A stretch of DNA of 54,128 nt from an uncultured Oscillospiraceae bacterium (GTDB taxonomy: Bacteria > Bacillota > Clostridia > Saccharofermentanales > UBA5734): contig CAZOHH010000003.1 of the NCBI GenBank assembly GCA_964579735.1, forward strand, positions 20,759 to 74,886. The letters are read 5' to 3'. The notes beneath the pieces are model-generated. The model saw only the letters and a list, made by a program, of their open reading frames with translations. It was not told where the DNA came from and made no database searches. Made by a program: the position numbers and the translations under genes. Positions 1 through 54,128 of the stretch are shown one piece after another (position 1 is the stretch's first letter; every line of letters starts with the position of its first letter).

Positions 1-2
1 CG

Positions 3-42
3 AAACATAAAGACTCCCGGGATCCTACGATTCCGGGAGTCT
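3..42 (-). terminator. Intrinsic terminator downstream of tRNA-Lys(CTT)
   Basis: Perfect 10-bp inverted repeat agactcccgg (11-20) / ccgggagtct (33-42) with a 12-nt loop. On the minus strand the stem is followed by TTTATGTTT. Confidence 0.6.
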
Positions 43-47
43 TCATC

Positions 48-123
48 TGGTGCGCCTTCGGGGATTCGAACCCAGGACCCACTGATTAAGAGTCAGTTGC
101 TCTACCAACTGAGCTAAAGGCGC
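48..123 (-). tRNA. tRNA-Lys (anticodon CTT), CCA encoded
   Basis: The reverse complement folds as a cloverleaf: acceptor GCGCCTT/AAGGCGC, D-arm GCTC-AGTTGGTA-GAGC, anticodon arm ACTGA-CTCTTAA-TCAGT (CTT), T-loop TTCGAAT, 3' ACCA. There is one U50.C64 mismatch in the T-stem. Confidence 0.85.
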
Positions 124-223
124 ACGCCTTGATGCATGATGGATTATACGAATCAGGATTCCCGGTGTCAACAAGGATTTTCAGACATGGGAATGGTACG
201 ATGATGAAAATGGGAGGTTCGAG

Positions 224-1309
224 ATGAACGAAGCGAAAATGGACCCGACGACTCCTCTCCGCTACGATGCGTCCCTCGACGAACTCGTACTGCTGGATCA
301 GACGCGTCTTCCAGGAGAAGTGGTCCATATCCGCCTGCGTTCTGCGGAGCAGGTGTTCGAAGCCATACGCAGCCTTCGCGTGCGCGGCGCTCCTGCGATT
401 GGAATCGCCGCCGCCTTCGGGGTCCTGCTCTCCGTCAACGCGTTGCGTACCGACGACCTGCGCGATATACGCCGACACATCGACGAGACCTGTACCTATC
501 TCGCGACTGCGAGACCCACGGCCGTCAATCTTTTCTGGGCATTGAACCGAATGAAGTCACGCGCCGCACGATTCAACGGGGAATCCGGCGAATCCCTTCG
601 CGCTGAACTTCTCCAGGAAGCTCAAGGAATCCTTCGAGAGGATGAGGAAGGGTGCCTCCGCATCGGCGAGAACGGTCTTGCATTGCTCCGTCCCGGCATG
701 GGGATCCTGACGCATTGCAATGCAGGCTCTCTCGCGACCTCCCGGTATGGAACGGCTCTTGCGCCGATCCACCTCGGACAGGAGCGCGGATATGGCTTCC
801 ACGTCTTTGCCGACGAAACCCGTCCGCTCCTCCAGGGAGCCCGTCTGACCGCCTACGAACTGATGGCGAAGGGTGTCGACACGACCTTGCTCTGCGACGG
901 GATGGCCGCAAGCCTCATGAAGACCGGCAGGATCGACGCGGTGATCGTCGGCAGCGACCGCATCGCGGCCAATGGCGACGCTGCGAACAAGATCGGCACG
1001 AATGGCGTCTCCATCCTCGCCCGCCACTTCGGGATTCCCTTCTATGTCTGTGCACCGGTTTCGACCCTGGACATCGCCTGCCCGGATGGCGATTCCATCC
1101 CGATCGAGTTCCGTGGCGCCTCGGAGGTGACGGAGATGTGGTACCGGACCCGGATGGCTCCGGAGGAGGTCAAGGTCTACAACCCCGCATTCGATGTCAC
1201 CGAGGCAGACCGCATCGATGCGATCGTCACGGAACGTGGCGTGCTGCGGCCCCCCTATGGTCCTTCCATTGCCCGGTTGTTTTCAAGAGAGGGAGGGAAA
1301 GCGCTTTGA
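224..1309 (+). CDS. mtnA: S-methyl-5-thioribose-1-phosphate isomerase (eIF-2B alpha/beta/delta family)
   Basis: 361 aa. N-terminus ...LVLLDQTRLPGEVVHIRLRSAEQVFEAIRSLRVRGAPAIGIAAAFG..., then THCNAGSLAT and GSDRIAANGDAANKIGT motifs typical of MtnA. SD gggagg lies 6 nt upstream of the ATG. Confidence 0.93.
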   Translation: MNEAKMDPTTPLRYDASLDELVLLDQTRLPGEVVHIRLRSAEQVFEAIRSLRVRGAPAIGIAAAFGVLLSVNALRTDDLRDIRRHIDETCTYLATARPTAVNLFWALNRMKSRAARFNGESGESLRAELLQEAQGILREDEEGCLRIGENGLALLRPGMGILTHCNAGSLATSRYGTALAPIHLGQERGYGFHVFADETRPLLQGARLTAYELMAKGVDTTLLCDGMAASLMKTGRIDAVIVGSDRIAANGDAANKIGTNGVSILARHFGIPFYVCAPVSTLDIACPDGDSIPIEFRGASEVTEMWYRTRMAPEEVKVYNPAFDVTEADRIDAIVTERGVLRPPYGPSIARLFSREGGKAL

Positions 1310-1317
1310 GAGACGCC

Positions 1318-2031
1318 ATGATCCGCAGGGAGATCGTCGAAATCGGTCGAAGAATGTATGCGAGGGGACTTGTCGCTTCCTTCGATGGAAACATCAGCGT
1401 GAGGACTCCCGATGGACGCGTGTGGACGACCCCGACAGGTGTGCCGAAGGGGTTTCTCAAACCGAGGGAGCTGGTCTGCGTCGACCTCGAAGGCAACATT
1501 CTCGCAGGAAGGAGGGCGCCTTCCTCGGAACTGAAGATGCACCTTCGCGTTTACCATGAGAATCCGGCTGTCTTCGCCGTGGTCCACGCCCACCCCCCGG
1601 TCGCGACTTCCTACGCCATAGCGGGTTATCGACTCGACCGTGCGATTCTCGCCGAGCCCACGGTGACCCTTGGCATCGTACCCGTAGCTCCCTATGCGAC
1701 GCCTGGGTCTCAGGAGGTCCCGGACTCCATCGCACCGTACTGCAGGACGTCCAACGCCGTCCTGCTTGCCAATCACGGTGCCCTGACATGGGGCGCAGAT
1801 CTATTGGAAGCCTATGGCAGGATGGAGTCCGTCGAATACTACGCGACGGTTCTGATGAACACGCTGAGCCTGATCGGACGTGCGAATGTCCTCGGTACAG
1901 CGCAAGTCGACAAGCTTCTGCGCATTCGGGAATCGCTCGGCATCCAGGCGGGAGGCATACCGCCCACGGTCCAGGAAGAGTCGAATCTCGGTGGATTCCC
2001 ATCGGTACCCCTTCCGCGCCGAGAGACGTGA
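1318..2031 (+). CDS. Class II aldolase/adducin-fold protein (MtnB dehydratase or Ald2-type 5-(methylthio)ribulose-1-P aldolase)
   Basis: ATG at 1318 sits 9 nt after the mtnA stop, in the frame of ORF 652..2031. Motifs: GLVASFDGNISVR, TPTGVPKG, SSELKMH, VVHAHPP, LLANHGALTWG (class II aldolase metal and catalytic motifs). The 652-1317 part of the ORF overlaps mtnA and is not coding. Confidence 0.8.
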   Translation: MIRREIVEIGRRMYARGLVASFDGNISVRTPDGRVWTTPTGVPKGFLKPRELVCVDLEGNILAGRRAPSSELKMHLRVYHENPAVFAVVHAHPPVATSYAIAGYRLDRAILAEPTVTLGIVPVAPYATPGSQEVPDSIAPYCRTSNAVLLANHGALTWGADLLEAYGRMESVEYYATVLMNTLSLIGRANVLGTAQVDKLLRIRESLGIQAGGIPPTVQEESNLGGFPSVPLPRRET

Positions 2032-2113
2032 ATGTGCCGATGGCATCGAGGGGAAGGCTCCCCGAAGGCGTCTCTGTGCTATAATCCCCTTGTCCACAGG
2101 AGGTCGCCGCCCC

Positions 2114-3337
2114 ATGAAACGTCTGCATTCAACCACACCCGATGATCCAGGCGCGGATCCGGCCATACAGATTCGAAAGGTCGACCCGACGCGAAAACCC
2201 GGAAATGCCAGGAACACGATTCGGTTGATCGTCCGAGTCGTGGCGCTGGTCGTGCTGGTCGGATCTCTCGTCAGCCTCGCCATTACGGAATACCAGTACT
2301 ACCAGGCAAGACGCGATTTCGACGTCATCCGGAACACTCTCCCGACGGAATCGATCGAAGAGGTGTTCAATCACCCCACGGACGCGGTCGTCGTGACTCC
2401 GGAACCTGGCGAGACCTATGAGACGCTGCTTTCGAGCGACATACTGATCACTTCGGACGGCGTTCAACCCCAGTATGTCCAGCTCTACAGGAAGAATCCG
2501 CAGCTCGCCGGATGGATCCGTTTCCCGGGTTGGCCGTTGTATCCGATCGACTATCCGATCATGTACTCCGGCGACAACGACTTCTACCTCCGACGGGACT
2601 TCTCCAAGAAGCACTCCAGCGCCGGGTGCATCTTCATGGACGGCGCCAATGATCCGCACACGATAGGACGCAATCTCGTGCTCTATGGGCACGCCATGAG
2701 ATCCAGGACCATGTTCGGCAACATCGAGGACTATCCGGAGAACAAGACCGGGTGGGAGACCAGCCACACCATCTACATCGACCTGCTCTGGACGCGACTC
2801 GAATACGAGGTCTTCTCCACATACTACACCACCAGTACGGCCGACTACCGGCAGACATATTTCGCCGATGACGCGGGGTTCGGCAGTTACGTGGATATGC
2901 TCAAGGCCCGGTCGGCTCACGACTTCGGGGTCGAAGTCGGACCACGCGATCGGATACTGACCCTTTCGACGTGCCAGAACGATGTCGGCCACGATCGTCG
3001 AGTCGCTGTCCATGCAAAGCTCATCCGCAGGATCGTCTTCAACCGCTCGAACATCTCCTCCGCGGAAATCACGGGGGTTCCGCCCGGCGTGACCGGTGCC
3101 GTCGTGCCGACCGACGTCCCCAAGAATACGCCGACCCCCTTGCTTTCCCCTGAACTGCCCAGCCCCACTCTGGAGCCAACCGTCGACCCGACTCTCGAAC
3201 CCAGTCCGGTGCCGACGCCGGATCCCGACTTATCTCCGATACCGACCCTTGACCCCACTCTTGAGCCGACTTTGGCGCTGACGCCGGCGATATCGACGAC
3301 TCCGGAGCCAAGTGCTTCGCCGACCCCGAATCCCTGA
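2114..3337 (+). CDS. srtB: Class B sortase with N-terminal membrane anchor and Pro/Thr/Glu-rich C-terminal tail
   Basis: ATG 2114 is preceded by aggagg (2098-2103). TM segment IRLIVRVVALVVLVGSLVSLAI. Motifs: GWIRFPG...YPIMYSGDNDFYLRRDF, catalytic His in LVLYGHAM, Cys in LTLSTCQ, Arg in RRVAVHAKL. Confidence 0.85.
   Translation: MKRLHSTTPDDPGADPAIQIRKVDPTRKPGNARNTIRLIVRVVALVVLVGSLVSLAITEYQYYQARRDFDVIRNTLPTESIEEVFNHPTDAVVVTPEPGETYETLLSSDILITSDGVQPQYVQLYRKNPQLAGWIRFPGWPLYPIDYPIMYSGDNDFYLRRDFSKKHSSAGCIFMDGANDPHTIGRNLVLYGHAMRSRTMFGNIEDYPENKTGWETSHTIYIDLLWTRLEYEVFSTYYTTSTADYRQTYFADDAGFGSYVDMLKARSAHDFGVEVGPRDRILTLSTCQNDVGHDRRVAVHAKLIRRIVFNRSNISSAEITGVPPGVTGAVVPTDVPKNTPTPLLSPELPSPTLEPTVDPTLEPSPVPTPDPDLSPIPTLDPTLEPTLALTPAISTTPEPSASPTPNP
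3080..3334 (+). repeat. Low-complexity coding repeat (imperfect PTLEPT/DPTLEP units) forming the sortase C-terminal tail
   Basis: Translation ...PSPTLEPTVDPTLEPSPVPTPDPDLSPIPTLDPTLEPTLALTPAISTTPEPSASPTPNP. The DNA shows degenerate repeats of ccgac(t/c)ct(c/t)ga(a/g)cc. Confidence 0.7.
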
Positions 3338-3366
3338 TTTTCGCATTTACGGAAGGAGCCCAACAC

Positions 3367-4443
3367 ATGGCCAAGGTCTGGTTTTCCGACATGACATTCG
3401 AGAAGTACGCCCAGGATAGCGTCTTGACCGCGAAGTTCGGCCGCATGCTCGACCAGGCCGGCCTCGAGGCAGGTTTCAAGGGTGCGAGGACCGCCATCAA
3501 GATGCACGTCGGCCGTGGCACCGGGTACTCCACCATTCCCCCCATCTTCGTCAAGATCCTGGTCGACCGGCTGAAGAAACTCGGTGCGAATCCGTATCTC
3601 ATCGACCAGTCCGTCGATGAGGCACCGGCGCGCGGTTATACGGAAAGCTATTTCGGTTGCCCGATCACGACTTCGTGCTCTGTGACTGAGAAATACCTCT
3701 ATCGAAAGGAAATCGGCTTCAAGACCTTCGAATACGCGAACATCGGCGGGAATTTCCATGATGCCGATGCCGTCGTCGTTCTCTCCCACATCAAGGGACA
3801 CGGCGCCTGTGGATATGGCGGCGCCTGCAAGAACATCGCCATGGGCTGCGTGGATGACCACACGCGCGGTTGCATCCACGGACTTGAAACAGGACTGACC
3901 TGGGACGAGTCGAAGTGCACGCACTGCGAGGACTGCATCGCGAGCTGCAATCACCACGCCAACAGCTTCGTCGATGGAAAGTACGAAGTGTTCTTCCACA
4001 ACTGCACGCTGTGCCAGCATTGCGTGAAGGTCTGTCCGACCGGTGCGATTTCCCCTACGGGCTCGAATTACGAGGATTTCCAGCAGGGAATGGCGCTTTG
4101 CACCCGTGCCGCCCTCGAACATCTGCCGCGGGAGAAGGTCTTCTACGTCAACGTGATGCTGCAGATGACCGCCATGTGCGACTGCTGGGGATTCACTACG
4201 CCTTCGATCGTCCCCGACATCGGAATCGCTTCCTCGTATGATATCGTCGCGGTCGAACAGGCCTGCCTCGACTGCATGCGAACGGAGGATTTTCTACCCC
4301 AGTCGGTGCCGGTCGGCTTCGAAATGGGTACGAAGGGGCACCTGCTCGAGCGCATCCACGGAAAGGACCCCTTCCTGCAACTCGATAAACTGGCAGCCCA
4401 GGGTCTTGGATGCCGCTCCTACGAACGGATCCTGGTCCGCTGA
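3367..4443 (+). CDS. DUF362-like protein with embedded 2x[4Fe-4S] ferredoxin domain
   Basis: 358 aa. SD ggaaggag upstream. Two CxxCxxCxxxC(P) clusters: CTHCEDCIASC and CTLCQHCVKVCPTGAI. The N-terminal KMHVGRGTGYSTIPPIFVKILVDRLKKLGANPYLID resembles DUF362. The family assignment comes from memory of that pattern. Confidence 0.6.
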   Translation: MAKVWFSDMTFEKYAQDSVLTAKFGRMLDQAGLEAGFKGARTAIKMHVGRGTGYSTIPPIFVKILVDRLKKLGANPYLIDQSVDEAPARGYTESYFGCPITTSCSVTEKYLYRKEIGFKTFEYANIGGNFHDADAVVVLSHIKGHGACGYGGACKNIAMGCVDDHTRGCIHGLETGLTWDESKCTHCEDCIASCNHHANSFVDGKYEVFFHNCTLCQHCVKVCPTGAISPTGSNYEDFQQGMALCTRAALEHLPREKVFYVNVMLQMTAMCDCWGFTTPSIVPDIGIASSYDIVAVEQACLDCMRTEDFLPQSVPVGFEMGTKGHLLERIHGKDPFLQLDKLAAQGLGCRSYERILVR

Positions 4444-4444
4444 C

Positions 4445-4939
4445 GTGGTCGTCTTCGGCATCGACCCTGGCTATGCTCTCACCGGATACGGGGTCGTCGA
4501 ATACAAGGGAAACCGATTCCGAGTGATCGACTTCGGAGTGGTCAGCACAAAACCTGGCGTCCCGATGGATCGAAGGCTCCTTCAGATATCCGAAGAGCTC
4601 GAGCAGTTGATCGCCGCGGCGAAGCCCGATGCCGTCGCCATAGAGGAGCTGTTCTTTTCTAGGAATGTGACGACGGCGATTGCAGCGGCCCAGGGGAGAG
4701 GCGTCGCGATCGTGACGGCCGCCCGCGCCGGCATTCCGGTATACGAATACACGCCGATGCAGGTCAAGCAGGCGGTCAGCGGGTATGGCCGAGCCGACAA
4801 GAAGCAGGTCCAGGAGATGGTCCGGATCCTCCTGGCCCTCGATGCGATTCCAAAACCGGACGATGCAGCCGATGCCCTTGCGATCGCGATCTGCCATGCA
4901 CATGCGGGCACGGGCTGGACGAGCGGAAGGATGGTCTAG
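4445..4939 (+). CDS. ruvC: Crossover junction endodeoxyribonuclease RuvC
   Basis: GTG start at 4445, 1 nt after the preceding stop. Motifs: VVFGIDPGYALTGYGVV..., AVAIEELFFSRNVTTA, EYTPMQVKQAVSGYGRADKKQV, PDDAADALAIAICHA. Confidence 0.9.
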   Translation: MVVFGIDPGYALTGYGVVEYKGNRFRVIDFGVVSTKPGVPMDRRLLQISEELEQLIAAAKPDAVAIEELFFSRNVTTAIAAAQGRGVAIVTAARAGIPVYEYTPMQVKQAVSGYGRADKKQVQEMVRILLALDAIPKPDDAADALAIAICHAHAGTGWTSGRMV

Positions 4940-4943
4940 GGGG

Positions 4944-5558
4944 ATGTACGCCTATATCAAGGGACGAATCGCCTTTCGACAGCTCGATGCACTGATCGTC
5001 GAGGCGGGAGGAATCGGATATCGCATCCAGTCCGCACCTGGATTGATCGATCGATTCGGTCGCGATGGCGAGGAGGCGACGGTCCATACGCACCTGTATG
5101 TCCGAGAGGATATCATGGCTCTCTATGGCTTTCCGACACGCGAGGAGCTGTCGATGTTCGAGATGCTCCTCACGGTATCGGGCATCGGTCCGAAGGTCGC
5201 AAGCAACATCCTCGCCGTCGCGTCTCCCAGCCGCGTCGCCATGGCCATCGTGACCGGCGATGCGAAGACGCTCACCCAGGCTTCCGGGTTGGGCAAGAAG
5301 GGCGCGGAGAGGCTGATCCTCGAGCTCAAGGACAAGTTGAAGGGGGTTTCGGCGACTTCGAATGGGACCGCAGGTGCGGGGGAGATTCCGCCGTCGACCG
5401 GTGGACCCGATGGCGTTCGCAAGTCCGAGGCCATGGCAGCCCTCGTCGTGCTCGGATATACTGCCAATGATGCGGCGCGCGTCGTTTCGGCTGTCCACCG
5501 CCCGGATATGGAAACCGAGGAAATCATCCGCGCGGCGCTGCGTGAAAGGGTGAAGTAG
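4944..5558 (+). CDS. ruvA: Holliday junction branch migration complex subunit RuvA
   Basis: MYAYIKGRI...VEAGGIGYRI...HTHLYVREDIMALYGF..EELSMFEMLLTVSGIGPKVA..IL. Two HhH motifs and a C-terminal domain III. Confidence 0.92.
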   Translation: MYAYIKGRIAFRQLDALIVEAGGIGYRIQSAPGLIDRFGRDGEEATVHTHLYVREDIMALYGFPTREELSMFEMLLTVSGIGPKVASNILAVASPSRVAMAIVTGDAKTLTQASGLGKKGAERLILELKDKLKGVSATSNGTAGAGEIPPSTGGPDGVRKSEAMAALVVLGYTANDAARVVSAVHRPDMETEEIIRAALRERVK

Positions 5559-5561
5559 ACC

Positions 5562-6674
5562 ATGAGCGTGGATTTCGAGGATTTCCGAGAGGACGACCGC
5601 ATCATCGGCATGGAACGGCGCCGCGAGGATACCGAGGAGGCAGGTCTCCGGCCGACCCGATGGGGTGAATACTTCGGTCAGACGCGGGTCAAGGACAACC
5701 TCAGGGTCTTCATCGAGGCCGCCGCGAAGCGCAAGGAAGCCCTGGACCACGTCCTGCTCTATGGCCCTCCCGGACTCGGGAAGACCACGCTCGCGGGAAT
5801 CATAGCCGCCGAGCTGGGCGTCAACCTGCGCATCACGTCGGGTCCCGCCATCGAGAAACCGGGTGATCTGGCGGCGATTCTGACGAACCTTGCTGAAAGA
5901 GACGTGCTCTTCATCGACGAGATCCACCGCCTCAACCGCAGCGTGGAGGAGATCCTCTATCCCGCCATGGAGGACTACGCGCTCGATATCATCATCGGCA
6001 AGGGACCAAGCGCACGCTCGATCCGTCTCGACCTTCCGAAGTTCACCCTCATCGGCGCGACCACCCGCGTGGGATTGCTCACCGCTCCGCTGCGTGACCG
6101 GTTCGGGGTGGTGAACCGTCTGGAGCTCTATGCACCCGAGGACCTTCGCCAGATCCTGTTGCGCGATGCGGCCATCCTGAAGATCGGCATCGACGAAAGC
6201 GGTCTGGCCATGATCTTGACCCGTTCGCGCGGCACGCCCCGCATCGCGATCCGGCTTCTGAAGCGCATGCGCGATTTCGCTCAGGTTCGAGGCACCGGCA
6301 CCATCGACGCGGAAGTCGTCCACATCGGACTGGCCGCTCTGGATATCGACGAAAAGGGCCTCGACCGCGTGGACCGACGGATGATGGAGAGCATGGCGAC
6401 GATGTTCGGTGGCGGTCCGGTCGGACTCGACACTTTATCGGCCTGCACCGGCGAAGACCCCGTCACGATCGAGGATGTCTACGAGCCGTTCCTGATGCAG
6501 CTGGGCTTCCTGGCCAAGACGCCACGCGGTCGGGTCCTGACCCGACTGGGATGGGAACACCTCGGGCTCGCCTGTCCCGAGGATTACGAGCGTCGTTTGA
6601 AGGGCATCGGGAACAATCTTCGACAGCTGCGGCTCGACCTCGATCTCGGAGAGGAGCCCGAGGAGCACCCATGA
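5562..6674 (+). CDS. ruvB: Holliday junction DNA helicase RuvB
   Basis: 370 aa. [19 protein letters not shown], Walker [12 protein letters not shown], Walker [10 protein letters not shown], sensor [21 protein letters not shown]. Confidence 0.97.
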
Positions 6675-7237
6675 AGACCTTGCTCCATGTTTGCTGCGGC
6701 CCCTGTGCCGAGTGGCCCGTGACCGTCCTGCGCGAAGGCAGGGGTGGCTTCCAGGGAGATGGGCTCGTCGGTTACTTCTTCAACCCCAACATCCATCCAG
6801 CCGACGAACACTCCCGTCGCTTGGAGAATGCGGTTCATCTTGCAGGGGTGAGAGGACTCCCGCTCGAGGTCGACCCTTTCTTCGACGAATCTCCCTTTCG
6901 CGCGCGCATGGAGGACCCGTGCGTCCATGGCGACGGGACGGCTTCCCCACGCTGCCGCATGTGCTATGCCCTGCGCATGGAAGCCACCGCGCTCAAGGCC
7001 GTCGAAATCGGCGCGGACGCCTTCACGACGTCACTTCTCGTCAGTCCGTACCAGGACCACGAAGCCATCATCGAGATCGGGCGGGAGGCGGGCAGACGCC
7101 ACGGCGTCCTTTTCCTCGAGGCGGATTTTCGCGACGGCTATCGGGAGGGGCAGAGGATGGCCCGAGAAGACGGTTTGTATCGACAGAAGTATTGTGGCTG
7201 CATCGCATCGTTGTCGCAGAGCGGGCCCGTGCGATAG
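6671..7237 (+). CDS. queH: Epoxyqueuosine reductase QueH (DUF208)
   Basis: The ATG overlaps the ruvB stop (ATGA). Cys motifs [27 protein letters not shown], plus [10 protein letters not shown], as in QueH. Confidence 0.85.
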
Positions 7238-7265
7238 TACCTCGCCAGGGGTGGATCCTCACTGG

Positions 7266-9074
7266 TCAGATACGGGCTCCGGCCGTCTCCTTCGGCGCCC
7301 TGGGCGTCACGAACAGCGTCTTGTAGGTGTCGTAGACCACCATGCCGGGCTTCGCTCCCGGGGGTTTCCGAACGTTCCGCACCGGACAGAAGTCGACAGC
7401 GGTCTTGGCCCCTTCCGTGGTATCGCTGCGACGGTCAGCGAGCGTCGCACGGCTGAACCACGCGGCAATCGATGCAGCTTCGAGCATCGTGGCGTCCGGG
7501 ACATCACGACCCTCCCTGCGTACGATCACGTGGGTCCCGGGAGCCTTCTGGACGTGGAACCACAGATCGCTCGAGGAAGCTTTCTTCAGCGTGAGTTGAT
7601 CGTTCTGCAGGTTGCTTCTCCCGACCAGGATGTCGAAACCGTCCGTTGATATGAAGTGACGTGGAGGCAAGGCCTTGGGCTCCTTGCGGGGCTTGCCGCG
7701 AGGAACGGGCTTCGTGGGAGCCGCCTTTCCATCGAGTTGCGCGGTTTCCAGGCGAAGCGCCTGCAGGTCCATGAGGTCGACGGCGTGGAGAACGCCCTGT
7801 CGAAGTGTTTCGAGATAGGCGATTTCCAGGCGGTCCTCTTCGGCGAGGCGAAGACTCGCTTCCTCCTTCAACCGCTCCTTGGTGAACTTCTTGAAATAGC
7901 GCTGGGCGTTTCGGGAAGGGGAGAGGGTCGAATCGAGCGGCACATCGACTCGAGGGGCGTCCTCCTGGTAGAAGTCGCGAAGGGATGCCATGGAAGCGCC
8001 TTCCGGGATCTCCGTGAAGGATGCAAGAATCAGATCGCCGAATCGTTTCCATCGATCACGGTCCGCGCAGGCCGCACGGTCCGATTCGTGGATCGACAGC
8101 TTCTTCACCATCTTCTCCAGGCGGGTGTCGACGGTTTTCAGCAGATCGCCACGGGACTGATCGAATACGTTGCGCAAGGCTCGGCCAGCATAATGGGATT
8201 CCATTCCCTCCGTAACGGAATGGACCCGGCGTATGATACCGGAATCCGATAGTGGGAGGCAGTGGAAGTCGTAGGGAACCGGATCCTCCTCGAAGCGGAA
8301 GAAGACCGAAGGTTCGAAGTGGCCGGAGAGAATCCGTTCCAGCGTCGACCGGAGGGTGCCAAGGATGCGTTCCAGTGCTTCCCCTTCGAGAGAATCGAGA
8401 CGTGCGGAAGGGTCCTGGGAAGCCCGGCGGCAGACATCGCGGCAAAGAGGAGGGGAGAAGCCCTGGATGGATGCCAGGAGGGCCTTCTCGAGCGGCAAGG
8501 ACGGCAAGCAGCCTGCAAAGGGATCGCCTCCGCGTTCGAGGGATGCGAGCACGGCCGCGGCATCCGGTTTCCCCTGCGTGGGAACCGGTTCGTAGAATCG
8601 TCCCGGCATGACTTCGCGGACGCGGCTGACGGAATGGTCGACATGGAGGATGCAATCCAGGATTCGGTCGTGTGCGCCGACAAGAACGAGATTGCTCTGC
8701 TTGCCCATCAGTTCAGCAATCAGACTGCGCTCCACGTGGTCTCCGAGTTCGTCGACGGTCTGGATGCGGATGACGAATACGCGTTCCCAGAAAGGGGTCG
8801 TGACATCGATCACACGGCCTCCGGACAGGTGTTTGCGGAGGAGCATGCAGAAGGACGGCGCCTCGGGCGGATTGTCGGCCGAGGAGGTGATGAAATGGAT
8901 CCGGGGGGCGGAGGGGTTGGCGGAAAGAAGGAGTCGGAGGTTCGTCGAGTCCTTGCGGAGCATCAGGACGACGTCGAAGCGATCCGGCTGGTATATCTTG
9001 TCGATGCGGGCTCCGGACAGGGCTGCGTCCAGTTCCGCGGCGAGGCACTTGGCTGTGATTCCGTCGAGCGGCAT
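7266..9074 (-). CDS. rqcH: Ribosome quality-control protein RqcH (NFACT / FbpA family)
   Basis: Start MPLDG (ATG complement 9072-9074) is preceded by aaggagg. NFACT-N region MPLDGITAKCLAAELDAAL.GARIDKIYQPDRFDVVLML, a coiled-coil middle, and a C-terminal NFACT-R region DILVGRSNLQNDQLTLK...DLWFHVQKAPGTHVIV. Confidence 0.85.
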   Translation of the reverse strand: MPLDGITAKCLAAELDAALSGARIDKIYQPDRFDVVLMLRKDSTNLRLLLSANPSAPRIHFITSSADNPPEAPSFCMLLRKHLSGGRVIDVTTPFWERVFVIRIQTVDELGDHVERSLIAELMGKQSNLVLVGAHDRILDCILHVDHSVSRVREVMPGRFYEPVPTQGKPDAAAVLASLERGGDPFAGCLPSLPLEKALLASIQGFSPPLCRDVCRRASQDPSARLDSLEGEALERILGTLRSTLERILSGHFEPSVFFRFEEDPVPYDFHCLPLSDSGIIRRVHSVTEGMESHYAGRALRNVFDQSRGDLLKTVDTRLEKMVKKLSIHESDRAACADRDRWKRFGDLILASFTEIPEGASMASLRDFYQEDAPRVDVPLDSTLSPSRNAQRYFKKFTKERLKEEASLRLAEEDRLEIAYLETLRQGVLHAVDLMDLQALRLETAQLDGKAAPTKPVPRGKPRKEPKALPPRHFISTDGFDILVGRSNLQNDQLTLKKASSSDLWFHVQKAPGTHVIVRREGRDVPDATMLEAASIAAWFSRATLADRRSDTTEGAKTAVDFCPVRNVRKPPGAKPGMVVYDTYKTLFVTPRAPKETAGARI

Positions 9075-9153
9075 GGGTCCTCCTTGCACTGCGTAGCCCA
9101 GTATACTACACTCGGGTCAGGTCCCGGCGAACGGAAGCAACCAAGGAGGAACC

Positions 9154-9399
9154 ATGGCGGAGCGCAAATCGGTCGCAAAGAAGAAGGGGTTCGGCACGGT
9201 TCTCGGAGCCCTTCTCGTGAAGACATATCTGGGCCGCATGGTGCTCACCCTCGTTGCGGCGGCGGTCGTCTGCGGGCTGGACCTTCTGGCTGCGGGCAAT
9301 GCCTACGAAAGGTTCTATTGGCTCGTCGGACTGGAATTCCTATTGTTCGCCGTCGCGATATGGGTCGTCTATATCGTTCGAAAGGTCAGAGAATCATAG
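9154..9399 (+). CDS. Small hypothetical membrane protein (81 aa, two predicted TM helices)
   Basis: Strong SD aaggagga lies 5 nt before the ATG. Lys-rich N-terminus followed by two hydrophobic stretches. No recognisable family. The 3' end overlaps the convergent prs by 14 nt. Confidence 0.5.
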   Translation: MAERKSVAKKKGFGTVLGALLVKTYLGRMVLTLVAAAVVCGLDLLAAGNAYERFYWLVGLEFLLFAVAIWVVYIVRKVRES

Positions 9400-10627
9400 C
9401 GGGGGTCTCTCCGGCAGGTCTTCTTTTCTGGTTCTCGAGAAGCTTGCGGATCTTCTCCGTGGGATCCATCAGACCGGCCAGAGAGGCATCGTGGTTGATG
9501 GCGTCGATGATGAGGGCCACGAACTTGCTCATGTTGACATCGATGAACCAGGGCGCGGAGAGCAGTTCGGGTCGGTGATAGATCAGGTTGGTCGACAATA
9601 CGCGCGATATGATGCCGTCTTCGTATGCCTGATTGAAGGACTCGACTCCGTCCGTGAAGAGGCCGAAGGTGGCGGCGCAATAGATGCGGCGAGCCTTGCG
9701 CGCCTTCAACTCGCGGGCGAGGTCGAGCATGGATTCACCGGAGGAGATCATGTCGTCGACGATGAGGATGTCCATCCCTTCGACGGACTCGCCGAGGAAT
9801 TCGTGGGCGACGATCGGATTCCGGCCGTTGATGACCTTCGTGTAGTCGCGGCGCTTGTAGAAGGTGCCGAGGGGGACGCCGAGCATCGAGGCATAGTACA
9901 TCGCCCGGGAGATTCCGCCTTCGTCCGGGCTGACCACCATGAGGTCCTCGCCGCCGAGAAGAAGATCGGGAATCCTGTGGATCATGGCCTTGATGATCTG
10001 GTACGTCGAGGAGATGTTCTCGAAACCACCGATCGGAATCGCGTTCGCGACTCTCGCGTCGTGGGCATCGAAGGTGATGATGTTGGCTACGCCGAGGTTG
10101 TACAGCTCCTCGAGCATGAAGGCGCAATCGAGTGATTCACGGGAATTCCTCTTGTGCTGGCGGCTTTCGTACAGGAAAGGCATGATGACGTGCACTCGCC
10201 GAGCCTTGCCGCTGATGGCGAGAATCGTTCGCTTCAGGTCCGTGTAGTGGTCATCGGGGCTCATGCGGTTCTCGGAGCCGAACATCTGATAGGTGCAGGA
10301 GAAATTCAGCACGTCGGCGAGGATGAAGATATCGTGGCCTCGGACGGTATGGGTAATCACCGCTTTCCCTTCGCCGGATGAGAACCGAAGGGTGTCCACG
10401 GAGATTCGATAGTCCGAGCGCATGAACCCGGGACTCCCGGATGCATGCCTGGGGTTCGTCTCCCGATACTCGACGCGGCGCCGATGCAGATAGGTGTTGA
10501 CGCTCTCGGCGAACTCGACGCTGCCGCGCAGCGGGATGATTCCGACCGGACCGACGGGTTGCATGGCATTGTCGCCGTACTGGTTGTAGAGGTAGTAGTT
10601 GGACTCGTTTCTTGGCGAAGTGGACAT
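9386..10627 (-). CDS. prs: Ribose-phosphate pyrophosphokinase (long, ~410-aa form)
   Basis: VIMPFLYESRQHK, ITFDAHD, PRPP-binding loop ILIVDDMISSGESM. The ATG at 10627 (second codon of the ORF) is preceded by a ggggg SD. Confidence 0.9.
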   Translation of the reverse strand: MSTSPRNESNYYLYNQYGDNAMQPVGPVGIIPLRGSVEFAESVNTYLHRRRVEYRETNPRHASGSPGFMRSDYRISVDTLRFSSGEGKAVITHTVRGHDIFILADVLNFSCTYQMFGSENRMSPDDHYTDLKRTILAISGKARRVHVIMPFLYESRQHKRNSRESLDCAFMLEELYNLGVANIITFDAHDARVANAIPIGGFENISSTYQIIKAMIHRIPDLLLGGEDLMVVSPDEGGISRAMYYASMLGVPLGTFYKRRDYTKVINGRNPIVAHEFLGESVEGMDILIVDDMISSGESMLDLARELKARKARRIYCAATFGLFTDGVESFNQAYEDGIISRVLSTNLIYHRPELLSAPWFIDVNMSKFVALIIDAINHDASLAGLMDPTEKIRKLLENQKRRPAGETPAMIL

Positions 10628-10729
10628 CAAAGCACCCCCTGGGTTATCGTATCCTCATCAAGGCAAGAGTGCCTTCAACTATATCAAGCGAGATTTGCGT
10701 CCGATTGTCAACAGGAAGGTAGGAAATTC

Positions 10730-11326
10730 GTGGATTTCAGAAGGACCCGACTCCATTCGGTCTCCGGTGACCTCGCCGGCCTCCCCCCTCCGGAACGTCC
10801 TGAAATCGTCGTGGTGGGCCGCTCGAACGTCGGGAAATCCTCGCTCGTCAACGCACTGGGCGACAATCGGACTTTGGCGCGGATCAGCTCGATGCCCGGC
10901 AAGACGCGTCTCGTCATCATCTTCGACGTCGACGGCCTGCTCTTCCTCGTCGACCTGCCCGGATACGGCTACGCCAAGGTCGCCAAGGAAAAGAAGAAGG
11001 ACTTCTCCAAGCTCGTGGAAGGGTATCTTCATTCCACCCGCGATCTTCGTATGGCCATCCATATCGTCGACATCCGCCATGAACCTTCTCCGGAAGACCA
11101 GCTCATGCGGGGTTGGCTCCTCTCCCGCGGAATCAGGACCGTCACCGTCCTGACCAAGGCGGACAAGCTGACCCGCATGCAGGTGCTGGAACGGCATGCC
11201 GCCATCCGAAGCTTCTTTGCCCTTGGCGAGGAGGACCGCACCATCGTCTTTTCAGCCGAGAATCGGACCGGAGTCGAGGAATTGCGCGGTATCATCGAAA
11301 AAGTGGTGAATTTGACGTCCATTTAG
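10730..11326 (+). CDS. engB: Ribosome biogenesis GTP-binding protein YsxC/EngB
   Basis: GTG 10730 after ggaaggtagg. G1 GRSNVGKSSLVNAL, G3 DLPGYGYA, G4 LTKADKL. Confidence 0.9.
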   Translation: MDFRRTRLHSVSGDLAGLPPPERPEIVVVGRSNVGKSSLVNALGDNRTLARISSMPGKTRLVIIFDVDGLLFLVDLPGYGYAKVAKEKKKDFSKLVEGYLHSTRDLRMAIHIVDIRHEPSPEDQLMRGWLLSRGIRTVTVLTKADKLTRMQVLERHAAIRSFFALGEEDRTIVFSAENRTGVEELRGIIEKVVNLTSI

Positions 11327-11412
11327 CTTCATTCGTCGTTCCATGTCGATGGTTCTCCAGTCATTCTCCCAAGCCGTTCCCTTAGCATGGAAGTGCGGAA
11401 GGGGGTGGGGTC

Positions 11413-13899
11413 TTGGCGTTCTTGGAATGGATCCTTCTGGAGTCGCGTCTCCGGCCCATGATTCCGATCGCGTGTGGCCTGTTCCTGGGAATCGTCGTCG
11501 GCTTCGAGGCGGATCTCCGGTATGCCGCTCCTTGTGCCGTCGTCGCAGGGGGGACTCTTTTCATGACCCGTCGCATGAGGAAGGAGCTGCGCTGGCCGGT
11601 GCTTCTTTGCATTGTGGCATTCGTCGTCGGGGGTGCCCGCTGCCTCCTTGCGACGGAATCCAGTCGTTCGGCTGCGAATCGACTGGATGGAACGACCGGA
11701 GTCTTGACCGGAGCCTGCCTGGAGAACGAGACCGACATGTCGAGTGGTGTTCCATTCAGTCGCTCCCTCGTTTCGATGGAGGGAGTCGGTCTTGTCCGCC
11801 TCGTCCAGCCAGGGGAGGGTATCCCCTACGGAAAAACGGTCGAGATCCCCGTGGTATTCGAGCGGCCGCAGTCGCAACGGAATCCTGGAGGGTACGATGA
11901 ACGGCTGCGACTCGCGAAGGACGGCATCTTCCTGAAGGCCATTCCGCAAGGCCCCGACCGCATCGTGGATGGGGCGAACACCGCAGATCCCCTTGTCGTG
12001 GCCGGATCGGACGTCCGGGACAGCATCTCGAAGGTCTATCGGCAGATTCTCCCAGCCCGAGAGGCGTCCCTCATGGCGGGCATGCTGCTCGGTGATGTAT
12101 CCGGCATGGATCCGAAGGACGAATCGGACTTTCGCCTGGCAGGGCTTTCCCACTTGACCGCGGTCTCCGGATCGAATGTCGCCTTCATCCTGGCACCTGC
12201 GGCGCTGCTCGCCTCCCGCGGGAGAATGACGCGACGCGCCAAGGCGGCCTCGCTGAGCCTTTACCTTGGCTTCTTCGGCTATGTTACGGGATGGGAGGCG
12301 TCCGTTACCCGCGCCATCCTCATGGCGGCGGTCGTCCTTCTCGGAAGCGTGCTTCTGCGAAAAGCGGATGCGTTGAGTGCGCTCGCCTCGGCTTGCATCG
12401 CGATGCTTCTCGTCGATCCGTTGACGGCCTTCGACAACGGATTCCGGTTGTCGGCACTGGCTACCCTCGGGTTGGTCGGTCTGTCGAAGCCGATTGGAAG
12501 GGGGCTGTCCTCGTGGATCCTCCTCCGCGCCGATTCACGCGGCATGCGCATCGCAACCGGAACCGTCGAGCTCCTAGCGGTTACCCTGGCCGCCCAGGCC
12601 GCGGTTCTTCCCGTGTCCATCCCCATGTCCGGAAGTCTCTCCGCCATTGGCCTTCTATCCAACCTGCCGGTGGTTCCACTTGCAGGTCTCATCACGCTCT
12701 ATGGCGGAGCTGCCGGCCTACTCGGCCTGATAGTCACTTTCATAGGAGGAGCGCAGGCCCTGTCGTCCCCGATCGTCCACCTCTTCGCGGAACCTTTGAA
12801 GGGGTTGCTTCGCTTTGTGCTCGACGTTGCCGGTTGGGCCGCTGACGTCGATTTTCTTCGATTTCGCGTCCCCGTGGCGACCGCCGTCCTCTTTCTCCCG
12901 GCGCTTTTCCTCTGTTTGCTCGCGGTTTCCATACCGCGGCGGGAAATCAGGAGGACATTGCTCCACAGTTCCATGGCGATGGTGTCCGCGGCCCTGATCG
13001 TGGTGGTCATGACAAGATGGTTCGCACCGGACGTCACGGTCGTCTTCGCGGATGTAGGACAAGGGGACTTGACCCTGATCGTCACCCGTGACGGCCATTG
13101 TGCGATCATCGACGGAGGACCCGGATCGGAGGATGGAACGGGGGAAGGTCCCTCCGCATTGCGAGGGTTGCTCGACATATACGGCATCGACCGCGTCGAC
13201 CTCGCCTTCGTGACCCATGGCCATGCGGACCATGCCGGCGGAATCCTCTGGATGCTTCAGAATGTCCGTTGTGGAACTCTGGTCGTGCCCTTTGGAATGC
13301 AGGCCTCGGCCGATGCTTCGATGGTGTCGGACTCCGGCGGAGGGTTTCCGGGTTCGAAGGAGGGCACGCAATTGTCAAGTCTCCTCCTCGACTCCGCGAT
13401 CGAGGCTGGAATCTTCGTGAAAGAGTCGGGTTCGAATGATAGAATGGAACTCGGCCGGTATGCGGCGATTGCGGTTCTATACCCTCCACCGGTCTCCGTG
13501 CCTTCCGACGACGCTCCGTCGACGGACGCCAATGCGAGATCCCTTGTCCTGCGGATCGAGTGCGGCGGATTCTCTTTTCTGGTCGCCGGAGACGCCGACT
13601 CGACAACGGAAGAATGCCTCATCGCGGATGGGCCGGTCTCCTCGGTCGACCTGCTCAGGATTTCGCACCACGGGTCCGCCTACTCGACCACGGAGGAGTT
13701 CCTGGATGCCTTCGCTCCGAAGTTCGCCGTCGTCAGCGTAGGTCCGAACCTATACGGGCATCCTTCTCCAAAGACGCTGGACCGGCTGTCGCAGGCGGGA
13801 TGCAGGACCTTTCGGACGGACCTGGATGCCGCCGTGGTCGTGCGGGTCCGGAATAGCATCGCCAAGATACTGGAATGGAATCGGAAAGGAAATGAATAG
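11413..13899 (+). CDS. comEC: DNA internalization competence protein ComEC/Rec2 with C-terminal metallo-beta-lactamase domain
   Basis: 828 aa polytopic membrane protein. Competence-domain motif LAGLSHLTAVSGSNVAF. MBL motif HGHADHAGG...ISHHGS. TTG start 11413 follows a G-rich SD. An alternative ATG lies at 11458. Confidence 0.9.
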   Translation: MAFLEWILLESRLRPMIPIACGLFLGIVVGFEADLRYAAPCAVVAGGTLFMTRRMRKELRWPVLLCIVAFVVGGARCLLATESSRSAANRLDGTTGVLTGACLENETDMSSGVPFSRSLVSMEGVGLVRLVQPGEGIPYGKTVEIPVVFERPQSQRNPGGYDERLRLAKDGIFLKAIPQGPDRIVDGANTADPLVVAGSDVRDSISKVYRQILPAREASLMAGMLLGDVSGMDPKDESDFRLAGLSHLTAVSGSNVAFILAPAALLASRGRMTRRAKAASLSLYLGFFGYVTGWEASVTRAILMAAVVLLGSVLLRKADALSALASACIAMLLVDPLTAFDNGFRLSALATLGLVGLSKPIGRGLSSWILLRADSRGMRIATGTVELLAVTLAAQAAVLPVSIPMSGSLSAIGLLSNLPVVPLAGLITLYGGAAGLLGLIVTFIGGAQALSSPIVHLFAEPLKGLLRFVLDVAGWAADVDFLRFRVPVATAVLFLPALFLCLLAVSIPRREIRRTLLHSSMAMVSAALIVVVMTRWFAPDVTVVFADVGQGDLTLIVTRDGHCAIIDGGPGSEDGTGEGPSALRGLLDIYGIDRVDLAFVTHGHADHAGGILWMLQNVRCGTLVVPFGMQASADASMVSDSGGGFPGSKEGTQLSSLLLDSAIEAGIFVKESGSNDRMELGRYAAIAVLYPPPVSVPSDDAPSTDANARSLVLRIECGGFSFLVAGDADSTTEECLIADGPVSSVDLLRISHHGSAYSTTEEFLDAFAPKFAVVSVGPNLYGHPSPKTLDRLSQAGCRTFRTDLDAAVVVRVRNSIAKILEWNRKGNE

Positions 13900-15046
13900 G
13901 ATGGCGAACAGACCGCCGAAACCTGCGGGGAACCCCTTGGACTCCATCCGCTTCGACCTGAAGGAAGGAACACTTGGCCGCGTCTATCTCTTCTTCGGAG
14001 AAGAGGAGTACCTGATGCGCGTCTATTCGGCCGCCATCGCGAAGAAGATTCTTGCGCCCGGTGCGGAGGGCCTCGACCGGATTGTCGTGGATGGGGATGG
14101 AAAGCCCTCGAAGGTCGACTTGCGGCGTCTTGCGGCCGAGGTCGGCACGCCCCCGTTCCTTTCCACGCGCAAGTTCGTGCTGGTGCGCAACTCCGGTCTA
14201 TTCAGCATGGATAAGAAGGGAAGCGGCAAGGAGGAGACTCCGATCGATGAAACGGACGATGATGAGGACGACGAGTCGACTGCAGGCAAGGACACGGCGA
14301 AGGAGCGCTCCGAAACCCTCGTCCGTCTGATCGAGCAGGTTCCCGACAGCGCCTGCCTCGTCTTCATGGAGAAGAAGATCGACCGTCGCGTGAAGAAACC
14401 ACTGGAGGCGATCGAACGCTGCGGTCGGGTCGTCGAATTCTCCCTGCAGGACCTTGGTTCGCTGCGCACCTTCGTGGCCCGCGAACTTTCCACTGCCGGC
14501 ATCGCCATCGATACGGAAGCCGTGGACTCCTTGCTGGTCCGGTGCGGCAACGCCATGCAGACCGTCGTCTCCGAAGTCGAGAAACTCCGGCTCTATTGCG
14601 CGGGGAACGGCACCGTGCGAGTGACCTCGGCGCTCGTCGAGGAGATCTCGATACCCGATCTGGCCGGCAAGGTATTCGACATGACCGATGCCCTCGGCCA
14701 GGGACGGCCTGGAGATGCACTCTCCATCCTGGACACCCTCGTCGCCCGCAAGGAACCCGTCCAGCTTCTACTATTCATGCTTGCCCGCCATGTGAGGTTG
14801 CTCATCCGCACCAAGGAGACGCCGGACCGCGATCGTCTGCCCTCCGTCCTCGGCGTGCCGCCTTTCATCGCAGGACGATATGCCGACCAGGCGAAGAACT
14901 TCTCCCTCGAGACGCTGGAAGACCTCCATACACGCTGCTTCGAAGCCGACTCGGCCTCCAAGTCGGGGCGGATCCCGGATCGCATGGCACTCGAAGCGGT
15001 CCTCGCGACCTTTCCGGTTCGAGTGCCTTCCTCGCGGCGTGCGTAG
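13892..15046 (+). CDS. holA: DNA polymerase III subunit delta
   Basis: Immediately after comEC, which is conserved synteny. VYLFFGEEEYLM..., winged-helix C-terminus. The start is 13892 or 13901, both ATG and in frame. Contains an acidic insert, DETDDDEDDEST. Confidence 0.8.
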   Translation: MNRMANRPPKPAGNPLDSIRFDLKEGTLGRVYLFFGEEEYLMRVYSAAIAKKILAPGAEGLDRIVVDGDGKPSKVDLRRLAAEVGTPPFLSTRKFVLVRNSGLFSMDKKGSGKEETPIDETDDDEDDESTAGKDTAKERSETLVRLIEQVPDSACLVFMEKKIDRRVKKPLEAIERCGRVVEFSLQDLGSLRTFVARELSTAGIAIDTEAVDSLLVRCGNAMQTVVSEVEKLRLYCAGNGTVRVTSALVEEISIPDLAGKVFDMTDALGQGRPGDALSILDTLVARKEPVQLLLFMLARHVRLLIRTKETPDRDRLPSVLGVPPFIAGRYADQAKNFSLETLEDLHTRCFEADSASKSGRIPDRMALEAVLATFPVRVPSSRRA

Positions 15047-15070
15047 GTCCTGCCCCGTGGACCTGCGAGA

Positions 15071-15100
15071 TTGACGCCCGCCACCACGCCCCCCTATAAT
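15071..15100 (+). promoter_or_regulatory. Sigma-70-type promoter for icd
   Basis: TTGACG (15071-15076), 18-nt spacer, TATAAT (15095-15100), 33 nt upstream of the icd ATG. Confidence 0.5.
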
Positions 15101-15132
15101 ATGTCGAACCAACCGACCGGGAGGTAGGATAG

Positions 15133-16347
15133 ATGCAAAGAATCGCCATGAAAACGCCGCTGGTGGAGATGGATGGGGACGAGATGACCCGCATCATCTG
15201 GCAGCAGATCAAGGATACCCTTCTGGTCCCTTTTGTGGACTTGAAGACCGAGTACTACGATCTCGGGCTCGAGAATCGCGATGCCACGGACGATCGGGTG
15301 ACCGTCGAAGCGGCTTTGGCCACGCAGCGGCTCGGTGTCGCCGTGAAGTGCGCCACGATCACTCCGAATGCCCAGCGCGTCGAGGAATACCACCTCAAGA
15401 AGATGTGGAAGAGTCCGAACGGCACGATCCGCGCGATCCTCGATGGCACCGTCTTTCGCGCTCCCATCGTCGTCGACTGCATCAAGCCCTTCGTCAAGCC
15501 CTGGAAGAAGCCCATCACCATCGCCCGTCATGCCTACGGCGACGTCTATCGCGACGTCGAGACTCTCGTGACCGGTCCGGCCAGGGCCGATCTGGTCGTC
15601 ACGTACCCGGACGGTCGGACGGATACGGTCCGCATCCATGACTTCGAGGGTCCCGGAGTCGTCCTCGGGATGCACAACCTCGACGGCTCCATCCGCAGTT
15701 TCGCACGCTCCTGCTTCACCTATGCCCTATCCGTCCACGAGAACCTCTGGTTCGCAACAAAGGATACGATTTCAAAGACCTACGACCACCGATTCAAGGA
15801 CATCTTCGCCGAAGTCTTCGAAGCGGAATTCCAGGAACGTTTCCTTTCTGCCGGAATCGAGTATTTCTATACGCTCATCGACGATGTGGTCGCGCGCATC
15901 ATGCGCTGCGATGGCGGCTTGATCTGGGCATGCAAGAACTACGATGGAGACGTGATGTCCGATATGGTCGCCTCCGCATTCGGCAGCCTCGCCATGATGA
16001 CTTCGGTCCTCGTCTCCCCGGACGGGAAATTCGAGTACGAGGCCGCCCATGGAACCGTCACGCGCCACTACTACAAGCACCTGAAGGGGGAGAGGACGTC
16101 GACGAATCCCATGGCGACGCTCTTCGCATGGACCGGCGCGTTGCGCAAGCGTGCCGAACTCGACGGCCTTCCCGACCTTTCCGATTTCTCCGACCGACTT
16201 GAAAAGGCCGCTTTGGAAACGATATCCGCTGGAACCGTTACCGGTGACCTGGCACCGTTGTGCGAACTCCCTTCCGTGACCGTCCTGGACACGAAGGGAT
16301 TCTTGACCTCCATCGCGGAGCGGCTTTCCGCGCCTACGACGAAATGA
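15133..16347 (+). CDS. icd: NADP-dependent isocitrate dehydrogenase (eukaryote-like ~404-aa homodimeric type)
   Basis: [56 protein letters not shown]. Confidence 0.95.
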
Positions 16348-16372
16348 TTCCATACGATCACGGGAGGATTCG

Positions 16373-16876
16373 ATGATGTCCTACTACGAAGAATGGCAGA
16401 AGAAGACCGACGAAAACGCCGATGCGAATATCCGCGAGGCCTTCATCAAGAACTATTACGCCGAAGAGCGTGAGGCCTATGACCGGATCCTAACCGCATT
16501 CCCCGATACGCTTTCGGGAACCGCGAAGGACCTCCGCGATCGTCTCGGATTCACCGACCCGGTCGTCTTCGCGGGTTTCGTGGATGGCCTCAACCCCAGC
16601 CTGGCCACACCCGTTCCCCTCGAAACGATGGACGACGCCTCCATTCTCGACTTCGTCATCGACTACGAATCGCTGTTCTGGAACATGCACGAAGCGAAAG
16701 CGGATTGGCTTTACGAGCTGGATTCCTGGGACGGCGTCCTGGCCGTGGAGAAGCGCGACGATATCGTGAAGCGCTTCCGCACATCGAAGATGGCCGTCAG
16801 CAGCAAGGTCGGCAGAAACGATCCATGCCCCTGCGGCAGCGGACGCAAGTACAAGGTCTGCTGCGGGAAGTCCTGA
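16373..16876 (+). CDS. SEC-C metal-binding motif protein (167 aa)
   Basis: The C-terminus [21 protein letters not shown] is a canonical SEC-C zinc motif. The N-terminal 140 aa are acidic, and I cannot assign them to a family. Confidence 0.7.
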
Positions 16877-16899
16877 AGAGGGACGTGAAGGAGGCACCC

Positions 16900-18300
16900 A
16901 TGGCGAGGGACCTGGTTCGAGTCAAGGAACTGTATCGCAATCCGACGGATTTCGAAGGTCGTACGATCAAGGTCGGCGGTTGGATTCGGACCGTACGCGA
17001 CCAGAAGAGATTCGGCTTCATGGAACTCAACGACGGCACGTTCTTCAAGAGCCTTCAGGTCGTATTCGAGGAAGGCGGCATCGAGGATTATGCGGCCGCT
17101 GCCTCTCTCGGCACCGGCGCTGCGATCATCGTGACCGGCCGCCTCGTCCCGACTCCGGATGCCCGCCAACCCTTCGAACTCAAGGCCGACAGAATCGAGG
17201 TCGAAGGCCCCTGCCCACCGGATTACCCGCTGCAGCCGAAACGCCATAGCGTGGAGTTCCTGAGGACCCTTCCGCACCTCCGCCCCCGAACCAACCTGTT
17301 CTCGGCCGTCTTCCGCGTCCGATCCATCACCGCATTCGCGATCCATCGCTTCTTCCAGGATCGCGGCTTCGTCTACGTCCACACTCCCATCATCACCACC
17401 AGCGATGCCGAGGGCGCTGGACAGATGTTCAAGGTGACCACGCTCGATATTGGAAACCCACCGAGGAAGCCTGACGGGAACGTGGACTTCACGGAGGATT
17501 TCTTTGGAAAGCCCACCCATCTCACCGTCAGTGGACAACTGAACGTCGAAAGTCATTGCATGGCGTTCCGCGACGTCTACACGTTCGGGCCTACCTTCCG
17601 TGCGGAGAATTCCAATACCGCAAGGCACGCAGCCGAATTCTGGATGATCGAACCTGAAATCGCGTTTGCGGATCTGAAGGATGACATGGCTCTCGCGGAG
17701 GAGATGCTGAAGTTCGTCATCCGTTCCGTCATGGAGGAATGCCCCGAGGAGATGGAATTCTTCAGCTCCTTCGTGGACAAGGGACTCAAGGAACGTCTGG
17801 AAAACGTACTGCAGAATGAATTCGCGACGATCACCTATACGGAGGCCGTCGCCCTTCTCGAGACGATCAAGGAGCGGTTCCAGTACCCTGTAGCCTGGGG
17901 AGCAGACCTCCAGACCGAACACGAACGCTACCTGACGGAGGAGGTCTTCCGCAGACCGGTCTTCGTGACGGATTATCCGAAGGGAATCAAGGCTTTCTAT
18001 ATGCGCGTGAATGAAGACGGAAGGACCGTCGCTGCCATGGACTGCCTCGTTCCCGGCATCGGAGAGATCATAGGCGGCAGCCAGCGGGAAGAGCGCGTGG
18101 ACGTGCTCGAACTCCGCATGCGGGAGCTGGACCTCGATCCAGACGACTATGCCTGGTATCTGGATATCCGCCGTTTCGGGGGGACCCGGCACGCCGGATT
18201 CGGTCTTGGATTCGAACGCCTCCTGATGTATCTGACCGGCGTCTCGAACATCCGCGATGTCCAGTCCTTCCCCCGGACGACCGGCTCCGCGGAGTTCTGA
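16900..18300 (+). CDS. asnS: Asparagine--tRNA ligase
   Basis: ATG 16900 after gaaggagg. OB-fold segment [23 protein letters not shown], class II motifs [21 protein letters not shown] and [15 protein letters not shown]. Confidence 0.95.
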
Positions 18301-18304
18301 GGTC

Positions 18305-19051
18305 ATGCCCGTCCGGCCTCCTTTCATCCTCGCATCCGGTTCCCCGCGTAGAAGGGAGCTGCTCGCGCGCATCCTGTGCGAGAACGGATTCGACTGGTTC
18401 TCGACCGATTTCGACGAAACGGTGGGGGATGCGGACGCTTTGGACCCATGCGCACTCGTTCAGCGCTTCGCGGACGGGAAGCGGGAGCGCTGGACGGAAC
18501 AAAACGCCCATGGCCCCTACGCGGATTGTCTCGTACTTGCGGCAGACACCATCGTGACCCTCGACGGCAAGGTCCTTGGGAAGCCCGTGGACGAAGAGGA
18601 TGCCCGAAGAATGCTGCATCTCCTTTCGGGAAGACGACACGACGTACTGACAGGCCTTTCCCTTGCGTGGGTCAAGGATGGCTCCGCGCTCTTCCTGCTT
18701 CGCCATGTGGAAGATACCGCCGTCGTATTCGCACCCCTCCCGTCCTCGCTGGTGGACTGGTATGTCGCGACCGGTGAACCCTTGGACAAGGCCGGCGCAT
18801 ATGGCATCCAGGGGCATGGCGCTCTACTCGTCGAGCGGATCGAGGGCTGCTACTACAATGTCATGGGGCTTCCCATCCAAAGGCTGGCCACGATGCTCGG
18901 ACAGATCGAAGATATCACGGGGCTCTCTGGATTCGTCTCCCATCTTTCCCCGATGCGCACCGGATGCGAGGATGTCCGGAGGGAGAGCCCCAGCCATGGA
19001 CTTGATCCATCTGACCACGACCCGTCTGCCGGAGACCGAACGACCTTATGA
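18305..19051 (+). CDS. maf: Maf-like nucleoside triphosphate pyrophosphatase with ~50-aa C-terminal extension
   Basis: ILASGSPRRRELL, DTIVTLDGKVLGKP, DKAGAYGIQG, NVMGLPI. The ORF runs 56 nt into radC. Confidence 0.88.
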   Translation: MPVRPPFILASGSPRRRELLARILCENGFDWFSTDFDETVGDADALDPCALVQRFADGKRERWTEQNAHGPYADCLVLAADTIVTLDGKVLGKPVDEEDARRMLHLLSGRRHDVLTGLSLAWVKDGSALFLLRHVEDTAVVFAPLPSSLVDWYVATGEPLDKAGAYGIQGHGALLVERIEGCYYNVMGLPIQRLATMLGQIEDITGLSGFVSHLSPMRTGCEDVRRESPSHGLDPSDHDPSAGDRTTL

Positions 19052-19697
19052 AAAGCTCGAAGCCCTGGGGGCACCTGCGCTGACGGACGCCGAACTGGTC
19101 GCCATCCTCATTCGGAGCGGGACCCGCACGGAGAACTCCCTCGTCGTCGCCTCCCGCCTGATTCTTCAGGGAGGGGAGGGGAGAGGGATTTCCTTCTTCG
19201 CTGACGCCACGGTCGAGGAACTCCGAAACGTCCCCGGAATCGGCAGAGTGAAGGCCATATGCCTCAAGGCCGCCGTCGAGCTCGGGCGCAGGGCGACACG
19301 AGGTGGCGCGACACGCGGCGGAGAAAGGATCCAGGACCCTGAAACCCTCGTCGATGGGGTTCTCGATGGAATGCGGTTTCTGGAAAGGGAGGAGATATGG
19401 GCGATTCTCCTCGATGTCCGCGGACGTCTGATCCGAACGATCCGCTTTTCAGGCGGAGGTCTGGCCGCATCGGTGCTCCTGCCGCGCGACCTCTTCCGGG
19501 ATGCCATCCGAAGCGGCGCTTCGTCTCTCGTCCTTGCACACAACCATCCCAGCGGCGACCCTGAACCAAGCGAGGAGGACATCCACGCCACGTGCCAGGT
19601 TCGTGAGGCCGGCGACCTGATTGGAGTCCGATTGCTCGACCACATCGTGATGGCTTCGGGGGGAAGCGTCTCCATGAAACGTCGTGGATTGGTTTGA
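18996..19697 (+). CDS. radC: RadC-family JAMM/MPN+ protein
   Basis: LTDAELVAILIRSGT, HhH element L..VPGIGRVKA, JAMM motif LAHNHPSGDPEPSEED. Confidence 0.9.
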   Translation: MDLIHLTTTRLPETERPYEKLEALGAPALTDAELVAILIRSGTRTENSLVVASRLILQGGEGRGISFFADATVEELRNVPGIGRVKAICLKAAVELGRRATRGGATRGGERIQDPETLVDGVLDGMRFLEREEIWAILLDVRGRLIRTIRFSGGGLAASVLLPRDLFRDAIRSGASSLVLAHNHPSGDPEPSEEDIHATCQVREAGDLIGVRLLDHIVMASGGSVSMKRRGLV

Positions 19698-19770
19698 AGG
19701 AACCTGTGATATCGGGTATGATGATTCCCGGATGTCGTTCTCACGGCAGGTCCGAGATCAGGGAGAATCG

Positions 19771-20619
19771 ATGCGCGGTCTTTTCAGGAATCGATTGGTG
19801 CTGCTCCTGTTGGCGACGATGGCGCTTCTATCGCTCGTTCTCTTCACTTCGATTCCCGGAAGCCCACTGTACCAGGTGACGTCTCCGGTCTCGTTGCTCC
19901 TGCAGCCCGTCCAGAAAGCGTTCCAGGCATCCTGGGGAGCGGTGTCCGGGTTCTCCCAGTCGGTCTTCGAGGCGGAAGCCATCCGAAGGAAGAACGAAGC
20001 TCTCCTGCAGGAGATCGCGAGGCTCCAGAACCAAGTGCAGCAGCTCCAGGAGAGCGGTCGGCGATGGGAAGACCTGAAGTCCGCTTTCCAGATCAAGGAA
20101 ACCTTCTCCGACTATGAAATCGTTGGATGCCAGGTCATGACCCGGTCGGCCGCATCCTGGTTCGATCTCTTCCGTGTCGATGTCGGTGACCGGGATGGGA
20201 TTTCCGTGACCGAAACGAACTCGTATCCTGTCGTCGACCCTGCGATGCATCTCGTCGGCAGGGTCTATTCCTCCGATCTGGTCAGTGCGAAGATCCTGCC
20301 GGTCGTCCATCAGGGCAGCGTCGTCGACGGTCGGATTCAAAGACCCGGCGGATATCCAGTCCGGGTTCGCGGCGATATCCTCCTTCGGGATGAAGGACTC
20401 TGCTTCGTGGACCGGATTTCAGACGAGGCGATTCTTGAAGTGGGTGATGTGGTGATGACTTCTGGGGAAGGCGGGCTATATCCTGCAGGCATTCCCATCG
20501 GAACCATCGCTTCGATTTCGTATGGGCAGAACGATGCAGAACGGACGGCGACGCTCAAGCCCTTCGTCGATTTCGATACGATCACCTACCTCTTCATCAT
20601 GAAGGAGAAGGCGTCCTGA
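19771..20619 (+). CDS. mreC: Rod shape-determining protein MreC
   Basis: N-terminal TM segment, coiled coil ENEALLQEIARLQNQVQQLQE, C-terminal beta domains (VMTSGEGGLYPAGIPIGTI). SD gggaga lies 4 nt upstream. Confidence 0.85.
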   Translation: MRGLFRNRLVLLLLATMALLSLVLFTSIPGSPLYQVTSPVSLLLQPVQKAFQASWGAVSGFSQSVFEAEAIRRKNEALLQEIARLQNQVQQLQESGRRWEDLKSAFQIKETFSDYEIVGCQVMTRSAASWFDLFRVDVGDRDGISVTETNSYPVVDPAMHLVGRVYSSDLVSAKILPVVHQGSVVDGRIQRPGGYPVRVRGDILLRDEGLCFVDRISDEAILEVGDVVMTSGEGGLYPAGIPIGTIASISYGQNDAERTATLKPFVDFDTITYLFIMKEKAS

Positions 20620-21197
20620 TGCAGCTTCCTCAGCGCACACGATCGATCCTGTTCTACTTCTTCGCGACCCTCGTCCTCGCGCTGATCCAGGTCACCCTTC
20701 CCGATCGTACGCTCGGGTTCCATGGAAAACCCGACTTCATGCTGGTCCTCGTGGTGCTTTCCGGATTCTTCTATGGCCCTTTTGAAGGGGCGTTGGTCGG
20801 AATCGGTTCGGGATTCCTCCGGGACTCCTTCGCAGGGAGCACGATCGGCGCCGGCATGCTGCTCTTCATGTATATAGGCATCTTCTCCGGTCTTCTTTTC
20901 CGGAAACAGTTCCGAAAAGGCTGGCTCGCCGGCCTCCTGCAGGTGATTCTATTCTCGACCTTCACCTATGTCCTCGTCGACGGCATCGAGATACTCCTGC
21001 AGACGCAAGTCGGATCCTTCACGTTCGTCGATTGGACGCAGGAATTCTTCATGACGAAGTTGCCCGTTCTCCTGGCTTTCAACGTCGCCGCTTCGTTTCC
21101 CCTCCTTCTTCTCCTTCGCTTCGCGGGTCCACGTCGACGCGGGGTTCCCCAATTGGGTGCGGATGATGTCGCCAAGGACCTGTGGCAAAGCCCATGA
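20619..21197 (+). CDS. mreD: Rod shape-determining protein MreD
   Basis: 192-aa polytopic membrane protein directly after mreC (TGATG overlap). Called on position and hydrophobicity pattern. Confidence 0.72.
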   Translation: MQLPQRTRSILFYFFATLVLALIQVTLPDRTLGFHGKPDFMLVLVVLSGFFYGPFEGALVGIGSGFLRDSFAGSTIGAGMLLFMYIGIFSGLLFRKQFRKGWLAGLLQVILFSTFTYVLVDGIEILLQTQVGSFTFVDWTQEFFMTKLPVLLAFNVAASFPLLLLLRFAGPRRRGVPQLGADDVAKDLWQSP

Positions 21198-23386
21198 AGA
21201 AGCGAGAGAGCTCCCATGCTCGCCCTGCGGGGAATTCCCCTTCACGATTCACGACGGCTCTGACCTGGGGAAAAGGGATCATCCACAACCGATTCGCTTT
21301 GCTATCCATCGTCTTCGGACTCTGCGGAGCGACGATTCTCGTCACGACGGCCTCGTTGCAGCTGACACCGGCCGCGGGCTCGCAGATCGCGGGCACGACC
21401 GGCGTCACGCGCCAACGCGTGATCAGCGCGACCCGTGGCGATATCTTCGACCGGTACGGCACGCCGCTCGCAGTCAGCAAGTCCATACGGATTCTATCCA
21501 TCGCTTCGGCTGGCCTCGACAACAAGACGCTCAACGCGATGCTTCTGGATCTCGCCAAGACGCTCGAAGAGAATGGGGAAACCTTTGATGACAGTCTGTC
21601 CGAGCATTTTGCGGTTTCACCGCTCCGTTTCGTCGGCACGGAGGAGGAAACGGTCGCATGGCAGTCCGGCAAGGCACTGTTCAATCTGAAGGCCGCTCCA
21701 CAAAAGGTCGTCGTGTCCTATTACGACAATACCTACATCAAGACCGACCCCTATGTCTTCTACCGGTATCTTCGCGAGACCCTCTTCGGCATCGACCCTT
21801 CGTACAGTGAACTCGATGCATTCCGAATCCTGCGCCTTAGATATCGCATATACCGCGATTCATGGGCGTTCCGCCAGGGTACGCCCATCCCCGTCGCAAG
21901 CGATGTCCAGGCATCGACCGTCCGATACCTGGAAGAACAGAACTATCGGTTCCAAGGGGTGCTTTCGTCTACCGAATCCCACCGCGTCTATCTTCCGGAC
22001 GCCATTCTCGCAAGCCACGTCATCGGATACGTCAGGCGCATCTCCGCGCGGCAGCTGGAGGATCTGGACGTACTTGGCTACTCTCCTTCGGAAATCATCG
22101 GACAGACCGGCGTGGAGTCCTATGCAGAACGGTATCTCCATGGACAGGACGGGGTCGTGCCCTATAACGTCTGGTCGAATCTGGGAGCCGACGGCATATT
22201 CTTCACCGAGTCGGCCGGCCGAGCCGCGGTCTCCGGTTTCGACGTCCGACTCACCCTCGACATGAAACTCCAGAAGATCGCCATCGAATCCCTGGTGCGG
22301 AACATCGAATACATCAAGCAGAAACAGGACGACAAGAGCAAGAACGATGCCGATTCCGGCGCCGTGGTCATGATGGACGTCCAGACCGGCGAGATTCTGG
22401 CCATGGCAAGCTACCCTTACTACGATCCGAACGACTTCGTGCTCGCTGCGTCCGATAGTGCGGCTGCGAAGCGCATCGCCGCATACCTTGCGGACAACAA
22501 GAACAAGCCCATGCTCAACCGGGCCATCATGGAGAACTACGCGCCCGGTTCCACATTCAAGCCGTTGACAGCCACCGCCGCGCTCGAATCGGGCACCATC
22601 ACCCCGAATACCATCGTTCACGACCCAGGGGCCATCGACATCGGGGGCTGGAAGTTCAAGTGTCTGGAATACCCTGTCCGTGGTCACGGCGATCTTTCCC
22701 TGACCCGAGGCATGGCGACTTCCTGCAACATCTTCTTCCAGCTCATCGGGACCCGTGCCGGAATCGACAACATCAACCACTGGGGCTACCTCTTCGGACT
22801 CGGTGAATACACCGGGATCGACCTTCCTGGAGAAGTCCGCGGCATCCGTGCGAGCAAGGAGATGAAGAAGCGCCTTCGCATGAATCCGGAGGACCAGGTC
22901 TGGTTTCCTGCCGACACCGCCCAGACCTCCATCGGACAGTTCGACAACAGCTTCACGGTCCTGCAGCTCTGCCGGTACACCGCCGCCTTGGCGAATGGTG
23001 GATATCTCGTGACGCCGCATGTGGTGAAGGACATCATCCGCCCGGACGGGTCCCTGGTTCGAGCCGAATCCCTGGACACCACGAAGATCCCCGTTCAGGA
23101 TGCGACCCTTCGCGCCATCCGCGAGGCCATGATAGCTACCGTGACGGATCCACAGGGTACCGCACGCAAGGCGTTCAAGGACTTCCCGATATCCGTCGCC
23201 TGCAAGACCGGAACCGCTGAAACGGGCCTGGAGGATCGCGCGTCCTCGAACGCCCTCTTCATCTGCTATGCTCCTGCAGACAATCCTCAGGTCGCCATCG
23301 CCCAGATCGTCGAGAAGGGCGTCTGGGGCTCGAACACGGCCGGCATCGCACGAGACCTCCTGTCGGCCTATTTCGGGCTCGATTGA
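21194..23386 (+). CDS. mrdA: Penicillin-binding protein 2 (elongasome transpeptidase)
   Basis: ATG 21194 overlaps the mreD stop (ATGA). An alternative GTG lies at 21182. Transpeptidase motifs STFK (PGSTFKP), SCN and KTGT (ACKTGTAE). Confidence 0.9.
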   Translation: MKKRESSHARPAGNSPSRFTTALTWGKGIIHNRFALLSIVFGLCGATILVTTASLQLTPAAGSQIAGTTGVTRQRVISATRGDIFDRYGTPLAVSKSIRILSIASAGLDNKTLNAMLLDLAKTLEENGETFDDSLSEHFAVSPLRFVGTEEETVAWQSGKALFNLKAAPQKVVVSYYDNTYIKTDPYVFYRYLRETLFGIDPSYSELDAFRILRLRYRIYRDSWAFRQGTPIPVASDVQASTVRYLEEQNYRFQGVLSSTESHRVYLPDAILASHVIGYVRRISARQLEDLDVLGYSPSEIIGQTGVESYAERYLHGQDGVVPYNVWSNLGADGIFFTESAGRAAVSGFDVRLTLDMKLQKIAIESLVRNIEYIKQKQDDKSKNDADSGAVVMMDVQTGEILAMASYPYYDPNDFVLAASDSAAAKRIAAYLADNKNKPMLNRAIMENYAPGSTFKPLTATAALESGTITPNTIVHDPGAIDIGGWKFKCLEYPVRGHGDLSLTRGMATSCNIFFQLIGTRAGIDNINHWGYLFGLGEYTGIDLPGEVRGIRASKEMKKRLRMNPEDQVWFPADTAQTSIGQFDNSFTVLQLCRYTAALANGGYLVTPHVVKDIIRPDGSLVRAESLDTTKIPVQDATLRAIREAMIATVTDPQGTARKAFKDFPISVACKTGTAETGLEDRASSNALFICYAPADNPQVAIAQIVEKGVWGSNTAGIARDLLSAYFGLD

Positions 23387-23487
23387 GCTCGTCCGATTCC
23401 AGCTGCACGCATACAATGCGTCGCACTTGTAATGCGGAGGCCGTGCCGTTATCATGAAATGGAATCTAGAATGACGGGAGGGCATAG

Positions 23488-23877
23488 GTGAAGATCGTAT
23501 TGCTTGCCGACCACCGGAAGAACGAGTTGCTCGTGAACTTCTGCATCGCCTATTGCCGGATCCTCGAGAAGCATGAGCTCGTTTCGGTCTCCAACACCGC
23601 TCGTCTCGTGAAAAGCGCTTCGAATCTAGAGGTCATCGGTATCTCCGCGGACAATTCGGGAGGACTCGAACCCTTGGCTTCCCGTGCGATCTTCAACGAG
23701 ATCGATGCCGTCATATACCTTCGCGACCCGATGCTCGACGAATACGACCTTCCCAACCCGCTGACCCGCGCCTGCGACGTGAACAGCATTCCCTACGCGA
23801 CGAACCTCGCGACAGCCGAGGTGCTCGTTCTCGCCATAGACCGCGGAGACCTTGACTGGCGCAAGCTGATCCGTTGA
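23488..23877 (+). CDS. Methylglyoxal synthase-like (MGS fold) protein with non-canonical active-site residues
   Basis: GTG start. 129 aa, colinear with MgsA (KIVLLADHRKNELL..., ...IDAVIYLRDP..., IPYATNLATAEVLV), but the TGTTG, GGDQQ and PHxPD motifs read VSNTA, GGLEP and YDLPN. Confidence 0.7.
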   Translation: MKIVLLADHRKNELLVNFCIAYCRILEKHELVSVSNTARLVKSASNLEVIGISADNSGGLEPLASRAIFNEIDAVIYLRDPMLDEYDLPNPLTRACDVNSIPYATNLATAEVLVLAIDRGDLDWRKLIR

Positions 23878-23915
23878 CCTTCTGCTGCGATTCCCACTTT
23901 CCGTCGAACTACACA

Positions 23916-23945
23916 ACCCGACCTCCTGCCGAGGCCGGGTTTTTG
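23916..23945 (+). terminator. Intrinsic terminator after the MGS-like gene
   Basis: Stem acccgacctc / gaggccgggt (one A.C mismatch), loop ctgcc, followed by TTTTT. Confidence 0.6.
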
Positions 23946-23947
23946 AT

Positions 23948-23976
23948 TTGACGAATCGCCGAGCACCGCATAGAAT
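23948..23976 (+). promoter_or_regulatory. Sigma-70-type promoter for nfnAB
   Basis: TTGACG (23948-23953), 17-nt spacer, TAGAAT (23971-23976). Confidence 0.5.
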
Positions 23977-24029
23977 CCATTTGAATGCCTAGCGAAGCCA
24001 CTTTGAAGCCCCAAGGACGGAGGCCCCCC

Positions 24030-24875
24030 ATGTACCGGATCATCGAGAAGAAGTCCCTCAATCCACAGGTCAAGCTCATGGTCGTCGAAGCGCCCGTGGT
24101 AGCGAAGAAGGCCAAGCCAGGCCAGTTCATCATCCTTCGCGTCAGTGACGAAGGCGAACGCATTCCATTGACCATAGCCGGGTACGACCGCGACGCCGGA
24201 ACCATCACGATCGTGTTCCAGGAGGTCGGGAAGACGACCCGTGCCCTCGGTCAACTCGAGGTGGGGGAAGGTATCCTGGACTTCGTCGGCCCGCTCGGCA
24301 TCCCTTCCCATGTCGACGGCATCAAGAAGGCCTGCGTCATCGGTGGGGGGCTCGGCACCGCGATCGCCTGGCCGCAGGCCAAGCACCTGCATGAAGCGGG
24401 CGCCGAAGTCCATATGATCTGCGGCTTCCGCAACAAGGACCTGATCATCCTCGAGGACGAGATCCGTGCCTCCAGCGATCGAGCCGTCATCACGACCGAC
24501 GATGGTTCGAACGGCGTCAAGGGCTTCGTCACCGACCAATTGAAGGCTCTGATCGCCGAGGGAAACCAGTACGACGTCGTCATCGCCATCGGACCGCTCG
24601 TCATGATGAAGTTCGTCTCGCAGTTGACCAAACCCCTCGGCATCAAGACCATCGTCAGCCTGAACCCCGTCATGATCGATGGAACGGGCATGTGCGGCGG
24701 ATGCCGCGTCACCGTCGGTGGCAAGACGAAGTTCGCCTGCGTGGACGGTCCTGATTTCGACGGTCACGAAGTGGATTTCGACGAAGCCATCCGTCGTTCC
24801 TCCATGTACAAGGACGAAGAGAAGAAATCGGACGACCTGCACGCCTGCCGCATGGGGGGACTCGCCAATGGCTGA
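24030..24875 (+). CDS. nfnA: NADH-dependent reduced ferredoxin:NADP+ oxidoreductase subunit A (sulfide dehydrogenase-like FAD/[2Fe-2S] protein)
   Basis: ATG 24030 after aaggacggagg. MYRIIEKK.LNPQVKLMVVEAP..AKKAKPGQFIILR, C-terminal Cys cluster GTGMCGGCRV...FACVDGP. Confidence 0.85.
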   Translation: MYRIIEKKSLNPQVKLMVVEAPVVAKKAKPGQFIILRVSDEGERIPLTIAGYDRDAGTITIVFQEVGKTTRALGQLEVGEGILDFVGPLGIPSHVDGIKKACVIGGGLGTAIAWPQAKHLHEAGAEVHMICGFRNKDLIILEDEIRASSDRAVITTDDGSNGVKGFVTDQLKALIAEGNQYDVVIAIGPLVMMKFVSQLTKPLGIKTIVSLNPVMIDGTGMCGGCRVTVGGKTKFACVDGPDFDGHEVDFDEAIRRSSMYKDEEKKSDDLHACRMGGLANG

Positions 24876-26268
24876 CATGAGCCTTACGAAGTATCCGATT
24901 CCCGAGCAGGACCCGGATATCCGCAACAAGAACTTCGCCGAAGTCTCCCTCGGCTATACGGAAGCCCTTGCGAAGAAGGAAGCCGCCCGCTGTCTTCAGT
25001 GCAAGCACAAACCCTGCATCGCGGGCTGCCCCGTCCAGGTCGACATCCCAGGCTTCATCCTGAAGATCGCCCAGGGAGACCACGAAGGAGCCTATGCGAT
25101 CCTGAAGGACACGAATACGCTGCCGGCCGTCTGCGGTCGCGTTTGCCCGCAGGAGACCCAGTGCGAGGAGAAGTGCGTTCGCGCGATCAAAGGAGAATCC
25201 GTCGGGATCGGCCGACTCGAGCGCTTTGCCGCCGATCGGCACATGGAGAAGGTCTGCGAGGCTCCGATTCCACCTGTGCGGAACGGCAAGAAGGTCGCCG
25301 TCGTCGGGTCCGGACCAGCTGGTCTGACCTGCGCCGGGGACCTCGCCATGCTCGGATACGAGGTGACGGTCTTCGAGGCGTTCCACGTGCCGGGCGGAGT
25401 GCTGATGTACGGCATCCCCGAGTTCCGACTCCCCAAGTCGATCGTCCAGAAGGAAATCGACGATCTCCGCAAGATCGGGGTCAGCATCCTCACGAACCGT
25501 GTCATCGGACGTGCGGAAACCGTCGACGAACTGCTCGACGAAGAAGGGTTCAGCGCCGTCTTCATCGGCACCGGAGCCGGACTCCCTTCCTTCATGAACA
25601 TCCCGGGAGAGAACCTGAACAGCGTCTATACCGCCAACGAGTTCCTGACCAGGATCAATCTCATGAAGGCCTATAAATGGCCGGAATGCGATACTCCCGT
25701 TCGAATCGGAAAGCGCGTGGCCGTCATAGGAGGCGGAAACGTCGCCATGGACGCCGCCCGCTCCGCGAAGCGTCTCGGCGCGGAACAGGTCTGCATCGTC
25801 TATCGCCGCTCGGAGCAGGAGATGCCCGCACGCCTCGAGGAAGTCCATCATGCCAAGGAGGAGGGTATCCAGCTCGTCACGCTGACGAACCCCACCGCCA
25901 TCCTGGACGACGGCAAGGGCTGGGTCCGCGGAATGACCGTCGTGGACATGGAACTCGGCGAAGTCGATGCCAAGGGCCGTCGCTCCACCCACACGATCGA
26001 GGGCTCGGAACATGAGCTGCCGTTCGAGACCGTCGTCATCGCCATCGGGCAGAGTCCGAACCCCTTGATCAGACAGACGACTCCGGGCCTCTCGACCCAG
26101 CGCTGGGGCGGCATCATCGTCGACGAGAGCACCGGGGAGTCCAGCAAGCCCCGCGTCTATGCAGGCGGCGATGCCGTCACGGGTGCCGCGACCGTCATCC
26201 TCGCCATGGGCGCAGGCAAGATCGCTGCGAAGGCCATCGACGAGATGATCCGCGCAAAGCAGGACTGA
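24868..26268 (+). CDS. nfnB: NfnB / glutamate synthase small-chain-like NADPH oxidoreductase
   Basis: 8-nt overlap with nfnA. RCLQCK.KPCIAGCPV, CGRVCPQETQCEEKC, dinucleotide folds VAVVGSGPAGL and VAVIGGGNVAMD, then VYAGGD. Confidence 0.88.
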   Translation: MADMSLTKYPIPEQDPDIRNKNFAEVSLGYTEALAKKEAARCLQCKHKPCIAGCPVQVDIPGFILKIAQGDHEGAYAILKDTNTLPAVCGRVCPQETQCEEKCVRAIKGESVGIGRLERFAADRHMEKVCEAPIPPVRNGKKVAVVGSGPAGLTCAGDLAMLGYEVTVFEAFHVPGGVLMYGIPEFRLPKSIVQKEIDDLRKIGVSILTNRVIGRAETVDELLDEEGFSAVFIGTGAGLPSFMNIPGENLNSVYTANEFLTRINLMKAYKWPECDTPVRIGKRVAVIGGGNVAMDAARSAKRLGAEQVCIVYRRSEQEMPARLEEVHHAKEEGIQLVTLTNPTAILDDGKGWVRGMTVVDMELGEVDAKGRRSTHTIEGSEHELPFETVVIAIGQSPNPLIRQTTPGLSTQRWGGIIVDESTGESSKPRVYAGGDAVTGAATVILAMGAGKIAAKAIDEMIRAKQD

Positions 26269-26272
26269 CGGC

Positions 26273-26719
26273 ATGCGTGCGCTCGTCCAGCGCGTAACGC
26301 GCGCATCGGTGCGCGTGGAAGGGGAGACGGTAGGCGAGACCGGCCCCGGACTTCTCGTCCTGGTCGCCGTGTCCGTGGACGACGGGCTGGATGAAGTCGG
26401 CGGAATGGCCGCGAAGATCCTGCACCTGCGGATCTTCACGGACGAAAATGGAAAGATGAACCGTTCGATCGAGGACGTCCGGGGAGGAATCCTCCTGATA
26501 TCGCAGTTCACGCTCTACGGCGACGTTCGAAAGGGGAACAGACCCGGTTTCGAGCTTTCGGCTCCGCCTGGACAGGCCCGACCTCTCTACGAGTCGCTCG
26601 CTTCGGCTCTCGCCGCAACAGGACTGTCCGTGCAGACAGGACGTTTCGCAGCCCACATGGAGGTCGAGCTGGTCAATGATGGCCCGGTGACCCTCCAGAT
26701 CGACATGCCGCCGGTCTGA
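26273..26719 (+). CDS. dtd: D-aminoacyl-tRNA deacylase
   Basis: MRALVQRV..ASV, ISQFTLYGD.RKGNRP.F, NDGPVT. Confidence 0.93.
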   Translation: MRALVQRVTRASVRVEGETVGETGPGLLVLVAVSVDDGLDEVGGMAAKILHLRIFTDENGKMNRSIEDVRGGILLISQFTLYGDVRKGNRPGFELSAPPGQARPLYESLASALAATGLSVQTGRFAAHMEVELVNDGPVTLQIDMPPV

Positions 26720-26746
26720 TGCGACACATGCCTGCCGCATCGCACT

Positions 26747-26774
26747 TTACAGGCGACGACACCGGTGCTACGAT
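26747..26774 (+). promoter_or_regulatory. Candidate promoter of the pheST T-box leader
   Basis: TTACAG (26747-26752), 16-nt spacer, TACGAT (26769-26774). A weak match. Confidence 0.35.
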
Positions 26775-26784
26775 AGCCCATACA

Positions 26785-27056
26785 ACGTGATGAAGGAGAG
26801 AGTAGGCGTCTTCGTCCGCATCCGCCAGAGAGGGCCGGTCGTTGGCTGGAAACCGCCCGGGATGCAACCGCCGAAGTTCACTCCGGAACGGCGCGCTGAA
26901 AGGGAGACCCGTGAGGGGCTCTCCGCGTAGGTGGCGACGGCAGGCCCCGTTACAGGCCGATCGAGTGCCGTTCCCGTTCAAGGGGACGGAATCCGGGTGG
27001 TACCGCGCAAGGCTGAAAGGTCTTCCGTCCCGAGCAGGGACAGGAAGGCCTTTTTC
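26785..27056 (+). promoter_or_regulatory. T-box riboswitch leader, Phe specifier (UUC), with terminator
   Basis: Stem I elements (aggagagagtagg, ggctggaaacc). Specifier context gaagTTCac. Canonical T-box sequence AATCCGGGTGGTACCGCG at 26990-27007. Terminator stem ggtcttccgtccc/gggacaggaaggcc plus TTTTT (27019-27056), 20 nt before pheS. Confidence 0.85.
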
Positions 27057-27076
27057 TATTCTTCGGAGGTGACGGG

Positions 27077-28108
27077 ATGGATGACATGAGAAACTCGCTT
27101 CAGCGGATCCAGGACCAGTTCGAACGTGAAGCGGATACCGCGTCGACGTCGCAGGAACTCGAGAACCTGCGGGTCAAGTACCTGGGCAAGAAAGGCGAGA
27201 TGACCTCGGTTCTCCGTGTCATGGGCCAACTTCCTCCGGAGGAGCGGCCGGCGGCAGGACAGGCCGCAAACGAGACCCGCGCAGCGATCGAAGCCGTCCT
27301 CGAAAAGCGGTCGTCGCTCGTGGCCGCGCAGGAGAGGACACGTCGATTGGTCGACGAGCGGATCGATATCACGCTCCCCGGCATACGGCGCTCCATGGGT
27401 GCACGGCATCCGCTCACGAAGGCCATCGACGAGATCTGCGGCATCTTCATGGGCCTCGGATATTCGATCGCCGAGGGGCCTGAAGTGGAGCTCGACCGAT
27501 ACAACTTCGAGATGCTGAACACCCCGGCGGGTCACCCCGCTCGCGATACCCAGGACACTTTCTATATCACCGACACCATCCTGCTGCGCACCCAGACGTC
27601 CCCGGTGCAGGTGAGGGTCATGGAGAGCACGAAGCCGCCGATCCGCATCGTCTGCCCCGGCCGCGTGTATCGCTCGGACACGATCGATGCCACGCACTCC
27701 GCCTGCTTCCACCAGATCGAAGGGCTCGCCGTCGACAAGGGCATCACGATGGGCGACCTCGTGGGCTCCCTGCAGACCTATGCACGCAAGCTCTTCGGCG
27801 AGGAGACGAAGATCCGACTGCGCCCGCATCACTTTCCCTTCACCGAACCCAGCGCCGAAGTCGACGTGACCTGCTGGGCGTGCGGTGGGAAGGGATGTCG
27901 TACCTGCAAGGGCGAAGGCTGGGTCGAGGTGCTCGGTGCCGGGATGGTCCATCCCAAGGTCCTCTCCGGCTGCGGCATCGACCCGGAGATCTACAGCGGC
28001 TTCGCGTTCGGGATTGGCGTGGAGCGCACGGCCATGGCCCGTTTCGGCATCGACGACCTTCGGGCCATGTACGAGAACGACATGCGCTTCCTCGCCCAGT
28101 TCAAGTAG
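27077..28108 (+). CDS. pheS: Phenylalanine--tRNA ligase alpha subunit
   Basis: 343 aa. HPARDTQDTFY, LRTQTSPVQVR, FHQIEG, FPFTEPSAEVD, GAGMVHP. Confidence 0.97.
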   Translation: MDDMRNSLQRIQDQFEREADTASTSQELENLRVKYLGKKGEMTSVLRVMGQLPPEERPAAGQAANETRAAIEAVLEKRSSLVAAQERTRRLVDERIDITLPGIRRSMGARHPLTKAIDEICGIFMGLGYSIAEGPEVELDRYNFEMLNTPAGHPARDTQDTFYITDTILLRTQTSPVQVRVMESTKPPIRIVCPGRVYRSDTIDATHSACFHQIEGLAVDKGITMGDLVGSLQTYARKLFGEETKIRLRPHHFPFTEPSAEVDVTCWACGGKGCRTCKGEGWVEVLGAGMVHPKVLSGCGIDPEIYSGFAFGIGVERTAMARFGIDDLRAMYENDMRFLAQFK

Positions 28109-28151
28109 GCGACCAGCGGTTCCTGCCTTTTGGCGGAGAAGGAGAACGGAA

Positions 28152-30587
28152 ATGAAGGCACCGATCGGTTGGATGAGGGACTTCACGGAGATACCGGAGG
28201 GGGCGCACGCTTTCGCCGAGGCCATGACCATGAGCGGTTCCAAAGTGGAGGGACTTGCCGTATCCGGCGAGAGCCTCTCCGGAATCGTGACGGCGAAAGT
28301 CCTAACGGTGGGGCGTCACCCCGACGCCGACCGCCTGTCGGTATGCACCGTCGACGCGGGAGATGTGCACGGCGTGCTCACCCTCGTCACGGGTGCGACG
28401 AACGTCACGGTGGGTCGCGTGATTCCGGTCGCCGTGGACGGTGCGACACTGGCGGAAGGGAAGACGATCCGCAAGGGCAAACTTCGCGGCATCGACTCCG
28501 AAGGAATGATGTGCTCCTTCCAGGAATTGGGATTCACAAGAGCCGACTACCCGGATGCCGCCGCGGACGGCATCTGGCTGCTCGATGACGCTACGCCTGT
28601 CGGAGTCGACGTGAAGGTGCTTCTAGGTCTCGGGGAAACGACCGTGGACTTCGAGATCACGTCGAACCGGCCGGACTGCCTCAGCATCGAAGGCCTCGCG
28701 CGGGAAGCCGCCGTGACCCTCGGTGCGCCGTTCCGGCCCAGGATGCCGGCCGTCCTCGAGCAAGGATCGGAACAGTCCCGCTCGGTTGCCTCCGTCACGA
28801 TAGAGGCTCCCGACCTCTGCATGCGCTACTGCGCCCGCGTCGTTCGGGACGTGAAGATCGGACCTTCTCCGGATTGGATGCGTCGACGCCTGCGTGAGTC
28901 GGGAATACGGCCGATTTCCAATATCGTCGACATCACGAACTACGTGATGCTGGAGCTCGGACAACCCATGCATGCCTTCGACCTCGATCGGATCGCGGAA
29001 CACCGCATCCTCGTTCGCCGTGCAAGGGACGGAGAGTCCATGAAGACTCTCGACGGTGCCGCGCATGCCCTGGATGCATCGATGCTCGTCATCGCGGACC
29101 CGAATGGCCCAGTCGCCCTCGCTGGAGTCATGGGAGGCGAACATTCTGAAATCTCTCCCGATACGACCACGATCCTTCTTGAATCAGCCGTCTTCCATGG
29201 CATCCAGACCCGTCTGACCGCCAAGTCGCTCGGTTTCCGTACGGAGTCCTCCGCCCGCTTCGAGAAGGGACTCGACGTGTACAACGCACCGCGCGCATTG
29301 GACAGGGCTGCGGAGCTGATCGAGGAACTCGGATGCGGCACGCCATGCAAAGGCTCCATCGACGTATTTCCAACCGTCCCCGTCCAGGTGCGCATCCTCT
29401 TCCGTCCCGCCCGCATCAACGCGTTCCTCGGAACGGACATCTCCCGAGAGGAGATGACCCGCATCCTCCGAGATATCGGATGCGAGCTCCTGCCTTCCTT
29501 GGACGAGAAGGGGACCGACATCATTCCGCCGACCTGGCGTGCCGACCTCGAATCCGAAGCCGACATCTCCGAGGAGATCGCGCGTTTCCACGGCTACAAC
29601 CTCATTCCGCCGTCCCTCCGATCCGGAGGTGAATCCTCCCTCGGCGGGCGAACGCAGGAGCAGCTGGTCGTCGAATCCGTCAAGGACGCCATGGTCGCCT
29701 CCGGTTTCTTCGAGACCTACACCTATTCCTTCGGAAGCCCGAAGCAGTTCGACCGCATGGGTGTCCCCGACGGGCACGCGGATCGCGATTGCGTCAGGAT
29801 TCTGAATCCTCTCGGCGAGGACTTCGGCGTGATGCGCACCACCATGGTCGATAGCCTGCTTCAAGTCGCCGCCCTCAATGCGGGACGGTCCAACCCGGAG
29901 CTGCGGATCTTCGAGGTGTCTCGCATCTACCGCCCGTTGATGACTTCGCCCGATGGACTCCCGGACGAGATTCCCATGCTCTCCGCCGCGGTCTATGCTG
30001 CCGGAACGGACAACTCCACGGCCTCGACCTTCCTGGAGTTGAAAGGGGCTCTTGAAGAGACCGCCTTGCACCTCGGCATCCGGACCCTGGCCTTCGAGAC
30101 CCTGACCGACCACCCCTCGCTGCACCCGGGACGCAGCGCCACGGTAACCGTCGAAGGCAAGTCCTGTGGATTCCTCGGCACGGTGCACCCCGAGGTGGCG
30201 GCCCGCTACGAGGTTCCCGAGTCGACCGTGCTCTCCTCGATTCGAATGGACGCGCTGATCGCCGCGTCTTCGCCTCGACGCACGGCGCGTCCGATGCCAA
30301 GATTCCCTGCCGTCTCGCGAGACATCGCCCTTCTGGTCGGAATCGACGTACCGGTCGGCCGACTCGAGGCCGTGATCCGTTCCAGCGCGGGGCCATTGTT
30401 GGAGTCGGTATCCCTCTTCGATGTCTATCAAGGTCCGCAGGTGAAGAGCGGCTTGAAGTCCGTCGCCTTCGGCCTCGTTTACCGTGCTTCCGACCGAACG
30501 CTCAAGGAGGAGGAGGTTTTCGCTACCATGTCGGCGGTCCTTTCCGCGTTGGCGAAGGAAGAGGGCGCCGAACTCCGTCCGGCGTGA
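28152..30587 (+). CDS. pheT: Phenylalanine--tRNA ligase beta subunit
   Basis: ATG 28152 after aaggagaa. MKAPIGWMRDF, tRNA-binding OB domain (HPDADRLSVC), B3/4, B5 and FDX-ACB domains. 811 aa. Confidence 0.97.
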   Translation: MKAPIGWMRDFTEIPEGAHAFAEAMTMSGSKVEGLAVSGESLSGIVTAKVLTVGRHPDADRLSVCTVDAGDVHGVLTLVTGATNVTVGRVIPVAVDGATLAEGKTIRKGKLRGIDSEGMMCSFQELGFTRADYPDAAADGIWLLDDATPVGVDVKVLLGLGETTVDFEITSNRPDCLSIEGLAREAAVTLGAPFRPRMPAVLEQGSEQSRSVASVTIEAPDLCMRYCARVVRDVKIGPSPDWMRRRLRESGIRPISNIVDITNYVMLELGQPMHAFDLDRIAEHRILVRRARDGESMKTLDGAAHALDASMLVIADPNGPVALAGVMGGEHSEISPDTTTILLESAVFHGIQTRLTAKSLGFRTESSARFEKGLDVYNAPRALDRAAELIEELGCGTPCKGSIDVFPTVPVQVRILFRPARINAFLGTDISREEMTRILRDIGCELLPSLDEKGTDIIPPTWRADLESEADISEEIARFHGYNLIPPSLRSGGESSLGGRTQEQLVVESVKDAMVASGFFETYTYSFGSPKQFDRMGVPDGHADRDCVRILNPLGEDFGVMRTTMVDSLLQVAALNAGRSNPELRIFEVSRIYRPLMTSPDGLPDEIPMLSAAVYAAGTDNSTASTFLELKGALEETALHLGIRTLAFETLTDHPSLHPGRSATVTVEGKSCGFLGTVHPEVAARYEVPESTVLSSIRMDALIAASSPRRTARPMPRFPAVSRDIALLVGIDVPVGRLEAVIRSSAGPLLESVSLFDVYQGPQVKSGLKSVAFGLVYRASDRTLKEEEVFATMSAVLSALAKEEGAELRPA

Positions 30588-30591
30588 CGGA

Positions 30592-30624
30592 ATTGTTGAA
30601 CTTCATTCAACAATGATGTATAAA
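30592..30624 (+). promoter_or_regulatory. Promoter with overlapping 9-bp perfect inverted repeat (candidate operator) upstream of the amino-acid ABC operon
   Basis: ATTGTTGAA (30592-30600), 5-nt spacer, TTCAACAAT (30606-14). TTGAAC (30596-30601), 17-nt spacer, TATAAA (30619-30624). An AT-rich island in a GC-rich context. Confidence 0.45.
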
Positions 30625-30671
30625 TATGCAAGATACAGCATTGAAACCCATCGTCTCAAGGAGGAATTCCC

Positions 30672-31403
30672 ATGAAGAATGCACGCATCGTCCTTGCCGC
30701 ACTTCTCGTCGTCGTCCTGGCCTTCACGGCCGTGGGCTGCGCAGCGTCCACCAAGCTCGTGATGGGCACCAGTTCCGGGTTCGAGCCGTTCGAATTCACC
30801 GATGCGAACCAGAAGGTCATCGGCATCGACGTCGACATCGCGAACCTGATCGCCAAGGAGGTCGGCAAGGAACTCGTCGTCGAGGACATGAACTTCGACA
30901 GCCTGATCGCCGCGCTCCAGTCCGGCAAGATCAACTTCATCGCCGCCGGCATGACCGCCAATGACGAAAGAAGGGTGAACGTCGATTTCTCCGACACCTA
31001 CTATGACGCCTCCCAGGTCATCATCGTCAAGGAAGGCTCCGCCATCAAGACCGCCGCCGATCTCGTCGGCAAGAAGATCGCCGTCCAGCAGGGCACCACC
31101 GGCGACGGACTCGCGACCGCCATCGAAGGCACGACCATCGACCGCCTCACCAAGGTCGCCGATTGCATCACCGAGCTCCTGCAGGACAAGGTCGATGCCG
31201 TCGTCATCGACTCCTTCCCCGCCGAGAAGAGCGTCGCGAAGAATCCCGGACTCGTCGTTCTGGCCGAGCCCCTGTCGGTGGAACAGTACGCCATCGCCGT
31301 CAAGAAGGGCGACACGAAGCTTCTGGCCTCCATCAACAAGGTCATCGCCGCCATGAAGGCCGACGGGACCTTGGAAACCATCGTCACAAGCTACGGCGGC
31401 TGA
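30672..31403 (+). CDS. Amino-acid ABC transporter substrate-binding lipoprotein (polar amino acid family)
   Basis: Lipobox LAFTAVGC. GTSSGFEPFEF, GIDVDIA, FDSLI.ALQSGKI.FI.AGMT, type II SBP family 3 pattern. Confidence 0.9.
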   Translation: MKNARIVLAALLVVVLAFTAVGCAASTKLVMGTSSGFEPFEFTDANQKVIGIDVDIANLIAKEVGKELVVEDMNFDSLIAALQSGKINFIAAGMTANDERRVNVDFSDTYYDASQVIIVKEGSAIKTAADLVGKKIAVQQGTTGDGLATAIEGTTIDRLTKVADCITELLQDKVDAVVIDSFPAEKSVAKNPGLVVLAEPLSVEQYAIAVKKGDTKLLASINKVIAAMKADGTLETIVTSYGG

Positions 31404-31434
31404 CCGAAACTTTGCCGCATCACCTTGTATGGAT

Positions 31435-31465
31435 GCACGGCCGTCGGTTCCACCGGCGGCCGTGT
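31435..31465 (+). other. GC-rich intercistronic stem-loop between SBP and permease genes
   Basis: gcacggccgtcgg / ccggcggccgtgt, 13 bp including wobbles, loop ttcca, no U-tract. Confidence 0.5.
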
Positions 31466-31508
31466 ACCCGTGAAGTGACCGAAGATCCTGTGTAGAAGAG
31501 GGGAGAGG

Positions 31509-32321
31509 ATGATCCCGGTGCGGAAGAAGACTTTCCTGATGCTCCTCGGAGGCATTCTCGTTTCGGTTGCCGTAGGTTTCCAGGTTTCAGCGGCGACCAT
31601 CGGCGCAGCTGCCAACCTGCCACCCTTCCTCCAGGACCTCTGGGTTGACTTCCAGGCTGATTTCATCAAGGACAACCGATATCTCTGGTTGATCCGAGGC
31701 CTGGGCACGACACTGGAGATCACGGCCGGCGCCACGGTCCTCGGCCTCCTGATCGGGCTTTCGCTATCCCTTGTCAAGGTCATGCAGTTCTCGGGAAGGA
31801 AGGTCGGTCCATTGGGGTTCGTTGCGGACCTCTATCTGACCGTCATCCGAGGGACTCCTTCCGTCGTCCAGCTGCTCATCATCTACTTCGTCATCTTCGG
31901 CAGCGTGAACGTGCCGAAGATCCTCGTCGCGATCATCGCCTTCGGCGTCAACAGCGGCGCATACATGGCCGAAATCATCCGCGGCGGTATCCTGTCCGTG
32001 GACCGAGGTCAAATGGAGGCAGGTCGATCCCTCGGCCTCGGGTACTGGACGTCCATGCGGACCATCGTCATCCCTCAGGCGACCAAGAACATCCTGCCCG
32101 CCATGGGCAACGAGTTCATCACGCTACTGAAGGAAACCGCCATCGCCGGCTACATCGCGGTCCAGGACCTGACCAAGGCGGGTGACCTCATCCGCGCCCA
32201 GACCTATGACGCCTTCCTTCCGCTGATCGCCGTCGCCGCGATGTACCTGTTCATCGTCATGATCCTGACGTCCCTGCTGAAACGGCTGGAAGAGAGGTTG
32301 AGACGCAGTGATCACCGTTGA
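31509..32321 (+). CDS. Amino-acid ABC transporter permease (HisMQ/GlnP family)
   Basis: GTTLEIT, EAA-type loop [26 protein letters not shown]. Confidence 0.9.
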
Positions 32322-33036
32322 ACGTCTGGTCAAGAGATTCGGAAGCCTCGAGGTACTGCGCGGCATCGATGCCCATGTAGCCAAGGGAGACAAGGTCGTC
32401 GTGATCGGTCCCTCCGGTTCCGGCAAGAGCACGTTCCTGCGATGCGTCAACCTTCTGGACCAACCGTCCTCCGGGCGCATTCTCGTCGACGGCGAGGAGA
32501 TCACGAATCCGAAGTGCGACATCGACCGAATCCGACAGAAGATGGGCATGGTCTTCCAGCAGTTCAACCTCTTCCCCCATCTGACCGTGATGCAGAACCT
32601 CATGCTGGCTCCCGTCCAGCTCAAGCGTCTCTCGCAGGACGCCGCAGAGGAAAAGGCGTTTTCACTGCTTCGGCGCGTCGGTCTCCTGGACAAGGCTCTC
32701 GTATATCCAGCCAAGCTGTCCGGAGGCCAGAAGCAGCGCATCGCCATCGCGCGGGCGCTCGCCATGGATCCGGAAATCATGCTTTTCGACGAGCCGACCT
32801 CCTCGCTTGACCCGGAGATGATCGGGGAAGTCCTCTCCGTCATGAAGGAACTTGCCCAGGACGGCATGACCATGATGGTCGTCACCCATGAAATGGGGTT
32901 CGCGAGAGAAGTCGGAAGCCGAATCCTCTTCATGGACGAAGGTCTGATCGCAGAGACGGGGACGCCGGACGAGCTTTTCGGGAATCCACGCGAAGCCCGC
33001 ACGCGGGAATTCCTTTCGAAGGTGCTCCCACGATGA
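32308..33036 (+). CDS. Amino-acid ABC transporter ATP-binding protein (GlnQ-like)
   Basis: GTG start with a 14-nt overlap on the permease gene. Walker [10 protein letters not shown], signature LSGGQKQR, Walker [12 protein letters not shown]. Confidence 0.95.
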
Positions 33037-33953
33037 CGCAGACCCCTGGGGGGATGCCTTCCTCCCGTCGTCTGGCAGAAGTGCTTCTATTCCTCGTCAC
33101 CATCGTTTGGGGTTCTACGTTCATCGTCATGAAGAACGGCTCTGCGGAATTTTCACCGGTCGATTTCGTTTTCTTCAGATTCCTCGTCGCGACCCTTCTC
33201 TGCATCGTCTTCTTCCACCGCCGCATCGCGACGCTTCGCTGGAAATCCATCGGAAAGGGCGCGTTCATAGGTCTATTCCTATTCCTCGGCATCCTGATGC
33301 AGGTCTGGGGTCTCCAGAGCACATCGGCTTCCAACTCCGCCTTCATCACGGGACTCGTCGTGATCACGGTGCCGCTCCTCCACTCCCTCATGAGCCGGCG
33401 TAGACCGGCTTCCGGCACGGCGCTCGGCGCTTTGCTCGCGATCACCGGAATCGGGTTTCTTTCCGGTGTGCTTCCAGAGCTCCGTTTCGATCGATTGGCG
33501 TTGGGCGACCTGCTGACACTCATCGGCACCCTGGCATGGACCGTACAGGTCGTCGCGCTCGATCGTCTGGTCGATGGAGAGGATGCCTATGCACTCTCCT
33601 TCATGCAGTTCCTGACCGTCACGGTCGTCGCGGGAATCGTGATGACCGTGTCCGGTTCATCCCTTCCAGAAGTCTCCATGATTCCATGGTTCGCCGTCCT
33701 CTTCACGGGCATAGCCGGTACTTTTCTGGCGTTCACGGTACAGACCGTGTTCCAGTTCCGCACGACACCGTACCGAGCGGTTCTCATCTTCTCGTTCGAG
33801 CCCGTCTTCGGTCTGATGTTCGCGCTTCTGATCCCTGGCATTGCAGGAACGACGGAAACCCTGACTTTGGTGAAGACCGTCGGATGTCTACTGGTCCTGG
33901 CAGGAATGCTGGCTTCCGAGTTCCTTCCTCTCCGTTCAAAAGACGCCGCGTAG
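33033..33953 (+). CDS. DMT-superfamily (EamA) transporter
   Basis: The ATG overlaps the ATPase stop (ATGA). About 10 TM segments. [15 protein letters not shown] is typical of the EamA N-terminus. Confidence 0.85.
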
Positions 33954-33994
33954 TTCCCTACGGGAGCGAATCGTATCCCGTTCTTCCTGTTACT

Positions 33995-34024
33995 GTCGGA
34001 TTCCGTCGGGTTTCGTCGGAATCC
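33995..34024 (+). repeat. Three tandem, helically phased 10-bp direct repeats (GTCGGnwTyC)
   Basis: gtcggattcc / gtcgggtttc / gtcggaatcc at 33995, 34005 and 34015. Repeats 1 and 3 are also mutually complementary (cggattccg/cggaatccg) and could form a 9-10 bp stem. Located 75-100 nt upstream of the 34099 ATG. Confidence 0.6.
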
Positions 34025-34098
34025 GATCCTCGTCCGGCACTTCTGAAGTCTTAGGATGAAGCCATGGGAAACCGTGGTTCATGCAAAGAGGTGATGAA

Positions 34099-34365
34099 AT
34101 GACGACGCTGGAAGCCGCGATTGCGGTGCCCTTGATTCTGCTGATGGTTCTTTCGCTGATTCTTGCGGCCCCTCTTGGGTATACGGCCGTACTCGCCACT
34201 GCGAAGCTGTCCGTCGAGGAAACCCAGATGGATCGAACGATCAGACCGGAACAGCTGATTCGGATCGGGATGGCCGTCACCGATTCGGCGTCGATTCTTT
34301 CGGCGTGGATTCCTGGGCTCGGAGACCTTCTGGTTGCTTTGGGAGGTAGCCGGGATGTCGGGTGA
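34099..34365 (+). CDS. Small TadE-like (pseudopilin-type N-terminus) membrane protein, 88 aa
   Basis: ATG 34099 follows a near-consensus SD gaggtgat with 7-nt spacing. The upstream in-frame ATG 34081 has no SD. N-terminus MTTLEAAIAVPLILLMVLSLILAAP (Glu5 plus a hydrophobic helix). Confidence 0.55.
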   Translation: MTTLEAAIAVPLILLMVLSLILAAPLGYTAVLATAKLSVEETQMDRTIRPEQLIRIGMAVTDSASILSAWIPGLGDLLVALGGSRDVG

Positions 34366-35848
34366 ACCCGCTATGCGCCGATTCGCCTCCAGGCACGGTA
34401 CCGTCTCCCTTGTCCTGGCTTTGGTCGCCGCCTCGGGACTGATCGTGATGGGCATCTTCCTTCAAGGCGCGCGGATCAGAGCAGCGGAAGCCAACGTTCT
34501 ACGATGCGTCGATTCTTCCTCGCGAATCGCCTTGTCGACCTATGGGGGTGCATTGCTGCAGCGCTATGGGATCTTCGCGGTCGACACGGGAAGGAGCGAC
34601 TCATGGCGTGAGAACGCGGTCCATGCTTTCGATGAGTCGAAGGTGTCAGAAGCCTCGGCATGCCGGTTGGAGGTCCTCGCCCTGGATTCCCTTGGGGACA
34701 GAGAGGTTCTTGCCGCGGCGATTCGGAACTTCGTAGGAGACCGTCTTCCTGCGTTGATCATCGCCATGGGGATAGACAAGCTGTCTGGCATCGGAAGACA
34801 GGCGATTCCGGTTTCCTTCGACCCTCTGTTCGATACCGGTGGCGAAGAGGATTCGACCTCGGGGTCATGGGGTGCCGCTCTTCTCGAATTGGCTGCGAAA
34901 TCGGGCTCCTCCGAGGAGGCGCCTTATGTAAGCCCCGATGATCCTTCCTACGATATCGGAGATGCCTCGCAGGATATGAGCGAATGCCTGAGGGAGATCC
35001 AGGCCATGAATCGAATGGCCGCCGAAGATCCCACACGCCCGAGTCTTCCTTCTCCTCTGGACCCGGCATCGATGATCGGGTTCCTATCCGAAACCATGAA
35101 CGGGCTTCCTGCTTCCGTGGAAGCGATCCTGGACGAAGCTTCCCTCGATATCTATGCAACGACGATGTTCCGATCCCGGGTCCTCACTGGCTCCGACGAC
35201 GGCGTCTCGTTCCCTTATACGGATCTTCGAGGACGCGCGATATCGAGCCTTGCTTGTGTCGATCTCTACGAAGCGGAACGGATCGTCGCAGGACGCAACA
35301 CGGACGCGGAGAATCTGCTAGCCGTCGAGCGCCGCATTCTCGCGATCCGCTTCGCCTTCCAGATGGTCTCTCAGCTGAGCGACGAATCATGCCGGGAAAA
35401 GGCGCAGGCACTCGCGGCTGTTTTGTCCGGTCTTCTTTCCGCAGCCACATCCGGGGCCCTTGTGATTCCCACCGGCTTCCTTGCCATCGCGCTTCAGGCG
35501 GCCTGGGCCTTCCAGTCCGCCCGTTCCGAAGTACAGACGCTCGTGGAGGGCGGTTCCGTTCCATTCCTGCCGGAAGGCATGGTGCGAAACCTCCCCGAAC
35601 TGGCTCAATGGAAAGCGGCTTACAGCGATCACCTCACCCTCCTCCTGTTGGCCGTGCCGACTCGCATCAAGCTCGAACGGATCGCTTCCATCATCGAGAA
35701 GAACATCGCTCTTTTCGGCTCGTCGGAGTCGAGCGCAGAAGGAAAAGCACCGTTATCCGGCTACGCTACGCGCATAGTGGCCTCGACATGGTATCGGGGA
35801 GACATGGTTTCAAGGTCGACGGGGTTCTATGACGATGCCGCGCGTTGA
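34355..35848 (+). CDS. Membrane-anchored hypothetical protein, DUF5702-like (Firmicutes Tad-locus-associated family)
   Basis: ATG 34355 after gggagg (8-nt spacing), overlapping the previous gene by 11 nt. TM anchor TVSLVLALVAASGLIVMGIFL, an acidic linker, and a C-terminal block LYEAERIVAG...LLAVERRILAIRFAFQM...LQAAWAFQSARSEV. The family match is from memory, not a search. Confidence 0.6.
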   Translation: MSGEPAMRRFASRHGTVSLVLALVAASGLIVMGIFLQGARIRAAEANVLRCVDSSSRIALSTYGGALLQRYGIFAVDTGRSDSWRENAVHAFDESKVSEASACRLEVLALDSLGDREVLAAAIRNFVGDRLPALIIAMGIDKLSGIGRQAIPVSFDPLFDTGGEEDSTSGSWGAALLELAAKSGSSEEAPYVSPDDPSYDIGDASQDMSECLREIQAMNRMAAEDPTRPSLPSPLDPASMIGFLSETMNGLPASVEAILDEASLDIYATTMFRSRVLTGSDDGVSFPYTDLRGRAISSLACVDLYEAERIVAGRNTDAENLLAVERRILAIRFAFQMVSQLSDESCREKAQALAAVLSGLLSAATSGALVIPTGFLAIALQAAWAFQSARSEVQTLVEGGSVPFLPEGMVRNLPELAQWKAAYSDHLTLLLLAVPTRIKLERIASIIEKNIALFGSSESSAEGKAPLSGYATRIVASTWYRGDMVSRSTGFYDDAAR

Positions 35849-36824
35849 CCGGCTGAGAAGAAGGAATGGCTCTTTCGCATTGGAGACCGCTATTGCCTTG
35901 CCCGGGTTCATTTTGGTCGCGACCGTTCTTTTGACCGGAATGGCGGCTTCGCGCATCGGCGTCCATGTGGACATGGCACTTGAAGGGATGTGCCGGAGTA
36001 TCAGCCTTGGGGGGCCTGCAGCGGATTTCATAGGTGTCGATAGACTCGGAGATGTTCTGGATTCGATAGGGGAGAAAGACTCGCGATCGATCCTGGACGG
36101 TCTCGACTTGTCAGGGCTGAAGGATCTTCTTGTCTGTGGCGCTGCCGACTTGGCGCTGCCCTTCTTGTTCGAGACCGAATACAACGCCGCTCCATCCCGA
36201 AGCGGCGTAGACGGCATGATCATCGGAGCAGGGAATGAGCGCTGGAAAGTCGAATGTGAATCGCGGCTTTCAGACGAGATGGTCCGAATCACGATGGTCT
36301 ATGCGCTGCGCACGCCCTTCGGCCTCATCGAACGGCGCGCGTCCTGTTTCCTGTCGCTCTGGGAGGAAGGAGACGGAACCCGGGATGCAAGGGAGGGGGA
36401 GAATGTATGGAGTCTCGACAAGCTTGTTCGAGGCCGCACCCTGAGAGCACGCTTCGGAGGGAATCTGCCGATGGGATTTCCTGTGCTTTCGGCTTTCCGC
36501 AATGGAACGGCCACGGTGATCCATAGCATGGACTTGTCTGCAATGGGGTGGCAGGACGTTGTCGAAGCGGAACGGGAGATCGTCGAACGAATCGATGCTC
36601 TGGTCGGATTCAATGGGACCCTATCTCCATGGGGTTCGGACGGCATCAACATCGCACCTGGAACCATCCAGGCGCGCCATTTCCTTCTCGTCGTCCCTAC
36701 CAATACCGATGAAGACCGTTTTGCGTCGATTCTCGACCGATGCACCCTTCTAGCCTCCCGAAAAGGTGCCGTGATGTCGGTCGTGCGATATCAGGAAAGG
36801 CTAGCTGCGGTTGCGATGGAATAG
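35829..36824 (+). CDS. TadE-like pseudopilin-type protein with unassigned ~140-aa C-terminal domain
   Basis: Overlaps the previous gene by 20 nt. N-terminus RRRNG/SFALETAIALPGFILVATVLL matches G/xxxxE plus a hydrophobic helix. C-terminal region from GENVWSLDKLVRG... to ...MSVVRYQ. Confidence 0.62.
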   Translation: MTMPRVDRLRRRNGSFALETAIALPGFILVATVLLTGMAASRIGVHVDMALEGMCRSISLGGPAADFIGVDRLGDVLDSIGEKDSRSILDGLDLSGLKDLLVCGAADLALPFLFETEYNAAPSRSGVDGMIIGAGNERWKVECESRLSDEMVRITMVYALRTPFGLIERRASCFLSLWEEGDGTRDAREGENVWSLDKLVRGRTLRARFGGNLPMGFPVLSAFRNGTATVIHSMDLSAMGWQDVVEAEREIVERIDALVGFNGTLSPWGSDGINIAPGTIQARHFLLVVPTNTDEDRFASILDRCTLLASRKGAVMSVVRYQERLAAVAME

Positions 36825-36870
36825 TGCAAGTAGTATCATTCCAAGAAGAATGAAGAAGTCGGGAGAGAAA

Positions 36871-38178
36871 ATGAAGCGTGTATTGAGTAAAGGCGTCCGG
36901 AGGACCCTCGTGGCCGTCCTTTCCTTGAGTGTCGTCATCGTCGCCGCCGCGACCTATTTCGTCGTGGACCTTCTCGGTCGCGCCGGGCGAACCGATGTCG
37001 ACATCGTCGACAAGGTGACCGTTCCCTCCGGGTCTCTGGATGACATCACGGAACAGCCTGAGGATTCATCCATCGAGGAAGATCCCGATGCGACCGGAGG
37101 CGCCGCCACGACGCCTCGACCCGCCCTCTCCCGCAACTGGGGGCAAGGCATCTGCCCCGTCTACGTCGTCTCGTCGATCCCCATTCAGAAGGTCGCCCAG
37201 AGGGTCGAAGGAGTTGAAAACATCCTCGTCTTCGGAGTCGATTCCCGGTCGGCGTCGACGAAGGCCTCGCGCACGGATACGATGATGATCGTCACCATCG
37301 ATACCCGCAATGGAAGCAAGACCATCAAGCTCATATCGCTCCTTCGCGACACCCAGGTCGATATCGCCGGTCGTACCCTGCCGAACAAGCTCAATACGCC
37401 CTACGTATTCGGCGGAATCGGATTGATGCTCAATACGATCAACTCTACCTTCGACCTCGACATCCAGAAGTTCATCATGATCGACCTCTCCAGCGCAGAG
37501 CACATCATCGACATGACCGGCGGCATCGAGGTCAACGTGCTTGGCAAGGAGCTCGAGTGGCTCAACATCAACATCAATGAGACGAACAACCTTTTCAAGA
37601 AGGGATCCCGTCCGAAGTCCCCGAACATCTTCACTTCCGGACTGCAGACCCTGGATGGTCGACAGGCTGTCGCATATGGCCGGATCCGGAAGGTCGACAG
37701 CGACTTCCAGAGGACGACCCGTCAGCGGTACGTCGCGAAGCAACTGCTCAAGGCATTCCTCAATGCGACGGTCGATAGGAAGTACACGGCGCTGCAAGCC
37801 GCTTTCGATGGGATCAACACGAACATGACCTATGGCGAAATGTTCCGCATCGCGTCCGATACCGTCTCCTCCATGCCGACGGATCTTTCCTCGGTTCGTG
37901 AATACAAGGTGCCGGCTTCCGGGATGTACACGGAAGACAGGGCCACGTTTAATCTCGTCATGAATCTACCCGTTCAGATCGCCGACCTGCACCGTTTCAT
38001 CTGGAGCACGTCGACTGACGTGACGACGACACCCGAATCCACTCCCGAGGTCAGTCCGGAGATTTCTCCGACCTTCGTTCCCTCTCCGACCCTGGATGCG
38101 ACGCCGGCTTCTACCGATGGAGAACCCTCTCCGACCCCTACCCCTGATTCCGTTGCGACTCCGACCTCTGTAGAATGA
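36871..38178 (+). CDS. LytR-CpsA-Psr (LCP) family cell-wall polymer ligase, with Pro/Thr/Ser-rich C-terminal tail
   Basis: ATG 36871 after gggagag. Alternative ATG 36850 and TTG 36811. TM anchor, then ILVFGVDSR....RTDTMMIVTID, LISLLRDT, FGGIGLMLNTINSTFDLDIQKFIMIDLS. Confidence 0.85.
   Translation: MKRVLSKGVRRTLVAVLSLSVVIVAAATYFVVDLLGRAGRTDVDIVDKVTVPSGSLDDITEQPEDSSIEEDPDATGGAATTPRPALSRNWGQGICPVYVVSSIPIQKVAQRVEGVENILVFGVDSRSASTKASRTDTMMIVTIDTRNGSKTIKLISLLRDTQVDIAGRTLPNKLNTPYVFGGIGLMLNTINSTFDLDIQKFIMIDLSSAEHIIDMTGGIEVNVLGKELEWLNININETNNLFKKGSRPKSPNIFTSGLQTLDGRQAVAYGRIRKVDSDFQRTTRQRYVAKQLLKAFLNATVDRKYTALQAAFDGINTNMTYGEMFRIASDTVSSMPTDLSSVREYKVPASGMYTEDRATFNLVMNLPVQIADLHRFIWSTSTDVTTTPESTPEVSPEISPTFVPSPTLDATPASTDGEPSPTPTPDSVATPTSVE
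38008..38175 (+). repeat. Low-complexity Pro/Thr/Ser/Glu-rich coding tail of LCP-1
   Basis: STSTDVTTTPESTPEVSPEISPTFVPSPTLDATPASTDGEPSPTPTPDSVATPTSVE. Same composition as the sortase tail at 3080-3334. Confidence 0.65.
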
Positions 38179-38219
38179 ACCCTATCGAACGTCCTTGAAA
38201 TGGAAAGGAATCGATTCAC

Positions 38220-39425
38220 TTGAAACAGAAGCGAACGCTTGGAAACGTCCATTCCCGTCAGTACAGCGACCTTTCCCCCTTCCAGGGCCGCAGCCGCCGA
38301 CGTCCCCGTGTCTTTCGGACGCTGTTGGGCATCGTGCTTGTGGTGGTCCTCATCGGTATCGTATCCTTCGGCGGGTTCCTTCTCGCCGGTTATCTCAAGA
38401 TCACACGGGATGCGACTCCGAATGTCACGCCTACGCCTTCCTCCTCGATCACGCAGCCGGTGACGCCTGGTATTTCACCTGAACCCACGTTCGTCGATAT
38501 CGCCGGACTCGAGCGGGATCTTCGCGTACCCATCGAAACCGTCGCCCAGAAGGATCCGGACGTCCAGAACATCCTCCTCATCGGGGTCGACCGGCGCAAT
38601 ACGGCCTCCACGACGGGAAACAGCGACACCATGATGATCATCTCCGTCGACCGCCGCAACAACGATATCAAGCTCATGTCCGTCCTACGTGACTGCTATG
38701 TGACCATCCAGAAGGACGGCAAGACCGTGAAGGCGAAGATCAATGCAGCATACGCATATGGTGGGCCCGGCCTCACCATCAACACCTTGAACCGGACCTT
38801 CGACCTCGATATCCAGAAATACGTGCTCGTGGACTTCCAGAGTTCAGAAGCGGTGATCAACTCCGCAGGTGGACTCGACATCTTCGTGAGCGAAAAAGAG
38901 ATCAAGTGGGCCAACGACAGCATCAAGGAAACCAACCGGGTCATACTGCCGAACACGCCGGCTTCTCCTGAAATCACCGAAGCCGGTCTTCAACATCTCG
39001 ATGCTCGCCAGGCCATCAGCTGGGCCCGCATCCGCAAGACCGATCTCGTCGTCGATGGCAAGACCTATGCCATGGACATGGGCCGTGCGGAGCGACAGAA
39101 GATTCTTCTACGGGCTCTGATGGACAAGTTCTTCGCGATCGATGCGATTTCGAAGATCGACATGATGAATCAGGTGTTCGGCATGGTGGAGACGAACCTC
39201 CGTCTTTCGGAATCGTTGTCGCTGATGCAGTTCGCGGCGACCAAGCTCACGAAGGACTCGAGCCAGATCGCCGGATTCACGATTCCGTCCTATTCCACTC
39301 GGACCGTAGTGGAGACCCCGGTCTGGTGCTTCGTCGTGGATTTCAACAAGGCGATACCCGAGCTCCAGCAGTTCATCTGGGGCAAGACCTTTGAATTCAC
39401 GCCCCGCGATCCTGTCTCACCGTAG
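38220..39425 (+). CDS. LCP family protein, tandem paralogue
   Basis: TTG start, with no in-frame ATG before the TM segment. ILLIGVDRR....NSDTMMIISVD, LMSVLRDC, YGGPGLTINTLNRTFDLDIQKYVLVDF. Confidence 0.85.
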   Translation: MKQKRTLGNVHSRQYSDLSPFQGRSRRRPRVFRTLLGIVLVVVLIGIVSFGGFLLAGYLKITRDATPNVTPTPSSSITQPVTPGISPEPTFVDIAGLERDLRVPIETVAQKDPDVQNILLIGVDRRNTASTTGNSDTMMIISVDRRNNDIKLMSVLRDCYVTIQKDGKTVKAKINAAYAYGGPGLTINTLNRTFDLDIQKYVLVDFQSSEAVINSAGGLDIFVSEKEIKWANDSIKETNRVILPNTPASPEITEAGLQHLDARQAISWARIRKTDLVVDGKTYAMDMGRAERQKILLRALMDKFFAIDAISKIDMMNQVFGMVETNLRLSESLSLMQFAATKLTKDSSQIAGFTIPSYSTRTVVETPVWCFVVDFNKAIPELQQFIWGKTFEFTPRDPVSP

Positions 39426-39436
39426 GAGGTGGCGCC

Positions 39437-39742
39437 ATGAACGAGAAGCTGAAGGACACTTCCACGGACCGCCTTTTCGAAGCGATGCTGTCCTTGAAGA
39501 ATCTCGATGAGTGCTATTCCTTCTTCGAAGACCTCTGCACGGTCTCCGAAATCAAGTCGCTCGCCCAGCGACTGACCGTGGCTTCGTTGCTTCGGAGCGG
39601 CGGAACCTATTCCGAGATCTGCGAAAGAACCGGCGTGAGCACCGCGACCATCAGCCGCGTGAACAGAGCGCTTGAATATGGAGCCGATGGATACAAGACC
39701 GTACTTTCCCGAATCGAAACGGGAACCGTGCGTCTAGACTGA
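39437..39742 (+). CDS. YerC/YecD-family TrpR-like DNA-binding protein
   Basis: 101 aa. [36 protein letters not shown]...[11 protein letters not shown]. Confidence 0.8.
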
Positions 39743-39759
39743 AAGGAAGTAACCGTCCG

Positions 39760-42585
39760 ATGGGACTCTTCTCTAAAATCTTCGGAACCCACAGCGACCG
39801 CGAAATCAAGCGCATCCTGCCTCTCGTCGATAGCGTCGAGGCGCTTTCCGACAGATGTTCCGCGATGTCGGAGGACGAACTCAAGTCGATGACGCAAATC
39901 TTCCGAAATCGGGTCCAGGCAGGCGAAACCCTCGACGATCTTCTTCCAGAGGCTTTCGCGGTCGTAAGGGAAGCCTCCTGGCGCGTCCTCGGCATGCGCC
40001 ACTATCGCGTCCAGATCATCGGCGGAATCGTACTCCATCAGGGCAGGATCTCCGAGATGAAGACCGGCGAGGGCAAGACCCTCGTCGCGACGCTTCCGGT
40101 CTATCTCAATGCGCTGGCCGGCAAAGGGGTCCACGTCGTCACCGTCAACGATTATCTGGCCCGTCGCGACAGCGAGTGGATGGGCAAGATCTATCGCTAC
40201 CTCGGACTCGACGTAGGGCTCATCGTTCACGGAATCGACAACGCCGAACGGCGAAGAGCCTATGCCAGCGATGTCACCTATGGGACGAACAATGAGTTCG
40301 GTTTCGACTACCTCCGCGACAACATGGTCATACGCAGCGAGGAACGGGTTCAGCGCGATCTCAATTTCGCTATCGTGGATGAGGTCGACAGCATCCTGAT
40401 CGACGAAGCGAGGACCCCTCTCATCATCTCCGGCATGGGAGAGAAGTCGACCGATCTGTACGAAAAAACCGATGTCTTCGTACGTCGACTGAAAGTCCGA
40501 ATCGTCACGGAGCTCGACGACAAGCAGGACTATGAGGATACCGAGTCCGAAGCCGACTACATCATCGATGAGAAGGCGAATACCGCCGTTCTGACCGCGG
40601 AAGGCGTCACAAAGGCGGAACGCCACTTCGGCGTGACGAATCTCTCCGATGCGGAGAACTACACCCTGCAGCATCATCTGAGCAATGCACTCAGAGCGCA
40701 CGGTCTCATGAAACTCGACCACCAGTATGTCGTGAAGGACGGTGAGATCATCATCGTGGATGACTTCACCGGCAGACTGATGTTCGGCAGACGCTACAGC
40801 GATGGCCTCCATCAGGCCATAGAGGCCAAGGAGGGCGTCAAGGTCGAGCGGGAGAGCAAGACCCTGGCGACCATCACCTTCCAGAACTATTTCCGCATGT
40901 ATGGCAAACTGTCCGGCATGACGGGCACGGCACTCACCGAAGAAGAGGAGTTCCGCGCGATCTACAAGCTCGACGTCATCACGATTCCTACACACAAGGA
41001 CATGATCCGAAGTGACGAGCCCGATGCGGTCTTCAAGACGCTCCGCGGCAAATACATGGCCCTGCTCGAGGAAGTGAAGGAAGTCCACGCCAAGGGACAA
41101 CCGATCCTGATCGGCACGGTCTCCGTCGAACGTTCTGAGTTCATCTCGACCTTGCTGAAACGGGACGGGATTCCCCACAATGTCTTGAATGCGAAGCAGC
41201 ATGAACGCGAAGCCGAAATCGTCGCCCAGGCAGGCCGGTTCGGCCAGGTCACGCTGGCGACGAACATGGCCGGACGTGGTACTGACATCCTGTTAGGCGG
41301 AAATCCTGAATTCCTCTCCAAGCAGGAGATGCGAAAGCAAGGGGTCGATGAAGCCCTGATCGATGCGTCGACCACGCATAACGAGACACTGGATCCATTG
41401 GTTCTTGAAGCCAGAACCCGCTATGCGGAGCTCTTTGCGCGATATCGCATCCAGACCGATACCGAGCATGTCAAGGTCGTCGAAGCGGGCGGTCTCTACA
41501 TCATGGGAACGGAAAGGCATGAATCCAGACGTATCGACAATCAGCTTCGTGGCCGGTCAGGACGTCAAGGCGACCCGGGGCGGAGCCGTTTCTTCATGTC
41601 CCTTGAAGACGATCTGATGCGGCTGTTCGGTGGAGACCGGATGCTTTCGATGTTCAACGTCCTCGGTGTCGAGGAGGACATGCCGATCGAGCACCCCATG
41701 TTATCCAACGCCATCGAGACGGCCCAGAAGCGCGTCGAAGGTAGGAATTTCAATATCCGCAAGCACGTACTCGAATACGACGACGTGATGAACAAGCAGC
41801 GTGAAGTGATCTATGGTCAGAGGCTGAAGGTGCTTGAAGGGCAGGATCTGAGGGATACGTATCTTCGCATGGTGGGCTCCGTGGCACACAAGGTAGCCGG
41901 TGCCTTCTGCAGCGATGTGGATATCCCCGAACGATGGGATTGGGAGGCATTCGAAGCACGCATCAACGACGTCTTCGGAGACATCCCCGCCATCGAGCGC
42001 TGTCAGGTGGAGTTGAACGTGCTCGACGCCAAGACCGCAACCGAAATCGTCGTCGATGCGGCACTGGAACGATACGCCCAGCGTGACGAGCAGATCGGCG
42101 GTCCCGAAATCATGCGAGAGGCGGAGCGGGTCGTGTTGCTGAGGACCGTCGACGAAAAGTGGATGGACCATATCGACGCGATGGACGAACTCCGATCCGG
42201 CATCGGCATGCGCGGCTATGCGCAGTTGAACCCCGTGATCGAGTATCGACGGGAGGGGTTCGAGATGTTCGAGGCCATGAACCTCGCCATCCAGGAGGAC
42301 TCCGTCCGAATCATGATGAAGGGCCGCTTCACGACGGAACAGCCTCTCCGCAGGCAGGCCGTCGCACACGACCTCAAGGAGTCCCATGGCGGTACCGGTT
42401 ACGTAGAAGGAGAACCCGCGCCGACGGCAGCGACTCCTCAAGGTCGTTCGACCGCTGCATCCGGTGGAAAAACGACATCCACTCCGGTCAAGGCAGCTCC
42501 CAAGGCAGGACGAAACGATCCCTGTCCCTGTGGAAGCGGCAAGAAGTACAAGAACTGCCACGGAGCGAATTCCAGCGACCTTTAG
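39760..42585 (+). CDS. secA: Preprotein translocase ATPase SecA (with C-terminal SEC-C zinc motif)
   Basis: 941 aa. [77 protein letters not shown]-terminus [19 protein letters not shown]. Confidence 0.98.
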
Positions 42586-42600
42586 CAGGAGGGAATGCAC

Positions 42601-43443
42601 ATGGATTTCGACGTCGACGCATACCGGGAACGGATCGGAAAAGCTTCCTCCACCATCCTCGGCGCGATTTCCAGGATACCCGACATCGCGATCGTTCTTG
42701 GATCGGGACTCGGTCCTCTCGCCGATTCCGTCGAGGATCCCACCTACCTGCCCTATGAGGAGATTCCCGGATTCCCTCGCGTGACCGTCGTCGGCCATCA
42801 GGGTCGGCTCGTCTTCGGTACCCTCAGGGGACGCGACGTCGTGGTGATGCAAGGCAGGTTCCACCACTACGAAGGACACGATATCCATGATGTCGTGTTC
42901 CCCATTCGGGTTTTCCAGACACTCGGCATCCGCACGCTGATCCTGACGAATGCCGCCGGTGGTCTTGGGGCCACGATGCGCCCTGGATCCCTGATGCTGA
43001 TCGAGGACCATATCGGGATGTTCGGAGAGTCCCCGCTTCGAGGCGCCAACCTCGACGAATTCGGACCCAGATTCTGCGACATGAGCAGAGTATATGATGA
43101 GGAACTCATCGAAACGGCCGCGAACTGCGGCAAGGAGCTGGGCCTGGACCTTCACCGTGGCGTCTATTGCTTCTGCAGGGGACCGCAGTTCGAAACGCCT
43201 GCCGAAATCCGGATGCTCCGCTCTCTGGGCGTATCTGCGGTTGGAATGTCCACGGTACCGGAAGCTACCGTCGCCTCCCATGGCGGGATGAAGGTCCTCG
43301 CCCTTTCCTGCATCACCAACCTCGCCTCAGGACTTTCGAAATCCCCATTGAACCATGAAGAAGTCCTTCAGGTCGGTCGAGAGTCCGCGGCAGGACTGAT
43401 TCGCCTATTGGAGAACACCGTCGAACGACTCGGGAGGAATTGA
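42601..43443 (+). CDS. punA: Purine nucleoside phosphorylase, trimeric PunA (6-oxopurine) type
   Basis: ATG 42601 lies 7 nt after aggaggg. The in-frame ATG 42595 is too close to the SD. IAIVLGSGLG, GHQGRLVFG.L.G..VV.MQGRFHHYEG, LILTNAAGGL, GVSAVGMSTVPE. Confidence 0.9.
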   Translation: MDFDVDAYRERIGKASSTILGAISRIPDIAIVLGSGLGPLADSVEDPTYLPYEEIPGFPRVTVVGHQGRLVFGTLRGRDVVVMQGRFHHYEGHDIHDVVFPIRVFQTLGIRTLILTNAAGGLGATMRPGSLMLIEDHIGMFGESPLRGANLDEFGPRFCDMSRVYDEELIETAANCGKELGLDLHRGVYCFCRGPQFETPAEIRMLRSLGVSAVGMSTVPEATVASHGGMKVLALSCITNLASGLSKSPLNHEEVLQVGRESAAGLIRLLENTVERLGRN

Positions 43444-43444
43444 A

Positions 43445-44716
43445 ATGGAATCCATCGTCCGTGACCTGTCCCTGGCCCCTCAAGGACGCAGGAAGATCGA
43501 GTGGGCCAAAGCCAATATGCCCATCCTGCGCGGCATCACCGAGGAGTTCATTCGCGAACAACCCTTCAGGGGATTGCGGGTCGCCGTCAGCGTGCATGTC
43601 GAAGCCAAGACGGCATGTCTTGCGGAAACACTTCGTCTCGGCGGAGCGGAAGTCGCCTTGACCGGATGCAACCCATTGTCCACGCAGGACGACGTAGCCG
43701 CGGCGTTGGCGGTTACAGGCATGGCCGTATTCTGCTGGCATGCCGCGACTCCGGACGAATACGAGTCCCACCTCCGTGCGGCCCTCGCTTTCAAACCCCA
43801 CGTCGTCATCGATGATGGCGGCGACTTCGCCTATCTTCTCCACGGAATCCGTCGGGAAGACGCTTCCGAACTCCTCGGCGGGTGTGAAGAGACGACGACC
43901 GGAGTGAACCGATTGAGGATCCTGGAGTGTGAGAACCGGTTGCTCTATCCGGTCATCGCAGTCAACAACGCCCGTTGCAAGCACCTTTTCGACAATCGTT
44001 ACGGCACGGGTCAGTCCGCTTGGGCCGCCATCCTCTCCACGACCAACCTACTGATCGCCGGGAAGACGGTTGTCGTTGCAGGCTATGGCATGTGCGGCAA
44101 AGGGGTGGTGGCGCGTGCGAAGGGCCTCGGTGCGAACGTGGTCGTCTGCGAGGTCGATGCCGTGCGCGCTGCCGAAGCCCTGATGGACGGCTGCCGCGTC
44201 ATGACGATGCGGGAAGCCGCAGCAGTCGGAGATTTCTTCATCACGGTCACGGGGTGCAGGGACATCATCGTCCGGGAACATCTCGAAGCCATGAAGGATG
44301 GGGCCGTCCTATGCAATGCCGGACATTTCGACGTTGAAATCGACATCCCGGCCCTTTCGAACCTTGCCGTCGAAGTGATGGAATCCCGCCCGAACATCCG
44401 TTCCTATCGGCTCGGGGACGGTCGAAGACTTCACCTTCTAGGCGAGGGGAGATTGGTCAATCTCGCTGCCGGGGATGGTCATCCCGTCGAAATCATGGAC
44501 ATGAGCTTTGCTCTCCAGGCGCTATGTGCGCGCTTCATCGCGCAGAATGGACGAACGCTGCCGGTTCGCGTGCATGAGGTTCCATCGGAGTTCGACGAAC
44601 AGGTCGCCCAAAGGTTCCTGTCGTCCCGCGGAGCCTCGATCGATTCGCTGACGCAGGGTCAGAGGAACTACGCCACGACCTGGGAGATCGCCTGCGAAGA
44701 TGGGAATCAATCTTGA
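43445..44716 (+). CDS. ahcY: Adenosylhomocysteinase (short ~420-aa type)
   Basis: GRRKIEWAKANMPIL, HVEAKTA.L, TGCNPLSTQDDVAAAL, NAD fold VVVAGYGMCGKG, CNAGHFDVEID. Confidence 0.93.
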   Translation: MESIVRDLSLAPQGRRKIEWAKANMPILRGITEEFIREQPFRGLRVAVSVHVEAKTACLAETLRLGGAEVALTGCNPLSTQDDVAAALAVTGMAVFCWHAATPDEYESHLRAALAFKPHVVIDDGGDFAYLLHGIRREDASELLGGCEETTTGVNRLRILECENRLLYPVIAVNNARCKHLFDNRYGTGQSAWAAILSTTNLLIAGKTVVVAGYGMCGKGVVARAKGLGANVVVCEVDAVRAAEALMDGCRVMTMREAAAVGDFFITVTGCRDIIVREHLEAMKDGAVLCNAGHFDVEIDIPALSNLAVEVMESRPNIRSYRLGDGRRLHLLGEGRLVNLAAGDGHPVEIMDMSFALQALCARFIAQNGRTLPVRVHEVPSEFDEQVAQRFLSSRGASIDSLTQGQRNYATTWEIACEDGNQS

Positions 44717-46047
44717 AAGCCCGTAGCAACGTCCTCTTCGACCGCATCAACGTCATCAGTCCGGACATGAACGGCGGCGCCTATTCCCTGACGGATGCCT
44801 ATGTGGCGGTCCGTGAGGGCAGGATCGCCCACATCGGAACTTCTCGCGAGGACGCCTGCTGCGCTTTGTCCGGAGTCGTCTACGAGACATATGACGGGCG
44901 AGATCGAATTCTAACGCCGTCGCTCGCGAATGCCCACGGACACGCCGCGATGACCCTCATGCGGAACAGCGCCGACGATACGACGCTCCACGATTGGCTT
45001 TACAACGTCATCTTTCCACGGGAGGAGCGACTTCGTCCACAGGACGTCCGCAACGGCACGCAGCTCGCCCTGTGCGAGATGATCCGATCGGGAACCGGTG
45101 CCGCGGCCGACATGTACTTCTTCCAGGAGACCGTTTTCGAATCCTTCGTAGAGGCGGGAGCGCGCCTGAATCTCTCCGTCAACGCGAAACGTCGGAATGC
45201 TTCCGACGTGCTCGTACCGGATGCCGAAGATCTGGAACGGTTCCTTTCCATGGCCCGGCAACACGGCGACGACCGGGTCGTCGTCTCCGTCCTCATGCAC
45301 TCCGTCTATCTTTATCCCGATTCCCTGTACGCGGAAATGGCTTCCATGGCCGCCGGTCTCGGCGTCGGAGTGCAGATCCACGTCTCCGAAACCAAGAGGG
45401 AAGTGAAGGAGTGTCTTGCGCAGCATGGACTCACGCCCCCGGCCTATCTCGAAGCCGCCGGCTTCTTCAGGACCCCGACGCTCGTCGCCCATTGCGTCCA
45501 CCTGACGGACGATGACCGTCGAATTCTTGCCTCCCAGAACGTCACCGTCGTCCACAATCCTTCCAGCAACCTGAAACTCGCCAGCGGAATCGCGGACCTG
45601 ACCGCGATGGGACGGTCCGGGATCCGCATCGCGCTGGGCACGGATGGCGCGGCCAGCAACAACAACCTCGATCTGTTCCATGAAATCCGGTTGGCCGCCT
45701 TCCTTGCCAAGGCGTCCACGGGAGATGCATCCGCCCTTGATGCCGCTTCCGTTCTCCGGATGGCGACCCTTCATGGGACGATCGGACTCGGTTTCCCTGA
45801 AACCGGTACCATCGAAGTGGGGAACCAGGCCGACCTCCTGATCCTCGATACCGCACGTCCGTCCATGACCCCACTCGGGGACCCGATGTCCGCCTTCGTC
45901 TTCAGTGCCGATTCCTCCTGTGTCGAGAGTCTCATGGTCGATGGCAGGTGGCTGCTGTGCAAGCATGAACTCACCACGCTCGATGAGGAACGCATACGGG
46001 CCGAAGCCATCGCGTCCGCTCGTTACATCGTCCCCTCTTCGTCTTGA
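44713..46047 (+). CDS. mtaD: 5'-methylthioadenosine / S-adenosylhomocysteine deaminase (amidohydrolase superfamily)
   Basis: TTG start overlapping the ahcY stop (TTGA). NAHGHAAMTLMRNSADDTTLHDWL, IHVSET, VAHCVHL, LGTDGAASNN. Confidence 0.82.
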   Translation: MKARSNVLFDRINVISPDMNGGAYSLTDAYVAVREGRIAHIGTSREDACCALSGVVYETYDGRDRILTPSLANAHGHAAMTLMRNSADDTTLHDWLYNVIFPREERLRPQDVRNGTQLALCEMIRSGTGAAADMYFFQETVFESFVEAGARLNLSVNAKRRNASDVLVPDAEDLERFLSMARQHGDDRVVVSVLMHSVYLYPDSLYAEMASMAAGLGVGVQIHVSETKREVKECLAQHGLTPPAYLEAAGFFRTPTLVAHCVHLTDDDRRILASQNVTVVHNPSSNLKLASGIADLTAMGRSGIRIALGTDGAASNNNLDLFHEIRLAAFLAKASTGDASALDAASVLRMATLHGTIGLGFPETGTIEVGNQADLLILDTARPSMTPLGDPMSAFVFSADSSCVESLMVDGRWLLCKHELTTLDEERIRAEAIASARYIVPSSS

Positions 46048-46088
46048 CAGGGCAGGCTACAGCCCCTATATTCTATAAGGACGTAGAC

Positions 46089-46163
46089 GCCGCTGTGGCT
46101 CAGGGGTAGAGCAATTCACTCGTAATGAATAGGTCGTGGGTCCGATTCCCACCAGCGGCTCCA
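46089..46163 (+). tRNA. tRNA-Thr (anticodon CGT), CCA encoded
   Basis: Acceptor GCCGCTG/CAGCGGC, D-arm GCTC-AGGGGTA-GAGC, anticodon arm ATTCA-CTCGTAA-TGAAT, T-arm GTGGG-TCCGATT-CCCAC (C at position 55), T-CCA. Confidence 0.82.
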
Positions 46164-46165
46164 GA

Positions 46166-46200
46166 AAAGGCGTCTCCGGAACACCGGAGGCGCCTTCTTG
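46166..46200 (+). terminator. Intrinsic terminator after tRNA-Thr
   Basis: aaggcgtctccgg / ccggaggcgcctt (one G.U), loop aaca, followed by CTTGTT. Confidence 0.6.
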
Positions 46201-46223
46201 TTATACTCATCAGCCCCCTGTAT

Positions 46224-46232
46224 TGATATAAT
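46224..46232 (+). promoter_or_regulatory. Extended -10 promoter element (TGaTATAAT) upstream of the 46273 gene
   Basis: tgatataat at 46224-46232, 41 nt before the ATG. No good -35 element. Confidence 0.4.
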
Positions 46233-46272
46233 GTTCCAGTATGACCGGGTTTTAGCGCACGGAGGGCTTCCC

Positions 46273-47409
46273 ATGGCGGATTTCCGCATCGTCGAGGTAT
46301 CGACCCGAAAGGACGTGGATCGATTCGTCGACCTCGCCTTCCGCATCTATCGCAAGGAACCGGGTTGGAGCCCGATACTGCGGGCAGATGTCGCGAACTA
46401 TCTTCGCCCCGAAACCAATGGTTTCATCGCGAATGGCCCCTTCCTCGTCCTGATTACCCTAAGGGATGGGAAATGCCTATCCCGTGTGCTTGCCGGCGTC
46501 GACGAGAAGTCGAATGGAATCAGAGGCGTGCGCAATGGTTGGTTCTCCCTCTTCGAATGCATTCCCGGTGAGGAACTCGCTGCAACCGCGATGATGGACC
46601 ACGTATCCGCATTCATGAAGGAGCACGGAGTCGTCAAGGTCACTGGCCCCCTCTCCCCAAACGGAAGCGACGAGTTCAAGGGTTTCCTCAAGGTGGGACG
46701 CGACCATCCAGCTCCCTACCTGTGCTCATGGAATCCGGAGTGGTACACGACCTTCTTTCAGAAGCTAGGTTATACGGATATCCACCGACTTTTCGGCTAT
46801 CGGATCGAGAAGGCCGACATCCCCTTCGAGCGATACCAGCGTGTCGTCGCATACGCGAAAGAGCGGTATGGTTTCCGCGTGGATCCCATCGACCTGAAGC
46901 ACCTCGAAAGAGAACTGGAGGATATCGGCAGGATTCTGGAGGTCGCGATTCTCGAGTCCTGGGAGGACCTGACCCCTCCGTCCATCGATGAGTTGCGGAA
47001 ACAGGCCGACTCCCTCAAGAAGGTCGCCGATCCCAATCTCATCATGATCGCCCGGCGCGTATCCGACAATGCGCCCATCGGTTTCGACCTGATCCTTCCC
47101 GACTACGGGGATGTACTGCGCCACTTGAACGGACGGATGGGCTTGATCGGATCACTGAAATTCCTGTACTACCGCAGGAAGATCACCGGTGTCCGTGGAT
47201 TCGCGCAGTTCGTCGTACCCGAATACAAGCACAAGGGAGTCATGTCCGCCATCTTCCTCGAAGTCTTCGACCGAGGCATCAAGAAGGGATACTGCTGGGG
47301 CGACGCCTCTACGGTCGGCGAAGAGAACACACCTTCCCTTGCGAATATCCAGAGCCTCGGTGCGAAGCTCTACAAGGAATATTGGGTGATGAGCCGTGAT
47401 CTTCGCTGA
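46273..47409 (+). CDS. Large (378-aa) GNAT-related acyl-CoA N-acyltransferase-fold protein of unknown substrate
   Basis: ATG 46273 after ggaggg. The layout MADFRIVEV.TRKDVDRFVDLAFRIY...PGWSP.L, ...GWFSLFEC..., VTGPLSPNGSDEFKGFL, NPEWY..FF.KLGY matches a widespread family annotated as N-acetyltransferase. Recognised from memory. Confidence 0.62.
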   Translation: MADFRIVEVSTRKDVDRFVDLAFRIYRKEPGWSPILRADVANYLRPETNGFIANGPFLVLITLRDGKCLSRVLAGVDEKSNGIRGVRNGWFSLFECIPGEELAATAMMDHVSAFMKEHGVVKVTGPLSPNGSDEFKGFLKVGRDHPAPYLCSWNPEWYTTFFQKLGYTDIHRLFGYRIEKADIPFERYQRVVAYAKERYGFRVDPIDLKHLERELEDIGRILEVAILESWEDLTPPSIDELRKQADSLKKVADPNLIMIARRVSDNAPIGFDLILPDYGDVLRHLNGRMGLIGSLKFLYYRRKITGVRGFAQFVVPEYKHKGVMSAIFLEVFDRGIKKGYCWGDASTVGEENTPSLANIQSLGAKLYKEYWVMSRDLR

Positions 47410-48907
47410 ACGGAAGGATATGGACCCTCCGACGAGGTCCAGGAGGCATCTCCGAAGAACAGCGGGACTCATCGCTTCATTCTGCCTGCTCCTTTCCGCA
47501 TGCACGAACAACGGGAGTCTGCTGTTCCCGAAACTCGACTTCGAAACGCCCGCGATCACATTGCCTGGAGGCGCTACGGCCACACCGACCGTTGCCGTGG
47601 TGAAGTCGGTCCTGAGTCTCTGCACTCCGGGAACGCTGGAATCGCTTCAAGCGGTGGCTTCGCTCTATGCAGGATTTTCGAATGGAACCCTGACCCAATC
47701 GGCAGGGGGTGCCGTCGCGGGTGCCCTCGGCGCTTCCATTTCACTGGAGGATCTCGCGCGCTTCAAGGAATTGTTCACGATACGCCTCATCGATCCCCCG
47801 GCACCCGATACCCTCGAGCTGTCTCTTCTGGAGATGGGTGCTACCGGCACCTTGCCTGATGTCTACATGACTGCCGCACTTCCTGCATTGGTACATGCTG
47901 GATATGCCTTGCCCCTGGATGACAACTCCGCTCTCGTGGATTTCATTCGCGGCGGAAACTGCCTTCCGACCGCAATGAATGCCTGCATCATCGATGGATC
48001 CCTGCGAGCGGTTCCCTATATGGCCTCCTCTCCCGTACTCTTCTACAACTTGGCTCTTGCGACGCAGGCCGGAATCGATCCGGCGATTCTCGCCGAAGGC
48101 ATGACGATGAAGGACTTCATCCTGCTTCTGCCGACGCTGTCGAACCCTACCCTGAAGCAGTATGCGCTCTTCGATGCGACTCCCTTGATGTCGATTCTTC
48201 CTTCTACGAAGAGGACTCGGCTGGGGTGGGCTACATACACCTCAGGTTCCTTCGACTTCGATTCTGCAACGTTTTCCGAAACCGTATCGACGTTGCGTTC
48301 GATCGTGAAGAATCAATGGACTCTGAACCATCTGACCGAGGAACAGATCGCCAAGAACTACGGCACGGCGGATCCGAGACTTCTCGGCAAGGTGGCATTC
48401 TGGGTCGAAGACAGTTCAAGGATTCCATATTGGGCCACGCAGTCTACAGTCCAGGTCGGCTTTGCTCCATTGCCGTATCTGGAGGTACCTGCGCTGCCTC
48501 TCTCGGTCCATGGCCTCTGCGTGTCACCGAAGACTGCGGATCCGGATGTCGCCGCCCGATTCGCGGCCTTTCTCGCATTGGATTCCGACTCGCTGCGCCT
48601 TCAGGCTCGGTTCGGTTTTGCGCCCGGAATGATCCCCATGGTCACCGAGCCGACCTTGTGGGCTGAATGCACGCAGAAGAGTCCTGCTTCGGACCTTCTG
48701 GTTTCGTTTCGCAAACGCCTTCCTGGAGCCTTCATCGAGAGAAGGCTTGATACGAATGGATGGTCGGCAGCCATCGAAGCCTCGATCGACGCATACGCAT
48801 TGCGGTTGCTGCAGGGGCTCGATTCAATAGGCGCGGTCGCCAAGGACATGAACTCCGCCGCACAGGCGGCCGTGACGGCCGCATCGCCGACTTCCGCGGC
48901 AGGGTAG
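47396..48907 (+). CDS. Extracellular solute-binding-protein-like lipoprotein (orphan, no cognate permease)
   Basis: Signal SRRHLRRTAGLIASFCLLLSAC (RR motif plus lipobox). SBP family-1-like core (DVYMTA...ALPLDD, GSLRAVPYM.SSPVLFYN..LA..AGI). GTG 47396 overlaps the upstream gene by 14 nt. An alternative ATG lies at 47420. Confidence 0.55.
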   Translation: MIFAERKDMDPPTRSRRHLRRTAGLIASFCLLLSACTNNGSLLFPKLDFETPAITLPGGATATPTVAVVKSVLSLCTPGTLESLQAVASLYAGFSNGTLTQSAGGAVAGALGASISLEDLARFKELFTIRLIDPPAPDTLELSLLEMGATGTLPDVYMTAALPALVHAGYALPLDDNSALVDFIRGGNCLPTAMNACIIDGSLRAVPYMASSPVLFYNLALATQAGIDPAILAEGMTMKDFILLLPTLSNPTLKQYALFDATPLMSILPSTKRTRLGWATYTSGSFDFDSATFSETVSTLRSIVKNQWTLNHLTEEQIAKNYGTADPRLLGKVAFWVEDSSRIPYWATQSTVQVGFAPLPYLEVPALPLSVHGLCVSPKTADPDVAARFAAFLALDSDSLRLQARFGFAPGMIPMVTEPTLWAECTQKSPASDLLVSFRKRLPGAFIERRLDTNGWSAAIEASIDAYALRLLQGLDSIGAVAKDMNSAAQAAVTAASPTSAAG

Positions 48908-48923
48908 GGGAGGGGAGGAGCAC

Positions 48924-50036
48924 ATGGCTGGACCTAGTGGGAGCAAGCGGCGTCATCGTTCCAGACCTCTTCGGTTATCGGATGCTTCCGCGCTGGAAAG
49001 AATCACCGGGTGCGCGAACTCGAATCGAATCCAAATCGGCGCGGAAGACCTCGCTTCAGAAGGATTCCCGGTCGTGGAATGGATTCGAACCCGTCTCGAG
49101 GAAGAGCGGACCGGCGTATCCTGGACGATCCTCATCGAATCGGAGGAAGATGGCTCTATCTGTGGTGTCGCAGGACTCCGCCGCATCGAGTCCTTTCGCT
49201 CCTCGGCTGAAATCCTTCTGGTCCTAGTCGCAGACGAGAATGGACACGGTGACGTACTCGATAGGGTTCTGAAAGCGGCCTTCTACGATTTCGGACTTCA
49301 TCGAATCGAGATGAGGGTGCCGGAAACGGAAACCAATGAAGCCTGGGTCATCGCTTCGGGTTGGCTGCACGATGGGATTCTACGCTCGGCCATGCCTACG
49401 ACGGATGGCTTCCGCAATGCAGAACTGTATTCGATGCTCCGCGAAGAGTACGACGGCTATGGCATCGCCTTCATTCCCTTCGCAAGAGGATGGATCCATA
49501 TCCATGGCGGACGCGACTTCATTGATTCCATCGGATTCCAAAAGCCAGAGGTTCCGATTCAAGCGGGTCCGATCCGGACTTCCGCATCGATGGTCGGGTT
49601 GTGTGATGCAAGGGGCAACCTGCTTCTGCAGGAGGGAAAGAAAATTTCACCTTCAAGACGACACAGGTTGCCTAGAGAGGTAGAGAAGACCGTTCGGCAG
49701 ATCGAGGAGTATCTCTCGGGCGAGCGCAGGGAGTTCGATCTGCATATCCAGTCGAACGGCAGCCTCTTCCAGAAACGGGTATGGGCTGTCCTTTCCGAGA
49801 TTCCATTCGGTTCGACCTTGACCTATGAGCAGGTCGCATTGATCTTGACACGGGAAGATCCTGCCGCCGCCCGTCGATTGACTCGGGCGATCGGCTCGGC
49901 CTGCTCGGCGAATCCCGTCCCCATCGTGGTTCCATGCCACCGGGTCATCGGCAAGGACAACAAGCTCGTCGGTTTCAGCGGCGGGCTCGATGTGAAGGAA
50001 TGGCTTCTGGAACACGAAATGTTCGGCGTTCGCTGA
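48924..50036 (+). CDS. Fusion protein: RimJ/RimL-like GNAT domain + full-length methylated-DNA--protein-cysteine methyltransferase (Ogt/MGMT)
   Basis: The N-terminal ~175 aa look GNAT-like (LRLSDASALERI..., GLHRIEMRVPETETNEAW.IASGW, NAELYSMLREEY). The C-terminal part carries FQKRVWAVLSEIPFGSTLTYEQVA and the active site NPVPIVVPCHRVIG. Confidence 0.8.
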   Translation: MAGPSGSKRRHRSRPLRLSDASALERITGCANSNRIQIGAEDLASEGFPVVEWIRTRLEEERTGVSWTILIESEEDGSICGVAGLRRIESFRSSAEILLVLVADENGHGDVLDRVLKAAFYDFGLHRIEMRVPETETNEAWVIASGWLHDGILRSAMPTTDGFRNAELYSMLREEYDGYGIAFIPFARGWIHIHGGRDFIDSIGFQKPEVPIQAGPIRTSASMVGLCDARGNLLLQEGKKISPSRRHRLPREVEKTVRQIEEYLSGERREFDLHIQSNGSLFQKRVWAVLSEIPFGSTLTYEQVALILTREDPAAARRLTRAIGSACSANPVPIVVPCHRVIGKDNKLVGFSGGLDVKEWLLEHEMFGVR

Positions 50037-50048
50037 AAAAGGAGAATC

Positions 50049-50699
50049 ATGGCACCCATCGATCCGATCGACCCCCCCGCCCTGCATATGGACGGCCGTT
50101 TGCGCCTCAAACCAGCTGCTCTCCTTTCTCCCGTTCCGGTCGTCATGGTCGGATGCCGCGGAATCACCGCGGAGACGTCCCGACCCAACATCGTGACGGT
50201 CGCATGGACCGGAACCGTATGTTCAGACCCGCCGATGATCTCCATTTCCCTCCGCCAAAGCCGATTCTCGCATGGATTGATCCTGGAAACCCAGGAATTC
50301 ACCGTCAATCTTGTCGATACCCGCATGATTCGCTCCGCTGATTTCTGTGGCGTCAAGTCCGGCAGAGAGGTCGACAAGTTCGCCGAATGCGGTCTGACTG
50401 CGATTCCTGCTGACTCGCTCCGCTTCGCGCCGTCCATCGCCGAAAGCCCACTCGCACTCGAATGCCGCGTCCGAAGTTGGCAGACGCTCGGCTCCCATGA
50501 CCTGATTCTGGCCGAAATCACTGGAATCACCGTCCGACCCGACCTGCTCTCGCAAGACGGTCAACTCGCGCTGGACCGGGCGGACCTGGTTGGATATTGC
50601 CATGGCGAGTACTGGACGCTGGGGCGCTGCCTCGGTTTCTTCGGTTACTCGGTTGCCAATGACAAAGTCCTGAAGCGTCGCATGAAGGGACGCGGATGA
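50049..50699 (+). CDS. Flavin reductase-like FMN-binding protein
   Basis: PVPVVMVGC...NIVTVAWTG.V.SDPPMISISLR..R.S..LI.ETQEFTVNL, AESPLALECRV. Confidence 0.8.
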   Translation: MAPIDPIDPPALHMDGRLRLKPAALLSPVPVVMVGCRGITAETSRPNIVTVAWTGTVCSDPPMISISLRQSRFSHGLILETQEFTVNLVDTRMIRSADFCGVKSGREVDKFAECGLTAIPADSLRFAPSIAESPLALECRVRSWQTLGSHDLILAEITGITVRPDLLSQDGQLALDRADLVGYCHGEYWTLGRCLGFFGYSVANDKVLKRRMKGRG

Positions 50700-52018
50700 G
50701 GTCTTTCCTACCTGGGGTCAGCCCCCGGCCCATGGATTCCGCCGCCGATGGGACGGCGCAATCGAACCGGCGTCTTTTCGCGCTGGAAGGACTTGCGGCA
50801 AGCCTCGTAGCCAACCTGGCGACGGTCTTCACAAGCATGTTCGCCCTCCGCATGGGCGCCAGCGATTTCCAGATCGGCCTCCTCAGTTCCCTCCCGCCAT
50901 TCTTCGGACTGCTGGTCCTGCTTCCCGGAGCCCTTGCGACGGACCGGATGAAGAACAAGCGGAGCATGGTCGAATTCTCGATTCTGATTCTGGCCATCAG
51001 CTATCTGACGGTCGGACTCTCTCCCTTCCTCGGCAGTCTGCGTGTCTGGGCCGTGGTCATCGCTTTCGCCCTCTCGAATGCTCCTGCCTCTCTATACAAT
51101 ACGAGTTGGCAGGCGTACTTCTCCGATGTGGTCACGCCAGAACTGCGCAATTCCTTCTATGCCCTTCGAACGAAAGCCGCCTTCTTGACGGGAGGTGTCG
51201 TCGTTCTCGTCACGGGACTTCTACTCGCATACCTGCCAGGGAATGGCCCAGGAAGAATCCAGCTCTACCAGTTCTTCTATCTGATCGCCTTCCTGGCCTC
51301 CTTTCTCCAGATCCGCCTGATTCGTCGGATTACGGGCGGAGATAAGCCGGGACCGCTCATCGAGGTTCGAAACCGCCTGCCCGTCGCGATTCGCGCACTT
51401 CTTCAATCCCGTCGCTTTCTCTATTTCGCCGGACTCTCCTTGCTGCTGTACGTGGGATGGCAGATGTCCTGGCCGCTCTTCTTCATCGCGCAGGTTCGGT
51501 TTCTCGGCGCAGACGAGGCCTGGATCAGCGTTCTGTCCGTTTCGGCATCTCTCCTGAATCTCGCGGTGACCGGATTCTGGAGCCGCTTCATCGAGAAGCA
51601 CGGTGTCCGGGCAACCTTGGTCATCGGCATTCTGGGCTTGTCCGTCAACCCTGTCATATACGCATTCGCGACTTTCCTGCCGACGGTCGCCGCTCTCCCG
51701 ACGGTGTTCGTCCTCAACATGCTCGTCGGCGTGACTTTTCCGGCTTTTCAGCTTTCGATATTCCAAGACCTCCTCGACGTCATCGGTGAGGAGGACAAGA
51801 CCTTGCGCATCGCCATCTACTCCAGCATGACGCTGGTCAGCAACATCCTTGCGCCCCTCTTCGGCGTATGGCTGTACACGACGCTCGGAGCCGACCAGCG
51901 TGCGCTGACCCTCACCATGCTGACTTCGACCGCGATTCGACTCTGTGCAGCAGCGGCCTTCGCTGGGCGGTGGCGTCGACTTCGCTCCCATCCGGATATT
52001 GGCCGGAAGAGCGCCTAG
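50696..52018 (+). CDS. MFS transporter
   Basis: 440 aa, about 12 TM segments, 4-nt overlap with the upstream gene. Loop motif ATDRMKNKR between TM2 and TM3. Confidence 0.8.
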   Translation: MRSFLPGVSPRPMDSAADGTAQSNRRLFALEGLAASLVANLATVFTSMFALRMGASDFQIGLLSSLPPFFGLLVLLPGALATDRMKNKRSMVEFSILILAISYLTVGLSPFLGSLRVWAVVIAFALSNAPASLYNTSWQAYFSDVVTPELRNSFYALRTKAAFLTGGVVVLVTGLLLAYLPGNGPGRIQLYQFFYLIAFLASFLQIRLIRRITGGDKPGPLIEVRNRLPVAIRALLQSRRFLYFAGLSLLLYVGWQMSWPLFFIAQVRFLGADEAWISVLSVSASLLNLAVTGFWSRFIEKHGVRATLVIGILGLSVNPVIYAFATFLPTVAALPTVFVLNMLVGVTFPAFQLSIFQDLLDVIGEEDKTLRIAIYSSMTLVSNILAPLFGVWLYTTLGADQRALTLTMLTSTAIRLCAAAAFAGRWRRLRSHPDIGRKSA

Positions 52019-52042
52019 ATAATCCCTGCCGCATGCTGGAAA

Positions 52043-52082
52043 GGGAAGAGGACCCCGTCATCGACTGGGTCCTCTTCTCTTT
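52043..52082. terminator. Bidirectional intrinsic terminator between convergent MFS and pfp genes
   Basis: Perfect 11-bp stem gaagaggaccc (52045-55) / gggtcctcttc (52067-77), flanked by ggaaagg upstream and tctttgaaaa downstream. Confidence 0.65.
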
Positions 52083-52110
52083 GAAAACGATCGGGAGCCG
52101 TATGATCGAG

Positions 52111-53355
52111 CTACTTTGCAGCCGACACCTTGCGAAGCTTCGCGAAGCGCGGGAGCCCGTCGATCATGGGTGGGCGGGACTCGCCCTGGATCAGCGGGAG
52201 GACATAATCGATGAAGTCCTGGGTGACGAAGTTGCCCTCGGCATTGATCCAGCTTCTCGGAATCTTCTTTTCGGTATTGGCGACATCGTCCAGCGGAATC
52301 AACTGGATTTCGCAGGCATAATCCTTGCCAGGTGCGCGCTTGAATGCGACCATCTGATCCGTGCCGCCCGCGATGGCGACCTGGACGGCGGTCTGTCCTG
52401 CCAGGTAGGACTCATCCACATCGGTCTGGGACGCGAGGTGCGCCGCACAGCGCTGAAGCAGGGAGAACTCGATGGCGCGGATCTTGCATCCCAGACGGTC
52501 CTTGACGATACCGGCGAGAAGGGTTGCGGTTCCGCCCATCTGGGCGTGGCCGAAGGCATCTTTGGACAGTTCTCCGACCAGCTCGGGAAGATACTTGCCG
52601 TCCTTGGTCCGCACGCCTTCCGACACGGCGATGATGCACTTCTTGTCCGTGGCGTACACCTTCTTGACATCGGAGAGGAACGTGTCGAGGTCGAAATCGA
52701 TCTCGGGTAGATAGATCAGGTCGGGACCTTGCCCCTTATAGGCGGCGATGGCGGTCGAAGCGGTCAGCCAGCCCGCATTGCGTCCCATGACCTCGAGAAT
52801 GGTGACCATGCCGGTATCGTAGACGCGAGCGTCGAGATAGACCTCCATGGTGGAAGTCGCGATATATTTCGCGGCCGATGCGAAGCCTGGGCAATGGTCC
52901 GTGCCCCACAGGTCGTTGTCGATGGTTTTGGGAACCCCCATCACGCGGCATTCGTAGCCGGACTTCTGCATGTACTTGGAGATCTTGTTGCAGGTATCCA
53001 TGGAGTCGTTTCCGCCGTTGTAGAAGAAGTAGCGGATGTCGTATTTGCGGAAGACCTCGAGCAGTCGAATGTAATCGGTTTCGTCCTCTTCGACCTTCTT
53101 CAGCTTGTAGCGGCAGGACCCGAGTGCGGAAGAGGGGGTCGTCTTCAGGAGATCCAGTTCCCTGGGGTCCTCCTGGGACATATCGTAGAAGTTCTCGGAT
53201 AGGATGCCCTTGATTCCATGGGCGGCACCGTAGACCTTTCCGATGACTCCGGTCTGCTTGAGCGCTTCCTGGATCACGCCCGCCGCGCTGGCGTTGATGA
53301 CGGAGGTCGGGCCGCCGGATTGACCGAAGATCGCATTTCCCTTGAGTGTGGACAT
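52111..53355 (-). CDS. pfp: Phosphofructokinase, probably pyrophosphate-dependent (diphosphate--fructose-6-phosphate 1-phosphotransferase)
   Basis: Start MSTLKG (ATG complement 53353-55) after gaaggagg. GQSGGPTSVIN, YNGGNDS, GVPKTIDNDL, MGRNAGWL. 414 aa. Confidence 0.9.
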   Translation of the reverse strand: MSTLKGNAIFGQSGGPTSVINASAAGVIQEALKQTGVIGKVYGAAHGIKGILSENFYDMSQEDPRELDLLKTTPSSALGSCRYKLKKVEEDETDYIRLLEVFRKYDIRYFFYNGGNDSMDTCNKISKYMQKSGYECRVMGVPKTIDNDLWGTDHCPGFASAAKYIATSTMEVYLDARVYDTGMVTILEVMGRNAGWLTASTAIAAYKGQGPDLIYLPEIDFDLDTFLSDVKKVYATDKKCIIAVSEGVRTKDGKYLPELVGELSKDAFGHAQMGGTATLLAGIVKDRLGCKIRAIEFSLLQRCAAHLASQTDVDESYLAGQTAVQVAIAGGTDQMVAFKRAPGKDYACEIQLIPLDDVANTEKKIPRSWINAEGNFVTQDFIDYVLPLIQGESRPPMIDGLPRFAKLRKVSAAK

Positions 53356-53403
53356 GTGGGGTCCTCCTTCAGAATCGTATGTGCGTATTATGCAAACATC
53401 GTG

Positions 53404-53432
53404 AATATAGCATATGGCCTGCATCCTTTCAA
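53404..53432 (-). promoter_or_regulatory. Sigma-70-type promoter for pfp
   Basis: Minus strand reads TTGAAA (53432-53427), 17-nt spacer, TATATT (53409-53404). Confidence 0.4.
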
Positions 53433-53457
53433 CGAATGCAGAGGATCGGTCGGGTCT

Positions 53458-54006
53458 TCAATCGAGGAATTCCGTCGAGAGGATGGAATACAGGTGAAGG
53501 TCCTTGCGTATCCCTGAACGCAGAACCGCTTCTCGCATCGTGCCTTCCCTATGGAAGCCAAGAGATTCGAACAGACGGTGCGAAGCGTCGTTCCCGTCCT
53601 GTATGCGTGCTTGTAGACGGTGAAGACCCATCTCGCGGAAGATGAAACGAAGGAGAAGACGCATTGCGGACGAGGCGACTCCCTTGCCGCGATGTTCGCC
53701 GGGTAGAATCGCGATGCCGGTCTCGGCGCTGCGGTTGGTCCAATCGACGGACTCGAGGTTCACGAGACCGGAGACTTTCCCCTCGTGCAGAATCGTGAAG
53801 ACGAAGGAGGAGGAAGCATCATTCCAGTCGTCCAGCATGCCGCGCAATTGCATCTCGCTCATGGGGCGCGCCAAGGCGGGGAGATAGAGCCTCAAGGAGG
53901 CGATGTCCTGGAAGAGCGGCACGAAGAGGGGGATGTGGAACTCCTCCATCGCGACGAGGCGGACATCCGTGGATGGATCCCAGAGCAGCTCCGAAGAATA
54001 GTCCAT
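53458..54006 (-). CDS. GNAT family N-acetyltransferase (RimJ/RimL-like)
   Basis: Start MDYSSE (ATG complement 54004-06) after taggagga. The longer ORF to 54126 would read through a terminator and a tRNA. RGKGVASSAMRLLLRF.F.EMGLHRLQARI...N.AS.RLFESLGF..EG. Confidence 0.85.
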   Translation of the reverse strand: MDYSSELLWDPSTDVRLVAMEEFHIPLFVPLFQDIASLRLYLPALARPMSEMQLRGMLDDWNDASSSFVFTILHEGKVSGLVNLESVDWTNRSAETGIAILPGEHRGKGVASSAMRLLLRFIFREMGLHRLQARIQDGNDASHRLFESLGFHREGTMREAVLRSGIRKDLHLYSILSTEFLD

Positions 54007-54039
54007 GACGATTCCTCCTATCCACGATGAATATCCGAA

Positions 54040-54071
54040 AAGAGCCGGCTCCCTCGAGGGAACCGGCTCTT
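54040..54071 (-). terminator. Intrinsic terminator downstream of tRNA-Lys(TTT)
   Basis: 14-bp stem aagagccggctccc / gggaaccggctctt (one mismatch), loop tcga. The minus strand continues with TTTTCGG. Confidence 0.55.
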
Positions 54072-54077
54072 CAGAAC

Positions 54078-54128
54078 TGGTGAGCCATCGGAGGGTCGAA
54101 CTCCGGACCCCTTGATTAAAAGTCAAGT
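54078..54128 (-). tRNA. tRNA-Lys (anticodon TTT), 5' part truncated by the window edge
   Basis: The reverse complement ends ...CTTGA-CTTTTAA-TCAAG GGGTC CGGAG-TTCGACC-CTCCG ATGGCTC-A-CCA. Confidence 0.8.

Follow-up and report, generated by a model that had tools for sequence, protein, structure and literature searches.

A candidate minor-pilin gene trio detached from Tad genes between pheST and yerC–secA in a Clostridia genome

What could three pilin-like genes be doing among housekeeping genes, and where did they come from? The question is raised by three co-oriented, overlapping ORFs (A, B and C, positions 34099-36824), whose presence was confirmed by ORF calls in a stretch of 54,128 nucleotides, hereafter the window, from an uncultured Oscillospiraceae bacterium. 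The overlaps of 11 nt (A/B) and 20 nt (B/C) reported in the initial annotation are those of the ORF calls, and every peptide string quoted there was found in the ORF translations.

The trio and its surroundings

Table 1. Coordinates of the trio, its predicted domains and the genes directly downstream, in window positions.
Feature	Position	Strand	Description
Gene A	34099..34365	+	88 aa; AGAGGTG Shine-Dalgarno 5 nt upstream; putative leaderless TadE-like pseudopilin remnant
Gene B	34355..35848	+	497 aa; GGGAGG 9 nt upstream; DUF5702 protein
DUF5702 Pfam match in B (aa 305-453)	35267..35713	+	Pfam PF18960
Gene C	35829..36824	+	331 aa; predicted modular TadE-type prepilin
Class-III signal peptide of C	35829..35942	+	basic leader MTMPRVDRLRRRNG up to Gly14, then SFALE and hydrophobic alpha1N helix
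C-terminal domain of C (~aa 190-321)	36396..36791	+	CdiA-CT EC869/TA271-type PD-(D/E)XK fold; family profile and Foldseek
Two LCP (LytR_cpsA_psr) genes directly downstream of trio	36851..39425	+	Pfam; context only; 5' end is the likely ATG start, the longest ORF running from 36811

The window had been described as free of pilus machinery, which is borne out by the absence of T2SSE, T2SSF, Peptidase_A24 and Flp. Using Pfam, we found only housekeeping genes among the called ORFs outside ~26.3-33.0 kb and 39.8-46.0 kb, and these two stretches were checked via precomputed Pfam tables of relatives. One of the genes identified with Pfam in the window encodes ComEC. A six-frame scan of the window for pilin-like N-termini recovered only C, besides three further matches inside ComEC/EamA ORFs. 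Contrary to what had been thought, other parts of the window besides the trio are unassigned: the ORFs at 46198-47409, 23488-23877 and 10682-11197 also lack a Pfam match. Neither NCBIfam nor PADLOC gave a match for A, B or C, and the coding-potential score of the trio is below that of the neighbouring genes. The context of the window (pheT…trio…yerC–secA) was detected in 9 genome loci and in ~24 metagenome and relative loci.

Domain content and N-termini of the three proteins

The initial annotation had linked the C-terminal block of B to DUF5702 proteins, and this was confirmed with Pfam (PF18960, 70.6 bits, E 1.4e-19), above the gathering threshold of 26. Alignments with distant DUF5702 proteins are full-length in blastp, and 2803 relatives of B were found at E<=1e-3. 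The N-terminus of B resembles a class-III signal (RHG/TVSLVLALV…, the slash marking the putative cleavage site) with Val, not Glu, at +5. Among the 92 scorable N-termini of 103 DUF5702 proteins collected, Gly is found at -1 in 83, and Glu or Asp at +5 in none (0/92). Some B-family members also show a weak N-terminal match to PF13400 ('Tad'). Outside the N-terminus B is predicted to be mostly helical; its AF2 model was unusable (pLDDT 40.7). B is shorter in the pheT…yerC–secA context (~450-600 aa) than elsewhere (750-1300 aa) and evolves fast, with 22-24% identity where SecA identity is 62-67%. In the literature searched, we found no paper naming DUF5702.

C starts with RRRNG/SFALETAIALPGFILV, and thus has the basic leader ending in Gly, the Glu at +5 and the hydrophobic helix that define a class-III signal. 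Three of these positions (G14, E19 and A21) are invariant among 10 relatives, down to 25% identity, and orthologs of C share 32-63% identity. A weak profile match was also observed between the N-termini of C and of the archaeal flagellin 7txi. The window protein has no match to Pfam TadE (PF07811) at E<=1, but 14 of the 28 aligned homologs of its family do (for example L021, 28 bits), so that the TadE membership of C is one of transitive homology.

The initial annotation overlooked a second, nuclease-like domain at the C-terminus of C. The C family profile matches 4zqu_A with an E of 6e-9, and Foldseek returned 4zqu_A (E 1.7e-6) and 4g6u_A (E 4.7e-6) for this domain, the only usable part of the AF2 model of C (pLDDT 56); the models are too poor for recognising a pilin-like fold in B or in the remaining globular part of C. 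PF21111 was identified in 17 of the 28 family members, and window C alone scores 14 bits against it, under the threshold of 27. Both fold and motifs (W-x-L-x-N-x-x-R-G … N-F-P-V-I-x … I-K-S-x-D … L-L-V-I-P-x-N) are common to this domain and the Zn-dependent DNase toxins CdiA-CT EC869/TA271 and YPIII (4G6U, 4ZQU; PF21111). The catalytic residues of the EC869-type nuclease are E177, D198, S209 and K211 (PMC9086364). Column mapping showed that all four are replaced in window C, by R/S/V/H; the full tetrad is kept in two relatives embedded in Tad loci (L029 and L039) and in none of the C homologs from orphan contexts. The domain also differs from the CdiA-CT DNases in having a prepilin N-terminus in place of a CdiA/Rhs carrier, in belonging to a monoderm host, and in the absence of an immunity-like gene downstream, where we found an LCP gene here and yerC in relatives. 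To judge from these matches, C is a TadE-type prepilin fused to a catalytically dead PD-(D/E)XK domain of the CdiA-CT/EC869 type.

A starts MTTLEAAIAVPL, with Glu at position 5 counted from the initiator Met, and consists of a single hydrophobic helix and a tail of ~50 aa. Its direct match to Pfam TadE is below the threshold of 22.9 (10.5 bits, E 0.7). A profile of A orthologs, compared by hhalign with the TadE proteins of DUF5702 loci, gave a probability of 92.8% and an E of 3.9e-7, and the alignment begins at the residue right after the Gly cleavage site of the TadE proteins. A is thus, as far as these alignments can tell, a truncated TadE-like protein; it is 88-130 aa long in the pheT…yerC–secA context and 205-290 aa elsewhere. 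DUF4320 and DUF4860, which had been proposed as alternatives, gave no Pfam match for A at E<=1. The assignment of A and C to the TadE type therefore holds through their families, the window proteins themselves remaining under the Pfam thresholds.

No leader peptide ending in Gly, as a prepilin peptidase would use, precedes the mature-like N-terminus of A, where translation begins MTTLE behind the Shine-Dalgarno sequence. A longer start at 34081 finds no support among the orthologs, which all begin MT[TA]LE or MSSALE. All readable A starts among the pheT…yerC–secA loci are leaderless, with Glu as residue 5 or 6 counted from Met, and are preceded by a strong Shine-Dalgarno sequence that is itself conserved. 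In the other contexts, all 54 TadE1-type proteins (chosen by the G-x4-E motif) have a leader before KG/SxTxE. The idea that A is made as if already matured is strengthened by this distribution. A strict rule that excision of Met always yields Glu5 had to be dropped, as removal of Met would leave Glu at position 4 in proteins that begin MSTLE or MTTLE. Our literature search on leaderless pilins returned nothing relevant.

Gene order inside and outside Tad loci

Loci were collected with one peptide pattern from a 12-sequence DUF5702 subfamily and were classified locally; because a single pattern was used, the resulting 37/29/9/6 split is valid for this subfamily and not for DUF5702 as a whole. 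In 37 of the 80 genome loci (Paenibacillus, Cohnella and several Clostridia), the order TadE–DUF5702–TadE/nuclease-like lies inside a canonical Tad locus with the layout TadZ–CpaF–TadB–TadC–Flp–TadE–DUF5702–TadE(-like)–A24, in agreement with the earlier statement that DUF5702 proteins occur in Firmicutes Tad loci. The position straight after flp and before Peptidase_A24 was confirmed with Pfam in L030 (Paenibacillus) and L039. The third gene of the Clostridial Tad loci carries PF21111, the type of domain detected in C. All trio relatives linked to machinery are linked to Tad genes (CpaF, TadB/C, Flp1_like and a short A24 peptidase), and none to PilB/PilC/ComG.

Two further conserved contexts contain the trio detached from Tad genes, one an rSAM context and the other that of the window. 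One orphan trio (L044) has kept an A24 peptidase of its own. Within ±10 kb of any pheT…yerC–secA locus (~30 loci), we found no gene for a motor, a platform, Flp or a peptidase. Across more than 30 diverged loci, whose proteins share 22-66% identity, the three ORFs are intact and keep their order, and many columns are invariant or nearly so. The module is conserved well beyond this genome, so the grounds for refutation named in the initial annotation do not apply.

In a neighbour-joining tree of DUF5702, the rSAM-context orphans are nested within Tad-embedded Clostridial genes, from which it follows that detachment from Tad loci did occur. The context of the window forms a separate deep clade, so that its Tad-embedded ancestry is suggested by parsimony. 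The trio appears to have been detached from Tad loci on two or more occasions and then to have been kept for long among housekeeping genes.

A possible tip complex and its rivals

We propose, with a probability of about 0.6, that the trio acts as the minor-pilin complex that primes a type IV filament and sits at its tip, together with a filament machine that would be encoded elsewhere. A, B and C would be minor pilins (pseudopilins) that belong together in a Tad/Flp-type (type IVc) filament system of Bacillota. They would descend from the tadE–DUF5702–tadE(F)-like genes encoded after flp where the Tad locus is complete; in this lineage the block would have been split from the motor genes and now lies between pheST and yerC–secA. 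All three proteins would enter the cytoplasmic membrane via their N-terminal hydrophobic helix. An A24 prepilin peptidase with its gene elsewhere would cleave C, and probably B as well, behind the conserved Gly; A would need no cleavage, because its translation starts at the position that matches the mature N-terminus. The three helices would then bundle into a priming complex, with Glu5 supplied by A and C and with the Glu5-less B as the cap. A machine of the CpaF/TadB/TadC type would polymerise the major pilin beneath this complex, which would end up at the filament tip and present binding surfaces formed by the helical body of the DUF5702 protein and by the catalytically dead nuclease fold of C. 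Type IV filaments are known to have a tip complex capped by a subunit that lacks Glu5 (PMC10191384), and the pattern of one cap is present here at the level of sequence, with Glu kept in A and C and missing in B. The B-type N-terminus, with its Gly at -1 and never Glu or Asp at +5, agrees with such a complex.

Among the closest known systems are TadE/TadF (with TadG), from the Tad (type IVc) pilus of Aggregatibacter/Caulobacter (PF07811/PF13400). These resemble C in the short basic leader up to Gly, the Glu at +5 and the hydrophobic helix, they are likewise three accessory membrane-anchored proteins, and the relatives of the trio are likewise encoded right after flp and beside a short A24 peptidase. 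The trio differs in being unlinked here to tadZABC/flp/tadV, in an entirely leaderless A, in the nuclease-fold module of C, in window proteins that stay under the PF07811 threshold, and in B, which belongs to a Bacillota family without a vWA domain. The tip complexes GspI/J/K, PilHIJK and PilA/PilB/PilC of S. sanguinis likewise combine one small pilin with larger modular pilins that carry grafted domains, include one Glu5-less member as the cap and are often encoded away from motor genes, as here (PMC10191384). Homology of the trio with these is limited to the N-terminal helix, and we infer its tip location and priming role.

A change of function is also compatible with the shortened A and B, the loss of the leader in A and the dead nuclease module. 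The trio of the pheT…yerC–secA context might then be an autonomous, motor-independent, membrane-anchored envelope complex built on a repurposed scaffold, working perhaps with the LCP ligases in the clade of the window. We consider this possible but not probable. It is favoured by the lack of machinery genes near any of the ~30 loci, by the systematic reduction of all three proteins, by the loss of the four catalytic residues and by a housekeeping position that is stable at SecA identities of 62-67%. The LCP genes also start within ~30-50 nt of the trio, and no terminator-like site separates C from the first of them in a promoter/terminator scan that gave fewer matches than in shuffled sequence and carries little information; the two are probably co-transcribed with the trio. 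On the other hand, the invariant Gly(-1)/Glu(+5) of C would make little sense unless a prepilin peptidase acts on it and its helix packs as in a filament, A keeps its Glu5/6, and in type IVa pili it is usual for minor-pilin operons to lie away from the motor genes (PMC10191384). LCP genes after the trio are furthermore confined to the window's own clade (5 contigs and one fragment, L086); they are absent next to the trio at L002-L008, at the other metagenome loci with the pheT…yerC–secA arrangement and at each of the 66 loci of the two other contexts. A general link between trio and LCP enzymes is therefore unlikely, and the functional link once suggested is weak and was rejected, as the adjacency is not conserved across lineages. 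In its most specific form, this alternative holds that a Clostridia clade has a trio independent of the canonical pathway, with a 'born-mature' Glu5 pseudopilin that skips the peptidase step, acting as an autonomous envelope complex near secA, co-transcribed with LCP ligases in this lineage and without a part in pilus priming; we think this unlikely.

The remaining alternatives fare worse. The trio might serve a non-Tad type IV filament (a Com pseudopilus or type IVa pilus) and use its PilD/ComC-type peptidase, given that Tad core genes are unlinked to it, that ComEC in the window points to a DNA-uptake machinery in the organism and that one type IV filament can function with the minor-pilin set of another (PMC10191384). 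This seems to us decidedly improbable, since the relatives next to machinery are all found with Tad genes and the cleavage site has a Tad-type motif (G/S or A-x-x-x-E, with a TVEA-like sequence). The homology of the C-terminal domain of C with the EC869/YPIII DNases, together with the full tetrad in L029 and L039, could instead mark C as a polymorphic CdiA-CT-related toxin and the module as a locus for toxin delivery or competition. The replaced tetrad in the window, the lack of a full tetrad in orphan-context homologs, the missing immunity-like gene (the toxin-like metagenome matches L125-L151 have an ORF of ~140-185 aa next downstream), the lack of a PADLOC match and the stable inheritance amid housekeeping genes make this very improbable, and we reject an active toxin. 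Least credible of all is that the three genes are without function and in decay, left over from a Tad locus since lost, a reading that would account for the shrunken proteins, the lost catalytic residues and the low coding-potential score. It is largely refuted, and a pseudogene was rejected, by the intact ORFs in preserved order at more than 30 loci, the conserved columns and the conserved Shine-Dalgarno sequences.

As a minor-pilin set, the trio would give DUF5702 a role based on context: in the Tad systems of Bacillota, it would be the one of three minor pilins that lacks Glu5. Among type IV pilins, two features stand out as unusual: a pseudopilin that appears to be made without a class-III leader and still holds Glu at position 5 or 6, and a pseudopilin with a CdiA-CT-type nuclease module whose tetrad is full in L029 and L039 and dead in the detached loci. 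If confirmed, they would offer simple natural test cases for the need of a leader peptide and a prepilin peptidase, and would bear on what the tips of Gram-positive Tad pili bind.

The trio and the gene content of the window

The three overlapping ORFs reported in the initial annotation are present as described, with neighbours overlapping by 11 nt (A/B) and 20 nt (B/C). The start of A at 34099 is preceded by an AGAGGTG Shine-Dalgarno sequence and agrees with the orthologs, all of which begin MT[TA]LE. Pfam annotation covered the called ORFs up to about 26.3 kb, from about 33.0 to 39.8 kb and from about 46.0 kb onward, and the annotated ORFs are ordinary chromosomal genes: MtnA, a sortase-domain protein, RuvAB, RqcH-like NFACT, Prs, ComEC, HolA, MreCD, PBP2 and GltD-like, next EamA, the trio, two LCP genes and YerC, and further downstream SBP, Ogt, flavin reductase, MFS, PFK and GNAT. 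PheST, an amino-acid ABC transporter, SecA, MtnN, AhcY and an amidohydrolase were assigned from the precomputed Pfam tables of relatives. The claimed absence of pilus machinery held, as neither the annotated ORFs nor these tables include T2SSE, T2SSF, Peptidase_A24 or Flp genes. A six-frame scan of the window for G/A/S-x4-E ahead of a hydrophobic stretch gave C as the sole pilin-like N-terminus; three other matches lay inside the ComEC and EamA ORFs. Because three further ORFs lack a Pfam match, the trio is not the only block without an assignable function, as had been proposed. The sortase-domain protein is unusually long for a sortase.

Coordinates of the trio and other features (window positions, or positions within related loci designated by L-numbers)
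Feature	Position	Description
Gene A	34099..34365	88 aa
Gene B	34355..35848	497 aa
Gene C	35829..36824	331 aa
Sortase-domain protein	1880-3337 (+)	485 aa; single Pfam match, sortase domain (aa 241-381)
ORF	10682-11197 (-)	172 aa; no Pfam match
ORF	23488-23877 (+)	129 aa; no Pfam match
ORF	46198-47409 (+)	403 aa; no Pfam match
Tetrad-bearing TadE-type pseudopilin	L039:12434-13651	complete Clostridial Tad locus; E/D/S/K kept
Tetrad-bearing TadE-type pseudopilin	L029:3022-4239	complete Clostridial Tad locus; E/D/S/K kept
Detached trio	L044:684-5592	rSAM...PALP context; own Peptidase_A24, then PolX
Lone DUF5702 gene	L009:9121-10779	upstream of secA; no C-like ORF called
Lone DUF5702 gene	L063:9863-11515	upstream of secA; no C-like ORF called

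Genomic contexts

Using a DUF5702 subfamily alignment as query against one genome per species, we obtained 80 loci, whose ORFs were called and labelled locally (seeds Pfam-confirmed in L030, L021, L003, L039 and L044) and which show three recurrent contexts. In context (i) (37 loci; Paenibacillus, Cohnella and several Clostridia) the trio lies inside a canonical Tad locus ordered TadZ-CpaF-TadB-TadC-Flp-TadE-DUF5702-TadE(-like)-A24-FHA, which bears out the statement that DUF5702 proteins occur in Firmicutes Tad loci. The trio is detached in context (ii) (29 loci), between a DD-carboxypeptidase/B12-radical-SAM pair and a PALP enzyme, and in context (iii) (9 loci), between pheT and yerC-secA-mtnN-ahcY, the neighbourhood of the window. 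Relatives at 45-66% identity to the window proteins have the identical arrangement, and 23 further context (iii) loci came from scanning metagenomes with C homologs. No motor genes were found within ±10 kb of the detached loci; one of these, L044, retains a Peptidase_A24 gene directly after the trio, and its 8.5-kb contig carries no CpaF or TadBC genes. In a neighbour-joining tree of DUF5702, context (ii) is nested within the Tad-embedded Clostridial genes and context (iii), including the window, forms a separate clade.

The lone DUF5702 genes of L009 and L063 may be further-reduced or decayed versions of the module. A fourth recurrent context with TadE-DUF5702-C-like genes was seen in three metagenome loci (L112, L113 and L117), bounded upstream by ORFs of about 578 and 1150 aa and downstream by ORFs of about 270-290 and 489 aa. 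The trio proteins (34099-36824) diverge much more rapidly than the housekeeping proteins nearby (compare 39760-42585): in genomes with SecA 62-67% identical, B homologs are 22-24% and C homologs 24-32% identical.

The two LCP genes after the trio are confined to the immediate clade of the window, and the proposed LCP connection is therefore lineage-specific. In its longest form the first LCP ORF has a TTG start (36811) and shares its first 14 nt with the end of C; ATG starts at 36851 or 36872, 27-48 nt past the C stop, are likelier, and in either case co-transcription with the trio is probable.

The three proteins

The assignment of B to DUF5702 is upheld by a Pfam match of 70.6 bits, well above threshold. 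A profile built from B plus the five relatives closest to it retrieved 2803 proteins at E<=1e-3. Scores drop sharply from its own clade to the remaining proteins, yet B can be aligned end to end with typical DUF5702 members of 450-520 aa. Counting from the predicted prepilin peptidase cleavage point, the -1 residue of B-type proteins is Gly in 83 of 92 scored N-termini and Ala in the remaining 9; Glu or Asp at +5 occurs in none of the 92.

The TadE match of A in Pfam is sub-threshold. The A-ortholog profile matched TadE proteins whose genes precede DUF5702 at other loci with 92.8% probability, in an alignment whose first position is exactly the residue that follows the Gly cleavage site of those proteins. 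A-type proteins are 205-290 aa long in contexts (i) and (ii), whereas they have 88-130 aa in context (iii). Those compared from contexts (i) and (ii), which were picked by the G-x4-E motif, all have a leader ending ...KG/S-x-T-x-E (slash, cleavage point). All context (iii) A-type proteins with a readable start begin at the initiator Met, preceded by strong Shine-Dalgarno sequences, with Glu after three residues (MTTLE, MLTLE, MHTIE, MSTLE, MFSIE) or four (MAFSLE, MAMTLE, MAYGLE, MAYSVE, MSSALE, MSHTLE; second position always Ala or Ser).

Protein C had no Pfam match above threshold. Its homologs recurrently pair an N-terminal TadE match (14 of 28 aligned) with a C-terminal match to PF21111 (CDI_toxin_EC869_like; 17 of 28), and the family profile matched the CdiA-CT DNase 4zqu_A (E 6e-9). 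The AlphaFold2 model of C was poor overall (pLDDT 56); with it, the sole significant Foldseek matches were 4zqu_A and 4g6u_A. The catalytic residues of these toxins are E177, D198, S209 and K211 (PMC9086364), and the corresponding columns of C, aligned to 4g6u, hold R, S, V and H. With all four replaced, the domain is almost certainly inactive. D198 is kept in 7/8 Clostridial homologs labelled context (i), 0/25 in context (ii), 0/7 genome and 5/15 metagenome homologs in context (iii), and 0/9 of the clade of the window. The full tetrad is kept in two homologs only, the Tad-embedded pseudopilins of L029 and L039, and Tad minor pilins with an active nuclease module may therefore exist. Metagenome loci L125-L151 have PF21111-like ORFs without TadE or DUF5702 neighbours. 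In most of them the next ORF is about 140-185 aa long, and the loci probably represent ordinary toxin-immunity pairs retrieved through the nuclease domain alone.

A putative Tad-derived minor-pilin set

In type IV filament priming complexes, from which assembly starts, the cap is a subunit without Glu5, and minor pilins of modular build, with domains grafted on, are known (PMC10191384). The trio likewise has two subunits with Glu5 and one larger without, encoded together and, wherever machinery is linked, after the major pilin gene. This pattern matches the general design of such complexes and, given the known modular pilins, leads us to read the trio as a putative Tad-derived minor-pilin set, for which the motor, major pilin and peptidase would necessarily be encoded elsewhere. 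The C-type proteins retain a basic leader, with Glu at +5 and, apart from a single Ala, Gly at -1; this conserved prepilin signature argues for continued use of a peptidase.

The strongest rival reading, though less probable, has the reduced trio now acting by itself in the envelope. Three observations contradict toxin or defence roles and decay to pseudogenes: the lost catalytic residues together with the absence of an immunity gene downstream of C, the lack of PADLOC hits for the trio proteins, and the deep conservation of intact ORFs. The minor-pilin reading as a whole rests on sequence inference.

The DUF5702 and TadE families are already catalogued, and minor pilins of Tad systems are components of a known kind. 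Judging from the literature searched, four points are new: the recognition of the TadE-DUF5702-TadE/nuclease-like trio as one unit, the repeated separation of this trio into conserved housekeeping contexts, the lack of a leader in the A proteins, and the presence of a nuclease-fold module on the third pilin.
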